From: Mobula hypostoma
Lineage: Eukaryota
Assembly: GCF_963921235.1 (NCBI RefSeq)
Contig: NC_086108.1
Span: 85,810,001 to 85,874,000 of the forward strand
Length of the DNA stretch: 64,000 nt
Direction: 5' to 3'
The notes beneath the pieces were generated by a model. That model ran no database searches, was not told the DNA's origin, and worked only from the letters and a program-made list of their open reading frames with translations. The position numbers and the translations under genes were made by a program. This document shows, piece by piece, positions 1 to 64,000 of this stretch (the stretch's first letter is position 1; every line of letters starts with the position of its first letter).

Positions 1-860
1 GGGTGCAGAGGAGATTTACCAGGATGCTGCCTGGATTAGAGAAGCATATCTTATGAAGAGAGGATGAGTGAGATAAGGCTTTTCTCTTTGGAGCAGAGGA
101 TGAGGGGTGACTTGATAGTGGTGTACAAGATGAACAGAGGCATAGATGCACAGAAACTTTTTCCCAGGATGGAAATGGTTATTGCAAGAGGGTAAGATTT
201 GATGCATCTCATTTCCAATGCCTATATCTTCCTACAGAAATGAGATGCTATCGCAATATCTTGGGCATCTCATACTTGGACCACATCACAAACGAGCAGG
301 TCCGCAAGACCATCCAGCCCCACATTGGCCCCCATGAAGACCTTCTCACAATGGTGAAGGAAAGAAAGCTGAGATGGTACGGCCACATAACAAGATCCAG
401 AGGCCTTGAAAAGACCGTTCTACAAGGAACTGTGGAGGTGAAAAGAAGGAGAGGTTGACAGAGGAAAGGATGGATGGACAACATTAAAGAATGGACAGGG
501 AAAACGTTTGCGGTGAGCCAGGCTCTGGCACACAACCGCGACAGAAGGAACAGACTGGTGCAAAGCTTGACATGACGGCACCCCGACGACTCCACCAGGA
601 GTTAAGGGCACAAGGAAGGAAAGAAGGATGATTTTATGGTGATGTCAGAGGTAAGGTTTTTATACAGAGAGTGGTTGGTGCCTGGAATGTGCTGCCTGGG
701 GTGGTGATTGAGGCAGATACTTTAAGGAAATTCATGAAACACTTAGATACGTGCATGGATAACAGAAAAAAACCAGGGCTATGTAGGAGGGGAGGGTTAG
801 ATTGATCTTAGAGTAGATTAAAGGACCAGCACAACATCGTTGGCCTGTACTGTGCTGTTA
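1..860 (+). mobile_element. CR1-clade LINE 3' fragment, split by an RTE insertion (1-~201 and ~629-860)
   Basis: Encodes VQRRFTRMLPGL at the start. Resumes at 629 with 'cagagagtggttggtgcctggaatgtgctgcct' (QRVVGAWN motif) and ends in a 3' UTR 'ggcctgtactgtgctgt', as in the copy at 8497-11494. Confidence 0.85.
202..628 (+). mobile_element. RTE-clade LINE 3' fragment
   Basis: Translation EMRCYRNILGISYLDHITNEQV...RKLRWYGHITR...LQGTVEVKRRRG*QRKGWMDNIKEW is the typical RTE C-terminus; purine-rich tail 'aaggaaggaaagaagg'. Confidence 0.85.
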
Positions 861-861
861 T

Positions 862-948
862 GTTATTTTTTTTTGAGATACAGTACAGAGTAGGCCCTTC
901 CTGCCCTTTGAGCTGTGCCCCTCAGCAATCCCTGATTTAACCTGGGCC
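862..948 (-). mobile_element. 3' part of a V-SINE/HE1-like SINE, truncated by the hAT element
   Basis: 'gagatacagtacagagtaggcccttc...cctgatttaacc' matches the tails of the SINE copies at 28556, 45748 and 52918. Confidence 0.65.
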
Positions 949-3290
949 CAGTGATTCTCAATGGGGCGTTCGGAAGAAATAGAGGTCAGAGGGCATTCAA
1001 GATTCTTTGTGGGGGGGCAGCGGTAAGCGGCCCGAGAACTGACCAACCATTAGTAGATCAGGCACTTCCAAAAAAAAGGGATGAGGCACTGGAACACAGG
1101 AAGAACCTTAGAATTGCAGGCGGTGAAATAGAGACAATCAGTGACCTTGAGAATTCCTCTTGCGGTGTTCAAAGTGACCTCAGCTTCATATGTGCGGTCA
1201 AGAACCATCTTTGGGGATTATCAGACCTTACGTGAGTGGTTAATCTTGCTAACTAGGATAGTATAAAGGTAGATTGATGAACATCATCCCTATCCTGACT
1301 AACATTCAGATTCCGATCTGAATCCTTGTCAACATAATGTTCGCCATTGTGATCGTCTTCATCTTTGCCTCACCGTTTCTTTGTGTGCCACTACCATCGT
1401 TCCATCTGTGTCAACTCACTGTCATCATCAATATCTAATAGACATTCCCAGTTTGTGTTAATTTTTAATTTTAATTGAACCCGTTGATGATAGATAAATA
1501 CTTATGACGCAATCTTTATGCGTCTAAAGGTGGTGAAGTCTTGAATTCTAATCCTGCTAAGAAACAGAAACTATAGGAAGTTCGTAAATGCAATGTTATA
1601 TACCTGGAGTATGGTTTTATTCTGTTGCTGTCAGATCAGCTATGCTCCATGTGTCTTATTTGTAATACTGTACTGTTCGAAGGGCGGAGCTTAGTCATGA
1701 TGGTGCTAAATGGCGACTCCTTGCGTTGCAAATTCGGAAACAGCTCCATTTATATCTTTGATATCTCTTTTTCTCCTCCCTTTCAAGGTTCTTTTGAAGA
1801 CCCTGACCTGGAGTTGCGCTCTGACTTCAGTTCTTTGTGGGTATGGGACCTGCTCTCAGGGCCTCAAAATGGGCTGCTTTTTGATATCCCAAGGACGTGG
1901 CCTGGAAGACCTTCAGGGTGCCGGATTTTCATGGCTCTGGAGGCCGGCTGATTCACGGTTGGTGCCCCTGACTGAGGCATCGCGGGAGAACACTGAACAT
2001 CAGGAGCTGCGGTCCAGCTGCCGGTTGTGTGCCCAGAGACCTGAGCGCTTTGGGTGCAGAGCTTGGAAAAAGCAACGCAACAGACTTTTAACACCATAGA
2101 TCAACGAGTTGTTTGTTAGGCCTCCCCTCTCGCTGTGACACCTCTTTTTCCCTTATTAGGGAGAGAAAGAGAGCCTGTGGTATGTCGAATTACCGGGTGA
2201 ACGAGTAGTCTTTGGGGTACTGCAAGTCTGTGTCTTTACTGCATGCTTGGGTGCTCAGTGGAGGGCGCTGGTGCTTTTTGCCAGTGGGGGAGGCCTTGCT
2301 GCTGCTTGTGCATGGGAGGGAGGAGCTGGGGGGGTTTGGGATTCTAACGTTTAACTGTCATTCATTCTTTGGGGCACTCCTCTGTTTTCATGGACGTTTG
2401 CGAAGAAAAAGAATTCCAGGATGAAAATTGTATACATTTCTCTGACATTAAATGTACCTATTCAACCTAATGAGGCTATGAAACCATCAAGATTGCAGGA
2501 AAACCTCCATAAAAGACAACCTGAAAGGGCTACTTATGGTATTACTCAGTTCCAGAAGATGAAAGAAGGATTTGAAAAGTGTTGCACACTTGAATCATTT
2601 GCCAAGAAAGCTAAAAATAACCCTGATAGTGGTCTCATTGCTTCTTAAAACATTTCCAAAATGATAGCAAAGTGTGGAAAATCTCATACAATTGGTGAAA
2701 GATTAATAATGTCTGCTGTGTCAGAAGTGCTCACCATGATCTCAAAATGAATACCAGTACTATATTTTAAAATCAATTCCTCTCGGTAATAACTCTGTAG
2801 CTTGTTGTGTTGCTGAAATGAGTGAAGACAATGTGTACCAACTATTCACAGAGCCACAAAAAACAGAATTTGGGACACAACTGGATGAGTCAACTGTGCG
2901 AGACGACAAGGCAATGCTAATGGCATATGTATGGTTTATCAAAAAGTGGAAAAGTTTATGAAGAGATACTCTTTTGTAAAATATTAAAAACTAATATCAA
3001 CAGAGAAACAAACACATATTGAAGATAAAAGTATTCCGATTCGGAACATGATTTTTTTGTGCAACAGATGGAGCATCATATATTTTGGTTTAGTGGCCTT
3101 TATGAAAAAAGAAATTCCAAATCTGTTTGCAATCCATTGTGTAATTCATCATCAACATCTTGCAGCCAAAAACCTCAGCCAGTGACTTTTTTCAAGCATG
3201 ACTCTTGTAATATCTGGTATCAACAAAATTAAAGCTCATCCATTGAATAGCAGAATATTTTACCAGTTATGCCAAGATAATGATGAAGTG
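949..3290 (+). mobile_element. Decayed hAT DNA transposon, Buster/Charlie group: left end plus transposase pseudogene
   Basis: Left TIR-like 'cagtgattctcaa' at 949. BED-finger segment YLEYGF...MCLICNTVL (ends ~1676) resumes at ~2467 as NEAMKPSRLQ. Then HTIGERLI, IPLGNNSV, QLDEST (first catalytic D), ATDGA (second D) and IHCVIHHQHLAAK (CxxH). Many stops and frameshifts; no right end. Confidence 0.9.
1677..2466 (+). mobile_element. ~790-bp non-coding non-autonomous retroelement, unclassified, with a Rex1-type 3' tail
   Basis: Cleanly interrupts the hAT ORF between CNTVL and NEAMK. Homologous to 21636-22329. Ends 'aagaattccaggatg...tatacatttctctgacattaaatgtacc'. Confidence 0.75.
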
Positions 3291-3584
3291 TTACGTGTTC
3301 TTTCCTGATTCAGTTCCGGATATTTGCACATGTATTTGCAAACAAAGGAAATGACACGTGATCAAGGCCACAAGAAAACATTTTATTAGAGCTAGCACAA
3401 ATGAAATACAGAAAGAAGAAAAACAACTTGTCTACAGTAGGAGCAGTACAGAAATCAAAATAATACTTATCATTCACTGAACAAGTCGATGTGGAGGAGG
3501 CCACAGTTTCAACAATCTCAAACACAGTCTGTTTTCCTTACATGAACCCAGTCCATCGCAGCTGGTGTTTTGTTTTCCCTACAG

Positions 3585-4035
3585 TGTTGGAAGCTGAGGA
3601 GTGATACTATGGAGCAGGTCTTCCCAGCCTTTTTTATACCATGGACCCCTACAGTTAACTGAGGGGTATGTGGACCCCAGGTTGGGAACCCCTGCTATAG
3701 AGGTATTTAAAATCACGAGGGCATAGATAAGGCAAGTGGTCACAGACCTTTTCCCTGAGTAGTGGAGTCTATAATTAGAGATTTCAAATGAGAGGGAAAA
3801 GATTTAAAGAAGACTTAAGAAGCAACTTTTTCACACAGTGGGTGATGGTATGTGTAACGAACTCTCAGTGGAATTGTTACAGGTAGGTATACTTACAATG
3901 TTTAAAAGGCACTTGGACAAATATAGTATTTACATGGAAAAGACCATGGGCCAAACTCAGGCAAATGGGAGCAAATCAGGCAGGCAACTTGATTGGAGTG
4001 AATGAGTTGGATTAAAGGGCCTGGTTTTTGGCTGT
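3585..4035 (+). mobile_element. CR1 LINE 3' fragment
   Basis: IEVFKITRA, 'ttttcacacag', 'tttaaaaggcacttggaca' and a CR1-type 3' UTR. Confidence 0.7.
3615..3694. mobile_element. 80-bp hAT MITE with 8-bp TSD
   Basis: TIRs caggtcttcccagcct / aggttgggaacccctg (13/16 complementary). Flanked by ctatggag (3607-3614) and ctatagag (3695-3702), an nnnTAnnn-type Buster target. Confidence 0.85.
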
Positions 4036-4184
4036 ATATTTTTCTGTGATTCTAGTCTTTTGAACTTTGTTGTGAAGAAGTTAAGTTTAAGAATAGAAAG
4101 CATTTGTTACTGTTGCTGAAGGTGCCAGTGAGTCTGCACATGAACTACTGAATACAGTTTCGTTCTCCTTAAATTAAAAGGGGA

Positions 4185-4575
4185 CCATTTGCACTGGAGG
4201 CAATCCAAAGGAGATTTACCAGGCTAATTCCTGGGATGAGTTAATTATCCTATTAAGAGAGGATAGACACTTTTGGTCTGAATCCCTTGGAGTTTTGAAA
4301 ATGAGAAGTAGACTTTATTTAAACATATATGATCCTAAGGGGAATCTTGAAAAGGTAGATGTTGAGATGTTTTCAGGGCCTGTCTACAAAATAGGAAGCT
4401 GACCATTTAAAAGTGAGATTCATTTTTTTCTCTCAGAGCATGGTGAAGCTCTGGAATTTCACCAAGTGACATACTAAAGATGGAGATAGACAAGTATTTG
4501 TAAAATTGAGGAATTGAAGGTAATGTGGAACTACCCAGGGTCTGGAGGGCTATTCCTGCTCTTGTTCCCATGAGT
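4185..4575 (+). mobile_element. Old CR1 LINE 3' fragment
   Basis: ALEAIQRRFTRLIPGM...LSY*ERIDTFGL..LEF; ends 'gctattcctgctcttgttcccatg'. Confidence 0.75.
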
Positions 4576-5309
4576 TCTTCTCGTGTTCATGTGGCTAATG
4601 GAAATCTCTTTTGCCAGAAGGGAGTGTCTGCAGATTAGGTCAGTGGATTCCAGATGTACCCTCAATAGTTTACTGTGATCATAAAATGCTCTTTTCAGAA
4701 AGGCTACCAATCAACTTGTTGGCATATGAAACATCTATGTCTGAAATATGGCGGGACAGATTTTACAAACTAAATGGACTAGTTTAATTGAGCATTTCTC
4801 TTAGCACGAACATACGCTATTAGTACCGGTTACAAAGAGCAAGCAGGAACCCTGTTTTTCACACAGAAATGTGACAAGGAAGGAAGGTCTAGGATGGTCT
4901 TGTTGGGAGCTCTGAACTTATGGGGTGGACCTGATCCATGTGTTTTCCATGAGGAAAGTTCCTTGTGGCATCTGTTTGCCACAAAGTAGAACATAAGCAA
5001 TAGCCTGTCATCACAGATTCTGTTTTTGCTCAGCTGTGCCAGGCAGGTGATAAATCTGAGCTGATCATTTCAGTGTCCACAAAAACAAAAAAAAACTTCT
5101 AAGCAATTATACCAGGACTGAATGGGTTGTTAAACTCTCACTGATGCAGTTCCTCCTACTCTACTACACAAGATGTGCTTTACTGATTAAAATGCAAAAG
5201 AGTATAGGATAATATTTGCAAGGGGAAAAGATTACAAGGAAATTTGGGTCAAACAATTGAGCACAGATCCATTAGGTGGCTCTAGCAAAAAAATCTGCAT
5301 CGGACCATG

Positions 5310-6875
5310 CACATAAAGTTCTGGAGGAGCTCAGCAGATCAGGCATCTCTGGAGAGGAATAAACAGTTGGTGTTTCAGACCTTCATCAGGACTAGAAAGG
5401 AAGGAGGAAGCCACAATAAAAAAGGTGGAGGAGTGGCAGGAGTACAAGCTGGCAGGTGATAGGTATGAGCAGGTGAGAGAGAAGATGGATAGGTGGGAAG
5501 GGAAGGATGAAGTAAGAAGGTGGGAGGGGATGGGTGGAGAGGTAAAAGGTTGAATAAGGAATTTGATAGGAGAGGATATTTGACCATGAAAGAAAGGGAA
5601 CTACTACTATTACGTTGACTCAGGACTAGGGGGCCGGCATTGGGCACGATGACGGACTCTCCACTTCTCCCTCTCCCTCATCAGTGTGTTCAGTTCATCT
5701 ACATTAGCCGCACCACTGTCTTCTAGGAACGCGTTGACCATAGTCTTGGGAGGGCGCCCAGGGTTCATCCTCCCGTGCTTGGGCTCCCATATGATGACTA
5801 GGCTGGCAGGTAGCTCAGGGTGGTGTAGACAGTGCCCCACAAGTTGCAGTCTTCTCGCCTCGATTTTAGTGGAGAGCATCGGTAAGTTGTTATAGAGCTC
5901 AATGTTCGTCATGTGCTGTTGCCAACTCACGTCAAGAGCCATCCGGAGCATTCATGTATAGCAACCATCTGGAGACTTTTGCATAGTCTTGGTGAGTGTC
6001 CACGTCTCGCATCCACATGTGAGAATGGACTCTATGACTGCTATGAAAATGCTCTTTTGAAGACCTCTGGTCAGGTTCGACTTCCAGATTTCCTTCATGT
6101 CGTTCATAGCCCTCCACGCCAGCGCCTTCCGTATCTTAATGTCCTTCTCTGAACTCATCATTCTTGACCTGAGGTACTTGTAGTCAAAGACTTTCTTAAT
6201 GGTATCATTCTCTACGGTCTTGAGAGTATCTTCATCGCAGCTAAACGCCATGTACTCTGTCTTTTTAGCGTTTAGGTGAAGTCCAACTTTATTGTACTCA
6301 ATTTCCTCCATCTGGTCAGAGAGCAGGACTATGTCAACTGCAAAATCGAGATCTGTCAGCGTAACTGGTCTGACCCTTTTGGTTCACCTTGGTTTTATGG
6401 TAAAACAAAGCTTGTCATGATCTTTGGTAGCTTGAAAGGGAAGGTTGAGGGGAACCAAAGGGAGGTGATAGCCAGGTGAAAGGAGAAGGGGTGAGAGGGT
6501 AACTAGAATAGGGAATAGAAAAAGATAGAAGGAGGGAGGGAGGAAGGAGAGAGTCCTGGAAGTTGGAGAAATCAATGTTCATACCATCAGATTGGAGGCT
6601 ACTCAGACAAAATATGAGGTGGTGCTCCTCCAACCTTGGTTTGGCCGCATCACCTGTCAGCTTGTCCTGCTTCCTCTCCCATCTTCCCCCCACCCCCAGC
6701 TTCTTATTCTGGCTTCTTCCCCGCCTTCCTTTCCAGTCCTGATGAAGGATCTCGGCTGAAATATCGACTGTTTATTCCCCTCAATAAGTGCTCCTGACTA
6801 GCTGAGTTCCTCCAGCACTCTTGTGTGTGCTGTTCAAGATTTCCAGGATACACCGAATCTTTTGTGTTTCTGCAG
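5310..6875. mobile_element. PLE fragment in fold-back arrangement (minus-strand 3' end, then plus-strand terminal repeat), split by an RTE
   Basis: Minus-strand GIY-YIG C-terminus EEHHLIFCLSSLQSDGMNIDFSNF (6560-6635). 5310-5460 is inverted relative to 6655-6830. Degenerate hammerhead at ~6735-6770. Confidence 0.8.
5601..6433 (-). mobile_element. RTE-clade LINE, 5'-truncated, 9-bp TSD
   Basis: Minus strand encodes LTDLDFAVDIVLLSD (RT YADD-type motif), GLHLNAKKTEYM, DYKYL, ESILTCGCETWTLT, RRLQLVGHC and GRPPKT. Tail (tag)n at 5601-5610. TSD gaaagggaa at 5592-5600 and 6434-6442. Confidence 0.92.
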
Positions 6876-7470
6876 AAGGCCGGTAGGCAATGTGGAATCC
6901 TTCCAAGTTTTATTGTTCTTTGATTATATCATTTTTGATCCATGTACAGGATTACAGCAATTCAAGGTTCCTGCTGCTCTGTAAACAAAGACCACACTCG
7001 ATGATAGAGAATTCAAAGGCAGAATCAGCAGCAGTAGGGGAGACGATCAGGCTAACATCAGTATTGAATTTTTACACCACTAATTTCTCACCCTTATGGA
7101 AATTAATAGCAGCTGGGAGAATGTCTTCACTGGGAAGTGAACCTAGAACCAAGAGCTGTGCCTCAGGATGAGGGGTTGTTTTTTTACCATGAGGCCAATT
7201 CCATGAGGAGGAATTTCTTCTCACGGAATTCAAGCATTCTCTGTCTCATGAGTTATGGAGCCTGAGTCACTAAGCAGTGAGATAGACATTTTTTTTTAAT
7301 AATTTGGTGGAATCATGGTTTATGGGAACCAGATGAGAAACAGAGTTCTACCTAATAACACATCAGCTTATATCTTCAGTTGAACCCTGACTGAGGGAGA
7401 AAATGGCCTCCTCCAGCTTCAGTTTCTTATGCTCTGTGGAGTAGGTTAAGTAGCAAGCTTGTAGTTAGTA

Positions 7471-7765
7471 CGAGGGGTGATTGATAAGTTTGTGGCCTAA
7501 GGTAGAAGGAGTCAATTTTAGAAAACCTAGCACATTCATTTTTCAACATAGTCCCCTCCTACATTTATGCACTTAGTCCAGCGGTCGTGGAGCATACGGA
7601 TCCCTTCTTTGTAGAAGTCGGCATCTTGGACCTCCAGAAAGTGGGCCACAGCAGGGGTGATTGATAAGTTTGTGGTCTAAGGTAGAAGGAGATGAGCTAT
7701 ACAGCTTTCGTTTCATGAACGTGCAATTCAACTCTTTGAGTGATTATGCAGAAAGTTTGAAGTTA
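7471..7765 (-). mobile_element. Non-autonomous mariner remnant with a duplicated TIR
   Basis: Begins after TA with 'cgaggggtgattgataagtttgtggcctaaggtagaagga', repeated in the same orientation at ~7653. The intervening minus strand encodes AVAHFLEVQDADFYKEGIRMLHDRWTKCINVGGDYVEK*, a mariner transposase C-terminus. Confidence 0.85.
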
Positions 7766-8496
7766 AAATGTGAATTTTTAAAGTGAATTTATTGAACTAT
7801 ACATGAGTAATAAAATATATACATTTCCAACTGATATTTTACCAACTTCTTGAAACATGACCAATAAATCTCCCTTTTACCTTCGCCAGAGCTTCAATTT
7901 TGGAATTAACTATACAATTCTACCTCACTCGGAATTAAACAAATTGTGCCAGTTAAGTGAACTGACCCATTCCTTGAAAGTTCTAACAAGTTCAGTCTGA
8001 TATGAATGTCGATACTCATAAATTTCACAGTACAGTTATGGATTTGAATATCAACTGACTGAGAGTTACCAGCAAGATAAAGAGTGAAACCAAATATCCA
8101 CAAGCGCTTCACCGATTGCGGGTCCTGTTGAGAGTGAACCTGAAGACCAGTGCTCAGTGTACTCGAGTCTTGCTGCCTTCCAGTGTAACTTGTTTTTTTC
8201 GCTATGCCCCTACCTGATTTCTCTTTGAACATGATTGGATTTTTTCTACAGTTTGTAGCCATGGAGACTCAAAGTCTTAGCCCATACAGCAATTTCATCA
8301 TGTCATGCTGTGTTTTATGTGATGCTTGAATGCTACTCCTGAATTAAAGAAACATTTTCACTAATTTATTACTCTACCAATGCATACGCCATCACATTCC
8401 ACACACACTGTATTAATTTGGGTGTTAAGGAGGTGAGGATGAAAATCAGAAAACACTGCAGATTCTAAACAAGAGTGTCGATGAAAAACTGATTAC

Positions 8497-11494
8497 AAGG
8501 GTTTAAACTAATTTACAAGGGGGATGGGACCCAGAGCGATAGAGCAATGAAAGAAGTGCATGGAATAAAGCCAGATCTAACATATAGAGAGGAAAGAGAA
8601 GCAGAATAAAGGGTGTAAAGGTAGTAAGGTAGAAGGGCTGAAATGTGTGTACCTCAATGCAAGGAGCATCAGGAACAAAGGTGATGAACTGACAGCTTGG
8701 ATACATGCATGGAATTATGATGTAGTGGCCATTACAGAGACTTGGCTGGAACCAGGGCAGGAATGGATTCTCAATATTCCTGGATTTCAGTGCTTTAAAA
8801 GGGATAGAGAGGGCGGAAAAAGGGGAGGAGGGGTGGCATTACTGGTCAGAGATACTAGTACAGCTACAGAAAGGGTGGGTAATGTAGCAGGATCCTCTTT
8901 TGAGTCAGTATGGGTGGAAGTCAGGAACAGGAAGGGAGCAGTTACTCTATTGGGGGTATTTTATAGGCCCCCTGGTAGCAGTAGAGATACAGAGGAGCAG
9001 ATTGGGAGGCAGATATTGGAAAGGTGCAAAAATAACAGGGTTGTTATCATGGGTGACTTTAACTTCCCTAATATTGATTGGCACCTGATTAGTTCCAAGG
9101 GTTTAGATGGGGCAGAGTTTGTTAAGTGTGTCCAGGACGGATTCCTGTCACAGTATGTGGACAGGCCAACTAGGGGGAATGCCATACTAGATCTAGTACT
9201 AGGTAATGAACCGGGTCAGGTCACAGATCTCTCAGTGGGTGAGCATCTGGGGGACAGTGACTACCGCTCCCTGGCCTTTAGCATTATCATGGAAAAGGAT
9301 AGAATCAGAGAGGACAGGAAAATTTTTAATTGGGGAAGGGCAATTATGAGGCTATAAGGCTAGAACTTGCGGGTGTGAATTGGGATGATGTTTTTGCAGG
9401 GAAATGTACTATGGACATGTGGTCGATGTTTAGAGATCTCTTGCAGGATGTTAGGAATAAATCTGTCCCGGTCAGGAAGATAAAGAATGGTAGGGTGAAG
9501 GAACCATGGGTGACAAGTGAGGTGGAAAATCTAGTCAGGTGGAAGAAGGCAGCATACATGAGGTTTAGGAAGCAAGGATCAGATGGGTCTATTGAGGAAT
9601 ATAGGGAAGCAAGAAAGGAGCCTAAGAAGAGGCTGAGAAGAGCAAGAAGGGGGCATGAGAAGGCCTTGGCGAGTAGGGTAAAGGAAAACCCCAAGGCATT
9701 CTTCAATTATGTGAAGAACAAAAGGATGATAGGAGTGAAGGTAGGACTGATTAGAGATAAAGGTGGGAAGATGTGCCTGGAGGCTGTGGAAGTGAGCGAG
9801 GTCCTCAATGAATACTTCTCTTCGGTATTCAACAATGAGAGGGAACTTGATGATGGTGAGGACAATATGAGTGAGATTGATGTTCTGGAGCATGTTGATA
9901 TTAAGGGAGAGGAGGTGTTGGAGTTGTTAAAATACATTTGGACGGATAAGTCCCCGGGACCTGATGGAATATTCCCCAGGCTGCTCCACAAGGCGAGGGA
10001 AGAGATTGCTGAGCCTCTGGCTAGGATCTTTATGTCCTCGTTGTCCACGGGAATGGTACCAGAGGACTGGAGGGAGGCAAATGTTGTCCCCTTGTTCAAA
10101 AAAGGTAGTAGGGATAGTCCGGGTAATTATAGACTAGTGAGCCTTACGTCTGTGGTGGGAAAGCTGTTGGAAAAGATTCTTAGAGATAGGATCTATGGGC
10201 ATTTAGAGAATCATGGTCTGATCAGGGACAGTCAGCATGGCTTTGTGAAGGACAGATCGTGTCTAACAAGCCTAATAGAGTTCTTTGAGGAGGTGACCAG
10301 GCATATAGATGAGGGTAGTGCAGTGGATGTGATCTATATGGATTTTAGTAAGGCATTTGACAAGGTTCCACACAGTAGGCTTATTCAGAAAGTCAGAAGG
10401 CATGGGATCCAGGGAAGTTTGGCCAAGTGGATTCAGAATTGGCTTGCCTGCAGAAGGCAGAGGGTGGTGGTGGAGGGAGTACATTCAGATTGGAGGATTG
10501 TGACTAGTGGTGTCCCACAAGGATCTGTTCTGGGACCTCTACTTTTTGTGACTTTTATTAACGACCTGGATGTGGGGGTAGGAGGGAGGGTTGGCAAGTT
10601 TGCAGATGACACAAAGGTTGGTGGTGTAGATAGTGTAGAGGATTGTCGAAGATTGCAGAGAGACATTGATAGGATGCAGAAGTGGGCTGAGAAGTGGCAG
10701 ATGGAGTTCAACCGGGAGAAGTGTGAGGTGGTACACTTTGGAAGGACAAACTCCAAGGCAGAATACAAAGTAAATGGCAGGATACTTGGTAGTGTGGAGG
10801 AGCAGAGGGATCTGGGGGTACATGTCCACAGATCCCTGAGAGTTGCCTCACAGGTGGATAGGGTAGTTAAGAAAGCTTATGGGGTGTTAGCTTTCATAAA
10901 TCGAGGGATAGAGTTTAAGAGTCGCAATGTAATGATGCAGCTCTATAAAACTCTGGTTAGGCCACACTTGGAGTACTGTGTCCAGTTCTGGTCGCCTCAC
11001 GACAGGAAGGATATGGAGGCATTGGAAAGGGTACAGAGGAGATTTACCAGGATGCTGCCTGGTTTAGAGAGTATCATTATGATGAGAGATTAAGGGAGCT
11101 AGGGCTTTACTCTTTGGAGAGACGGAGGATGAGAGGAGACATGATAGAGGTGTACAAGATAATAAGAGGAATAGATAGAGTGGATAGCCAGCGCCTCTTC
11201 CCCAGGGCACCACTGCTCAGTACAAGAGGACATGGCTTTAAGGTAAGGAGTGGGAAGTTCAAGGGGGATATTAGAGGAAGGTTTTTTACTCAGAGAGTGG
11301 TTGGTGCATGGAATGCACTGCCTGAGTTAGTGGCGGAGGCAGATACACTAGTGAAGTTTAAGAGACTACTAGACAGGTATATGGAGGAATTTAATGTGGG
11401 GGCTTGTATGGGAGGCCGGGTTTGAGGGTCTGCACAACATTGTGGGCTGAAGGGCCTGTACTGTGCTGTACTATTCTATGTTCTATGTTCTATG
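8497..11494 (+). mobile_element. Young CR1 (HER1-like) LINE, ~3 kb, truncated at the ORF1/ORF2 junction
   Basis: Starts at the ORF1-terminal 'ggtttaaactaa' (GLN*). Complete APE and RT ORF2. 3' tail attctatgttctatgttctatg. Confidence 0.97.
8641..11425 (+). pseudogene. CR1 ORF2 (APE endonuclease + reverse transcriptase) with two 1-nt frameshifts
   Basis: [68 protein letters not shown]. The frame changes at ~9343 and ~11076; otherwise open (ORFs 8647-9357, 9330-11093, 11114-11425). Confidence 0.95.
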
Positions 11495-11699
11495 AGTCTC
11501 TATCCTGCTTCTCTTTTCACAGATACTGATTTGCTATGTGTTTTCTTTTTTTGCTGTTGAACAAGAATTTGCTGCTAAGCAAACTGAGAATTATTGCTGT
11601 CCCTGATCCTATGGGTTCCTTGTAATTTAAATGGTGACTACCTGAATTTTGTTAGATCTCTGGCAGTTTTCCTGCCTTGAGTCACTGGTGTGCCTCTTT

Positions 11700-13600
11700 T
11701 ATAAGGGAGTCTCCAGAAGTCACCTGGATATCCTGGTGCAGTAAGCCATTTTTGATGAACTCTGTCATGACTTGACTAACGCTGTCAAAATTTTTTGCTG
11801 GTATCTCACCAATAACAACTAAAAATTCTCCTCTTACATCAGGGATTGAGGCAAGGAACATTTCCATTTAAATATTTTACATGAATTCCCTAATGTTAGA
11901 AGTGACAGCTTTTGGGCATTAATTCTTCTGAAATCTGCCAGTGATGTCCTCTGTAAGGGAGTCATAATTTAAATTGAAAAGTTCCAACCTTTTCTTTAGG
12001 GACCAATGAGCAGTCTTCGCCTGGAATTATTTAGGTTCCTTTTCCAGCCAAATATGGTGCTAACTGGTGAGGTACCAGATGCTGCTGATGGCTTGAGATC
12101 ATGAAAAGTCACATGCTAGAAAAGACTTGCTCTGAATGTAATACAAGGCTGAGGTGCCCTTCAGCGGTAATTTAATTAGCTAACAAACTAAACCGGAATG
12201 AACAAAATTGTCCCGTTCCAATGTCATCCCTGGGGGAGCGAAAGAATATTGTTTGCTGTTGTTCAGCCTAAACCAAAATTTTTGACTTGAATATGGAACT
12301 TTGCAAGGAAAATTAATCAAATCTTCGGTCAGTGGAAAATTCAATTCTAACTCCCATTCTTCCAGATCTGAAGATGAAAAGTTGCTGATATTTTTAGCAA
12401 GTGGATTCTGCAGTGTTTTGTGTTGCTCTAGTTATAGCTGTGCTTCAATGGTTCCTACATAATCATCTGTAAGAAGAGCAGAAGGCCTATTTATAAATGC
12501 ATTCAGACACTTGCCAATTCACCATTGGACGTAATGACATGGAAAAGTGGTGTTCATGGTGTGAAAGCATTGAGCTGCCTGAGTCAACTGCTCCACAAAT
12601 CAGAAGATGGTGACATGCCTTTGGAACATGTCAGCTCATGTAATCCTGTCTCGCTGCTCTTTTATTGGAGGTCTCCTATATCACTTTTATGTTGATGTGG
12701 ATCAACACTGTTTGCTCAAGCTTTGTAAGGAACTTCATTCAGTCTCTAGCTTGCCAGCACTGCAATTTCTATTCTTGTAGGCCATTCCTTTCTATATCGG
12801 TGACTTGAGTAAGTATTATGCCAGCTGCAGATATTGCTGCATTAGCTTTTCTGACATGTTAAAATTAACTTTGTCCAGGTTTCCACTCCCCCTTGTAAAA
12901 CTTGAGGGAGTGGAACTTAAATTTGGTCCACCATATCCGTAATAATCAGTGGATACACGTCTGTATTAACCCCTTATTCCAACACTTGACCAGATAAATT
13001 TAAGTATTTAAGCCATCACTCTCCCAGCTGTCAGGTCGGCACTGCCATTGAGGAGATTTCCATGAAGAGTTATATTAGGAGTCCTGTTAAAATTACAGAA
13101 AACTGTTTAGTACTTCTGGGTACAGGGAAGATTCCTTCTGTCCAGCACTATAACAGATAATGGTGCAAAAGAACTTCATATGGAAATTAGGGATAAATCA
13201 ACTCCACTTCTTTATCCTCATCATTGAACAACTATGAAAGCAAAGAATTACTTCCTGTTAAAACACTCAATTTCAGCCTTTCCTCTTTCCCATGGAATGT
13301 TTCATATAAGCCACAAGGTTAGAAATGGTTGGGTTGGGACATTCATCCTTTTGAAATTCCCTATAGCCCCCTTTGTAACATTTGTAAAATTTCAGCCCAT
13401 TCTTTGTAAGGTTTCTGCTTTACATCAAATAGGTTTTTGTTCCGACCATGTCTGGCTGGTGATGTGCTTGATGTCTTTGAGGACCAGAGGTCATGAGAAC
13501 TCCTCAGGAAGGGAAACTTTGTCCTTTATTACGCTACTGGGCCTGTATTTTGCTCAGGCGTCCTAAAACTGGCATATAAAATTATGTCAAGAGAGAATCG
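11700..13600 (+). mobile_element. Very old, heavily decayed L1/Tx1-like ORF2 relic
   Basis: Collinear degenerate motifs across frameshifts: TGEVPDAADGL (~12062, cf. GKAPGPDG), LANKL (~12176), ISL-YVD (~12680, cf. ISLYADD), KINF (~12862), KFKYL-ITL (~12997), SPLCNICK (~13365), LSFITLL (~13520). Confidence 0.5.
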
Positions 13601-14074
13601 GACCTAGAAGAGACTTCCATTCTTTATATAATGTTGTGAAAGGAACAGCTGTGCATTAGATTCTGTAATTGTTTTTCCTCCAGATTTTATGGTAGAGGTC
13701 TGATCTATCACTGTTAGATTATTCATTTGTTCTTTGTTTTGCTAGATAAATTTGCTTAATATTATAATCTTAAAATGATGTCTGGGACATGGGATAAATT
13801 CCAGAAGGAAAAATAAAACAATCACAAGGCAGAGCTTTCTAATTTTGTTGCCATGGCATGTAATTGAAAACTTCCTTAGACTTATCTACCCTTGCAGTTA
13901 ATTTGGGCTCATCCATGCAAATTACTTCAGGCATGGTAGGCAAAATAATCAAGTCAAGTCAATTTAGAAGAAGAGGAGAAAATCTCAGGAACTTTACAAG
14001 CACAGTGCCTAGCAATAAAAACCATATTTTAATCACAGTACTCTCTTATGGTGACATTTTTACACAGCTAGAAG

Positions 14075-14420
14075 CCATAAGAAGTAGGAAGAGGAGAAGA
14101 CTATTCGGACTTTTGAACATGCTCTGCATGTCAATAAGATCATGGCTGATCCAACTTTCCTCAAGTCCACTATTTTGCTGGCTCCTCAAAACCCACAATT
14201 CTGTTATTTATTAAAAAAAAACAACCTATCTTGGCTTTGAATATAATCAAGAATTCAGCCTTCATCATTCCTTTCAACAGTTCCAAAGACTCTTAATCCT
14301 CTGAGAGAAAAGATTCTTCTTACATGTTTCATTCAATTCATCTCCCATTTTCCTAAACTCAAGACCTGCTTAATGAATCTTTTCACCCTAACTAATCTTC
14401 TCCATCTCCTGAATTATCTT
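14075..14420 (-). mobile_element. Old CR1 3' end
   Basis: 'cataagaagtaggaagaggag...aataagatcatggctgatc...ttggctttgaatata' is the reverse complement of a CR1 3' UTR. Confidence 0.65.
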
Positions 14421-14437
14421 ATAAACAATTTCCAATG

Positions 14438-15000
14438 AACTCAGTAGCCACTTTATTATGTATACCTGCTCGTTAATGTAAGTATTTAATCAGCCAATCA
14501 CATGGCAGCAACTCAATGCATAAAAGCATGAAGCCATGGTGAAGAGGTTTGGTTGTTGTTTAGATCTAACATCAGAATGGGAAAGAAATGTGATCTAAGT
14601 GAGTTTGATCGTGGATTGACTGTTGGTGCCAGATGGGTGGTTTGAAGATCTCAGAAAGTGCTGCTCTCCTGGGATTCTCATGCACAACAGTCTCAAGGGT
14701 TTACAGAAAATGGTGCAGAAAACAGAAAATGATCCAGTGAGTGGCCTTTCTGTGAGTAAAAATACCTTGTTAATGGAAGAGTTCAGAGAAGAATGGCTAT
14801 GCTGATTTAAGATTACAGGAAGGTAACAGTAACTTGAATAATCACGTGTTACAACAGTGGTGGGCGAAAGAGCATTTCAGAACACAAAACACATCGAACT
14901 TTGAAATGGATGGGCTGCAGAGGATCACGGACATACAGAAATCTACTCAGTAGCCTGTTTTTTAGATTGCTCCTGTACCTAAAAAAGTGGCCACTAAGTG
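14438..15000 (+). mobile_element. Internally deleted Tc1-like DNA transposon
   Basis: TIRs actcagtagccactttattatgta / tacctaaaaaagtggccactaagtg, followed by TA. Transposase N-terminus MGKKCDLSEFDRGLTVGAR at 14577 through SISEHKTHRTLKWMG. Confidence 0.88.
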
Positions 15001-15277
15001 TATATATTCTTGGAAATAAAGAGGCAAAACAGTTCACAATCATCTAGATACAGCCTATCTTATTTTTATACTCAAATGCTCCTGAAATAAAAGCCATCAT
15101 TCTATTAATTTTCATAATTACCTGCTACATATTTATCATATGCCAGCTTTCAGTGTTTCATGTGAGAACCTCCAAATCCCTTTGTTCTGCTGCTTTCTGT
15201 AATCTTTGTCTATTTAAATAATAGTCTGTTTTATTGCTTTTAAAAGTGAACAGTTTCATATCTTACTACAGCCACAA

Positions 15278-15440
15278 GACCATAAGATATAGGAGCACAA
15301 TTAGGCCGTTTCACCTATCAAGTCTGCCCTGCCAGTTCATCATGGCTGATCCAATTTTCCTCTTAGCTCCAATCTCCTGCCTTCTTCCTGTATCCCTCTG
15401 TGCCCTGACCAATGAAGAATCTATCAACCTCTGCCTTTTT
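15278..15440 (-). mobile_element. CR1 3' end
   Basis: 'gaccataagatataggagcacaattaggcc...catggctgatcc', same tail family as 33173. Confidence 0.75.
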
Positions 15441-15629
15441 CATTACTGTATTATATTCCAATATCTAAAACATTATCCTCTCACTTATCTACCAATCACT
15501 TTGGTAAATCTTTGTAACCTTTCAACAGCTTTACTTCCCTCTACTTGTCTATAATACAATTGCTTCTTTCTTCCATTGGAAATGTTGAAGTATGAAATAG
15601 GATTTATGTAGGATTAGTGTAAATGGAGC

Positions 15630-15952
15630 AACATACAAAAAAAAGTGCTGGAGGATCTCAGCAGGACAGGCAGCATCTATAGAGGAGAATAAACCGTGGA
15701 CATTTAGGGCTGAGACCCTTCATTATTACTAGAGAGGGAGGGGGAAGAAGCCAGAATCTGAAGGTGGCGGGAGGGGAAGGATTACAAGCTGGCAGGTGAC
15801 AGGTGAAACGAGGTGGGGGGGGGGAATGTGGGGAGGTCGGGGAAGGGAGATGAAGCTGGGATGTAAGAAGAAGTGAGTTGTTGCATGATCTGAGTTCTTC
15901 CAGCATTTTGTGTGTGTTGCTCTGGATTTCCAGCATCTCTAGAATCCCCTGT
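15630..15952. mobile_element. PLE terminal-repeat fold-back fragment
   Basis: 'gtgctggaggatctcagcagg...' is inverted against 'ctgagttcttccagcattttgtgtgtgttgct'. Confidence 0.7.
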
Positions 15953-16842
15953 GGTAGTCAAAATGGAAGCTTGTTGGTCAGCATAATCTCAGGTTCTGTT
16001 TATGTTCCGTATCATTGTAAATTATGAATATATATTGTAAATGGCCACTATCTCAGCAATGATACTTGTGGCACCTCAGTTATCATATTGAAAGTGCCCC
16101 CTTATCCTTACTGCTTCTTGCTTCAGACGATACAACAAGGGAGCAGAATTATGCCATTCGGCCCATTGATTCTATCTTGTCATTTGATCATGACTGATGT
16201 TCCCTCTTTATCCCATTTCCTGCCTATCCCCATAACCTTTTCCACCCTTACTTATCAAAAACATTAGCCTCTGCTTTAAGTATACCCCATGACTTGGCCT
16301 CCACCAGCATTAGTGGTAATAAATTCCACAGATTCACGACCCTCTGGTAAAGAAATTCTTCCTCACCTCTTTTCTAAAGGGATGTCCTTCTATTCTGAGG
16401 CTGTGCCCTCTAGTCCTAGACCTTCCCACTGTCGGTACGTACTCTCCACATCCACATCCCTTTCAATATTTGATAAGTTTCTATGAGGTTCCCCCTTATC
16501 CTTCTCAACTCCAGTGAATACAGTCCCAGAGCCATTAAGAGCTCATCATGTGTTAATGCTTTCATCTCCAGGGTCATTCTTGTGAACTTCTTCTGTACCC
16601 TCTCCAATACTAGCACGTCTTTTCTTAGATAAGGGGTCCAAAACTGCTCATGATACGCCAAGTGTGATCTTCAGGATTGTACCCTTGCCTTCACAGTCTT
16701 CTCAGAATGAATGCTAAAATTGCATTTGCCTTCCTAACCACTGACTCAACCTGCAAGTTAACCTTTAGGGAATCCAACACGAGAACTCCCAAATCCCTTT
16801 GCACATCTGATTTCTGAATCTGTTCTTAGTTAATCCCTCTTA

Positions 16843-18184
16843 TAGAACATAGAATAGTACAGTACATTACAGGCTCTTCGGCCCACAATGTTGTGCCGAC
16901 CCTCAAACCCGGCCTCCCATATAACCCACCCACCTTATATTCCTCCATATACCTGTCTAGTAGTCTCTTAAACTTCACTAGTATATCTGCCTCTACCACT
17001 GACTCAGGCAGTGCATTCCACGCACCAACCACTCTCTGAGTAAAAAAACCTTCCTCTGATATCCCCCTTGAACTTCCCACCCCTTACCTTAAAGCCATGT
17101 CCTCTTGTACTGAGCAGTGGTGCCCTGGGGAAGAGGCGTTGGCTATCCACTATATCTATTCCCCTTAATATCTTGTACACCTCCGTCATGTCTCCCCTCA
17201 TCCTCCGTCTCTCCAGAGAGTAAAGCCCTAGCTCCCTTAATCTCTGATCATAATCCATACTCTCTAAACTAGGCAGCATCCTGGTAGATCTCCTCTGTAC
17301 CCTTTCCAATGCTTCCACATCCTTCCTATAGTGAGGTGACCAGAACTGGACATAGCACTCCAAGCGTGGCCTAACCGGAGTTTTATAGAGCTTCATCATT
17401 ACATTGCTACTCTTAAACTCTATCGCTCGATTTATGAAAACTAACACCCCATAATTTTTCTTAACTACCCTATCTATCTGTGAGGCAACTTTCAGGGATC
17501 TGTGGACATGTACCCCTAGATCCCTCTGCTTCTCCACACTACCAAGTATCCTGCCATTTACTTTGTACTCTGCCTTGGAGTTTGTCCTTCCAAAGTGTAC
17601 CACCTCACACTTCTCCAGGTTGAACTCCATCTACCACTTCTCAGCCCACTTCTGCATCCTATCAATGTCTCTCTGCAATCTTCGACAATCCTCTACACTA
17701 TCTAAAACACCACCAACCTTTGTGTCGTCTGCAAACTTGCCAACCCACCCTTCTATCCCCACATCCAGGTCGTTAATAAAAATCATGAAGAATAGAGGTC
17801 CCAGAACAGATCCTTGTGGGACACCACTAGTCACAACCCTCCAATCTGAATGTACTCCCTCCACCACGGCCCTCTACCTTCTGCAGGTAAGTCAATTTTG
17901 AATCCACCTGGCCATACGTCCCTGGATCCCATGCCTTCTGACTTTCTGAATAAGCCTACCGTGTGGAACCTTGTCAAATACCTTACTAAAATCCATGTAG
18001 ATCACATCCACTGCACTACCCTCATCTATATACCTGGTCACCTCCTCGAAGAACTCTATCAGGCTTGTTAGACACGATCTGCCCTTCGCAAAGCCATGCT
18101 GACTCTCCCTGATCAGACCATGATTCTCTAAATACCCACAGATCCCATCTCTAAGAATCTTTTCCAACAGCTTTCCCACCACAG
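16843..18184 (-). mobile_element. Young CR1 LINE, 5'-truncated (1.34 kb), same family as 8497-11494
   Basis: Near-identical translation ([35 protein letters not shown]); tail 'atagaacatagaat'. Confidence 0.97.
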
Positions 18185-19204
18185 GCCTCTAACACAATGA
18201 GCTCTTGTCTTGTGAAGTACCTTTCTTTTGTGTTACACCTTGTTGAAAGCCTCTTGAAAGTATATTAAATCTGCTGATTATTCTCTATCCAATCTGGCTG
18301 ATACTTCCATAAAAAACGCGAAGATATGTGCTGGACAAGACTTCACTTTCATGAGGCACATTGATTCGTCTTGTTCAGATTAGGATTTTCCAAAATACCC
18401 CCCTAATCATTGATTGAACCTTATTCCAATAGTGGATTGTAAGCTGACCAATCTATAGTTATTAACTTTTTCTTTTCCATCCATTTTGAATAAGGTATCA
18501 GCTTGGCAACATTCCTCTCATTCATGAACTCTCATGAATCTGTGGTTTTTTGAAAAATTACAACCAATGCACCCAATATCTCTGTAGGCACTCCTAAGAT
18601 GCAAAGACTTATCAGCCATTAATCCTATTAATTTACCTAATATTTAATCTCCAGTGATGATGAAGCCATTTAACTTCTATACATTTTAAATACATTATTA
18701 ATTCCATTAATCCAGCACCCTTTGTGCACTGATGATGGTGGACTTGCAGATTTTCTGTTGCTCCTATTAATATCCCAACACACTTACAATTCACTGTTTT
18801 CTCAGATGTTACACAAGAGTGTAATATATTTTACAAGGAACCTAGTTAGTTTAAAAGGGGAACAGGAAGTGGGGTGGTGGGGAGTGTAAAGAAAGTGAGG
18901 AAAATGGAGCCCTGGTGAGATTAAAGGAAGTGTGCAAAACAGTATCTCATAGATGTAAAGGAACTGAAGGAATCAGAAGCTGGTGAGACAAATTCGAAAC
19001 CATTAGAGTTTCTAAATAACCAGACATCAGATTATCAGATTTCTATTGCAAAGGGCATTTTTGTGTGGTATCTTGTACCTTATGACTGTTGAAAAATAAT
19101 AGTTAACTCCTTTGTCATAACCTTCTTCCCATAATTATTTTCTAGTCTTATTCTTTAAAGAGCCCACCTTCATGTAATTGGAGAAGCTCCCATTGCCACT
19201 TAGC

Positions 19205-19302
19205 AATGCACGCAAAATGCTGGAGGAACTCAGTAGGCCATGCAGCATCTATGGAAAAGAGAGAACAGTCAATGTTTTGGGCCAAGACCCTTCATCAGGA
19301 CT
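19205..19302 (-). mobile_element. PLE terminal-repeat fragment with CpG-decayed hammerhead
   Basis: Minus strand agtc-CTGATGA-agggtcttggccc-AAAA-cattgact. Confidence 0.75.
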
Positions 19303-20421
19303 TCATTAGTGACTCATTGTCACTAATATTTTACATTAGCTTGTCTTAGTTTGTTTTCTCCCTCTTGATTTGCTTTTAGTTGTTTGCTGGATTCTGATTT
19401 TATCACAATCTTCATGCTTACCACTAACATTTGCCATTTTACTATATTATCTCTTTCAACCTAATAAGCTCCTTAACTTCCTTGTTGAATATCACCCCTC
19501 CCTTTAGAATCTTCCCTCATTGGGATATATTTTCGCTGGGAGTCATGAATTAGCTCCTTAAATATCTGCCATTGTTTGTCTGCTGTCTAATCCATCAGAC
19601 TATTTACCTGGTTCACTTTAGCTAACATTCTTCATTTCTCTGTAATTCCACTTATTTTAACAGTTGTTCCAGACCCAAGTTTCTCGCTCTAAAGCTGAAT
19701 GCTAAATTCTATCACAATCATCCACTCTGAGATCATTAATTAAAACTGTTTCATTACATATTACCAGATCCATAGCTTATTCTCTTATTTGGCTCTGTAC
19801 CATATTGCCCAGAAAACTACTCAAACTACAGTCTCTAAAGTTGTTCTCATGGATTTATACTCTACTACAACGTGGCTGCTGTTTGCAGGCCTTTACCACC
19901 AACCTTTACACCATCTTCTTTCCTTGCTCTTATTTGCTTATATTCAAAACTTCCTACACTTTTAATGGCTAGATAATTTCTCATATCTGTACTTATTTCA
20001 TCTTTGATTAGCCAACTTTTCTTTCTAACAGTCCTTTTTAAAAGTCAATTGTCCTGAGTACTGAGTTCCCATCTTTGATCTTCTTGTAACTATTGTATGT
20101 CTCTTCATCACTTTCAGATCATTCCTCTTTATCTCTAGTTATGCTATTTGTTCATTGATTTTGTTCTGAATGCTCTGTAGAGTTATAGAGTTCTTAATGG
20201 AGATAATAAAGATATAGAGTTCTTAATTTACTCTTTTTGCCCCCTTTCCTTACATTAACCCTGTCTGTTAAATCATCATTAAATCATTTAGACAGCATTT
20301 TTTCAAAACTACAACCTCTGCCAGCTTTAAAGACAAGGCCAGCATCACCAATTGGAATTTAGCCTCAAAACTGCAAGCCACCCTGTCGTGTAAATATTAT
20401 GCCATTATTTACTAAACAAAT

Positions 20422-20643
20422 ACCCCTTTTGCCAATCACCTGTCCAGCTCTTGGCTCCATCCCTCCCCCTCCTGTCTTCTCCTATCATTTTGGATCTCCC
20501 CCTCCCCCTCCCACTTTCAAATCTCTTACTAGCTCTTCCTTCAGTTAGTCCTGACGAAGGGTCTCAGCCTGAAACGTCGACTGTACCTCTTCTTAGAGAT
20601 ACTGCCTGACCTCCTGCGTTCGCCAGCAACTTTGATGTGTGTT
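20422..20643 (+). mobile_element. Young PLE (Neptune-type) 3' terminal repeat
   Basis: Highly similar to 44950-45168. Confidence 0.88.
20547..20582 (+). ncRNA. Minimal type-I hammerhead ribozyme motif
   Basis: agtc-CTGACGA-a-gggt(ctca)gcct-GAAAC-GTC-gact; stem I is agtc/gact. Confidence 0.7.
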
Positions 20644-20677
20644 ACTCCCACGAGACTATCAGTCCTAGTCCTCCATG

Positions 20678-20746
20678 AAAAAGCATTTCAGGATGTATAT
20701 TTCTTTGACATTAAACTTAACCTTTGAACCTTTGAACCTTTGAACC
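20678..20746 (+). mobile_element. Tail-only copy of the 1677/21636 non-autonomous family
   Basis: 'aagcatttcaggatgtatatttctttgacattaaa' followed by (tttgaacc)3. Confidence 0.65.
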
Positions 20747-21635
20747 ATGGGTGTAACTGGTTCTTCCCTTCCCCAGTCTCAATATCCTGTGAAGTTATTA
20801 CCTTTGAGCTCTTGCTTTTAAACTCATTTTCAAACTCTTATTGACTTGAATGGCTTTATCCTTTCCTCACCTACATATATTGTTCTCACCAAGTTGCATT
20901 ATGTTAACTAGCTATACAATCACTTATTAGAATGTCCTGCAGCCACTCTGTTACAGTCAGACCACAACACCAGGGAGGCAAGATGGAGTCGCGCCTCTCA
21001 CCAATGTTGATCGCTCAGTAGCTCTCCTTCCTTTTTCCTACTTGCCTGTGAACTTGAGCTACCATCGTGTCAAACACTTGGCTCTTGCTACATTTCATGA
21101 GAAGCCATTTCTTCCAATAGTAACAAATATGGTACCTCTGTTTGAGAGGGGCATAGCCAGTACCTGCTGCCTACTATGCTTCCATTCACTTTCCACCAGT
21201 GCAATATTAGCATGGGTATGACTTCCCTCTAAACGTGCTTAGAGAGGAACTTAGGTCTCAATGCAACTTGGTGATTCTAGCCTCAGCTCCAGCTCTAAAA
21301 CACAGTTGCAGTTGGAGGCATTTCCTCTGTTTGCTCTGTGGTTAACCATCTGAAAGCACAGAAGGCAGCAGGTAGAGTCTGCAGTTTTTCATATTCAGCA
21401 GGAGGAACGTTCCATGTAACTGAGTTGTACTACCCCTGAGTTCCCTAAATTAAAGAATGTAATTTACACTCCAGATCCTATTTCACTTTAGCACAACTTT
21501 ACCAGCTATTGACCTCACTATTATTTTTGCATTAACTATTGAACATTTTAATTATCAGAATCAGGTTTAATATCACTGACATGTATCATGGAATTTGTTG
21601 TTCTGTGGCAATGCAATATAAATATATAAATTCAT

Positions 21636-22329
21636 AGGCGAGGTGGGGTTACGATGGCACTCAATAATGACTCTGAGTTCATCTACAAAAGCAGCTTAAT
21701 TTCTACCTTTGATGTCTCTCTTTTTCCATTTCAAGGTGGATGGGGTTCTGTTGAAGACTCTGGCCTGGAGTTACACTCAGACTTCGGTTCTTTGCGGCAG
21801 TGGGATCTGGTCCTGAGGGCTCACAAATGGCTGCTTTTCAAATCCCAAGTGTCGCGGGAGAGAATGGAGTATCGGGAATGGTGATTCAGCTGTCAGAGGC
21901 TCTGTATTCAGTAAATCATGCTCTCTCTGTGTTGCCGATTCTCTGGTCAGAGAACTTGAAAAAAAAAAGAGTTGCTTTGATATGTCTCTCCCTTGCTGTG
22001 AAAGGGGATACCTCTTTTTCCCTTTGGTAGGGAGAGAACGGCATGTCAAATTGTCAGGTGAACAATTAGTTTGTGTTGTACTGCAGATCTTGTCTTTATT
22101 GGGGGCTTTGCTATTGCTTGCTTGGTGGGTGGAGAGCGCTGATGTTTCTTGCAGAAGTGGGTTGGGGTGGGAGACAGTTGTTGCTTTGCTGCAACTTGTG
22201 CATAGGAGGGGGGAGTAGGGGGTCTTTGGGGGTTCTAACTGCCACTCATTCTTATTCTGTCACTCATTCTCTTCTGTTTACGTAGATATCCGTGAAGAAC
22301 AAGAATTTCAGATGTATATTGCATACATT
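21636..22329 (+). mobile_element. Second copy of the ~0.7-0.8-kb non-autonomous retroelement
   Basis: Collinear with 1677-2466: 'tttcaagg...tgaagac..tg.cctggagtt...tc.gacttc.gttcttt', 'ttgtactgcagatcttgtctttattg' and 'aagaatttcagatgtatattg'. Confidence 0.75.
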
Positions 22330-23203
22330 TGTGAGGTCCTTTTGATGGATGCCGCCTTTTGGAGGCATCGCCTTTTGAAAATGTCCTCAATGTTGGGAAG
22401 GCTGGTACCCATGATGGATATGGCTGTGTTTACAACCATACGCTGCTTTTTCAGATCCTATGCAGTGGCCTCTCCATACCAGAGGGTGATGCAACCAGTT
22501 AGAATGCTGTCCATGGTACACCTGCAGAAATTTGTTAGAGTCTTTGGTGACATACCAAATCTCCTCAAACTCCTAATGAAATATGGCTGCTGTCATGTCT
22601 TCTTCATAACTGGATCAATATGTTGGGCCCAGGATACATCTTCAGAGACGTTGACACCCAGGAGCTTGAAACTGTTCAGCTTTTCCACTGCTCACCCCCA
22701 AATGAGGAGTGATATCTTGAATTCCCCTTCCTGAAGTCCACAACTAATTCCTTGCACTTACTGATGGGGAGTGCAAGTCTGTTATTGTGAGTGACCTGAT
22801 CCTGCCGTCTCCCTTACCCAATGTTGCTTTTTACATCCTGTTGTCAGAATCAGGTTTATTATCACAGAGCTATGTTGTGAAATTATTTGTTTTACAGTGC
22901 AATCCATAAAAAATTACTACGTTACAATACGAAGTATACAACAAATATATAGTGCAAAAAGAGAGCAAAATATCAAGTAGTTTTGAAAGGTTCATGGATC
23001 ATTCAGAACTCTGATAGCAGAAGGAAAGAAGCATTCAGTATGTATCCTTAGACTCCTGTACCTGCTCCCTAGCAGCAGTGATGAGAAGAGGGCATGTCTT
23101 GGATGGTGATAATCCTTGGCGATGGATGTCACATTCCTGAAGCACTGACCTTTGAAGATATATACTCAATGGTAGGGAGACTATTGCCCATGATGGAGCT
23201 GCA

Positions 23204-23831
23204 GTGTGTATTTAATATTTCAGTAATATTTAAGTAATATTGCAAATATATTGTTTCATTAAGCATTCTTGTTTATTTAACCCTTACATACTGTTTGGGT
23301 CAAATTTGATTTGACCCGTTTTGACATTTGACAGCAGTAAAAACACCCTAAATGCTATTTTTTCTCAAGTCGAAATTTGATGACTTTTCCTAAAGTGACC
23401 CAAAGTGCGCAAAAATGAAAATATTTAAAAATTTTATATTTTTGTACAAGTGCTACAAATTTTTGTACATTGAGGCTGTTCCGGGTCAAATTTGACCTGT
23501 ATCTATTGACATGGATTTTAGATCTCTGAAACATTAATTAAGGATTAATCACCCATTTATTAATGTCAGATAGGCTATTTATACATTTTAAATGGATAAA
23601 AATTGACCCGGACCATACTGTGAAGGTATAGAATATGAACAGGTTGCCTGGGTTAAATCATTAATTATGGCTGATATGTAAAAGTATGTGAATGGCCTAC
23701 AGTAAATTATCACGCCACCACGTCATACTTGTACTCCTCGCTTAAAGTGAAAACGAAACTAAGATGCGTATCTCTCAGCCTCCCTTGTTTTTATTTTGAT
23801 TAGTTTTATCTTTTGGAGTTACAAAACAACA
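23204..23831. mobile_element. Probable solo LTR, itself interrupted by a piggyBac-type MITE
   Basis: AT-rich block interrupting Rex1, beginning 'tgtgtatttaatatt' and ending 'acaaaacaaca' (TG...CA). No clean TSD is readable. Confidence 0.5.
23281..23652. mobile_element. piggyBac-type MITE
   Basis: TTAA at 23277-23280 and 23653-23656; CCC...GGG termini; partial TIR ccc..ctgtt / aacag..ggg; repeated internal palindrome gggtcaaatttgacc. Confidence 0.75.
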
Positions 23832-24559
23832 TCTGAAACACTCTGCAGCTTTTTTAGTATGAGCTTCCATACTAGCTGGTGATGCAACCAGTAAGAATGC
23901 CCTTCACGATACATTTGTAGAAATTTGCTAGAGTCTTTGGTGAGATACCAAATCTGCTCAAGCTCCTAATGAAGTATAGCTGCAGATGTGCCTAATTCTT
24001 AATTGCATCAATATGTTGGGTCTAGGATAGATCCTTTGAGATGATGATGCCTCGGAGCTTGAAGCTCCAGACCTCACCTCTGGACTAGTGAAGACTTACT
24101 GTGCTGACTATTTACACTTCTCCAGTCATTCAATGCACAAAATGTGAAAAGAATGAAACGCATGATTTTCCCCATCTCCATCTCCCCTCTCCGCCCACTC
24201 AATTCTCTCATGAGGCAAATTTCACCACCTTGTATGGAGACAAACATTTTTGTTGTTCAGCTTTTCTGTTTAAACTCTCCAGCCCTCTGTTTCTTGTGTG
24301 TACACTTTTCTGCCCTTCTGTTCCGGCTTTTTAAAACTCCTGGGACCTCTCTTCTCAGTTTTTAAACTCTTTCATTGTGCATGAGCTCTCCGAGTTTCTG
24401 CTTTTTCTCTGTTTAAACTCTATTTCCACGGTATTTAGAACTTTCCCGTACTCAGTTTCTGCTGTTCTTAAGATGTTTTTACATTCATTCATCTTGGGGT
24501 TGAGCCCAACTTCTAAACATTATGCTGACAATATTAGAATTATCCAGATGAAATTGAAA

Positions 24560-25378
24560 TAACGCAAACACGAGGAAATCTGCAGATGCTGGAATTTCAA
24601 GCAACACACATAAAAGTTGCTGGTGAACGCAGCAGGCCAGGCAGCATCTCTAGGAAGAGGTACACTCGACGTTTCGGGCCGAGACCCTTCGTCAGGACTA
24701 ACAGAAGGAAGAGCTACTAAGAGATTTGAAAGTGGGAGAGGGAGGGGGAGATCCAAAATGATAGGAGAAGACAGGAGGGGGAGGGATGGAGCCAAGAGCT
24801 GGACAGATGATTGGCAAAAGGGATATGAGAGGATCATGGGACAGGAGGCCTGGGGAGAAAGAAAAGGGGGGGGGAACCAGAGGATGGGCAAGGGTATAGT
24901 GAGGGGGACAGAGGGAGAAAAAGGAGAGAGAGAAAAAGAATGTGTATATAAATAAATAACGGATGGGGTACGAGGGGGAGGTGGGGCATTAGCGGAAGTT
25001 TGAGAAGTCAATGTTCATGCCATCAGGTTGGAGGCTACCCAGATGGAATATAAGGTGTTGTTCCTCCAACCTGAATGTGGCTTCATCTTTACAGTAGAGG
25101 TGGCCGTGGATAGACATATCAGAATGGGAATGTGATGTGGAATTAAAATGTGTGAATGGGAATGGGACGTGGAATTAAAATGTGTCCCTTGTCCATTCGT
25201 GGACAATAAGCGGAACAGGGGCTACACATGCCCTTACATTTCCTCTCTCATTACCAATCAGGGCCCCAGACAGTCCTTCCAGGTGAGGCGACACTTCACC
25301 TGTGAGTCGGCTGGTGTGATATACTGCGTCCGGTGCTCCCGATGTGGCCTTCTATATATTGGTGAGACCCGACGCAAA
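24560..25378 (-). mobile_element. Neptune-type PLE 3' end (minus strand, 24560-~25182) joined to an inverted upstream piece (plus strand, ~25185-25378)
   Basis: Minus strand HFNSTSHSH...DEATFRLEEQHLIFHLGSLQPDGMNIDFSNFR; plus strand FTCESAGVIYCVRCSRCGLLYIGETRR. Confidence 0.92.
24664..24699 (-). ncRNA. Minimal type-I hammerhead ribozyme motif (one stem I mismatch)
   Basis: Minus strand agtc-CTGACGA-a-gggt(ctcg)gccc-GAAAC-GTC-gagt. Confidence 0.65.
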
Positions 25379-25399
25379 TAACATGAATGTGTTAATCTC

Positions 25400-25652
25400 T
25401 CACCTCAAACCAACCATCAGGCTCTTGATCAAAAGGGGATAACTACACTCATTTAAGGACTCTTTTATCTTGTTGTTCATTATTTATTGCTATTTATTTA
25501 TATCTTCATCCACAGTTTGTTCACAGTTCCTGATGTTTACAGTTACTGCTCTATAGATTTGCTAAGTATGCTTGCAGATAAAGAATCTCAAGGTTGAATG
25601 TGGTGATATGTATGTGCTCTGATAATAAATTTTATTTTGAACTTTGAACTTT
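25400..25652 (+). mobile_element. Rex1/Babar 3' UTR
   Basis: 'caaccatcaggctcttga...gctctgataataaattttattttgaactttgaacttt'; matches 60936-61240 on the opposite strand. Confidence 0.8.
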
Positions 25653-26304
25653 GGTCCAGCAAAAGAACCATCCACCTCGAGTCAGCAGGGTCTTTTTCCT
25701 AGATATTCATATTTGCTCCTGTTGGTGCCATTGAGATTTTGATTTCAACTGCTTTATCTGAGATTTGAATTTTGTTTGTGGTGAAGGCAAATATTGATGG
25801 ATTCAAGCGGATCAGATGCTTTCGCTTTGCTTTGTGTGAACTGGAGACAGAAGGAGGTCTTTTTCACCTCCCACTGTGGAAGATTAATCTTGCCTTGCCA
25901 TGAAATCCTCACCTCTATCTCACTTGTATGGAGGTGATTCCCCCTGCTGACAATGGGTAGACTTTGGGCAGTGCAAGTTTTGACAATAATCCATCATTTT
26001 CCCTCTATTCATTGTCGGAAGTGAGCTGGAGTCATATTGCAGTACCAAACCTTTGACCCATCTAATCAAAAAAAAGCCCTGCATGTACTCACCCTATATA
26101 ATTTTGTATGTCTCTATTAGATCTCCCATTATTCTACTCTGCTCCAAGGAATAAAGTCCTAACCTATTGAACTTTTCCCTATAACCCAGGCCCTTAAGTT
26201 CCGGCAACATCCTTGTAATTTTTTTTCACTGCTCTTTCAATCTTATTGATATCTTTCCTGTAGATATGGACAGATGTAAATGATATCCTCCATTGATCTC
26301 GTCT

Positions 26305-26690
26305 TAGTCATAGTCATACTTTATTGGTCCCGAGGGAAATTGGGTTTCGTTACAGTTGCACCAACCAAGAATAGAGTATAAATATAGCAAGATAAAACCA
26401 TAAATAATTAAATAATAATATGTAAGTTATGCCAGATGGAAATAAGTCCAGGACCAGCCTATTGGCTCAGGGTGTCTGACCCTCCAAGGGAGGAATTGTA
26501 AAGTTTGATGGCCTCAGGCAGGAATGACTTCCTATGACGCTCAGTGTTGCATCTCAGTGGAATGAGTCTCTGGCTGAATGTACTCCTGTGCCCAACCAGT
26601 ACATTATGTAGTGGATGGGAGACATTGTCCAAGATGGCATGCAACTTGGACAGCATCCTCTTTTCAGACACCACCGTCATAGAGTCCAGT
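26305..26690 (-). mobile_element. Rex1/Babar-like LINE 3' end (second family)
   Basis: ILDNVSHPLH...RCNTERHRKSFLPEAIKLYN; tail (gactat)n after 'aataaag'. Confidence 0.85.
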
Positions 26691-27314
26691 CTTGCCTATT
26701 AGTCAGTGGACACCTGGGTGAGAAATGAGTTGAAAGGAGTTACTTTGTCAAAAGTTCATCTCATTCCCTTGATAACCTTTGACACTTAGGTATGCAGGGT
26801 AGTTTTATAGCCCAGACTTGTATTTTGGTAGGTTATTGATGTAAGTAATAGCTGATGGTTTCAATTATCTTTAAAGCAGGATGAGGAAAGAGCTGAAGAA
26901 AGCAAGGAGGATTATTCACACTGAGAGGTTTTGCATTAATGTTCTGTACCAGGAATGAGTGGGTGACTGCAATTGCTGAGTAATAGATTCATTGGTCATG
27001 TTGCCCCATACAATGTGCTGAGGTATCTCAACACACTATCAACCCCCACATTCACATCATTATACTCTGAGGAAATCAGCTGATGATGCAAAAGCTTTCA
27101 GTGTGTAGGAAGCATGTAGAATTGTCAAAGTAACTTCATACTATCTGTTACGCAAAAAAGGCAAATTGTGCTATCACTTAACAGCTTCAGCGGCACAAAG
27201 TGAGTTTCAGCAGCAGCTGGACTCGGTTGGCTTCATTCCTAGCTCTGATTCACAGAATGGTCTTTTAAGTCTCCACTATAGGAGATTTTGCTACTTTGCC
27301 ATTGTTTTGGTCAT

Positions 27315-27505
27315 GGTTAGGGACCCCCACCAGCCAGGACACGCCCTCTTCTCATTGTTACTGCCAGGAAGGAGGTACAGAAGCTTGAAGGCACACACTC
27401 AGTGACTGAGGAACAGCTTCTTCCCCTTTGCCATACTGCTGCTGCAAATTTAACAAATTTCACAACGTATACTGATTATATTAATCCTGATTCTGATTCT
27501 GATGA
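27315..27505 (+). mobile_element. Rex1 3' fragment with (attctg)n tail
   Basis: DPHQPGHALFSLLLPGRRYRSLKAHTQ; 'cctgattctgattctga'. Confidence 0.85.
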
Positions 27506-27509
27506 TTCT

Positions 27510-28475
27510 GTCTGATGAAGGGTCTTAGCTCGAGACATTGGCTGTTTCCTCTTTTCCATAGGTGCTGCCTGGCCTGCTGAGCTCCTCCAGCATTTTGTGT
27601 TTGTTTCTCTGATGAGATATTAATCTGAGGCTTGGCTCAGGTGGATATGAAGGATCATGAGGCAGTTTTGAATAAAGGCCAATGCCACAGGCCAATTATG
27701 GATTTGCACTTATCATGCACTGACCAGGTGAAAAGTTCAAAAAGGCCCCAAAAAAAATCAAACACAAGAGATTCTGCAGCTGTTGGAAATCTTGAGAAAC
27801 AGACACCAAATGCTGGAGGAACTCAGCATGTCTTTTAACATCTACAGACAGAAATAAACAGTTGATGTTTTGGGTCTTCATTGTAAGGTCTCGGCCCAAA
27901 GTGTCGACTGTTTATCCCCCTCCATAGATTGTGACCGACTTGCTCAGTTTCTCCAGCATTGTGTGTGTGTGTGTGTGTCTGTGTGTGTGTGTGTCTATGT
28001 GTGTGTGTGTCTGTGTGTGTGTGTCTGTGTGTGTGTCTGTGTGTGTGTGTGTCTATGTGTGTGTGTGTCTGTGTGTTAACCAAGCCCATTTTATTGTAAC
28101 CCTACCTCCTTATTCTGCCTCCGGCCCGCTTCCCTTTCAGTCTTGATAAGGGGCCTCGGCCGAAAACGTCGATTCTTTATTCCTCTCCATAGGTGCTGCC
28201 TCACCTGCTGAGTTCTTCCAGCATTTTGTGTTCTTGCTCAAGACTTCCAGCATCTACAGAAACTCTTTCACAAAAAATGCTGGAGGAACTCAACAGGCCA
28301 GGCAGTGTCTATGGAAAAGAGTAAAGGGTCAACGTTTCATCAGTCCTGAAGAAGGGTCGCGACCTGAAATATCGACCCTTTACTCTTTTCCATAGGTGCT
28401 CACTGGCTTGCTGAGCTCCTCCAGCATTTTGCGTGTGTTGCTTTGGATTTTCATCTGCAGATTTCCTCGGGTTTG
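27510..28475. mobile_element. Cluster of PLE terminal-repeat fragments, including two fold-back pairs (27760-27960 and 28270-28475)
   Basis: Repeated 'aaatgctggaggaactcagc' / 'gctgagctcctccagcattttg' in opposite orientations; decayed hammerhead cores at ~27512, ~28140 and ~28342. Confidence 0.75.
27960..28076. repeat. Imperfect (TG)n microsatellite
   Basis: About 117 bp of tg repeats with tc/ta interruptions, apparently expanded from the 'gtgtgtgt' of the PLE repeat. Confidence 0.97.
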
Positions 28476-28555
28476 CAAGACTTCTTTAGCCTGCTTGATT
28501 TTATGAAGCAAAGGATAATATTCCAAGGAATCATTATTATTAGGGATTGTTCTTT

Positions 28556-28830
28556 ATTATTTATTTAGTATTTATTGAGACACAGTGTGGAACAGACACT
28601 TCGAGCCATGCTGCCCAACTACCCCTGATTTAACCCTAGCCTAATCACAGGACAATTTGCAACCACCAATTAAACAGTACACATCTTTGGATTGTGGAAG
28701 GAAATCAGAGCACCTGGAGGAAACTCACAAAGTCACAGGGAGAACGTACACATTCCTTACAGACAGCTTGGGAAATTGAACCCATGTCACCTGTTCTGTA
28801 AAGCATTGTGCTAAACATTATGCTACCGTG
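28556..28830 (-). mobile_element. tRNA-derived V-SINE/HE1-like SINE
   Basis: Minus strand 'cacggtagcataatgtttagc...gggttcaattt' (A/B boxes), V-domain 'tttcctccaggtgctctgatttccttccacaatccaaaga', and a (taaa)n tail. Confidence 0.85.
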
Positions 28831-29714
28831 AAATTATGGATTGCAAATATTAATTAAAAAGAGAACCAGTCTTCAGAAAATAACAATGTAACTTCAACTG
28901 ATAATTAAAAGCAATTAAAACCAATCATTGAGTATTGATTATTCTCATTCTGTATCATTGAAACTACTCAGAAGACAGTAGATGAACATTCATTGAAACC
29001 CTCAGGATGAGATCAAGATAGGTGTTAAGTGGCTGACCCTTGTATTACCATACTGTTAGAGGCATATCCACCTACTTCATAAACAGCTTAGGATAGTTTT
29101 GTCACTTAATTGACTGGCTACTTGTATAGTGAGGGAATCATCCCATAACTCTGTCACTAAAGATGTATATTTTAGATATCTGAAGTTTGTGTCCAGAGGC
29201 TCTTGAATTGCCACAGTATTTGAACACGCAAAGAGATTCTGTGAATTGGTATGTGCTATGCTTATAAAAATTACCTGTCAACCTACATTCAAAATGTTTA
29301 AGTAGGGAAAAAACAGTCATTGAAACTGAAGTTCATTCCTTATTGTTGCCTCTGCATTTGAAAAGTGTAAAATATTGTGTACAGAGAGGATAGATTCTCT
29401 CCCAGTGATCTACCATGTTTTTTTAATTGCCCAGCAGCAGCCTCCACGTGGCTCAGCAATACTTAATACCCAAACAAGTGATTCTGCAGGTGCCAAAACT
29501 CCAGGGTAACGCGTAGAAAATGCTGGAGGAAATCAACAGGTCAGGCAGCATCTATGGAGGGTGGAGGGAAATAAACAGTCAACATCTTGGGCTGAAACCC
29601 ATCACCGTGACTGGAAAGGAAGGAGGAAGAAGCCAGAATATCAATACTTATCCCTCCATCATCATCATCCCAAGAAAATGATTATCTGGTCCCTACTATG
29701 ATAAAGTTGATTAT

Positions 29715-29922
29715 GTTATTTATTTATTTAGAGATTAATTTCAGGATAATTTACAATGACCAATAACCAGTATGTTTTTGGACTGTGGTGCAAGGGAAGT
29801 GGAGCTCCTGGAGGAAACACACTTGGCCATGTGGAAAATTGAAAAGCTCCTTAGAGGTGGTGCCACAATTGAATTCTGAATGCCCTGGGCTGTAACAGCG
29901 TTGCGCTAACCGTCACGTCACA
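29715..29922 (-). mobile_element. V-SINE/HE1-like SINE, degenerate
   Basis: 'gacggttagcgcaacgctgttacagc' head and V-domain on the minus strand. Confidence 0.7.
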
Positions 29923-30559
29923 TGAGACCGGACTCATTACCGCACAGTTTATCTCATCATACCCTTGCACCTTGTCCACCTGCACTGCTCACACCTTCTC
30001 TGTAACACTTTATTCTGCATTTTGATATTATTTCCCTCTGGACAACCTCAATGCTCTGTGACAAGAAACGATCAGCTTGGATGGCATGCAAAACAAGTTT
30101 TTCATTGTACCTCACTATATGTGACACAATAAACCAATTCAATTCAATTAATCTTGCTGTGTGAACATTAAGTACTACATTTCCTGATGCTTAAACCCTT
30201 CACTAGTATTGCATTGGCTGGAAAATGCCCTGAGATTATGAAAAGCTTTAAATAAATGCAATACACATAAAATACTGGAGGAACTCAACGAGTCGGGCGG
30301 CATCTTTGGAAAGGAGTAAGCGAAGAGTTTCATCCATTCAGGGAATTTAAATACTTTGGAAGAAGCTTCACCTAGGAGTGTGAAAACATTTACTCAGTCA
30401 AATGCTATTCAAAAAGCTTGAGTGGTTATAACTAATGAGATCATACTGACCCCTTAATCTCTATAACTAGGCATTTCTATGGTGTGAAAATAATGCAACA
30501 AAACCTGGCCAAAACAAACAAGAGATTAATTTAAATGGCACAAATCAGTACAAAGAGGC

Positions 30560-31308
30560 ATGCTTTAGTAGCCATTATAGAAACTTGTATGCAGGGTGGA
30601 GATGACTGGGAATTGAGTATGCAAATTTATCTGGTAATATAGAAGGACATACAGGAGTAGTGTTCTTAATTAATGATGAGATCAGGGCAATAGTGAGAGA
30701 GGATGTGAGACCCAAGGAGCCAAATGTTTAAGTCCATCTGGGTAAGGGATTAGAAATATTAAAGGGACAAAGACCTTTGATTAGAGTTATCTACAGGACA
30801 CAGAATAATAATATAATGTAGCATGAGTATTTTGCCAAGAAATACTTGACACATATAAGAATGGAACAGCAGTTGTCACGGGGGCTTTAACCTGCACATC
30901 CATTGGGTGAATGAAGTTGGTTGAGGCATACTTAAGGAGGAACATAACTGTGATGGCTTTCTTGAACAGCATGTTAGTGAACCTACAAGGGAAAGCATTA
31001 TCTTAGAATCTGATCCTGTGCAAGAAGGCAGGTTAAATTAATAACTTTGTAATTGGGGATCCTCTTGGAAAAAGTGATCACAGTGTGATTGAATTTCTCA
31101 TACAAATGGAGGGTGCAACCATTCCATCTAAAACCAGTACATCATGCCTAAAACAAGGGATGAGGGAAGAACTGGCTAGTGTAAACTGGGAACTCAGTCT
31201 ATGAGTGAGGAATAATGGAAGACTGTCAAAGGGGTATTTCACGGTGCTCAACAAAAGTATATTCCAATTAAAAGCAATTATACTAAGAGTGGGGAAAACA
31301 AACCTTGG
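30560..31308 (+). mobile_element. Old CR1 APE-domain fragment
   Basis: VAIIET, 'ggggctttaac' (GDFN-like), PLGKSDHSVIEF. Confidence 0.75.
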
Positions 31309-32670
31309 ATGAATAAACTCTTCTTGGACTTTTAACTGGGTACTGGTAAAAAATTTTAACCAGTTTCAATGATAAACTCTGCCATCTTCATCAGGAGTAA
31401 TGCTTGGGCATGTTTAGTCTGGTGGTATTTATATCCCCGTCATCCATCCCTCCTGATTAGTTAGTCCTCATCCAATCAGATTTTCAGTGTCCCACCTTGT
31501 TTACAATCGAATTCCAGTTCTTACTTAGAGTGAGTTCTTCGTCTTTATTAAAACACTTTTTCTCTAGTTTTATTTAAATGGATTCCTTCACCAGGCAATC
31601 CCAAAAACCATTGGTGTAGCCCAGTAGTTTTGTGCCATTGAGGTCAATCCTATGGCCATTGCAGACACAATATTCTGCTACTGCTGATTTCTCCGGGCAT
31701 CCCAAACAGATACACCTCCAGTGCTCTTCGATACGGACTTCCTCCGTGTGTCCTGTCTGACCAATAAACATTGGTGTGCAGTCACAGGGAATCCTGTAAA
31801 TGCTAGCCGCCATCCTGAGTCTCAGGTTGTCTTTGACCCACATAAGCTGTGACTTGAACTTCGTTACAGGTCTGTGGATCGTATTAATCTGGTATTTTTT
31901 TTAAGGATCCTGGCAATCCTTCCAAAAACCACGGAAATATAGAGGAGACAGGTGGTAGCGACGGGTTCCTCCTCATTGCTAGGTTTCCTGGTTTTTCTGT
32001 CAGCCCTTTTAAGGGCCTAATTGATTATAATTATCTTGACGCCATTCTGTAGGAACATTGTGCTTAATTGCCTTATTTCTTCGTGGAGACTGTCTGGGTC
32101 TGAAATAGCTTTCGCACAGTTAATCAAAGTAGAAAGAACTGCTCTAAGTTGGGAAGCGTGATGGTAGCTGTTATTGTTGAGCTACAGTCTGTGTGAGTGG
32201 GTCTCCAAAAGATGCCATGTCTGAGGCTACCATAGAGTTTCTGCTGTATTAAAATGTTCGGCAATGGAAAGCAACCAATGATCTCCGTCTCCATCGTAAA
32301 TTGAACGTTTAAGTGTATGCTGTTCTGGTTGTCGTGGAATTGTTGGAATGCCTGGAGTCCATGAAGTCACACTATGGAGGTGTCATTGACATATTTGAAG
32401 AGACAATTGGGGTGCGAGGGGGATGAACTCAGAGCCCTCTCATCAAAGCCCTCCACGTAGAAGTTAGCAATCGCCGATGGCAAGGACGAACCCGTGGCCA
32501 TCCCGTCCGTTTGTTCATAGTAGCTCCCCTTTTAGAGGAAGTACGTTGACGGAAAGGTATATTCAAAAAGATCACTGGTAACCTTATCAAACATTAACCG
32601 CAGGAGGACCGAGTCGTCCGTAATGGAAACCTTTGTTGAAACTGACCATTATGTCCTCCTTGGGTAACCA
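31309..32670 (-). mobile_element. Penelope/Poseidon-type PLE (RT C-half + GIY-YIG + terminal repeat), decayed
   Basis: Minus strand YYEQTDGMATGSSLPSAIANFYVE, FKYVNDT (cf. RYVDD), IYRIPCDCTPMFIGQTG...EEHWRC...KSAVAE...FWDCLVKESI. Confidence 0.92.
31357..31398 (-). ncRNA. Degenerate hammerhead motif in the Poseidon-type terminal repeat
   Basis: Minus strand CTGATGA-a-gatggca(gagtt)tatcatt-GAAAC-tggtta; cleavage triplet and stem I are unclear. Confidence 0.5.
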
Positions 32671-32789
32671 TGGAAATGGAAGGTGGCATCAAACTGAGAG
32701 TTCATGCATAAAAACGTTGGCAAGTGTAGTGGGAAACTAGAGGATTGGTAAAACTTTATGTTTTATTTAACAGTTTTTTCTCCCAAGCC

Positions 32790-33091
32790 ACCAGACTCCT
32801 CAATACCCAGAGCCTGGACTGACACCAACCTACTGCCCTCTACTGTGCCTATTGTCTTGTTTATTATTTATTGTAATGCCTGCACTGTTTTGTGCACTTT
32901 ATGCAGTCCTGGGTAGGTCTGTAATCTAGTGTAGTTTTTGTGTTGTTTTACGTAGTTCTGTGTAGTTTTTGTATTGTTCATGTAGCACCATGGTCCTGAA
33001 AAACATTGTCTCATTTTTACTGTGTACTGTACCAGTGGTTATGGCCAAAATGACAATAAAAAGTGACTTGACTTGACTTGACTTGACTTGA
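32790..33091 (+). mobile_element. Rex1/Babar 3' end with (gactt)n tail
   Basis: NSFFSQATRLLN; 'tgacaataaaaagtgacttgacttgacttgacttgacttg'. Confidence 0.85.
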
Positions 33092-33172
33092 AAAATCAAC
33101 AAAGAATCATTGAGCAAACAATAGTGAAAGGGAAGACAGATTACGAAAGTAAACTCGAACTAGCAAGTAATA

Positions 33173-33762
33173 CCATAAGACCATAAGATATAGGAGCAGA
33201 AGTAGGCCATTCAGCCTATCCAGTCTGCTCCGCCATTCAGTCATGGGCTGATCCAATTCTTCTAGTCATCCCCAGCCCCTTGCCTTCTCCTCATACCCCT
33301 TAATGTCCTGGCTAATCAAGAACCTATCTATCTCTGCCTTAAATGCACCCAATGACCTGGCCTCCACAGCTGCTCGTGGCAACAAATTCCACAGATTTAC
33401 CACCTTCTGACTAAAGTAATTTCTCCGCATTTCTGTTCTAAATGGACGTCCTTCAATCCTGAAGTCATGCCCTCTTGTCCTAGACTCCCCTACCATGGGA
33501 AATAACTTTGCCATAACTAATCTGTTCAGGCCTTTTAACGTTTGGAATGTTTCTATGTAATCCCCCTTCATTCTCCTGAAATCCAGGGAATACAGCCCAA
33601 GAGCTGCCAGACGTTCCTCATACCCTTTCATTCCTGGAATCATTCTCATGAATCTTCTCTGGACCCTCTCCAATGTCAGTATACCCTTTCTAAAATAAGG
33701 AGCCCAAAACTGCACACAATACTCTAAGTGGGGTCTCACGAGTGCCTTATAGAGCCTCAAAA
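33173..33762 (-). mobile_element. CR1 3' fragment
   Basis: ORF 33266-33766 LRLYKALVRPHLEYCVQFWAPY...QKVVNLWNLLP; tail (ccataaga)n on the plus strand. Confidence 0.93.
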
Positions 33763-35205
33763 TCAAATAGTAGAGTGGTTATGAGGGAAGTAGATGTTAA
33801 ACCTACATACTAAGACAGGAATTAAAAGGTTGAACACGGTGGGAATAATGCTCTGAATTACATCTATTTCAATGCAAGGAGTATTGTTGGTATGACTATG
33901 AAGTTGGAGAATGGATCAGCATGTGGAATTATGATATTGCAGCCATTAGTGAGACTTGGATTACTGGACAGGCAGATGTGGCAGTTCAGTGTTCTGGAGA
34001 TCCATTGTTTATGCATGATAGAGAGAAAGGTATTAAAGGGGGAGGAATGGCATCACTCATTAGGGAATGGCACAACAGTGCTCAGACTGGACATTCAAGA
34101 GGTCTTGTCTACTGAGGATATATGGGTAGAACTGAGGAATAAGAAAGAGGTGACCACATTAATGGGATTATATTATAGACTGCCCAATAGTCAGAAGGAT
34201 TTAGAGGAGCAAATTTGTACAGAGATTGAGAACTGTTGGAAATAACAGAAGGTTTTGATAGTAGGTAATTTTTACTTTCCTCATATTGACTGGATCCATA
34301 CTGTAAAAGGACTGGATAGGAGAAGGTTTGTCAAATGTGGTTAGGAAAGGTTCCTTAATCAGTATATACAGATCCCAGCTATATCAGATCTCCTGTTAGG
34401 GAACCAGACAGGGCAGGTGACAGAAGTGTGAGTAGGGGAACACTTTGGATCTAATGTACATAATGCCATTTGTTTCAAGGTAGTTATGGAGAAGGGTAGG
34501 ACTGATCCACAGGTTGACATTCCAAATTGAAGAAAGGCCAATTTTGATGGCATCAGAAAAGATCTGCCAGGTGTGGATTAGGATAGTGTTTTTTTTTCCC
34601 CCTGGTAAGTGTGAGGCCTTCAAAAGTGAAATATTGAAAGTATAGAGTTTGTATTTTCCTGTTGGAATAAAAGACAAGAGTAACAGGTTTAGGGAACCTT
34701 GGGTTTTGAGAGATATTGACACCCTGGATAGGAAGGAAGTGCATGACAGGTATAGGTAGCAAAGAAAATGCTTGAAGCTTTCATTAAGAAAGAACGAGTG
34801 AGACACCTGGATAGAAGTGGTTCCATGAGGCAGATCCAGCACAGATTCATGAAGGGTTGATTCTGTCTGACTGGAGTTCTTTGAGGATAGAGGGGAACAG
34901 GGGAATGTTGAATACTTGAATTTTTAGAAGACATTCCATAAGATGCTGCATAAAAGACAAATTCATAAGGATGCATGGAGTTGAAGGTAATGACTTAGAG
35001 TGGATAGAAGATTGGTTAACCAATAGAAGGTAGAGAGTTGAAAGAAGTTGGTGTTTCTCTGTTTGTCAGTGTTGAGCAGAGTACTTCAGTGGTCAGTGCT
35101 GGGCTTGCAACTGTTCACAATGTACATTAAGGTCTTGTAAGAAGGGGCCAAGTGTAGTATATCTAAATTTACTGATGACTCTAAATCGAGTGGAATAGCA
35201 AATTA

Positions 35206-35445
35206 TTTATTTAGAGATATAGCACAGTAACAGGCATTCTGCCCTAATGAGGCAGCACCACCTTATTACACAAATGTGACCAATCAATCTACAAACCCAT
35301 ATGTATTGGAATGTGAAAGAAAAATCGTAGCACCTCCAAGATACCCGTGCTGTTACAAGGAGAACGTACAAATTACTTACAGACAGCAGCAGAATTGATC
35401 CTGGGTACCTGGCTGTAACAGTGAATAGTGTTATGATAATCACTG
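35206..35445 (-). mobile_element. V-SINE/HE1-like SINE
   Basis: 'gagaacgtacaaattacttacagacagc...gaattgatcctggg' and tail 'ttatttatttagagatatagcac'. Confidence 0.75.
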
Positions 35446-35485
35446 TTGCCAAAGGATGCTAAAAGTCTGCAGAGTATTACAAGTG

Positions 35486-36021
35486 TATTCCTACACAGAA
35501 GTCTTAGGATCCCTAGCTACATATATGCACCTCAGAATTTTACACAGTACTGTAGTTATTTTATGTATCACATTGTACCACTGCTGCAAAAAAACAAATT
35601 TCATGAATGATGATAAACCTGATTCTGATATGGGTCTCTATTGTGGATGGAGAGTGGAAGGGGATTGGGAGAGACAAATGATGGTTGGGAAAAGGAGAAG
35701 GGTGAGGGGAGCGAGCAGGAAGCACCAGAGGGACATTCTGTAATGATCAATAAGCCAATTGTTTGGAATCAAATGACCTTGCTTGGTATCTCAGGACTGG
35801 GAGCGTCTGCAGAGGAACCACTTCTCATTCCTGGCACTCCTTCTCTGCCACCTGTCCCACACTGCTCCTGTGGCACAACTCCCTTGTCATTCCTAACATC
35901 CTTTTCTTCCACCAGTTTTACAAATTCTCACTGCGCTCCATGTCGATGAATACGGTATTGTGTAATAGTCTTAGGCACCCGATCTTGATATATGTGCAAA
36001 AGACTTTTGCACAGTACTGTA
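35486..36021. mobile_element. Composite element: two ~70-bp Tc1-type hairpin MITEs flanking ~400 bp of cargo
   Basis: 35486-35554 '..gaagtcttaggatcc..atatatgcacctcagaattttacacagtactgta' and 35951-36021 'tacggtattgtgtaatagtcttaggcacc..tatatgtgcaaaagacttttgcacagtactgta'. The CR1 host resumes after the final TA. Confidence 0.65.
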
Positions 36022-36444
36022 GGTTAAGTGAGAGGACAAGGGTTTATCAGGTGGAGTATAATGTTGCTAAATGTTAGGTCATCCACTTTAGAAGGAAAAA
36101 TACAAGTTATTTTTATTATTATATAGTACAAGATTTAGCATGCTGTTGTGCAGAGGGACTTGGGAGTGTTTGTGCATGAATCACACAAAAGGTTGGTTTG
36201 CAGATGCATCAGTCTATCAAGAAGGTAAATGGTATGTTAACCTTCATTGATGGAGGGCTTGAATTTAACAGCAAGGATGTTTTTTTCTGCAACTTAACAG
36301 GGTAGTGTTGACGCTGCACCTAGAGTACCGCGTGCATTTCTGTTCTCCTTTCTTGAGGAAAGGTATACACACAAAATGCTGGAGGAACTCAGCAAGTTAG
36401 GCAGCACCTATGGAGGGGAGGAAACAGTCAATTTTTTAAATGTT

Positions 36445-36725
36445 TACACAGCACAGTAGCATTGCAGCTTGAGTAATCATTTACAGCGTTAGCAATCGGT
36501 GTTCAATTCCTGCCAATGTTTGTAAGGAGTTCATACGTTCTCCCAGTTACCATGTGGGTTTCCACTCACATTCAAAAGATGTATGAGTTAGTAAGTTATG
36601 GGCATACTATGTTGGCACTGAAAGCATGAAGACACTTGGGTGTTGCTCCCAGAACATCCTCAATGCATTTCACTGTATGTTTTGATGTATATATGACAAA
36701 TAAAATGTATCTAATCTAATCTAAA
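36445..36725 (+). mobile_element. V-SINE/HE1-like SINE (alternative tail)
   Basis: 'gttcaattcc' B box, 'gtaaggagttcatacgttctccc...gtgggtttcc', tail 'tgacaaataaa..(ctaat)n'. Confidence 0.75.
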
Positions 36726-37444
36726 CCATTGACGTCTAAAACATTAAATAATGCATCACTTTTGATGCATCAGAGCAGACTCAAGAAGGAGATTTATAAA
36801 TGCTGGAAAGCTATTTCATGAATTTCCACTTGAAACCCATTGCAGCTAAGTTAAATTGTTACTGCATTTTTATGTGCACTCCAAAATACAGTGAATACAG
36901 GCTTTCATGATCTGGCTAGAATTAGATGTCAGGTTTAGTTATGGATAAGATAGTTACAGAAGCAGAAGATAAGAGCATTCTAGTGCAAATTCTCGGTAAA
37001 CAATAAAAATTGAATCATTCAAAGGTTTAAATTTCTTGCTCATAACATAATTCTTTATGTAACCCAATAATCTGGAAAAAATTTGGAGAAAGTAATGTTT
37101 CTGTGCTTCATGACATAATGGTGTGGGTGAAATAATATATCTAACCAACTAAATAAATCGGTTGAGATCAATCTGACACTGAATCCAAGATACAGAGGGA
37201 AAGGACAACACACAAAAACCCTCTGAGAAATACCACCAATCACTGAAATTCTAGATGTTGATTCACTTAATGAGTGGAGGTATGAAACTACAGATCTGTA
37301 ATGTTTCAGTAACATTAAATCATTATCAGCATCTGATGATCTGTCAAAGATATCATTTCCTGACTAGCCAACAGATTAAAAAGCCTTCCATTGGGTTTGA
37401 GTCCTCCACTTCGTGAGCAAAAGGTCTTCCAGTTTGATTGTTTT

Positions 37445-38090
37445 TCAAAGTTCAAAGTAAAGTTATTATCAAAGTACAGATACAACCCTGAGATTCATTT
37501 TCTTATAGGTGGTGTCAGTAAATACAAAAAAAATCTACTATAAAATTAATTAAAAACCACACACAACAAAGACAGACAGACAACCAATGTGCAAAAGATG
37601 ACAAACAGTGCAAATACAAAAACAAGATAAAATAACATAATGACAGTAAATAAGTAAGCAATAAATACTGAGAAGACGATGAATTCTGCAGATGCTGGAA
37701 ATTCAAGCAACACACATCAAAGTTGCTGGTGAACGCAGCAGGCCAGGCAGCATCTCTAGGAAGGGGTATGGTCGACATTCCAGGCCGAGACCCTTCGTCA
37801 GGACGTACGAAGGGTCTCGGCCCGAAACATCGACTGCACCTCTTCCTAGAGATGCTGCCTGGCCTGCTGCGTTTACCAGCAACTTTGATGTGTGTTGCTT
37901 CAATAAATACTGAGAACAAGATTTGAAGAGTCTTTGAAAGTGGGTGCATAGGTTATGATTTCTGTACTGGGGTGAATGAAGTTGAGTGAAGTTATCTCTT
38001 CTGATTCAAGAGCCTGATGCTTGAGGGGAGCCTGGTGGTGTGGTGTACCAGCTTCCTGATGGCAGCAGTGAGAATTGAGCATGGCCTGGA
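37445..38090 (-). mobile_element. Rex1 3' end carrying a PLE palindrome
   Basis: 'ttcaaagttcaaagtaaagttattatcaaagtac' tail; 'ttcctgatggcagcagtgagaa..gcatggcctgg'. Confidence 0.8.
37675..37900. mobile_element. 226-bp palindromic PLE terminal-repeat insertion with 16-bp flanking duplication
   Basis: Arms 37705-37798 and 37807-37900 (94 bp, about 85 matches, 8-nt loop). Duplication caataaatactgagaa at 37659-37674 and 37901-37916. Confidence 0.92.
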
Positions 38091-39116
38091 TTAATTCAAC
38101 AACAGCTTATTCTAATTATTAATATCTGTATTATGTATATACTCATTAATTGAATGTTTGTGCTAGTTCAGGATGTGACACAGCCTCTAAAAAGATGGCC
38201 AAAGGGAAGACTGAAATCCTCCTCAAGTATCAGGTGTAATGAGAGGACATACATTACCATTTTACTGAGATAGTGTGGCAATGTCATCATTGAAACACTG
38301 GGCAGCATTAACCACTGTGATATTCTTCTTGTAGTGTGCATGTAATATATTCCAGTCTCATTACAGTTTGAGCTGAACTGTGCTTGGATTTTCAATGATC
38401 ATGGTCAATGTCGCTGAAAATATTAAGTTAAACACAAATTGAAATTCTGCTGACCACACAGGCAGCATTTTAATTACCAGTTAAATTGTTTGCCTTTTGT
38501 GGCAGTCACACAAGAATATTTGACTTCTGTGTATGCATTAGGGTGCACTAAATTAAATGCACAACTGAGTGGCCAATCCAAAACCAGCTGGAAGACTACA
38601 ACTTATCCAGGCAAGTTTCTACATAATTAGCTAAACATTCAATTAACCAGCATAGTAGTGACGTGGAGGTTGAGTTAACAATGGAACAAGCAATTGCAGT
38701 GAAAAGTGGAGGGGCAGTGCAGCAACTAAGACTATTATCTATGAAAATACGACTTGTTCCACCAAAAGGTATGTGTCCAGAAATCAGATTTCATAGTGTT
38801 CCTTTTCACTCCTATGCTACACAATCCAAAACCAATTTTAGTAACTATAAATCATGTGTGCAACCATTTACACAAGAAATCCTGCCAGTCATAAAATTGC
38901 ATGTTCATATCCAGCTCCAATTTACTTCATGAGAACTAATTTTTCCAAGTGCTTAGATTGGTGATTATGGCGAGCCCCATGTTTCTTGGCACTTGCTTCT
39001 TCCTAAGGGAGTTTGCATTTCCACTCGGTTTCGGTGGCCCACGCTTCTCTGAGCGAGGGATTTTGCAGTCTATGCTCGACTTTTATATCTCTTCACACCT
39101 GTTTTGCATTCTAATG

Positions 39117-41371
39117 AACACCACCATCAAGAATGCCTACTGTGCTATTCCACGCCCTCACTTTGGAAAGTCTGATCACCTGGCTGTACTTCTACTCCCT
39201 GAGTACAGGCAGAGACTGAAGACTGCAGCACCAGCAGTGAGGACCAAGAAGGTTTGGACAAGGGAAGCACAGGAGTGCCTGTAGGACTGCTTTGAATCGG
39301 TGGACTGGACGTATTCAGGGATTCATCTTTGAACTTGGATAAGTACGCTGCAGTTGTTACCGACTTCATTAAAACCTGTGTGGATGAGTGTGTGCCCACA
39401 AAGACTGACTGTACATTCCCAAACCAAAAGCTGTGGATGAACCAGGAGGTACATCGTCTGCTGAAGGCTAGATCTGTGGCAATCAAGTCTGGCAACCCAG
39501 GCCTGTACCAGAAAACCAGGTATGATTTGCGGAGGGCTACTTCAAGGACGAAGTGACAATTTTGAACGAGATTGGAGACAACATTGGATGCATGACAAAT
39601 CTGGCAGGGTTTGCAAGACATTACTTCCTACAAAGCGAAACCCAATAGCATGAACGGCAGCGATACTTCACTACCAGATGAACTCAATGTCTTTTATGCC
39701 CGCTTTGTAAGAGAGAACACAACTACAGTTGTGAAGATCCCTGCTGCACCTGATGACCCTGTGATCTCTGTCTCAGAGGCCGATGTTAGGCTGTTTTTAA
39801 AGACAGTATATCCTCACAAGGCGGAAGGTCCCGATGGAGTACCTGGTAAAGCTCTGAAAACCTATGCCAAGCAACTGCTGGGAGTATTCAAGGACATTTT
39901 CAACCTCTCACTGCTACGGGCAGAAGTTCCCATTTGCTTCAAAAAGGCAACAATTATACCAGTGCCGAAGCAGAATAGTGTGAGCTGCCTTAATGATTAT
40001 TGCCTGGTAGCACTCACATCGACAGTGATGAAATGCTTTGAGAGGTTGGTCATGACTAGACTGAACTCCTGCCTCAGCAAGGACCTGGACTCATTACAAT
40101 TTGCCTGTCGCCACAACAGATCAATCGCAGATGCAATCTCAATGGCTCTTCACACGGCTTTAGACCACCTAGACCACACAAATACCTATGTCAGGATGCT
40201 GTTCATTGACTATAGCTCAGCATTTAATACCATCATTCCCACAATCCTGATTGAGAAGTTGCAGAACCTGGGCCTCTGTACCTCCCCCTGCAATTGGATC
40301 CTCAACTTCCTAACTGGAAGATCACAATCTGTGCGTATTGGTGACAACATCTCCTCCTCACTGATGATCAGCACTGGGGCACCTCAGGGGTCTGTGCTTA
40401 GCCCACTGCTCTACTCTCCATATACCCATGACTGTGTGACTAGGCATAGCTCAAATACCATCTATAAATTTGCTGACGATACAACCATTGTTGGTAGAAT
40501 CCCAGATGGTGACAAGAGGGCATACAGGAGTGAGATATACCAACTAGTGGAATGGTGCTGCAGCAACTACTTGGCACTCAACATCAGTAAGACGAAAGAG
40601 CTGATTGTGGACTTCTGGAAGGGTAAGACAAAGGAACACATACTAATCCTCATAGAGGGATCAGAAGTGGAGAGAGTGAGCAGTTTCAAGTTCCTGGGTG
40701 TCAAGATCTCTGAGGATCTAACCTGGTCCCAACGTATCAACGTAGTCATAAAGAAGGCAAGACAGCCACTATACTTCATTAGGAGTCTGACGAGGTTTGG
40801 AATGTCAACAAGTACACTAAAAAACTTCGATAGATGTAGCGTGGAGAGCATTCCGACAGTCTGCATCACTGCCTGGTGTGGAGGGGCTACTGCACAGGAC
40901 TGAAGGAAACTGCAGAGGATTGTAAATTTAGTTGACTCCACCTTGGGTACTAGCCTATAAAGTACCCAGGGCATCTTCGAGGAGCAGTGTCTGAGAAAGG
41001 CAGCATCCATTATTAAGGACCTCCAGCACCCAGGGCATGCTCTTTTCTCGCTGTTGCCATCGGGTAGGAGGTACAGAAGCCTGAAGACACACACTCAGTG
41101 ATTCAGGAACAGCTTCTTCCCCACTGCCATCTGATTCCTAAATGAACATTGAACCTGTGAACACTACCTCACTTTTTTAATATAGAGTATTTCTGTTTTT
41201 TTGCACAATTTTTAATCTATTCAATATATATACACTGTAATTTATTTAATTAATTTATTATTATTTTATTTTGTGTTTTTTTTCTTCTATATTATGTTTT
41301 GCATTGTACTGCTGTTGCTGTTAACAAATTTCATGTCACATGCCGGTGATAATAAACCTGATTCTGATTCT
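39117..41371 (+). mobile_element. Rex1/Babar LINE, 5'-truncated within the endonuclease
   Basis: PHFGKSDHLAV, NQKLWMN, KAEGPDG, MKCFERLV, FIDYSSAFNTI, GAPQGSVLSPLLYS, KFADDTT, FKFLGV; tail cctgattctgattctg. Confidence 0.97.
39611..40903 (+). pseudogene. Rex1 reverse transcriptase ORF remnant (430 aa)
   Basis: Uninterrupted RT domain, bounded by nonsense codons on both sides. Confidence 0.9.
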
Positions 41372-41849
41372 GGTTTTGAATTAGTGGAGATACAGCACCG
41401 CTGTCAGATTAGCAGTTAAGAAGGCAACTGGAATGGCACTCTGTTGACTTTATCAGTATGGGGATGAAATACATTCCAGCCGATGCCCAGGAGTCTGGCT
41501 TCACTCTCGTCCAAAACTGTGTGGGTTATTAGTTAATAGGTCATTGTAAGTTGTTCTGGATGTGTGGGCAAGTGGCAAAATCCGTGGGAGTTGACAGGAA
41601 TGTGGACAGAGTAAAATGTTGGAATATTGCAGGATTGGTACAAATGTGAGTCAGTATAGACTGGATGAAGGGACTTATTTGGTGTTGTACGTCTGTATGA
41701 CTGCAAAGAAAAATAAGAGGACAACAATAGTTACCAGAAGGCCATGCCTGTCCAAAAACATGAAAAAAAACTAAAAAAAAAGAGAGACTATTCAGCCCAC
41801 TGTCAGAAAACCTAATCCTAACTAAAGACTGTGGGAAATAGAAAAGCAA

Positions 41850-42661
41850 GTGGCACGCTCGGATGCAGCTGCTTCTCTGGGTCCAGTCAAAGGTGTCATT
41901 GCTTACTCTTTACGTCTTTTACACAGTCGCAGGGCACAGCTGGATATTACAAGCATCAAGTACTGCAGACCTATCCTGTAAGTGGAGGATCTGGACTTGT
42001 TGTGCACCATGTTGCAGCCTGCTTCATCCACCCAGGGACGAAGGTGACAACGGTGGTGTGCAATCCATTGAACGGTGCAGGTGATTGTCTTGGATGTTTT
42101 TGTTGTGATCGCAAGACCCTCTTGGACATTGGTAATATAGAATACTGCAAGTCTGGTTCTCTGGCTCCAACAGCAGGGAAGCTGCGTGGCCTCAGTCACG
42201 GTGTGGACCAGACCCTTATTAATGCCTCAGGATCGCCTTTGGCGGTTGCCGAGGAAAAAGACGCTGGAGCTGGCTGTGTGCTGCTGGGTTCCACGCTGGC
42301 TCCTCCCATCAGCACTGCCAATCAGTGTTTGCTCAATGGAAGACAAGCTGGATTGCTTTCATCTGCAACTACACTGTGCGATATGTGGAACTGCCTCAGG
42401 CTATTCTTGCAAACGCGGCTCCAGGACAATATCCATGCACCATCAATCTACAGCCATGATGCTCAGGGACTTGGGCTATATTATTATTAGTTTTTTTGTA
42501 ACTGTATGCTTTTATGCTATCATAATTATATGCGCTCTATGTGCTGTGTATGATTGCTGGTTCTGTGTTTTGCACCTTGGTCCCAGAGAAACACTATTTC
42601 ATTTGACTATATTCATATGTATATGAATGACAATTCATATGACAATTAAACTTCAACTTGA
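41850..42661 (+). mobile_element. Internally deleted non-autonomous Rex1 derivative (5' region + endonuclease start + 3' tail)
   Basis: LPSALPISVCSMEDKLD and QTRLQDNI resemble the Rex1 APE start (LPSILLANVRSLENKLD...ETWL). Tail 'gcaccttggtcccagagaaacac..tgacaattaaacttcaacttg' is homologous to 32985-33091. Confidence 0.65.
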
Positions 42662-43459
42662 AAGGATGATGACAGTTGGCCCCATAATCCTGATCCACAT
42701 TCCACCATGTTCTATGTGGTGAGGGAATCTGCCTCTACCATTTTATCTACCATCATAGGTCATTATCTACCCATGAGGATCTCTGGACATATGCTCCAAG
42801 GTCTTTTTGTTCCTAAACACTTTTCAATATCCTCCCATTTACTGTATATTCCTTCCAATTAATACATTCTACCAAATGCATATCATCTCATACGCTTCTG
42901 GATTAAATTTCATTGGCCGCTACTAGGCAATCTGCATCTTCTTACAGTCACAGCTTTTGTTCTCCTCAGCAGCTACATAACTAGTTTCTATATCATTTAC
43001 AGATTCTTAACTGTTCTTAAATAATCCTTTGTGGAACAGATGAGTATATTTTATTGCCTAAAACTAATGGATATATTGCAATACATGAGATTTTAAATAA
43101 CTGTGATTACCCTGGCTTTTAGGAATCTTGTCATTTAGTATAAGTGTATTCATTGCTAGTTTAGACTCTTGGGCGTTCAGCATTCATTGAGCTATTTCCT
43201 CATAGCTCAGTCTAGGAGGAAGAGAAAATAGAACTGCATGGAAGAAATACAGAAGAGAAAGAGGATTCTTTGGAGAGATCCTTTCCTTCTGAACATCACT
43301 CATTATATAATTTTTACAGTTGCAGCTTGGATAAGTCCTGCTGTAAATGTAAGATAGGAATACAAAAAGAAAAAAAACACTTGATTGGAACATTTACCCC
43401 ACCTCTGCTTCATTTGCTTTCACATGAAACAGAGAATAGACAAATCTAATTGTCTTCAG

Positions 43460-43915
43460 AGCCACAAAGAACATTACAGCACAAAACAGGTGCTTTGGCC
43501 CACCATTTTTATGCTGACTATAATGTCAGTCTAACTAAGACCATTTGCCTTAACATAGTCCATATCCCTCCACTTCCTGTCTGTTCATGTGTCTGTCTAA
43601 ATGCCTTTTAAACATTGCTATCCTACCTGCTTCCACCAGTTTCCCTGGCAGTGCATTCCACTTGCTTGTCACATTTCCTTTAAACTTTCCTCTTCTCACT
43701 TCAAACCATTGCCCTTTAGTATTTGAAATTTCTACCCTGCGAAAAGAGACTCATACCCTTTCTATGCCTCTCATCATTTTATATGGTTGCCCCTCAGCCT
43801 CGAACACTCCAAAGAAAGCAATCCAAGTTTGTCCAACCTCTCTTTATAATTCAAACACTCCAATCTAGGCATCATACTGGTGAATCCCTTCTACGCCATC
43901 TACAAAGCCTCCACA
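43460..43915 (-). mobile_element. Old CR1 3' fragment
   Basis: 'gtctaaatgcctttta..ggcagtgcattcca..ggcatcatactggtgaatc', the reverse complement of RFTSMMP and WNALP. Confidence 0.75.
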
Positions 43916-44218
43916 AGTCTTTACATTTAAAAATTTGTGAGGCACAGGACAAAAATACAAAGCACATATCTGCTGAGTAATGGATCTGGTAAATCTCCAT
44001 CTGGGCATTAAGCCTTTCAGATATTGATGCTTCCTTAAATTAGTGTCTAAAGTTTTCTATTACTTGGACATAAGCATGAAGCTACTTTGACTATATTCTT
44101 CATCATGATTAATTGTTGGAAAATGGGAGTGAGCAATATTTTATCAATATAGTGTTCTGTAGCCACAGAAACAGGCCCTTTAGCCCATAAAGTCCATGCT
44201 GACAATCTAGCATTCATT

Positions 44219-45168
44219 TCACTTCCGCCACCTCCAACGGGATCCCACCACTAAGCATATCTTTCCCTCCCCGCCTCTCTCTGCATTCCGCAGGGATCGC
44301 TCCCTACACAACTCCCTTGTCCATTCGTCCCCCCCATCCCTCCCCACTGATCTCCCTGCTGGCACTTATCCGTGTAAGCGGAACAAGTGCTACACATGCC
44401 CTTACACTTCCTCCCTTACTACCATTCAGGGCCCCAAACAGTCCTTCCAGGTGAGGCATCACTTCACCTGTGAGTCGACTGGGGTGATATACTGCGTCCG
44501 GTGCTCCCGATGTGGCCTTTTATATATTGGTGAGACCCGACGCAGACTGGGAGACCGCTTTGCTGAACATCTACGCTTTGTCCGCCAGAGAAAGCAGGAT
44601 CTCCCAGTGGCCACACATTTTAATTCCACATCCCATTCCCATTCTGACATGTCTATCCACGGCCTCCTCTACTGTCAAGATGAAGCCACACTCAGGTTGG
44701 AGGAACAACACCTTATATTCCGTCTGGGTAGCCTCCAACCTGATGGCATGAACATTGACTTCTCTAACTTCCGCTAGGCCCCACCTCCCCCTCGTACCCC
44801 ATCTGTTACTCTTTTTAATGCACACATTCTTTCTCTCACTCTCCTTTTTCTCCCTCTGTCCCTCTGAATATACCTCTTGCCCATCCTCTGGGTCACCCCC
44901 CCCCCGTCTTTCTTCCCGGACCTCCTGTCCCATGATCCTCTCGTATCCCCTTCTGCCTATCACCTGTCCAGCTCTCGGCTCCATCCCTCCCCCTCCTGTC
45001 TTCTCCTATCATTTTGCATCTCCCCCTCCCCCTCCAGCTTTCAAATCCCTTACTCACTCTTCCTTCAGTTAGTCCTGACGAAGGGTCTCGGCCTGAAACG
45101 TCGACTGCGCCTCTTCCTATAGATGCTGCCTGGCCTGCTGCGTTCACCAGCAACTTTGATGTATGTTG
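44219..45168 (+). mobile_element. Young Neptune-type PLE, 5'-truncated, 12-bp flanking duplication
   Basis: Cys-rich linker GTYPCKRNKCYTCPY, then GIY-YIG VIYCVRCSRCGLLYIGETRRRLGDRFAEH...GMN. Duplication ctagcattcatt at 44207-44218 and 45169-45180. Confidence 0.95.
45071..45106 (+). ncRNA. Minimal type-I hammerhead ribozyme motif
   Basis: agtc-CTGACGA-a-gggt(ctcg)gcct-GAAAC-GTC-gact; predicted cleavage after 45102. Confidence 0.72.
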
Positions 45169-45470
45169 CTAGCATTCATTAATGCTAATCCTACACCAAA
45201 ATGATCCTGCTTTCTCCCTTTCCCTTTAACTCCTTCCATATTCTACCGGTTAACTACAAACCTGGAATGATCCCAGACATCTTTGGCATGAGGAGGACAC
45301 TGGAACACTTGGAAATAGCCCACATGATTATCAGCAGAGTATGCAAACTTCACATAGACAGTACTGGAGTACAAGATTGAAACTGGATTGCTGGAGGTGT
45401 GAATCAGCAACTGCAGTAATTTTGCATTTTCTCTCAGGTTCGAACCAAAAATAGACATTACTGTCAGTTA

Positions 45471-45706
45471 ACACACATCAAAGTTGCTGGTGAACACAGT
45501 AGGCCAGGCAGCATCTATAGGAAGAGGCGCAGCCGAGACCCTTCGTCAGGACTAACTGAAGGAAGAGTGAGTAAGGGATTTGAAAGCTGGAGGGGGAGGG
45601 GGAGATGCAAAATGATAGGAGAAGACAAGAGGGGGAGGGATGGAGCCGAGAGCTGGACAGGTGATAGGCAGAAGGGGATATGAGAGGATCATGGGACAGG
45701 AGGTCC
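45471..45706 (-). mobile_element. PLE terminal repeat, inverted relative to 44930-45168, hammerhead 3' half deleted
   Basis: Near-perfect reverse complement of 44925-45165 except for a ~12-nt gap at 'gcgcag^ccgagacc'. Confidence 0.9.
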
Positions 45707-45747
45707 CATCGCTACTGTCATTACTGTCAGTTGTCAGTCTCCGTATG

Positions 45748-46030
45748 ATTTTATTTATTTATGGAGATATAGCATGCGGTAGATCCTTCTGACCCTTTGA
45801 GCCACACCGCCCAGCAAACCCTGATTTAATTCTGTCCTAATTATGGGACAATTTGCAATGACCAATTATCCTGCCAACCAGCATGTCCTTAGACTACCGG
45901 AGGAAACTGGAGCACCCAAAGGAAAGCCATGTGGTCATGGGAAGAACGGACAAACTCCTTATAGGCAGCAGCAGGAATTGAACCCAGGTCACCTATATTG
46001 TAACGTGTTGTGGAAACCACTATGCTGCAC
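45748..46030 (-). mobile_element. V-SINE/HE1-like SINE
   Basis: 'ggaggaaactggagcaccc', 'ggaattgaacccagg', (ttta)n tail. Confidence 0.8.
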
Positions 46031-46637
46031 CAAAATTACATTAATTTTGCTTCACTTTAATGCAATAAGAATTCAAATAAAAACTTGTGATTCTCATGAT
46101 AAATTTTCAAGTTGATCATTTTGTTATGAGTGAGTAATGCTTTACAAACAAGATTTAGAAACTTACAATCTTTAATCGTTAATGCAGAGTCATCTTCTGT
46201 GATCATAACAGAATTTCTTATCAAAAATTAATATATGCCTACTAACACTTTAATCTTATGTATAGTGAGCACAGCCCTAAGTTGCATTCATAGGGTCTAT
46301 ATTCTGCACAAATATTTTGCAGGGAGCCCACAGATTCACTACCTGTATGTAACAGAATATCTGAATGCAGCCAGACTGCAGCTGAATATCCTCATAGTCC
46401 AACAGTACTACATGTGCTTTTTGTTTTATGGCCAGATCAAGGGGTCTGAAGGCCCAATGTGTTTAATCGGCACATTACTCCCACTAGCCAGCCTCAACCC
46501 GTCATCCCTACCCACCAGTTAGTACATGTCCAAAGAATACAGAGTTAAATGAGTACTGGCATTATAGAACTCTCCAAATAGCACCTGCTGAGGTCAAAGT
46601 TCACATGCACTTCCTTCCATAGTCCTACCTTCACATG

Positions 46638-46918
46638 CAGTGTCTATAAAAATTATTAACATCACCCCCCCCCCACCCCTGGAACGGGAATGAATACTTC
46701 TGCATTCAAATATTTTGTGTTTTATATTTGTAAATAAATTAGATTATTTTGTTGAGGTCTGTTTTCACTTTGACAAGAAAATGTCTTTTTCTGTTAATCA
46801 GTGTTAAAAAAGCCAAATTAAATCCACTGTGATTCAATGCTGAAAAACAATAAAACGTGAAAACTTCCTGCTGGGGGCGGGAGGGGGGCGGGGCTGTGAA
46901 TAATTTTTATAGGCACCG
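46638..46918. mobile_element. Tc1-type MITE
   Basis: TIRs cagtgtctataaaaattatt / aataatttttataggcaccg, followed by TA. Confidence 0.8.
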
Positions 46919-47194
46919 TACATGCACTCTAAAGTTTACTATGTTAGAGCACTTCTCCCCTGTTTTGAGAAAGCAACCAAAATAATCAAGGACTCCTTCC
47001 ACTCTACTCATTCTCTCTTCTCCCTCCTCCCACTGGGCAGCAAATACAAAAAGCTTGAGAACACAACTGCTACCACTGTTATACCACGCTTGAATGGACT
47101 TCTCATAAAAGACAAATTCTAGATCTCCCAATCTGCATCGTCATGGCCTTTGCACTTTTTTTGTCTCCCTGCAATACTCTTCTCTGTAACTTGA

Positions 47195-48000
47195 TCTTGA
47201 TCAGTTAGAAAAGTGGGCCAACGAGTGGCAAACAAATTTCAATACAGATAAGTGTAAGGTGACGTGTTTTGGAAAGTAAAATCCGTATAGGACTTATACT
47301 ATGAATGGAAGTGTTGGGGGACAAACTAAAAGTGCATAGTTCATTGAAAGTGATGTCAAAGAGTTAAACATGCATATTTCATTGAAAGAGCTTAACGTGC
47401 TGGCCTTCATCAGTCAGGGCATTGAGAACAGGAGATGGAACATTATGCTGCAGCTGGAAAGGTCATTGCTGAGGCCACACTTGGAGTACTCTGTACAATA
47501 TTGTCACCTCATTATGGGAAACCTGTGGTTAAACTGGAAAGAGTGTGAAAACAGATTTATGAGAATGTTGCCAGGACCTGAGGCTCTGAATTATGGAGAG
47601 AGGTAGGCCAGGTTGGTCTTTACTCCTTGGAATGCAGGATAATGTGGGACAACCTTGCAGCATTGATTAAAATGATCAGAGGTATAGATAAAGTTGATGG
47701 CGATAGTCTGTTCCCTAGAGTAGGAGAGTTCAAAACTAGGGGACACAGATTTAGGGTGAGAGAGAAAAGATTTCAAAGAGACCTGAGGGCAGAGAATGGT
47801 GAGTATATGGAATGAGCTACTGGAGAAAGTGGCTGAGACGAGTAACACAGAATCATTCAAAAAGCATTTAGATAGGTATGTGGAGGGGTGGGGCTTAGGG
47901 TTATATGGGAAAAACACAGGAAAATGGGTCTAGCTGGGTGGGCACCATGGTCTCTGCATTATTGTTGGGCCAAAGGGCCTATATCCCTTCTCTACGACTT
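47195..48000 (+). mobile_element. CR1 3' fragment
   Basis: LAFISQGIE...LRPHLEYSVQ, RFMRMLPG, KTRGHRFRV. Confidence 0.85.
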
Positions 48001-48660
48001 TAACTGCAGCACTATTTATCACTGTTGCCACCTATCCTTATCGAATGAAACTTCGTCAAACTCATTCTTGGAAATTTCAATTGTCCCTCCAGCTATAGTT
48101 CAGATATACCCAACTTTGTATCCTTTCTCTTGAATGGCCCAAATTTTAAGATACTGCTCTCATTTCATTTATGGAACAGCTGGAAATAGCTTCTCCATGG
48201 CTGCCTAGTTCAAATACCTCATGTTAATGTACCCTAAACTGACAAGCTATCTGCAAGCTATCTTCCACTTTAAAGCTGGGTATCATTCTGATTAAGACGA
48301 ACAAAAAAATGATCTTCTGCCTTCCATGAATTTCCCACGTACTGACAGCTCCTTGGCTGATTATGCTTGAACTCCTTTACCTCTGGGCACTAGCTGGTAA
48401 CCCTATCGTGAATCTCTTCTGCTTCACATCATCAAAAAAACTTATGCTTTGTTTTAGTAAAGCAACACCATTTAAAGACCCTATCCAAGCTGCAAATGAA
48501 AATTCAGATTCCCAATGGTTGCTGGGCTAATTTTATTACATTTTTATTTTATTTAGAGATACAACATGCTAACAGGCCCTTCCAGCCCAATGAGCCCACA
48601 CTGCCCAATTGAACACATCTATGTGTTCAATTAACCTATTAATCCATACATTGTGTTATT

Positions 48661-51360
48661 AGAATCAGAATCAGAATCAGGTTTAATATCACTGGCCTAT
48701 ATCATGAAATCTGTTAACTTGGCAGCAGCATTAAGATGCAATCCATGATAATATAGAAAAAAATAAGTAAATCAATTACAGTAAGTACCAATATGTATAT
48801 TAAGTAGTTAAATAAAAAATAGTGAAAAATCAGAAAAAAATAAAAGTGAGCTAGTGTTTGTGGGTTCTACGTCCACTTTGGAATCGATTTCCTGAATTGT
48901 TGAGTGTGTGTCTTCAGGCATTTATACCTCCTTCCTGACGGTAACAATGAGAAGAAGGCATGTCCTGGGTGATGGTGAGGGAGGGGTCATTAAAAATAGA
49001 CACTGTCTTTCTGAGACACTGCTTCTTGAAGATGTTATGGATAGTATGGAGGCTAGTAACCAAGATGGAGCTAACTAATTTTACAATTTTCTGTAGCTTC
49101 TTTTGATCCCGTGCAGTGCCCCCCCACCCCACCATACCAGACAGTGATGAAGCCTGTCAGTATGCTCTCCATGGTATCTCTGTAGAAGTTTTCTAAGTGT
49201 TTTAATGACAAACCAAATCCCCTCAAGCTACTAATGAAATATAGCATTTGTCTTACCTTCATTATGTTCCTTTCCACACCTCGTGGCACATTCGGCAGCA
49301 TTTTTGCTGTTTCCGTAGCATTTGACCGTTTTTTACAAGGCCGAGTTGCTAGCTCAAAGCTCAACCCAGCACGAATGGAAAACATGTAAGGAGCTGGCTG
49401 GATTTGAACATGGGACCATTTGCCTCGAAGTGGGGTACTGATGCCACAACACCACCGGCCAGTGTGCCTTCTTTATAGCAGCATCAATATGTTGGGACCA
49501 GGTTAGATCCTTCGAGATCTTGACACCCAGGAACTTGAAATTGCTCACTCTCTCCACTTCTGATCCCTCTATGAGGATTGGTTCATGTTCCCTTGTCTTA
49601 TCCTTCCTAAAGTTCACAATCAGCTCTTTTGTTGTACTGACATTGGGTGCAAGATTATTGCTGCAACATCACTCAACTAGCTGGTGTATCTCACTCCTGT
49701 ATGCCCTTGTGTCTCCATCTGAGATTCTACCAACAATGGTTGTATCATCAACAAATTTATAGGTGGCACTTGAGCTATGCCTAGCCACACAGTTATGGGT
49801 ATAGAGGGAGTAGAACAATGGGCCAAGCACACACACCTGAGGTGCACCAGTGGTGGATCATCATGAGGAAGAGGGATCATTACCAATCCGAACAGATTGT
49901 GGTCTTCCACTTAGGAAGTTGGGGAGCTCCAATTGCAGAGGGAAGTACAACGAACCAGGTTCCGTAGCTTATTGATCAGTACTGTAGCAATGTCGGTGTT
50001 AAATGCTGAGCTATAGCCAATGGCCAGCATTCTGACATGTGTTTGTATTGTCCAGGTGATCTAAGGCTGTGTGAAGAGCCACTGAAATTGCATCTGCTGC
50101 AGACCTATTGTGGATATAGACAAATTACCGTGGGTCCAGGTCCTTGCTGAAGCAGGATTTGATCCTAGCCATAACCAACCACTCAAAGCATTTTATCACT
50201 GTGGATGTGAGTGCTACTGGCTGATAGTCATTAAAGCAGATCGTATGACTTTTCTTGGGCACTGGTATAATTGGTGCCCTTTTGAAGCGGGTGGAAGCTT
50301 CTGACTGTAGCAGTGAGAGGTTGAAAATGTCCTTGAATGCTCCTGCCAGTCGGTTGGTACAAGTTTTCAGAGCTTTACCAGCTACTCTATCAGGGCCTGC
50401 TGGCTTGTGAGGGTTCACCCTCCTGAAAGACAGCCTGACACCACCCTCCGGGACAGAGATCATAGAGTCACCAGGTGCAGCAGGGATCTTCACAGCTGTA
50501 GTTTTATTCTCCTTTTCAAAGCAGGCTTAAAAGACGTTGAGCTCGTCTGGTAGCGAAGCATTGCTGCCATTCATGCTATTGGGTTTCGCTTTGTAGGAAG
50601 TAATGTCTTGCAGACTCTGCCAGAGTTGATGTGCATCCGATGTCACCTCCAGCCTCGTTCGAAATTGTTCCTTTGCTTTTGATATAGCCCTCTGCAAATC
50701 ATACCTGGTTTTCTTGTATAGACCTGGGTTGCTAAACTTAAATGCCGCAGATCTAGCCGTCAGCAGGCGATGAACCTCCTGGTTCATCCACGGCTTTTGG
50801 TTTGGGAATGTACAGCAAGTTTTCGTAGGCAAACACTCATCCACACAGGTTTTAATGAAGTTGGTAATTACTGAGGCATTTGCATCCAGATTCAAAGGTA
50901 AATCCCTGAACTCAATCCAGTCCACCAATTCATAGCAGCCCTGTAAGCTCCCCTGTGCCTCCCTTGCTCACACCGTCTTGGTCCTTACTATTGGTGCTGC
51001 AGTCTCCAGTCTCTGCCTATACTCACGGAGTAGAAGTACAGCCAGGTGATCAGACTTTCCAGAGTGTGGGCGCGGAGTAGTACGGTAAGCACTGTTGATC
51101 TTAGTGTAACAGTGGTTCAGTGTGTTGTTCCCTCTGGTACTACAAGTGATTTGTGTATGGTAATAGCTTAGTGATTTTTTTTCAAGCTGGCCTGGTTAAA
51201 ATCCCCCAAAATGAAGGTGAAAGTGCCAGAGTGTGTTGTTTTGTGCCTGCTGATCACATTGCTCAGATCATCTAGAGCCTATTTGTTATTGGCCTGAGGT
51301 GGAATGCACACCGCTCCCAAATGGATCAGTGAAATCTCCCGTGGCAGGTAAAATGGGGTT
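48661..51360 (-). mobile_element. Rex1/Babar LINE, ~2.7 kb (endonuclease to 3' tail), with a nested SINE
   Basis: Minus strand FILGDFNQASL, PHSGKSDHLAV, NQKPWMNQEV, VIKCFEWLV, KFVDDTT; tail 'agaatcagaatcagaatcagg'. Confidence 0.95.
49266..49461 (-). mobile_element. tRNA(Arg)-like SINE with an RTE-type body
   Basis: Minus strand 'ggccggtggtgttgtggcatcag...cttcga...gttcaaatcc', then 'gtgctgggttgagctttgagctagcaactcggccttgtaaaaaa'. Imperfect TSD ccttc(a/t)ttat at 49256-49265 and 49467-49476. Confidence 0.8.
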
Positions 51361-52677
51361 AAAATTAACCCATAGAATGTGCAGACTCCGTACACTCAGG
51401 GGCAGAATTGAACCCGTGTTGCTGGTACTGTAATGGCCTGTGCTAACCACTACCATGCAATCCTCTACGATGCCAATGAAGGCCAAACCTGAAAGTGGAG
51501 CTAGTCAGGTGGGCATCTCTTTGCATTTCAAATGCTGCAGGTTCAAAGACTCACTTTGTTTCTTTGAATTAAAATCATCACTTCCCACTTCTATCTTAAT
51601 ATTTGCTTCTTTCTGTTCGCATTTTGGAACCCACTATTTTTTATTCACACTCTGGCCCAGCAGTAACTGTTTTTCACTTTTATCGTGGGCAGCCTGCTGT
51701 CATTGTAAAACAGGAAAAGCAGTGAAGGGATGGCTTGAAATAATGCAGCAGAACAAGATTGAAGCTCTCTATGATTATTCATAAGAAGCACAACTGACAA
51801 TAAGAAAGCATCAAACCTTCTGTCGACAAAGTGCTTAACAGTAAGCAGTGCATACAACATAAAGGTGTATTGAAGCCTAAAATGCACAGCATAAAGTGTC
51901 TGGTAATTGTTTTTCACCTTACAAGGAAATAAAGCAGCAAGCAGCAGAAGGCAACCAGCCGCTGCACAGAGTACTGCATTTCCTTTGAAGAGGTTTTCAT
52001 AGGAGTGCTTGGATTCAAGATAGTACATATTTTGGAAGAGGCATAATCCTTTAGACGCTAGGCAGGCATGTGCTCATTAAATTCAGTTCAAGTGCAAGTG
52101 GGTGAATCGCCTACTACTAGAAACAGAATAATGGTGCAGAGAAGCCTTTTGTCTCATTGAATCTTTCATCATGTGATTCAGTTACCCCCCCCCCTTCCTC
52201 TTTCCTCAACGTCCCTGTCATAGGTTTGATCCCTTCTGGTATTTAAGCAATGCCCTTTGTCTGAAACCGTATCCATCACCCAACATATTCCAAACCCTAA
52301 CCAATCACAGTGTGGGATTATTCCTCATGCTTTTTTGTCAATACTCTGTGGACATCAACCCTTTGGTCACTGGAATATTTCTTTTACATCCAAACCTTTG
52401 ATATTTGTAAACTCCTGTTTCTTGATGTTCACTGCTCCACGAAGAACCACTCACTCCACCTTCACCAATGTACGCACAGAATTAGAACCGCTCATCCAAT
52501 AAAATGGAGACACAAGAAGCTTCCGATACTGAAATCTGTTGCATTCCAAGTTAAAGGCCTCAATGTGATATGTTGATTGTCCATCTTTGTTCACAGATGC
52601 TGATGGGTCCACGTGATCTGTTTTGCTTGCTTAGCCACTCATACATTTGTACTTGTCCTTTTATACTCTTGCCAAGA

Positions 52678-52721
52678 GAATATAAAAATATAAAAATATA
52701 AAAATATGAATATAAAAATAT
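52678..52721. repeat. Short (tataaaaa)n tandem repeat
   Basis: About 5 imperfect units. Confidence 0.8.
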
Positions 52722-52917
52722 CCATTATGTTTTGCCCAGAGAAGGACAGAATATTTCAGCTGGTCACATGTTCTTATTTGATATAGGTTCAGCATATATT
52801 CCTAGCTTTCATACTCTGTAGGCTAGAGATTTGTAGAGACAAGAACCCAACAGAGCACCAAGTTGTCGAAAACATGGGGCAGGGCAATTCTGATGCCATA
52901 GCATCTGTCAAGAAATT

Positions 52918-53194
52918 TATTTTTTATTTATTGAGATACAGCAGAAACTAGGCCATTCCGGCCCTTTGAGCTGAGCCACCCAGTGATCCCCCGATTTAAT
53001 CCTAGATTAATCAGGGAACAATTTACAGTAACTAATTAACCTACCAACTGGTATGACTTTGGACTGTAGGAGGAAATCTGGAGGAAACTGTTGTGGTCAC
53101 GGACGGGGACAATGTTCAAACTCCTTACGGGTAGCAGTGGGAATTGAACCTGGGTCGCTGGTACTATAAGGCGTTGTGCTAACCACTATGCCGC
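52918..53194 (-). mobile_element. V-SINE/HE1-like SINE
   Basis: Minus strand 'gcggcatagtggttagcacaacgc...caggttcaattccc', V-domain and (taaa)n tail. Confidence 0.85.
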
Positions 53195-53545
53195 AAAAAG
53201 TCTGTCTTCACATATTGTTTGGTCAGGATTCTTGCTCTCCTTGCCTCACAAAGTCCAACATTACGTCCCCATTATGAGAGGTGGAAACAGGTAAGACAGG
53301 CCAATGGGACTCTAGTGAAGCTATGTAGGCCAATCCCCTGTACAGTGGATGCAATGGATTGCAGAAGCGTTGATGAACTCCAACTCCATCGACTTCAGAG
53401 TGAGGTGGAGATGGCATGTCCTTGATGACCTATGCTCCACTTAGGCGCTAAGGGTCCGAGTAGGTAAGCAAGTTGTTCTCCTTACCACTTCTTTTTGCAG
53501 CGTTAAACATCTTTAACTGTTATGAAGAACTGTGCAACAGCATTT

Positions 53546-53793
53546 GGGGCCGCACAGGAGCGATATTTAGTGTAACGATATTTCAGCACTAGCGATCTGG
53601 GTTCAGTTCCATTGCTAACTGTAAGGAGTTTGTATGTTCTCATTGTGACTGTGTGGGTTTCCTCCGGGTGTCCTGATTTCCATTCCAAAAGATGCACAGG
53701 TTAGTTGGTTAATGGGTCGCGTGGGTGTAATTGGGAGGCGTGGACTTGTTGGGATGGAAGAGGCTGTTACTGTGCTGTGTCTCCAAACAAATA
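53546..53793 (+). mobile_element. V-SINE/HE1-like SINE
   Basis: 'gggttcagttcc', 'gtgtgggtttcctccgggtgtcctgatttcccattccaaaaga'. Confidence 0.85.
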
Positions 53794-55893
53794 GATTATA
53801 CAGACACAAGAGACTGCAGATGTTGGAATCTGGAGCAAAAATTCAATCATGCAACAAATATAATTGGATGGCAGTGGGATTTTCTATCTCAGAGGTCTGT
53901 AAAACAATGGGTCTTATTTCTCTACAGCAGCCAGATAAATCCCCTTCACCATACAACTGTGCTACTAAAGGGGCAACTTTCAGGCTGCTTCACTGAGATC
54001 TCCAATCTTAAATTGAAGCTTGCATGCCCGCTTTGATGGTTTTGTCAAAAGAGATTAGGGTTCACCTAACTTCCTGATCATTCTAGACTACTGCTGCTGA
54101 TATTGTCTGGATCTCAAAATTTGGTGTGCACTGCTATACTAGGGAGATCATGTAAGTCCATACTCAAGGCGAGAGATGTTATCTCGTGTACACATTTGAT
54201 ATCTTCAAACTAGGTAGGCAGGGACTTTGCCAGTATAAGAGCTAGGGAAAGATCAAAATTGATCTTTGACTTTGACCAAAATTACAGTCCAATGCTCAAA
54301 AGTACAGGCCAAGATTGTCCAACATGTGTAGTTAAGCCAACTTGTGTTCGTTGTTTGCATCAGTGTAACTGAGGTTGATGGAATATCCCCTTCCACAATC
54401 CTATCCCAGCTTGCTTCTAATCTCTCTGTCATCAAAGTCAGACATCAGGAGAGACTCTCAGCCCAAACAATGTATCCTGGATCCAGCCAATTCTTCACAT
54501 ACCTAGCAACAAAGCTGTGTTTAGCTCTTAGATCTCCAGGGCTACATACCTTATCCAGTGCTTACAGTATGTTATTGGATGGAATGAAGAAATTACTGTG
54601 GCTTCCTGTAAAAAGGGTGGATAACAGCTACAGGTATATATCTAACATTCCCACATAGTTACCATAATCTAGAAACTTCAGGTCATATACACATCCTAAT
54701 TGAACAGTGTGACTAGTACAAACAATTTTGCCTCCTGGAGATCTCAAGTGGCATGAACACTTTGCACAGATTAACAGGTTAGAAGTTTGAGGCATGCATT
54801 CTTGAGATATAGGAATCGATGAGAAATCCCTCACAAAGATTTTTATGGCACCCCTTCTGCATTTGCAGTCAGGTCTTTCAGAAGTGGTGAGCACGTTCAC
54901 CTTATGAGTTGTCTGATCCTTTTACAACAATTTTTCTGTGATAATGACGTGGTGAAAAACGAGGTGCTGCTCAATGTCAAAAAAAAAGTCAAACTTTGTT
55001 TCAGGGTGTTCATTGGGATATGCGGTGTAGCACCAATGGAAATTGCAGTGTGCAAGAGAAAAGATTTTATTTCACCAGTCCTGTCACTTCAGTGACATTG
55101 TGGTTATTTAAGTGACGCTGGAACCTTTTACATACCTTTTCAGCTGAAAACCAGGTAGAGTATTCCCTGAGGCAAACAGCTATTCCCGTGGGAGCCTGCA
55201 CAGCCTATGGGATGCATGTAAATGCTGGCCATCAGGATTACATAGCCATGGACATGCAGGGAACAGCAGTGAGGGATTCAGAGACCTTGTGGTCCCACAG
55301 CAGCCTGTGCTTAAGCGGATCACTGGCTGACCTGCAAACTCAGCTCCAGCACAGCTTGGCAGACATAGGAACAAGCAGGTGGCTCTCCAGCTATTGTCAG
55401 TCCCTTGCCTGCTTCTGTCACTGTACAGGTGACAGGTGGTGTCCCAGAAGAAGGGGTCCTACAGCTAGAATAGGATTTATTATTTCTGACACACATGGAG
55501 GGCTCTTAGAACCTGAAGTACGTAGAGATGGCAGACAGCTGAATCAGAAACAAATCCCTAAAAGGTCTCTCAGGAAACCTCTGGACTCATGTACTGTAGA
55601 TTGACCACAATGCATTAATACACGTACCACTGGGGAGTTGCCCTATCATATTAGATTAATTTTAAAACATCCCATCAATATTATTTTTAACAATAATGCA
55701 AGTTTTCCATACAGTAATTTCATATTGCAATTCTAATGTCACAAATTCTGATGGATTTTTATTCAGGTGTGAGAATGTTCACCCCAAATGCAGAAGAGTA
55801 TAGACTTAGTGAAATGTGAAAATAATATTTGATCTCTATCTACCATGATGTTATTATATGCTAAACGTAGTTGAGAAGGAAATAAATGTAACA

Positions 55894-58800
55894 CCATAAG
55901 TCATAGGAGCAGAATTAGTCCATTCAGCCCATCGAGTCTATCAGCCCATTCTATCATGGCTGATCCCAGATCCCACAAAACCCCATACACCTACTTTCTT
56001 GCCAGATCCCTTGATGCCCCGACTGATCAGGAAACAATCAACTTCTGCCTTAAATATATGCAAGGACTTGGCCTCCACCACAGTTTGTGGCAGAGCATTC
56101 CACAGATTCACCACTCTCTGGCTAAAAAAATTCCTCCTTATCTCTGTTCCAAAGAGTCGTCCCTCAATTTTGAAGCTGTGACCTGTAGTTCTGGATACCC
56201 CCACCACAGGAAACATCCTTTCCACATCCACCCTATCTAGACCTTTCAACATTTAGTAGGTTTCAATGAGATCCCAATGGATTTTTCTAAATTCCAGTGA
56301 GTACAGGCCCAAAACTGTCAAACACTCCTCATACATTAACCCCTTCATTCCCAGATCGTCCTCGTGAACCTCCTCTGGACTCCCTCCAATGACAACACAT
56401 CCTTTCCGAGATATGGGGCCCAAAACTGTTGACAATACTCCAAGTGCAGCCTGACTAGTGTCTTATAAAAGCTCAACATTATCGCCTTGTTTCTACATTC
56501 TATTTCCCTTGAAATAAATGCCAACTTTGCATTTGCCTTCTTTACCGCACACTCAACCTGTAAATTAACATTCTGCCAGTTTTGCACGAGGACTCCTCAG
56601 TCTCTCTGGACCTCTGATGTTTGAATCTTCTCCCCATTTAGATAATATTCTGCACTATTGTTCCTTTTACCAAAGTAAATTATCATATATTTCCCAACAC
56701 TGTACATGTATTCCATCTGCCACTTTTTTGCCCATTCTTCCAATTTGTCTAAGTCCTGCTGCAATCACATTGCTTCCTCAGCACTACCTACCCCTCCACC
56801 TATCTTCATAGCATGCACAAACTTTGCCACAAAGCCGTAAATTCCTTTATCTAAATCACTGACAATGTGAAAAGCAGCAGTCCCAATACTGACCCCTGAG
56901 GAACACCACTAGTCACTGGCAGCCAACAAAAAAAGGTCCCTTTTATTCTCACTCACTGCCTCCTGCCTATCAGCCATTCTGCTACCCATGCCAGTATCTT
57001 TCCTTTAACACCATAAGATTTTATCTTGTTAAGCAGCCTCATGTGTGGCACCTTATCATTTGCCTTCTGAAAATGGAAGTAAATGACATTCACTGCCTCT
57101 CCTTTGTCCACCCTGCTTGTTACTTCTTTGAAGAATTCCAACAGATTTGTAAGGCAAAATTTGTCTTTAAAGAAACTATACTGACTTTGACTTGTTTTTA
57201 TCATTAGTCTCCAAGAACCCCAAAACCTCATCCTTAATAATGGACTCCAGCACTTTCCTAACCACTGAGGTTAAGCTAACTTGCCTATAACTTCCTTTCT
57301 TTTGTCTTCCTCACTTCTTAAGAGTGGAGTGACATTTGCGATTTTCCAGTTCTCCTGGACCATGCCAGAATCAAGTGATTCTTGAAACATCATGACCAAT
57401 GCATCCATTATCTCTTCAGCAACCTCTCTCAGGACTCTGGGATGTAGTCCATCTGGTCCAGGTGACTTATCCACCTTAAGACCTTTGAGTTTTCCTGGCA
57501 CTTTTTCCTTTGTAATAGCAATGCCACTCACTCCTGCTCTCTGACACTCACAGACCTCTAGCGTACAGCTCGTGTCTTCCATGGTAAAGGCTGAAGGAAA
57601 GTATTTATTAAGTTCATCTGCCATTTTTTCCTTCCCTATTACTACCATTTTCTAGTGGCCTAATATGAACTCTCACCTCCGTTTTATTCTTTATATAACT
57701 GAAAAAAAACTTTTAGTATCCTGTTTTATATTATTGGCTGGTTTGCCCTCCTATTTCATCTTGTCCCTTCCTATAGCTTTTTTAGTTGCCTTTTGTTGGA
57801 TTTTAAAAACTACCCAATCATCCTACTTCCCACTCACTTTTGCTACTTTGTATGCCCTTTTTTTTGGCTTTTATGCAGTCCTTAACTTTCCTTGTCAGCC
57901 ACAGTTGCCTAGCCCCACCATTTGAGAATTACTTCTGTGGGAAATACCTATCCTGTGTTTTGTGAACTAGTCCCAGAAACTTCAGCCACCTCTTGTCTGC
58001 CATCGTGCCTGCCAGTATCCCTCTCCAATCCAGCTGGCAAACCCCACTCTCATGCCTCTCAAACTCCCTTTATTCCATTGCTATAATGATACATGTGACG
58101 TGCTTCTCTCTCTCAAATTGCAGTATGAATTCAATCATATCGTATGGTGTTCTGGCATTCATCAACCATAGGATTGAGTTCAAGAGCCATGAGGTAATGT
58201 TACAAATGTATAAAATATTGGCCAGACCCCACTTGGAGTGCCGTGTTCAGTTCTGGTCACCTCACTATCAGAAGGATGTGGACACTTTTGAAAAAGTGCA
58301 GGGAAGATTTACAAGGATGTTTCCTGGATTGGAGACCATGCCTTATGAGAATAGATTGAGTGAACTTGGCCTTTTATCCTTGGAGCAATGGGAGATGAGA
58401 GGTGACCTGATAAAGGTGTATAAGATGATTGATCGTGTGGATAGCCAGAGGCTTTTTCACGGGGCTGAAATGGCTATCATGAGGGTCATGATTTTAAGGT
58501 GCTTGGAAGCAGGTACAGAGGGGATGTCAGGGATAAGTTTTTCACACAGAGACTGGTGGGTGTGTGGGATGCACTGCTGGCCACAGTGGTGGAGGCAGAT
58601 AAAATAGGGTCTTTTGGCAGGGTAAATCTTAGCAGTTGCTAGGGTAGATTACATGGTTAGTGTAAGGTTGTGGGCCGAAGGACTTGTAATGTGCTGTAGA
58701 TTTGTAATTCTATCAGGATCTCTCCATCCTAAGGATTCCTTTACATTAAGCTCCCTAATAAGATCTGGGTTATTACACAACACCCAATGTAAGGAGGCCT

Positions 58801-59519
58801 TTCCCCGAGTAGGCTCGAGCAGAAACTGCTCTGAAAAAATCCATCTCATAAGCTTTCAACAAATTCCCTCTCTTGTGATCCAATGCCAACCTGATTTTCC
58901 AATTCCCTTTGCATATTGAAGTCCCCATTACAATTGTAACATTACCCTTATTATATGCCCTTTCCAGCTCCCCTTGCAATCTCAACCCCACATCTTGGCA
59001 ACTATTTGGAGGACTATATATGATTCCCAGAATGTTTTTTTTTACCCTTGCAGTTTCTTAACTCCACCCACAAAGATTCAACAATCTCTGACCCTATGTC
59101 ACCTCTTTCTAATGATATAATTCCACCTCTTACCAACAGAGCCACATCACCAGCTATGTCTTCCTGCCTGTCCTTTTGATACAAAGTATATTGTTTGATG
59201 TTAAGCTCCCAACCATGGCCTTCTTTCAGCCACGACTCAATGATGCCCACAATGTCATACCGACCAATCTCTAATTGTGCCATGAATTCATCCACCTTAT
59301 TCTGAATGCTATGTACGTTTAAATACAACAATTTTAGTCCTGTGTTCTTTGCCCTTTTGAATTTTGCTTCTGTGGTACAATTTAACTCTTTGCTCTGTCT
59401 GCATTTGTACTCAATCATTGGCTTGTCCTTCCTTACATTCATATTACACCCATCATCTACTCGTTAAGCTGCCAGCTTGTCCTCAGCTCCATCATACTGG
59501 TTCCCATCCCCCTGCCATA
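55894..59519 (-). mobile_element. CR1 LINE (second family) spanning all of ORF2, decayed, interrupted by another CR1
   Basis: LYLNVHSIQNKVDE...IIESWL, KSPGPDGLHPRVL, CLTNLLEFF, QRVVNLWNALP; tail ccataag. Confidence 0.95.
58141..58712 (+). mobile_element. CR1 3' fragment nested in opposite orientation
   Basis: YGVLAFINHRIEFKSHEVMLQMYKILARPHLECRVQFWSPHY...; 3' UTR 'gggccgaaggacttgtaatgtgctgtag'. Confidence 0.92.
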
Positions 59520-60533
59520 AACTGTATTCTTTGGAGTAGTGAGAAAGCTAGTTCTGAATTTGGTGACTAGCCATTTCCATATTGAATAGTACTCCTATTT
59601 TCCATATTACTATGTTTCTATTATTTAACTCTGGTTCATTTTATGTTCTCCCAGTGTCAGTGAGGGTGGGGAACTGAATGGCTGCAGATCTTTGCTAAGC
59701 CTCCACAGAAACATGCCTTGGCAGTGTAGATAAAATCAGATGGGAAGAATTTTACAGAGCTGTGGTTGGAGGAAGAGGAGAAGGTCTGCAGAGGAGGTGC
59801 AAGTTTTCCTGGTGCAAATGTAGGGACAAAAGAACAGGCGTGTTTTGTGCAATCTGAACATTTTCAACCACTGTGGACTGAAGGGCCCGTATTGTGCTGT
59901 AGGTTTTCTACATTTCTATGCTTTATTCAATTCTTAGGCCCAAATTATCACTACTCACATTCCTGAGGGGAGGAATCTTGCTTCAGCTGCTTCACTGATG
60001 GCCTTTCCACTCCTTGAAACTCAAAATCAGGGATGTGTTCTGATAATTATACAATATTAACTTGTCTTTGTCAGTGCTTAAATGTTGCAGTAGCTCTTGC
60101 CTGCAGGCATTATTACCCAAGTAATGTTTGGATAGAAGCTGATAAGTGGAAAATAATGAATCAAATGCCAAAGACTACCATGCTTTCTCTGAGATCCCAT
60201 CACGAATAGACCAAGAGAGGTGAGATAGGCACTATTGACCAGAATCTTAACTAGATACAGTACACGTAACAATGGCTAGGAACAACATTTGCTGCTTTAA
60301 GCTGTGTGACCAACTGTGTGATTCAACACTTCAGAAAGATCCAAAGGGAATAATTAACATATATTTTAAGCTCCTTGAGTCTCACACATATCGGTTTATG
60401 AACTGTGCAATGGACTTTGTTAGAAGTTAATAACACACTGACACCCCCTACTTTGTTCTCGGAATAATTACAAAATGTTTTGACTAGAGCAAGTCTAAGA
60501 TTAGGCATCCTTCAATAAGTGATACCTCTCCTT

Positions 60534-60870
60534 AAGGCACAGAGGAATAGTGATTAGTTCAATCACTTTATAGCTCCAGCGATCACCAATCGGGGTTTAA
60601 TTCCCACTGCTGTCTGTAAGGAGTTCGTATGTTCTTCCCATGACTGCATGGGTTTCCTCCAGGTGCTTCTTCTTCCTCCCACATTCCGAGGATGTATGGG
60701 TTAGGGTAATGAGTTGTGGTCATGCTATGTTGGCACGGAAAGCAAGGTGATACCTATGGGCTGTCCTCAGCGCAATCTTTGGACTTTGTTGGTCATTGAT
60801 GCAAAATAACAGATTTCACTGCATGCTTAAATGTTGCGACGTTGCGATTTAAAAAAAAACTAATCTTAAA
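60534..60870 (+). mobile_element. V-SINE/HE1-like SINE
   Basis: 'ggggtttaattccc', 'ctgtaaggagttcgtatgttcttcccatgactgcatgggtttcctccaggtgct'. Confidence 0.8.
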
Positions 60871-61513
60871 TACCTCCTGCTTTCCCACATCCTTCACAGT
60901 GACAGCTGAGGTGACATGTCAGAATAGGAATGTTTAAAGTTCAAAGTAAAATTTATTATCAGAGTAACATACATGTTATCCCATATAATTATTGGATTCT
61001 TTTTCCTGCGGGCACACTTAGCAAATCTATAGAACAGTAACTGTAAACAGCAGGAACTGTTAACTGTAAACAAACTGTGAAAATGCAGATGTAAATAAAT
61101 AGCAATAAATAGCAAGAGCATGAAATAACAAGATTTCCTTAAAGTGAGACCATCGCTTATGGGAACACAGGAAATGAGTGTAATTATCCCTTTTTGTTCA
61201 AGAGCCTGATGGTTGAGGGTTAGTAACTGTTCTTGAACCTGGTGGTGTGAGTCCTGAGGCATTTGTACTTTCTACCTGATGGCAGTAGCGAGAAAAGAGC
61301 ATGACCGGTGATGAGGATCTTTGATGATGGATGCTGCTTTTCTATGGCAATATTTCATGTAGGTGTGCTGAATGGTAAGGAAGGCTTTACCTATGATTAC
61401 TGGGCCAAATCACTGGTATTGTGTTCCCATACCAGGCCTTAATGCAGCCAGTCAGCAAACTTTGCACCACACGTCTATAGAACTTTTTCAATCTTTCTGA
61501 TGACATATCAAAT

Positions 61514-61596
61514 GAAGTAAACTCTTCTCGGGCTTCCAGCAGGGTACAGGTATCAATTAAAACCGGTGTTTCGATGACCAACTCTGCCATCTTCAT
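61514..61596 (-). mobile_element. ~83-bp Poseidon-type terminal-repeat insertion with 10-bp duplication
   Basis: Matches 31310-31392. Duplication catatc(a/g)aat at 61504-61513 and 61597-61606. Confidence 0.85.
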
Positions 61597-61825
61597 CATA
61601 TCGAATCTTTGCAGACATCCAGAGGAAATAGAGGCGCTGTCGTGCTTTCTTTGCAATTACATTTATATTATGTGTCCAGGAGAGGTCCTCTGAGATAGTG
61701 ACACACAGGAATTTAAAATTACTGACCCTCTCCACCTCTGATCCTCTGATGAGTACTGGCTCATGGACCTCTGCTTTCCCTCTGCTGAAGTGTACAATCT
61801 GTTCCTTGGTCTTGTTGACTGAGTG

Positions 61826-62391
61826 TGTCAGTACCTCCAGTTGAACTCTGTCTTTCTGTGTGTTTCTCACAGCCATCGTTCTGTGCTTTTGTATTGCCAT
61901 GAGCTCTTGTTTGTTTTCATGTCGCATGTGCTCTTGTCCCCACCCCTGCTCTACTCCGGCCCCTGTATCACTGATTACTCTGCCCCTCACCTGTTTCCCA
62001 TTATTACCTGTGTTGCTGCCACCTGTGTCTCACTGTGCTCCACCTATCATCTGCCGCCCTGTTTATTGTTCAGTGTATTTTAGTCCTGTGTTTTGCCAGA
62101 TTATTCCAGTGAGTTTTCCTGAGCCTTTCCAGTATTCATATCTAAACTCTGTCCTTCTGAGTATCGACCCTGCCTGTTTGCTGACCCTGATTTCACCTGT
62201 TTATCTTGATTATTCTAGTTTTTGACTCTGCCTGTTTCCTGATTCTGATTTTTGGATTTCTCCGGATTTTTTTGATCTCTGCCTGAACTTTGACGCCAAC
62301 TTTGTTGCCCCTCTGGATTTGTTTATCAATAAATATCACAGCGTGCACAGTACTTGGTCTGCGATTGGGTCCCTGGTCCAGGGCCCTGACA
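61826..62391 (+). mobile_element. Solo LTR (566 bp), probably Gypsy-type
   Basis: Termini tgtcag...ctgaca (inverted); perfect 5-bp TSD gagtg at 61821-61825 and 62392-62396; aataaa about 60 nt from the 3' end. Confidence 0.9.
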
Positions 62392-62834
62392 GAGTGAGAG
62401 GTGTTGTTATTACACCACTCAGTCAATTTTCATTTTCCCTCCTTTATGTTGATTCACCACCATCGTTGATATGGCCCACAACAGTGGTGTCATCAGCAAA
62501 CTTGAATATGGTGCTGGAGCTGAATTTAGCTGCAAAGTCAGAGGTGTATAGCAAGTAGAGCAGGGGTTTAAGTACACATCACTGTGGTGCATCGGTGCTG
62601 ACGCAGACTGTGGACCAGATGCTTTGCCAATCTGAATTGACTGGGGACTGAGGTCCAGGTCTTGGAATTTACTGATCTGAGGGGATGATGGTATTAAATG
62701 CTAATACTGAGCTATAATTGATAAAGAGCATCCTGATGTTTGCATCTTTTTTGTCCAGATGTCCCAGGGTTGTGCGAAGAGCCAATGAGATCACATCTGC
62801 TGTGGATGTGCTGCTTTGGTAGGCAAATTGATAT

Positions 62835-63115
62835 CATGGCCACCAGGAAATCCCACTTTTTGTGGCAGATGGAGTGAAGATCCTTGACGAAGTGATCAGC
62901 AGTCTATACTAGGTCTCACCAATGTAGCGGAGGCGACATTGGGAGCATTCGATAGAGAAGATGACCCTGGCAGACTTGCAAATGATGTGTCACCTCACCC
63001 GGAAATTTGGGGCTCTGAATGGTGGTGAGGGAGGAGGTATATGGACCGTTGACTGTTTATTCCCCTCCATAGATGTCGCCTGACTTGCTGAGTTCATCTA
63101 GCATTTTGTGTGTAA
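62835..63115 (-). mobile_element. Old Neptune-type PLE GIY-YIG fragment plus inverted terminal repeat
   Basis: Reverse complement resembles 44410-44615 (LRYIGET); 63045-63115 is the plus-strand repeat end. Confidence 0.7.
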
Positions 63116-63149
63116 CTAAAATAGACTTCCTCTTTGAGGTCGGTGCTAG

Positions 63150-63391
63150 ATGAAGATGATGATGATGTCGACTCAGGCCTGAGAGACCAGCGTCAGGCAT
63201 TTTCATGCCTTACAAAGCGCGGATCGGAAGGCTGTGTGGGGCACCACTGCTCGCACTGACATTTCGCAGTATTTTTCTTTATTTTATGAGGTCAAGTTGC
63301 GAGCTCAACACTCAACCTGGCACGACTGGATTCGAACCCGGGAACTTCCGTTCCGGAGTCCGGCGCTGAAGTCACTGCGCCACCAGCCGAC
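63150..63391 (-). mobile_element. tRNA(Arg)-like SINE with RTE-derived body and 3' end
   Basis: Minus strand A box tggcgcagtga, B box ggttcgaatcc, 'ggttgagtgttgagctcgcaacttgacctcataaaa', end 'cctgagtcgac(atc)n'. Confidence 0.85.
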
Positions 63392-64000
63392 CTAGTCAGT
63401 ACGAGGACCTGAATTAACCCCACTGGCCAGACTGAATTAATCACATGCTCAACATCACATTTCCCAAAGTGAGCTTGTACTCCAAACCCTGTCAAGTAAA
63501 GATATTAACATGTAGCCTGAGAGCAAGATTCAAAGATGTTCTTAAGACTTCCCCGATAAAATGCAACATTCCCATTGTGGGTATAAAGTAGCAGAGTCAG
63601 TCATTACAAAGTGCTTTGCTTTGCACTGTACTGAACTTCTACTGACTCCATGCTGCAGAGTGAACCACAAAGCAAATATACAATAATGGTTCTACAGTCC
63701 CCTATAACTGCTGTTTAAAATCATCAACAAATCACAAGGGCCTGCACATAAATCCAGATTATTCCTCCAAGAGTCGCTTGAGCTAAAATTAGGGCAATTC
63801 CTTGACCAAAGAAAATTTCCTCTCATTAACATGTGCTAATCATCTATATTAACTGCAATGCCTATAGGAATTTTATCTCCGGCAATATCGTTCTTCCAGC
63901 TGTAAATTTCTTCGGGTAATAATAGAATGGCCTGTTTGTCTTAAACATCGGTTTCTAATAAAAACATCATCCCTGTGCAATGCATATATATAGTAGCACA

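Follow-up and report, generated by a model that had tools for sequence, protein, structure and literature searches.

The window analysed here is a stretch of 64,000 nucleotides from the ray Mobula hypostoma, and the locus of interest lies in its last third. There, the truncated end of a Penelope-like element (PLE) carries a motif with the anatomy of a minimal hammerhead ribozyme (min-HHR). The features of this locus are as follows.

44207..44218 (+), left copy of a 12-bp target-site duplication
44211..44777 (+), open frame for a C-terminal linker (CX4CxxC) and a GIY-YIG endonuclease domain
44219..45168 (+), 5'-truncated Penelope-like element of the younger subfamily A (N7 = C), without tail, carrying the 45071 motif
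44778..45070 (+), pseudo-LTR 3' untranslated sequence, rich in pyrimidines, with AG dinucleotides meeting stem I at its end
45071..45106 (+), minimal type I hammerhead motif with both core boxes, as in the published consensus (PMC4209133)
45169..45180 (+), right copy of the 12-bp target-site duplication

The reverse transcriptase part of the 44219–45168 element has been lost through 5' truncation. The remaining frame stops after the endonuclease, and two relatives of it (P0013 and P0016) have an RVT_1 domain in front, with weak Pfam scores. The GIY-YIG match of the frame (E = 2.7e-4, 21.6 bits) falls just under the curated cut-off of 22.6 bits. A linker zinc finger, C51-X4-C56-XX-C59, fits the pattern CX2-5CxxC expected before the endonuclease, in which C94 and C97 are invariant and H116, H132 and H138 are conserved. 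The closest proteins, among 25 matches from 436 candidates, belong to M. hypostoma itself (92%) and to Hypanus sabinus (84%), followed by sharks. Pieces of the element occur in several ray and shark gene models (P0001–P0009 and P0011), which are either called 'uncharacterized' or joined to the names of host genes, and the peptide at the end of P0008 suggests translation that reads through a similar motif. With respect to the flanking duplication, repeats of at least 11 bp were found in 2 of 400 random pairs, and target duplications of that length were detected for only 3 of the 15 insertions tried.

The linker zinc finger CX2-5CxxC is described as common to the Neptune, Nematis and Naiad types (PMC8557442). 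By the definitions of that paper, the sequence of the element places it with Neptune or Nematis and not with Poseidon or Naiad, the latter being excluded because the endonuclease is C-terminal to the reverse transcriptase. As a preprint reports only Neptune and Poseidon among vertebrate PLEs, Neptune is preferred over Nematis, and the element is thus classified as Neptune by its motif and by elimination, not by a reverse transcriptase tree.

The sequence-only reading of this DNA had placed a minimal hammerhead at 45071–45106 (+), and its anatomy was confirmed letter by letter. Stem I is formed by AGUC (45071–74) and GACU (45103–06), with four base pairs and a possible fifth U·G pair. The first box, CUGACGA (45075–81), is followed by an extra A (45082), which is present in 14 of 16 window copies. 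Stem II has four base pairs (GGGU 45083–86 and GCCU 45091–94) closed by a CUCG loop, and it is followed by the second box GAAA (45095–98), C-G (45099–45100) and U-C (45101–02). Helix III has no loop and contains the palindrome ACGU (45098–45101), and the GUC site predicts a cut after C45102. The G-C pair at positions 10.1–11.1 is absent from this copy, which has a wobble G10.1·U11.1 (45083/45094), likely the outcome of CpG decay.

These traits correspond to the min-HHR of metazoan PLE pseudo-LTRs, whose consensus was published in 2014 by Cervera and De la Peña (PMC4209133). Like the ray motif, the published one is of type I, has CUGANGA with one extra nucleotide separating positions 9 and 10.1 and a G at 10.1, passes from GAAA directly to a palindromic C-G-U-C (15.2–16.2), and has a stem I of 3–5 bp and a U-rich 5' flank. 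It also lies in terminal repeats, mostly as solo copies from truncated elements, and it has been reported in Neptune elements of fishes (PMC4209133). The ray motif differs in its stem II, which with 4 bp lies at the lower limit of the published lengths, and in the U at 11.1 of the 45071 copy. Together with the GIY-YIG domain and the linker, this fit upholds the proposal of a minimal type I hammerhead of the dimer-type class that belongs to a Neptune-type PLE's terminal repeat. By contrast, the idea that the loop-less helix III, the palindromic ACGU and the extra A could make a new variant must be dropped, as all three are part of the published consensus (PMC4209133).

A check with the Rfam hammerhead covariance models, suggested in the sequence-only reading, gave no hammerhead match in the window even at E ≤ 1, and only four weak miRNA-type matches were obtained. 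A pattern of the two boxes occurred five times in the window compared to an expectation of 1.27 ± 1.01, and none of 100 shuffles reached five; one of the five matches (31363–31394) lies outside the Penelope-like family. A 47-nt stretch with the motif folded no better than its shuffles (z = 0.10), and for the motif with its tail the values (z from -0.3 to -1.4) were not significant, with no stable downstream structure.

A profile built from nine window copies detected 21 pieces of the family in the 64 kb, about one per 3 kb, and none in the reversed window. The motif copies and composite insertions other than 45071 are listed below.

5365..5393 (-), decayed copy with a 7-nt stem II deletion and U16.1C
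6735..6770 (+), subfamily B copy, core intact, 1-nt stem II deletion, AUAU helix III
15694..15730 (-), decayed copy with C3A, G5A and G12U
19267..19302 (-), decayed copy with G12A, starting at the motif 5' edge
20547..20582 (+), copy in piece 20423–20646, intact core, G10.1·U11.1
24664..24699 (-), core complete and G10.1-C11.1 paired, stem I with a G·G mismatch
27512..27543 (+), decayed copy with A14G that lacks the 5' strand of stem I
27755..27970, subfamily B pair in head-to-head order, each motif broken
28139..28174 (+), decayed copy with C3U, G8A and G12A
28269..28470, head-to-head pair of the older subfamily B
29577..29612 (-), decayed copy with five core changes
37672..37901, two terminal pieces head to head, joined at the motif 5' edge, with one 16-bp duplication
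45470..45706 (-), separate short subfamily A insertion with its own 14-bp duplication

All the decayed copies that had been noticed from the sequence alone (6735+, ~15700-, ~19265–19302-, 27512+, 28139+, 28342+ and ~29580-) were recovered, and the one at 37770–37835 turned out to be two copies head to head. Nine further pieces came in addition to these: 5300–5408-, 15877+, 27781–27876-, 27885+, 28269–28349-, 30257–30321-, 36361–36437-, 45467–45580- and 63045+. Three copies (45071, 20547 and 24664) had been called intact; this holds for their core letters, but not for the stems, given the G·U at 10.1–11.1 in 45071 and 20547 and the G·G in stem I of the 24699 copy. The expectation that this genome holds very many related motifs was borne out by the 21 pieces in 64 kb and by 246,179 contig records matching the element in one DNA run, which may be the source of the window itself.

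In the 37672–37901 pair only one arm has a tail, and both cores are damaged (A13G in one, C3–G5 missing in the other). The + arm of the 28269–28470 pair keeps an intact core at 28342–28377, with an AUAU helix III, a 3-bp stem I and a G·U pair. The AUAU palindromes of 6735 and 28342 were considered as cases of covariation; for 28342 this was ruled out, as the head-to-head partner keeps ACGU, and from this comparison the change most likely came after insertion. The 45470–45706 (-) insertion has lost its GAAA box, helix III and cut site to a deletion of 13 nt. This piece is a near-twin of the 45071 end, 300 bp away and in the opposite direction, and both could form a hairpin of ~250 bp in read-through RNA; its own 14-bp duplication rules it out as an inverted arm of the 45071 element. 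The piece with the 24699 copy (24566–25154) has a tail and an inverted partner at 25207–25376. An optional tail of ~30 nt and inverted partners are ordinary Penelope features (PMC8557442).

Whether the inserted copies are under selection was assessed from their core letters. Thirteen of the 21 pieces span all 11 core positions, and five of these (6735, 20547, 24699, 28342 and 45071) keep the 11 letters, none of them being a perfect copy. The dinucleotide at 11.1–12 was CG in 3, TG in 6, CA in 4 and other in 2 of 15 copies, the pattern expected from CpG decay of an original CG as read from the aligned copies. Because of this pattern, and of the G-C found in most loci of a distant family (see below), a G10.1-C11.1 pair can be inferred at the family level. 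G12 was lost in 6 of 10 older copies. Excluding CpG sites, departures from the subfamily majority amounted to 13 of 145 cells in the core versus 162 of 1244 downstream (p = 0.19), in a test of low power with boundaries set by eye and a mixed older group. Moreover, no two-sided change of a stem pair, and thus no covariation, was seen in 98 cells of 16 window copies. With no significant difference in rate between core and flank and no paired stem changes, the inserted copies therefore appear to decay about like their flanks, with no sign of selection in their sequences.

The picture was different between source elements. Counting only columns with a clear majority, the ray subfamilies A and B differ in 1 of 29 motif columns (N7, a free position) versus 12 of 46 downstream (p = 0.012); without the majority filter the counts were 4 of 36 versus 17 of 63 (p = 0.08), with CpG ties accounting for three of the four motif differences. 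Conservation between subfamilies, one of the checks that had been proposed, was thus seen, with the unfiltered value as its caveat.

The comparison was extended to the best 80 of 546 metagenome loci encoding relatives of the endonuclease, with 38–49% protein identity. A strict descriptor of the motif matched 14 of 62 of these distant loci, downstream of the endonuclease and on the coding strand; it matched nowhere else on the coding strand in 157 kb and gave no match in 20 shuffles. A core pattern blind to the stems was found downstream of the endonuclease in 46 of 65 distant loci; the opposite strand gave it in 1 of 65 and the upstream sequence in 0 of 68. The blastn comparison of the ray 3' region with the distant loci detected no similarity at E < 0.01. 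Core, extra A and CGUC are common to the distant loci and the ray family, and most distant loci have G-C at 10.1–11.1. Stem I is GCU/AGC in the distant family and GUC/GAC in the ray, which makes two compensatory changes. The underlying alignment comprised 5 ray copies and 10 of 15 strict matches, its cells being sequences rather than events, so that the covariation rests on two families and approximately one or two events. The conservation and covariation asked for in the sequence-only reading were thus seen between distant families (46 of 65 loci and two stem I pairs) and not among the window copies (98 cells). As far as these alignments indicate, selection is seen only between source elements and not among inserted copies. 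A search of viral contigs gave one pattern match and no confirmed relative.

On these grounds we consider it highly probable that the motif is a Penelope-like terminal-repeat minimal hammerhead that likely works only in the RNA of active source elements, and that the 45071 copy is truncated, probably inert and decaying. In the RNA of an active source element, the ACGU palindrome would bring two motifs together, each of which, having no loop in helix III, would complete the active site of its partner (as can be deduced from PMC4209133), and the paired motifs would be cut after GUC, likely helped by the element's own protein. Dimer formation and protein assistance are proposed here by analogy with published systems. 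A min-HHR from Schistosoma is reported to be inactive alone and to have low activity as dimer or trimer, and in vitro such motifs generally show little activity, even in dimeric form (PMC4209133). According to a review (PMC6765202), the dimer-cleaving small PLE hammerhead variants of Lünse, Weinberg and Breaker (RNA Biol 14:1499) likewise have a palindromic, very short stem III and cleave as dimers. The hammerhead of the Poseidon element of Anolis carolinensis was cleaved only with the protein of the element present (Frangieh et al. 2024, PMC11167929).

The monomer is predicted to take a rod shape, with GACG of the first box paired to CGUC and the core hidden, and the predicted probability of a hammerhead-like monomer fold is 0.00007. 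A double hammerhead is predicted at -11.1 kcal/mol versus -32.1 kcal/mol for the best inactive dimer, on nearest-neighbour energies that leave out core contacts. The dimer energies by themselves weigh against the reading, and the predictions as a whole are consistent with the need for a helper.

A central role of cleavage, as distinct from its occurrence, has several facts against it. Cleavage mutants of the anole element inserted normally in vitro, and no RNA-seq reads are reported to end at its site (PMC11167929); moreover, Naiad elements proliferate well with no hammerhead (PMC8557442). In the window, at least 17 of 21 pieces cross the cut site and no 5' end lies clearly at 45103, as judged by eye, which suggests that the templates reverse-transcribed into these copies were mostly uncut.

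Some of these facts give weight to a reading in which the motif is kept mainly as a structural module, for RNA dimerisation or protein positioning in the element ribonucleoprotein, with cleavage secondary or late, a reading that we nevertheless regard as unlikely. It would account for templates being copied uncut and for the normal insertion of the anole mutants, whose protein is a predicted dimer (PMC11167929), and the pairing of two RNAs would help to explain the head-to-head insertions joined at the motif, including the 37672–37901 pair with its single 16-bp duplication. Starts within about 12 nt of the motif 5' edge were observed in three head-to-head pairs and two solo pieces (19302 and 27512). 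Eight of 12 short 5' ends fall in 45071–45082 (per insertion 5 of 9, p = 0.03), but this interval was chosen after seeing the data and the ends were set by eye, which weakens the argument. The clustering did not repeat in the distant family, where 0 of 24 inverted pieces start within -4 to +7 of C3, in loci that had been selected for holding the endonuclease. Inverted 5'-truncated partners are in addition known for Penelope in general, hammerhead-less Naiads included (PMC8557442). What is kept between families with unrelated flanks is the full catalytic core and not the palindrome alone. A more specific proposal, to which we also give a low probability, is that the hammerhead would also act as a clasp for two element RNAs within a ribonucleoprotein dimer; reverse transcription could then begin twice, once on each target strand, and end at the motif 5' edge, which would produce head-to-head insertions. 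If true, ray genomes would hold a very large record of this mechanism, given a piece every few kilobases.

Less probable still, and in our opinion very doubtful, is that scattered copies in read-through host transcripts would self- or trans-cleave and affect host RNA, as the sequence-only reading had suggested. The density of the family, the five of 13 core-spanning copies that keep all 11 core letters and the abundance of family sequence in two probable RNA runs (17,217 and 11,167 records) speak for it; these runs, as well as the DNA run mentioned above, consist of contigs, which carry no RNA ends, strand or level, and whose summed depth is not copy number. Against it, no copy in the window is perfect, and 20547 and 45071 form the only same-strand pair whose cores are intact and whose palindromes match; they lie 24.5 kb apart and both have G10.1·U11.1. 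Predicted inactive folds dominate, copies are under no apparent selection, and the unique flanks of the 45071 element (44100–44140 and 45207–45300) had zero depth in both probable RNA runs, where contigs show presence and not absence. Host trans-cleavage consequently finds little support. In a DNA run of raw reads (X21), no reads fell on the element.

The last alternative, an accidental likeness of repeat sequence to a hammerhead, could invoke the silence of Rfam, the unremarkable folding of the 47-nt stretch and the 1.27 expected two-box matches, but it is refuted by the exact fit to the published class (PMC4209133) and by the same core, place and strand with compensatory stem I changes in distant elements, and is almost certainly wrong.

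With the min-HHR reading retained, the motif adds one lineage, the rays, to a class described in 2014. Supplementary file 2 of PMC4209133 gave no matches to cartilaginous fishes under shark, skate, Leucoraja or Callorhinchus, and no description of such a motif in cartilaginous fishes appeared in the titles and abstracts searched, a search that most subscription papers fall outside. Animal non-LTR retrozymes, whose type I hammerheads are akin to those of Penelope terminal repeats, are reported in one chondrichthyan genome (bioRxiv 10.64898/2026.07.22.740005). They differ in forming head-to-tail tandem arrays, whereas none of the nine tandem arrays of the window contains the motif. The anole Poseidon resembles the ray element in having a hammerhead near the 3' boundary followed by two alternative ends, and in its AT-rich target, the 12-bp duplication of the ray containing ATT (PMC11167929). 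It differs in that the linker zinc finger, present in the ray element, is absent from the Poseidon clade, in the start codon inside the anole motif, and in that the anole motif was assayed while the ray motif is known from sequence (PMC11167929). A copy-rich ray genome would offer a cheap test of whether cut RNA ever serves as template.

Some further observations concern the surroundings of the motif. Ray elements end either at +95 from C3 or with a tail ~30 nt longer (window 45170 versus 24566–24599), and the distant family (L001–L080) likewise has two 3' ends, at about +86–93 and +141–149 from C3. The two alternative ends behind the motif in both families resemble the two initiation sites of the anole element. 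On the other side, a pyrimidine tract and AG at 45050–45072 abut the 5' strand of stem I. In the Penelope of Drosophila virilis, an intron reportedly ends at the matching place. No splice joint ending at stem I was present among the 15 joints listed (of 677), and in the distant family stem I is not preceded by an AG.

In one subfamily of the distant loci, grouped by eye on its flanks, core position 4 is occupied by C in 11 of 12 copies (L002, L008, L013, L016, L026, L034, L037, L046, L059, L066 and L073), with the motif about 85–250 nt behind the endonuclease match. The change U4C lowers activity in vitro, yet it suffices for a viroid in vivo (PMC3088659). Another, more canonical type I hammerhead motif was found in L023 (about 1985–2035, -); its stem I has 6 bp, it lacks the extra nucleotide, and its helix III holds a palindrome of 6 nt.

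Elsewhere in the window, a near-perfect 67-nt hairpin at 14939–15005 matched a miRNA-type Rfam family weakly, with a score that falls far short of the cut-off. Other LINE-type retrotransposons are represented by long frames at 8581–11425, 39596–40903, 17004–17630 and others, two of which have strong reverse transcriptase matches. Finally, the 45071 motif itself lies 298 nt behind the stop of the endonuclease frame and about 65 nt before the end of its element.
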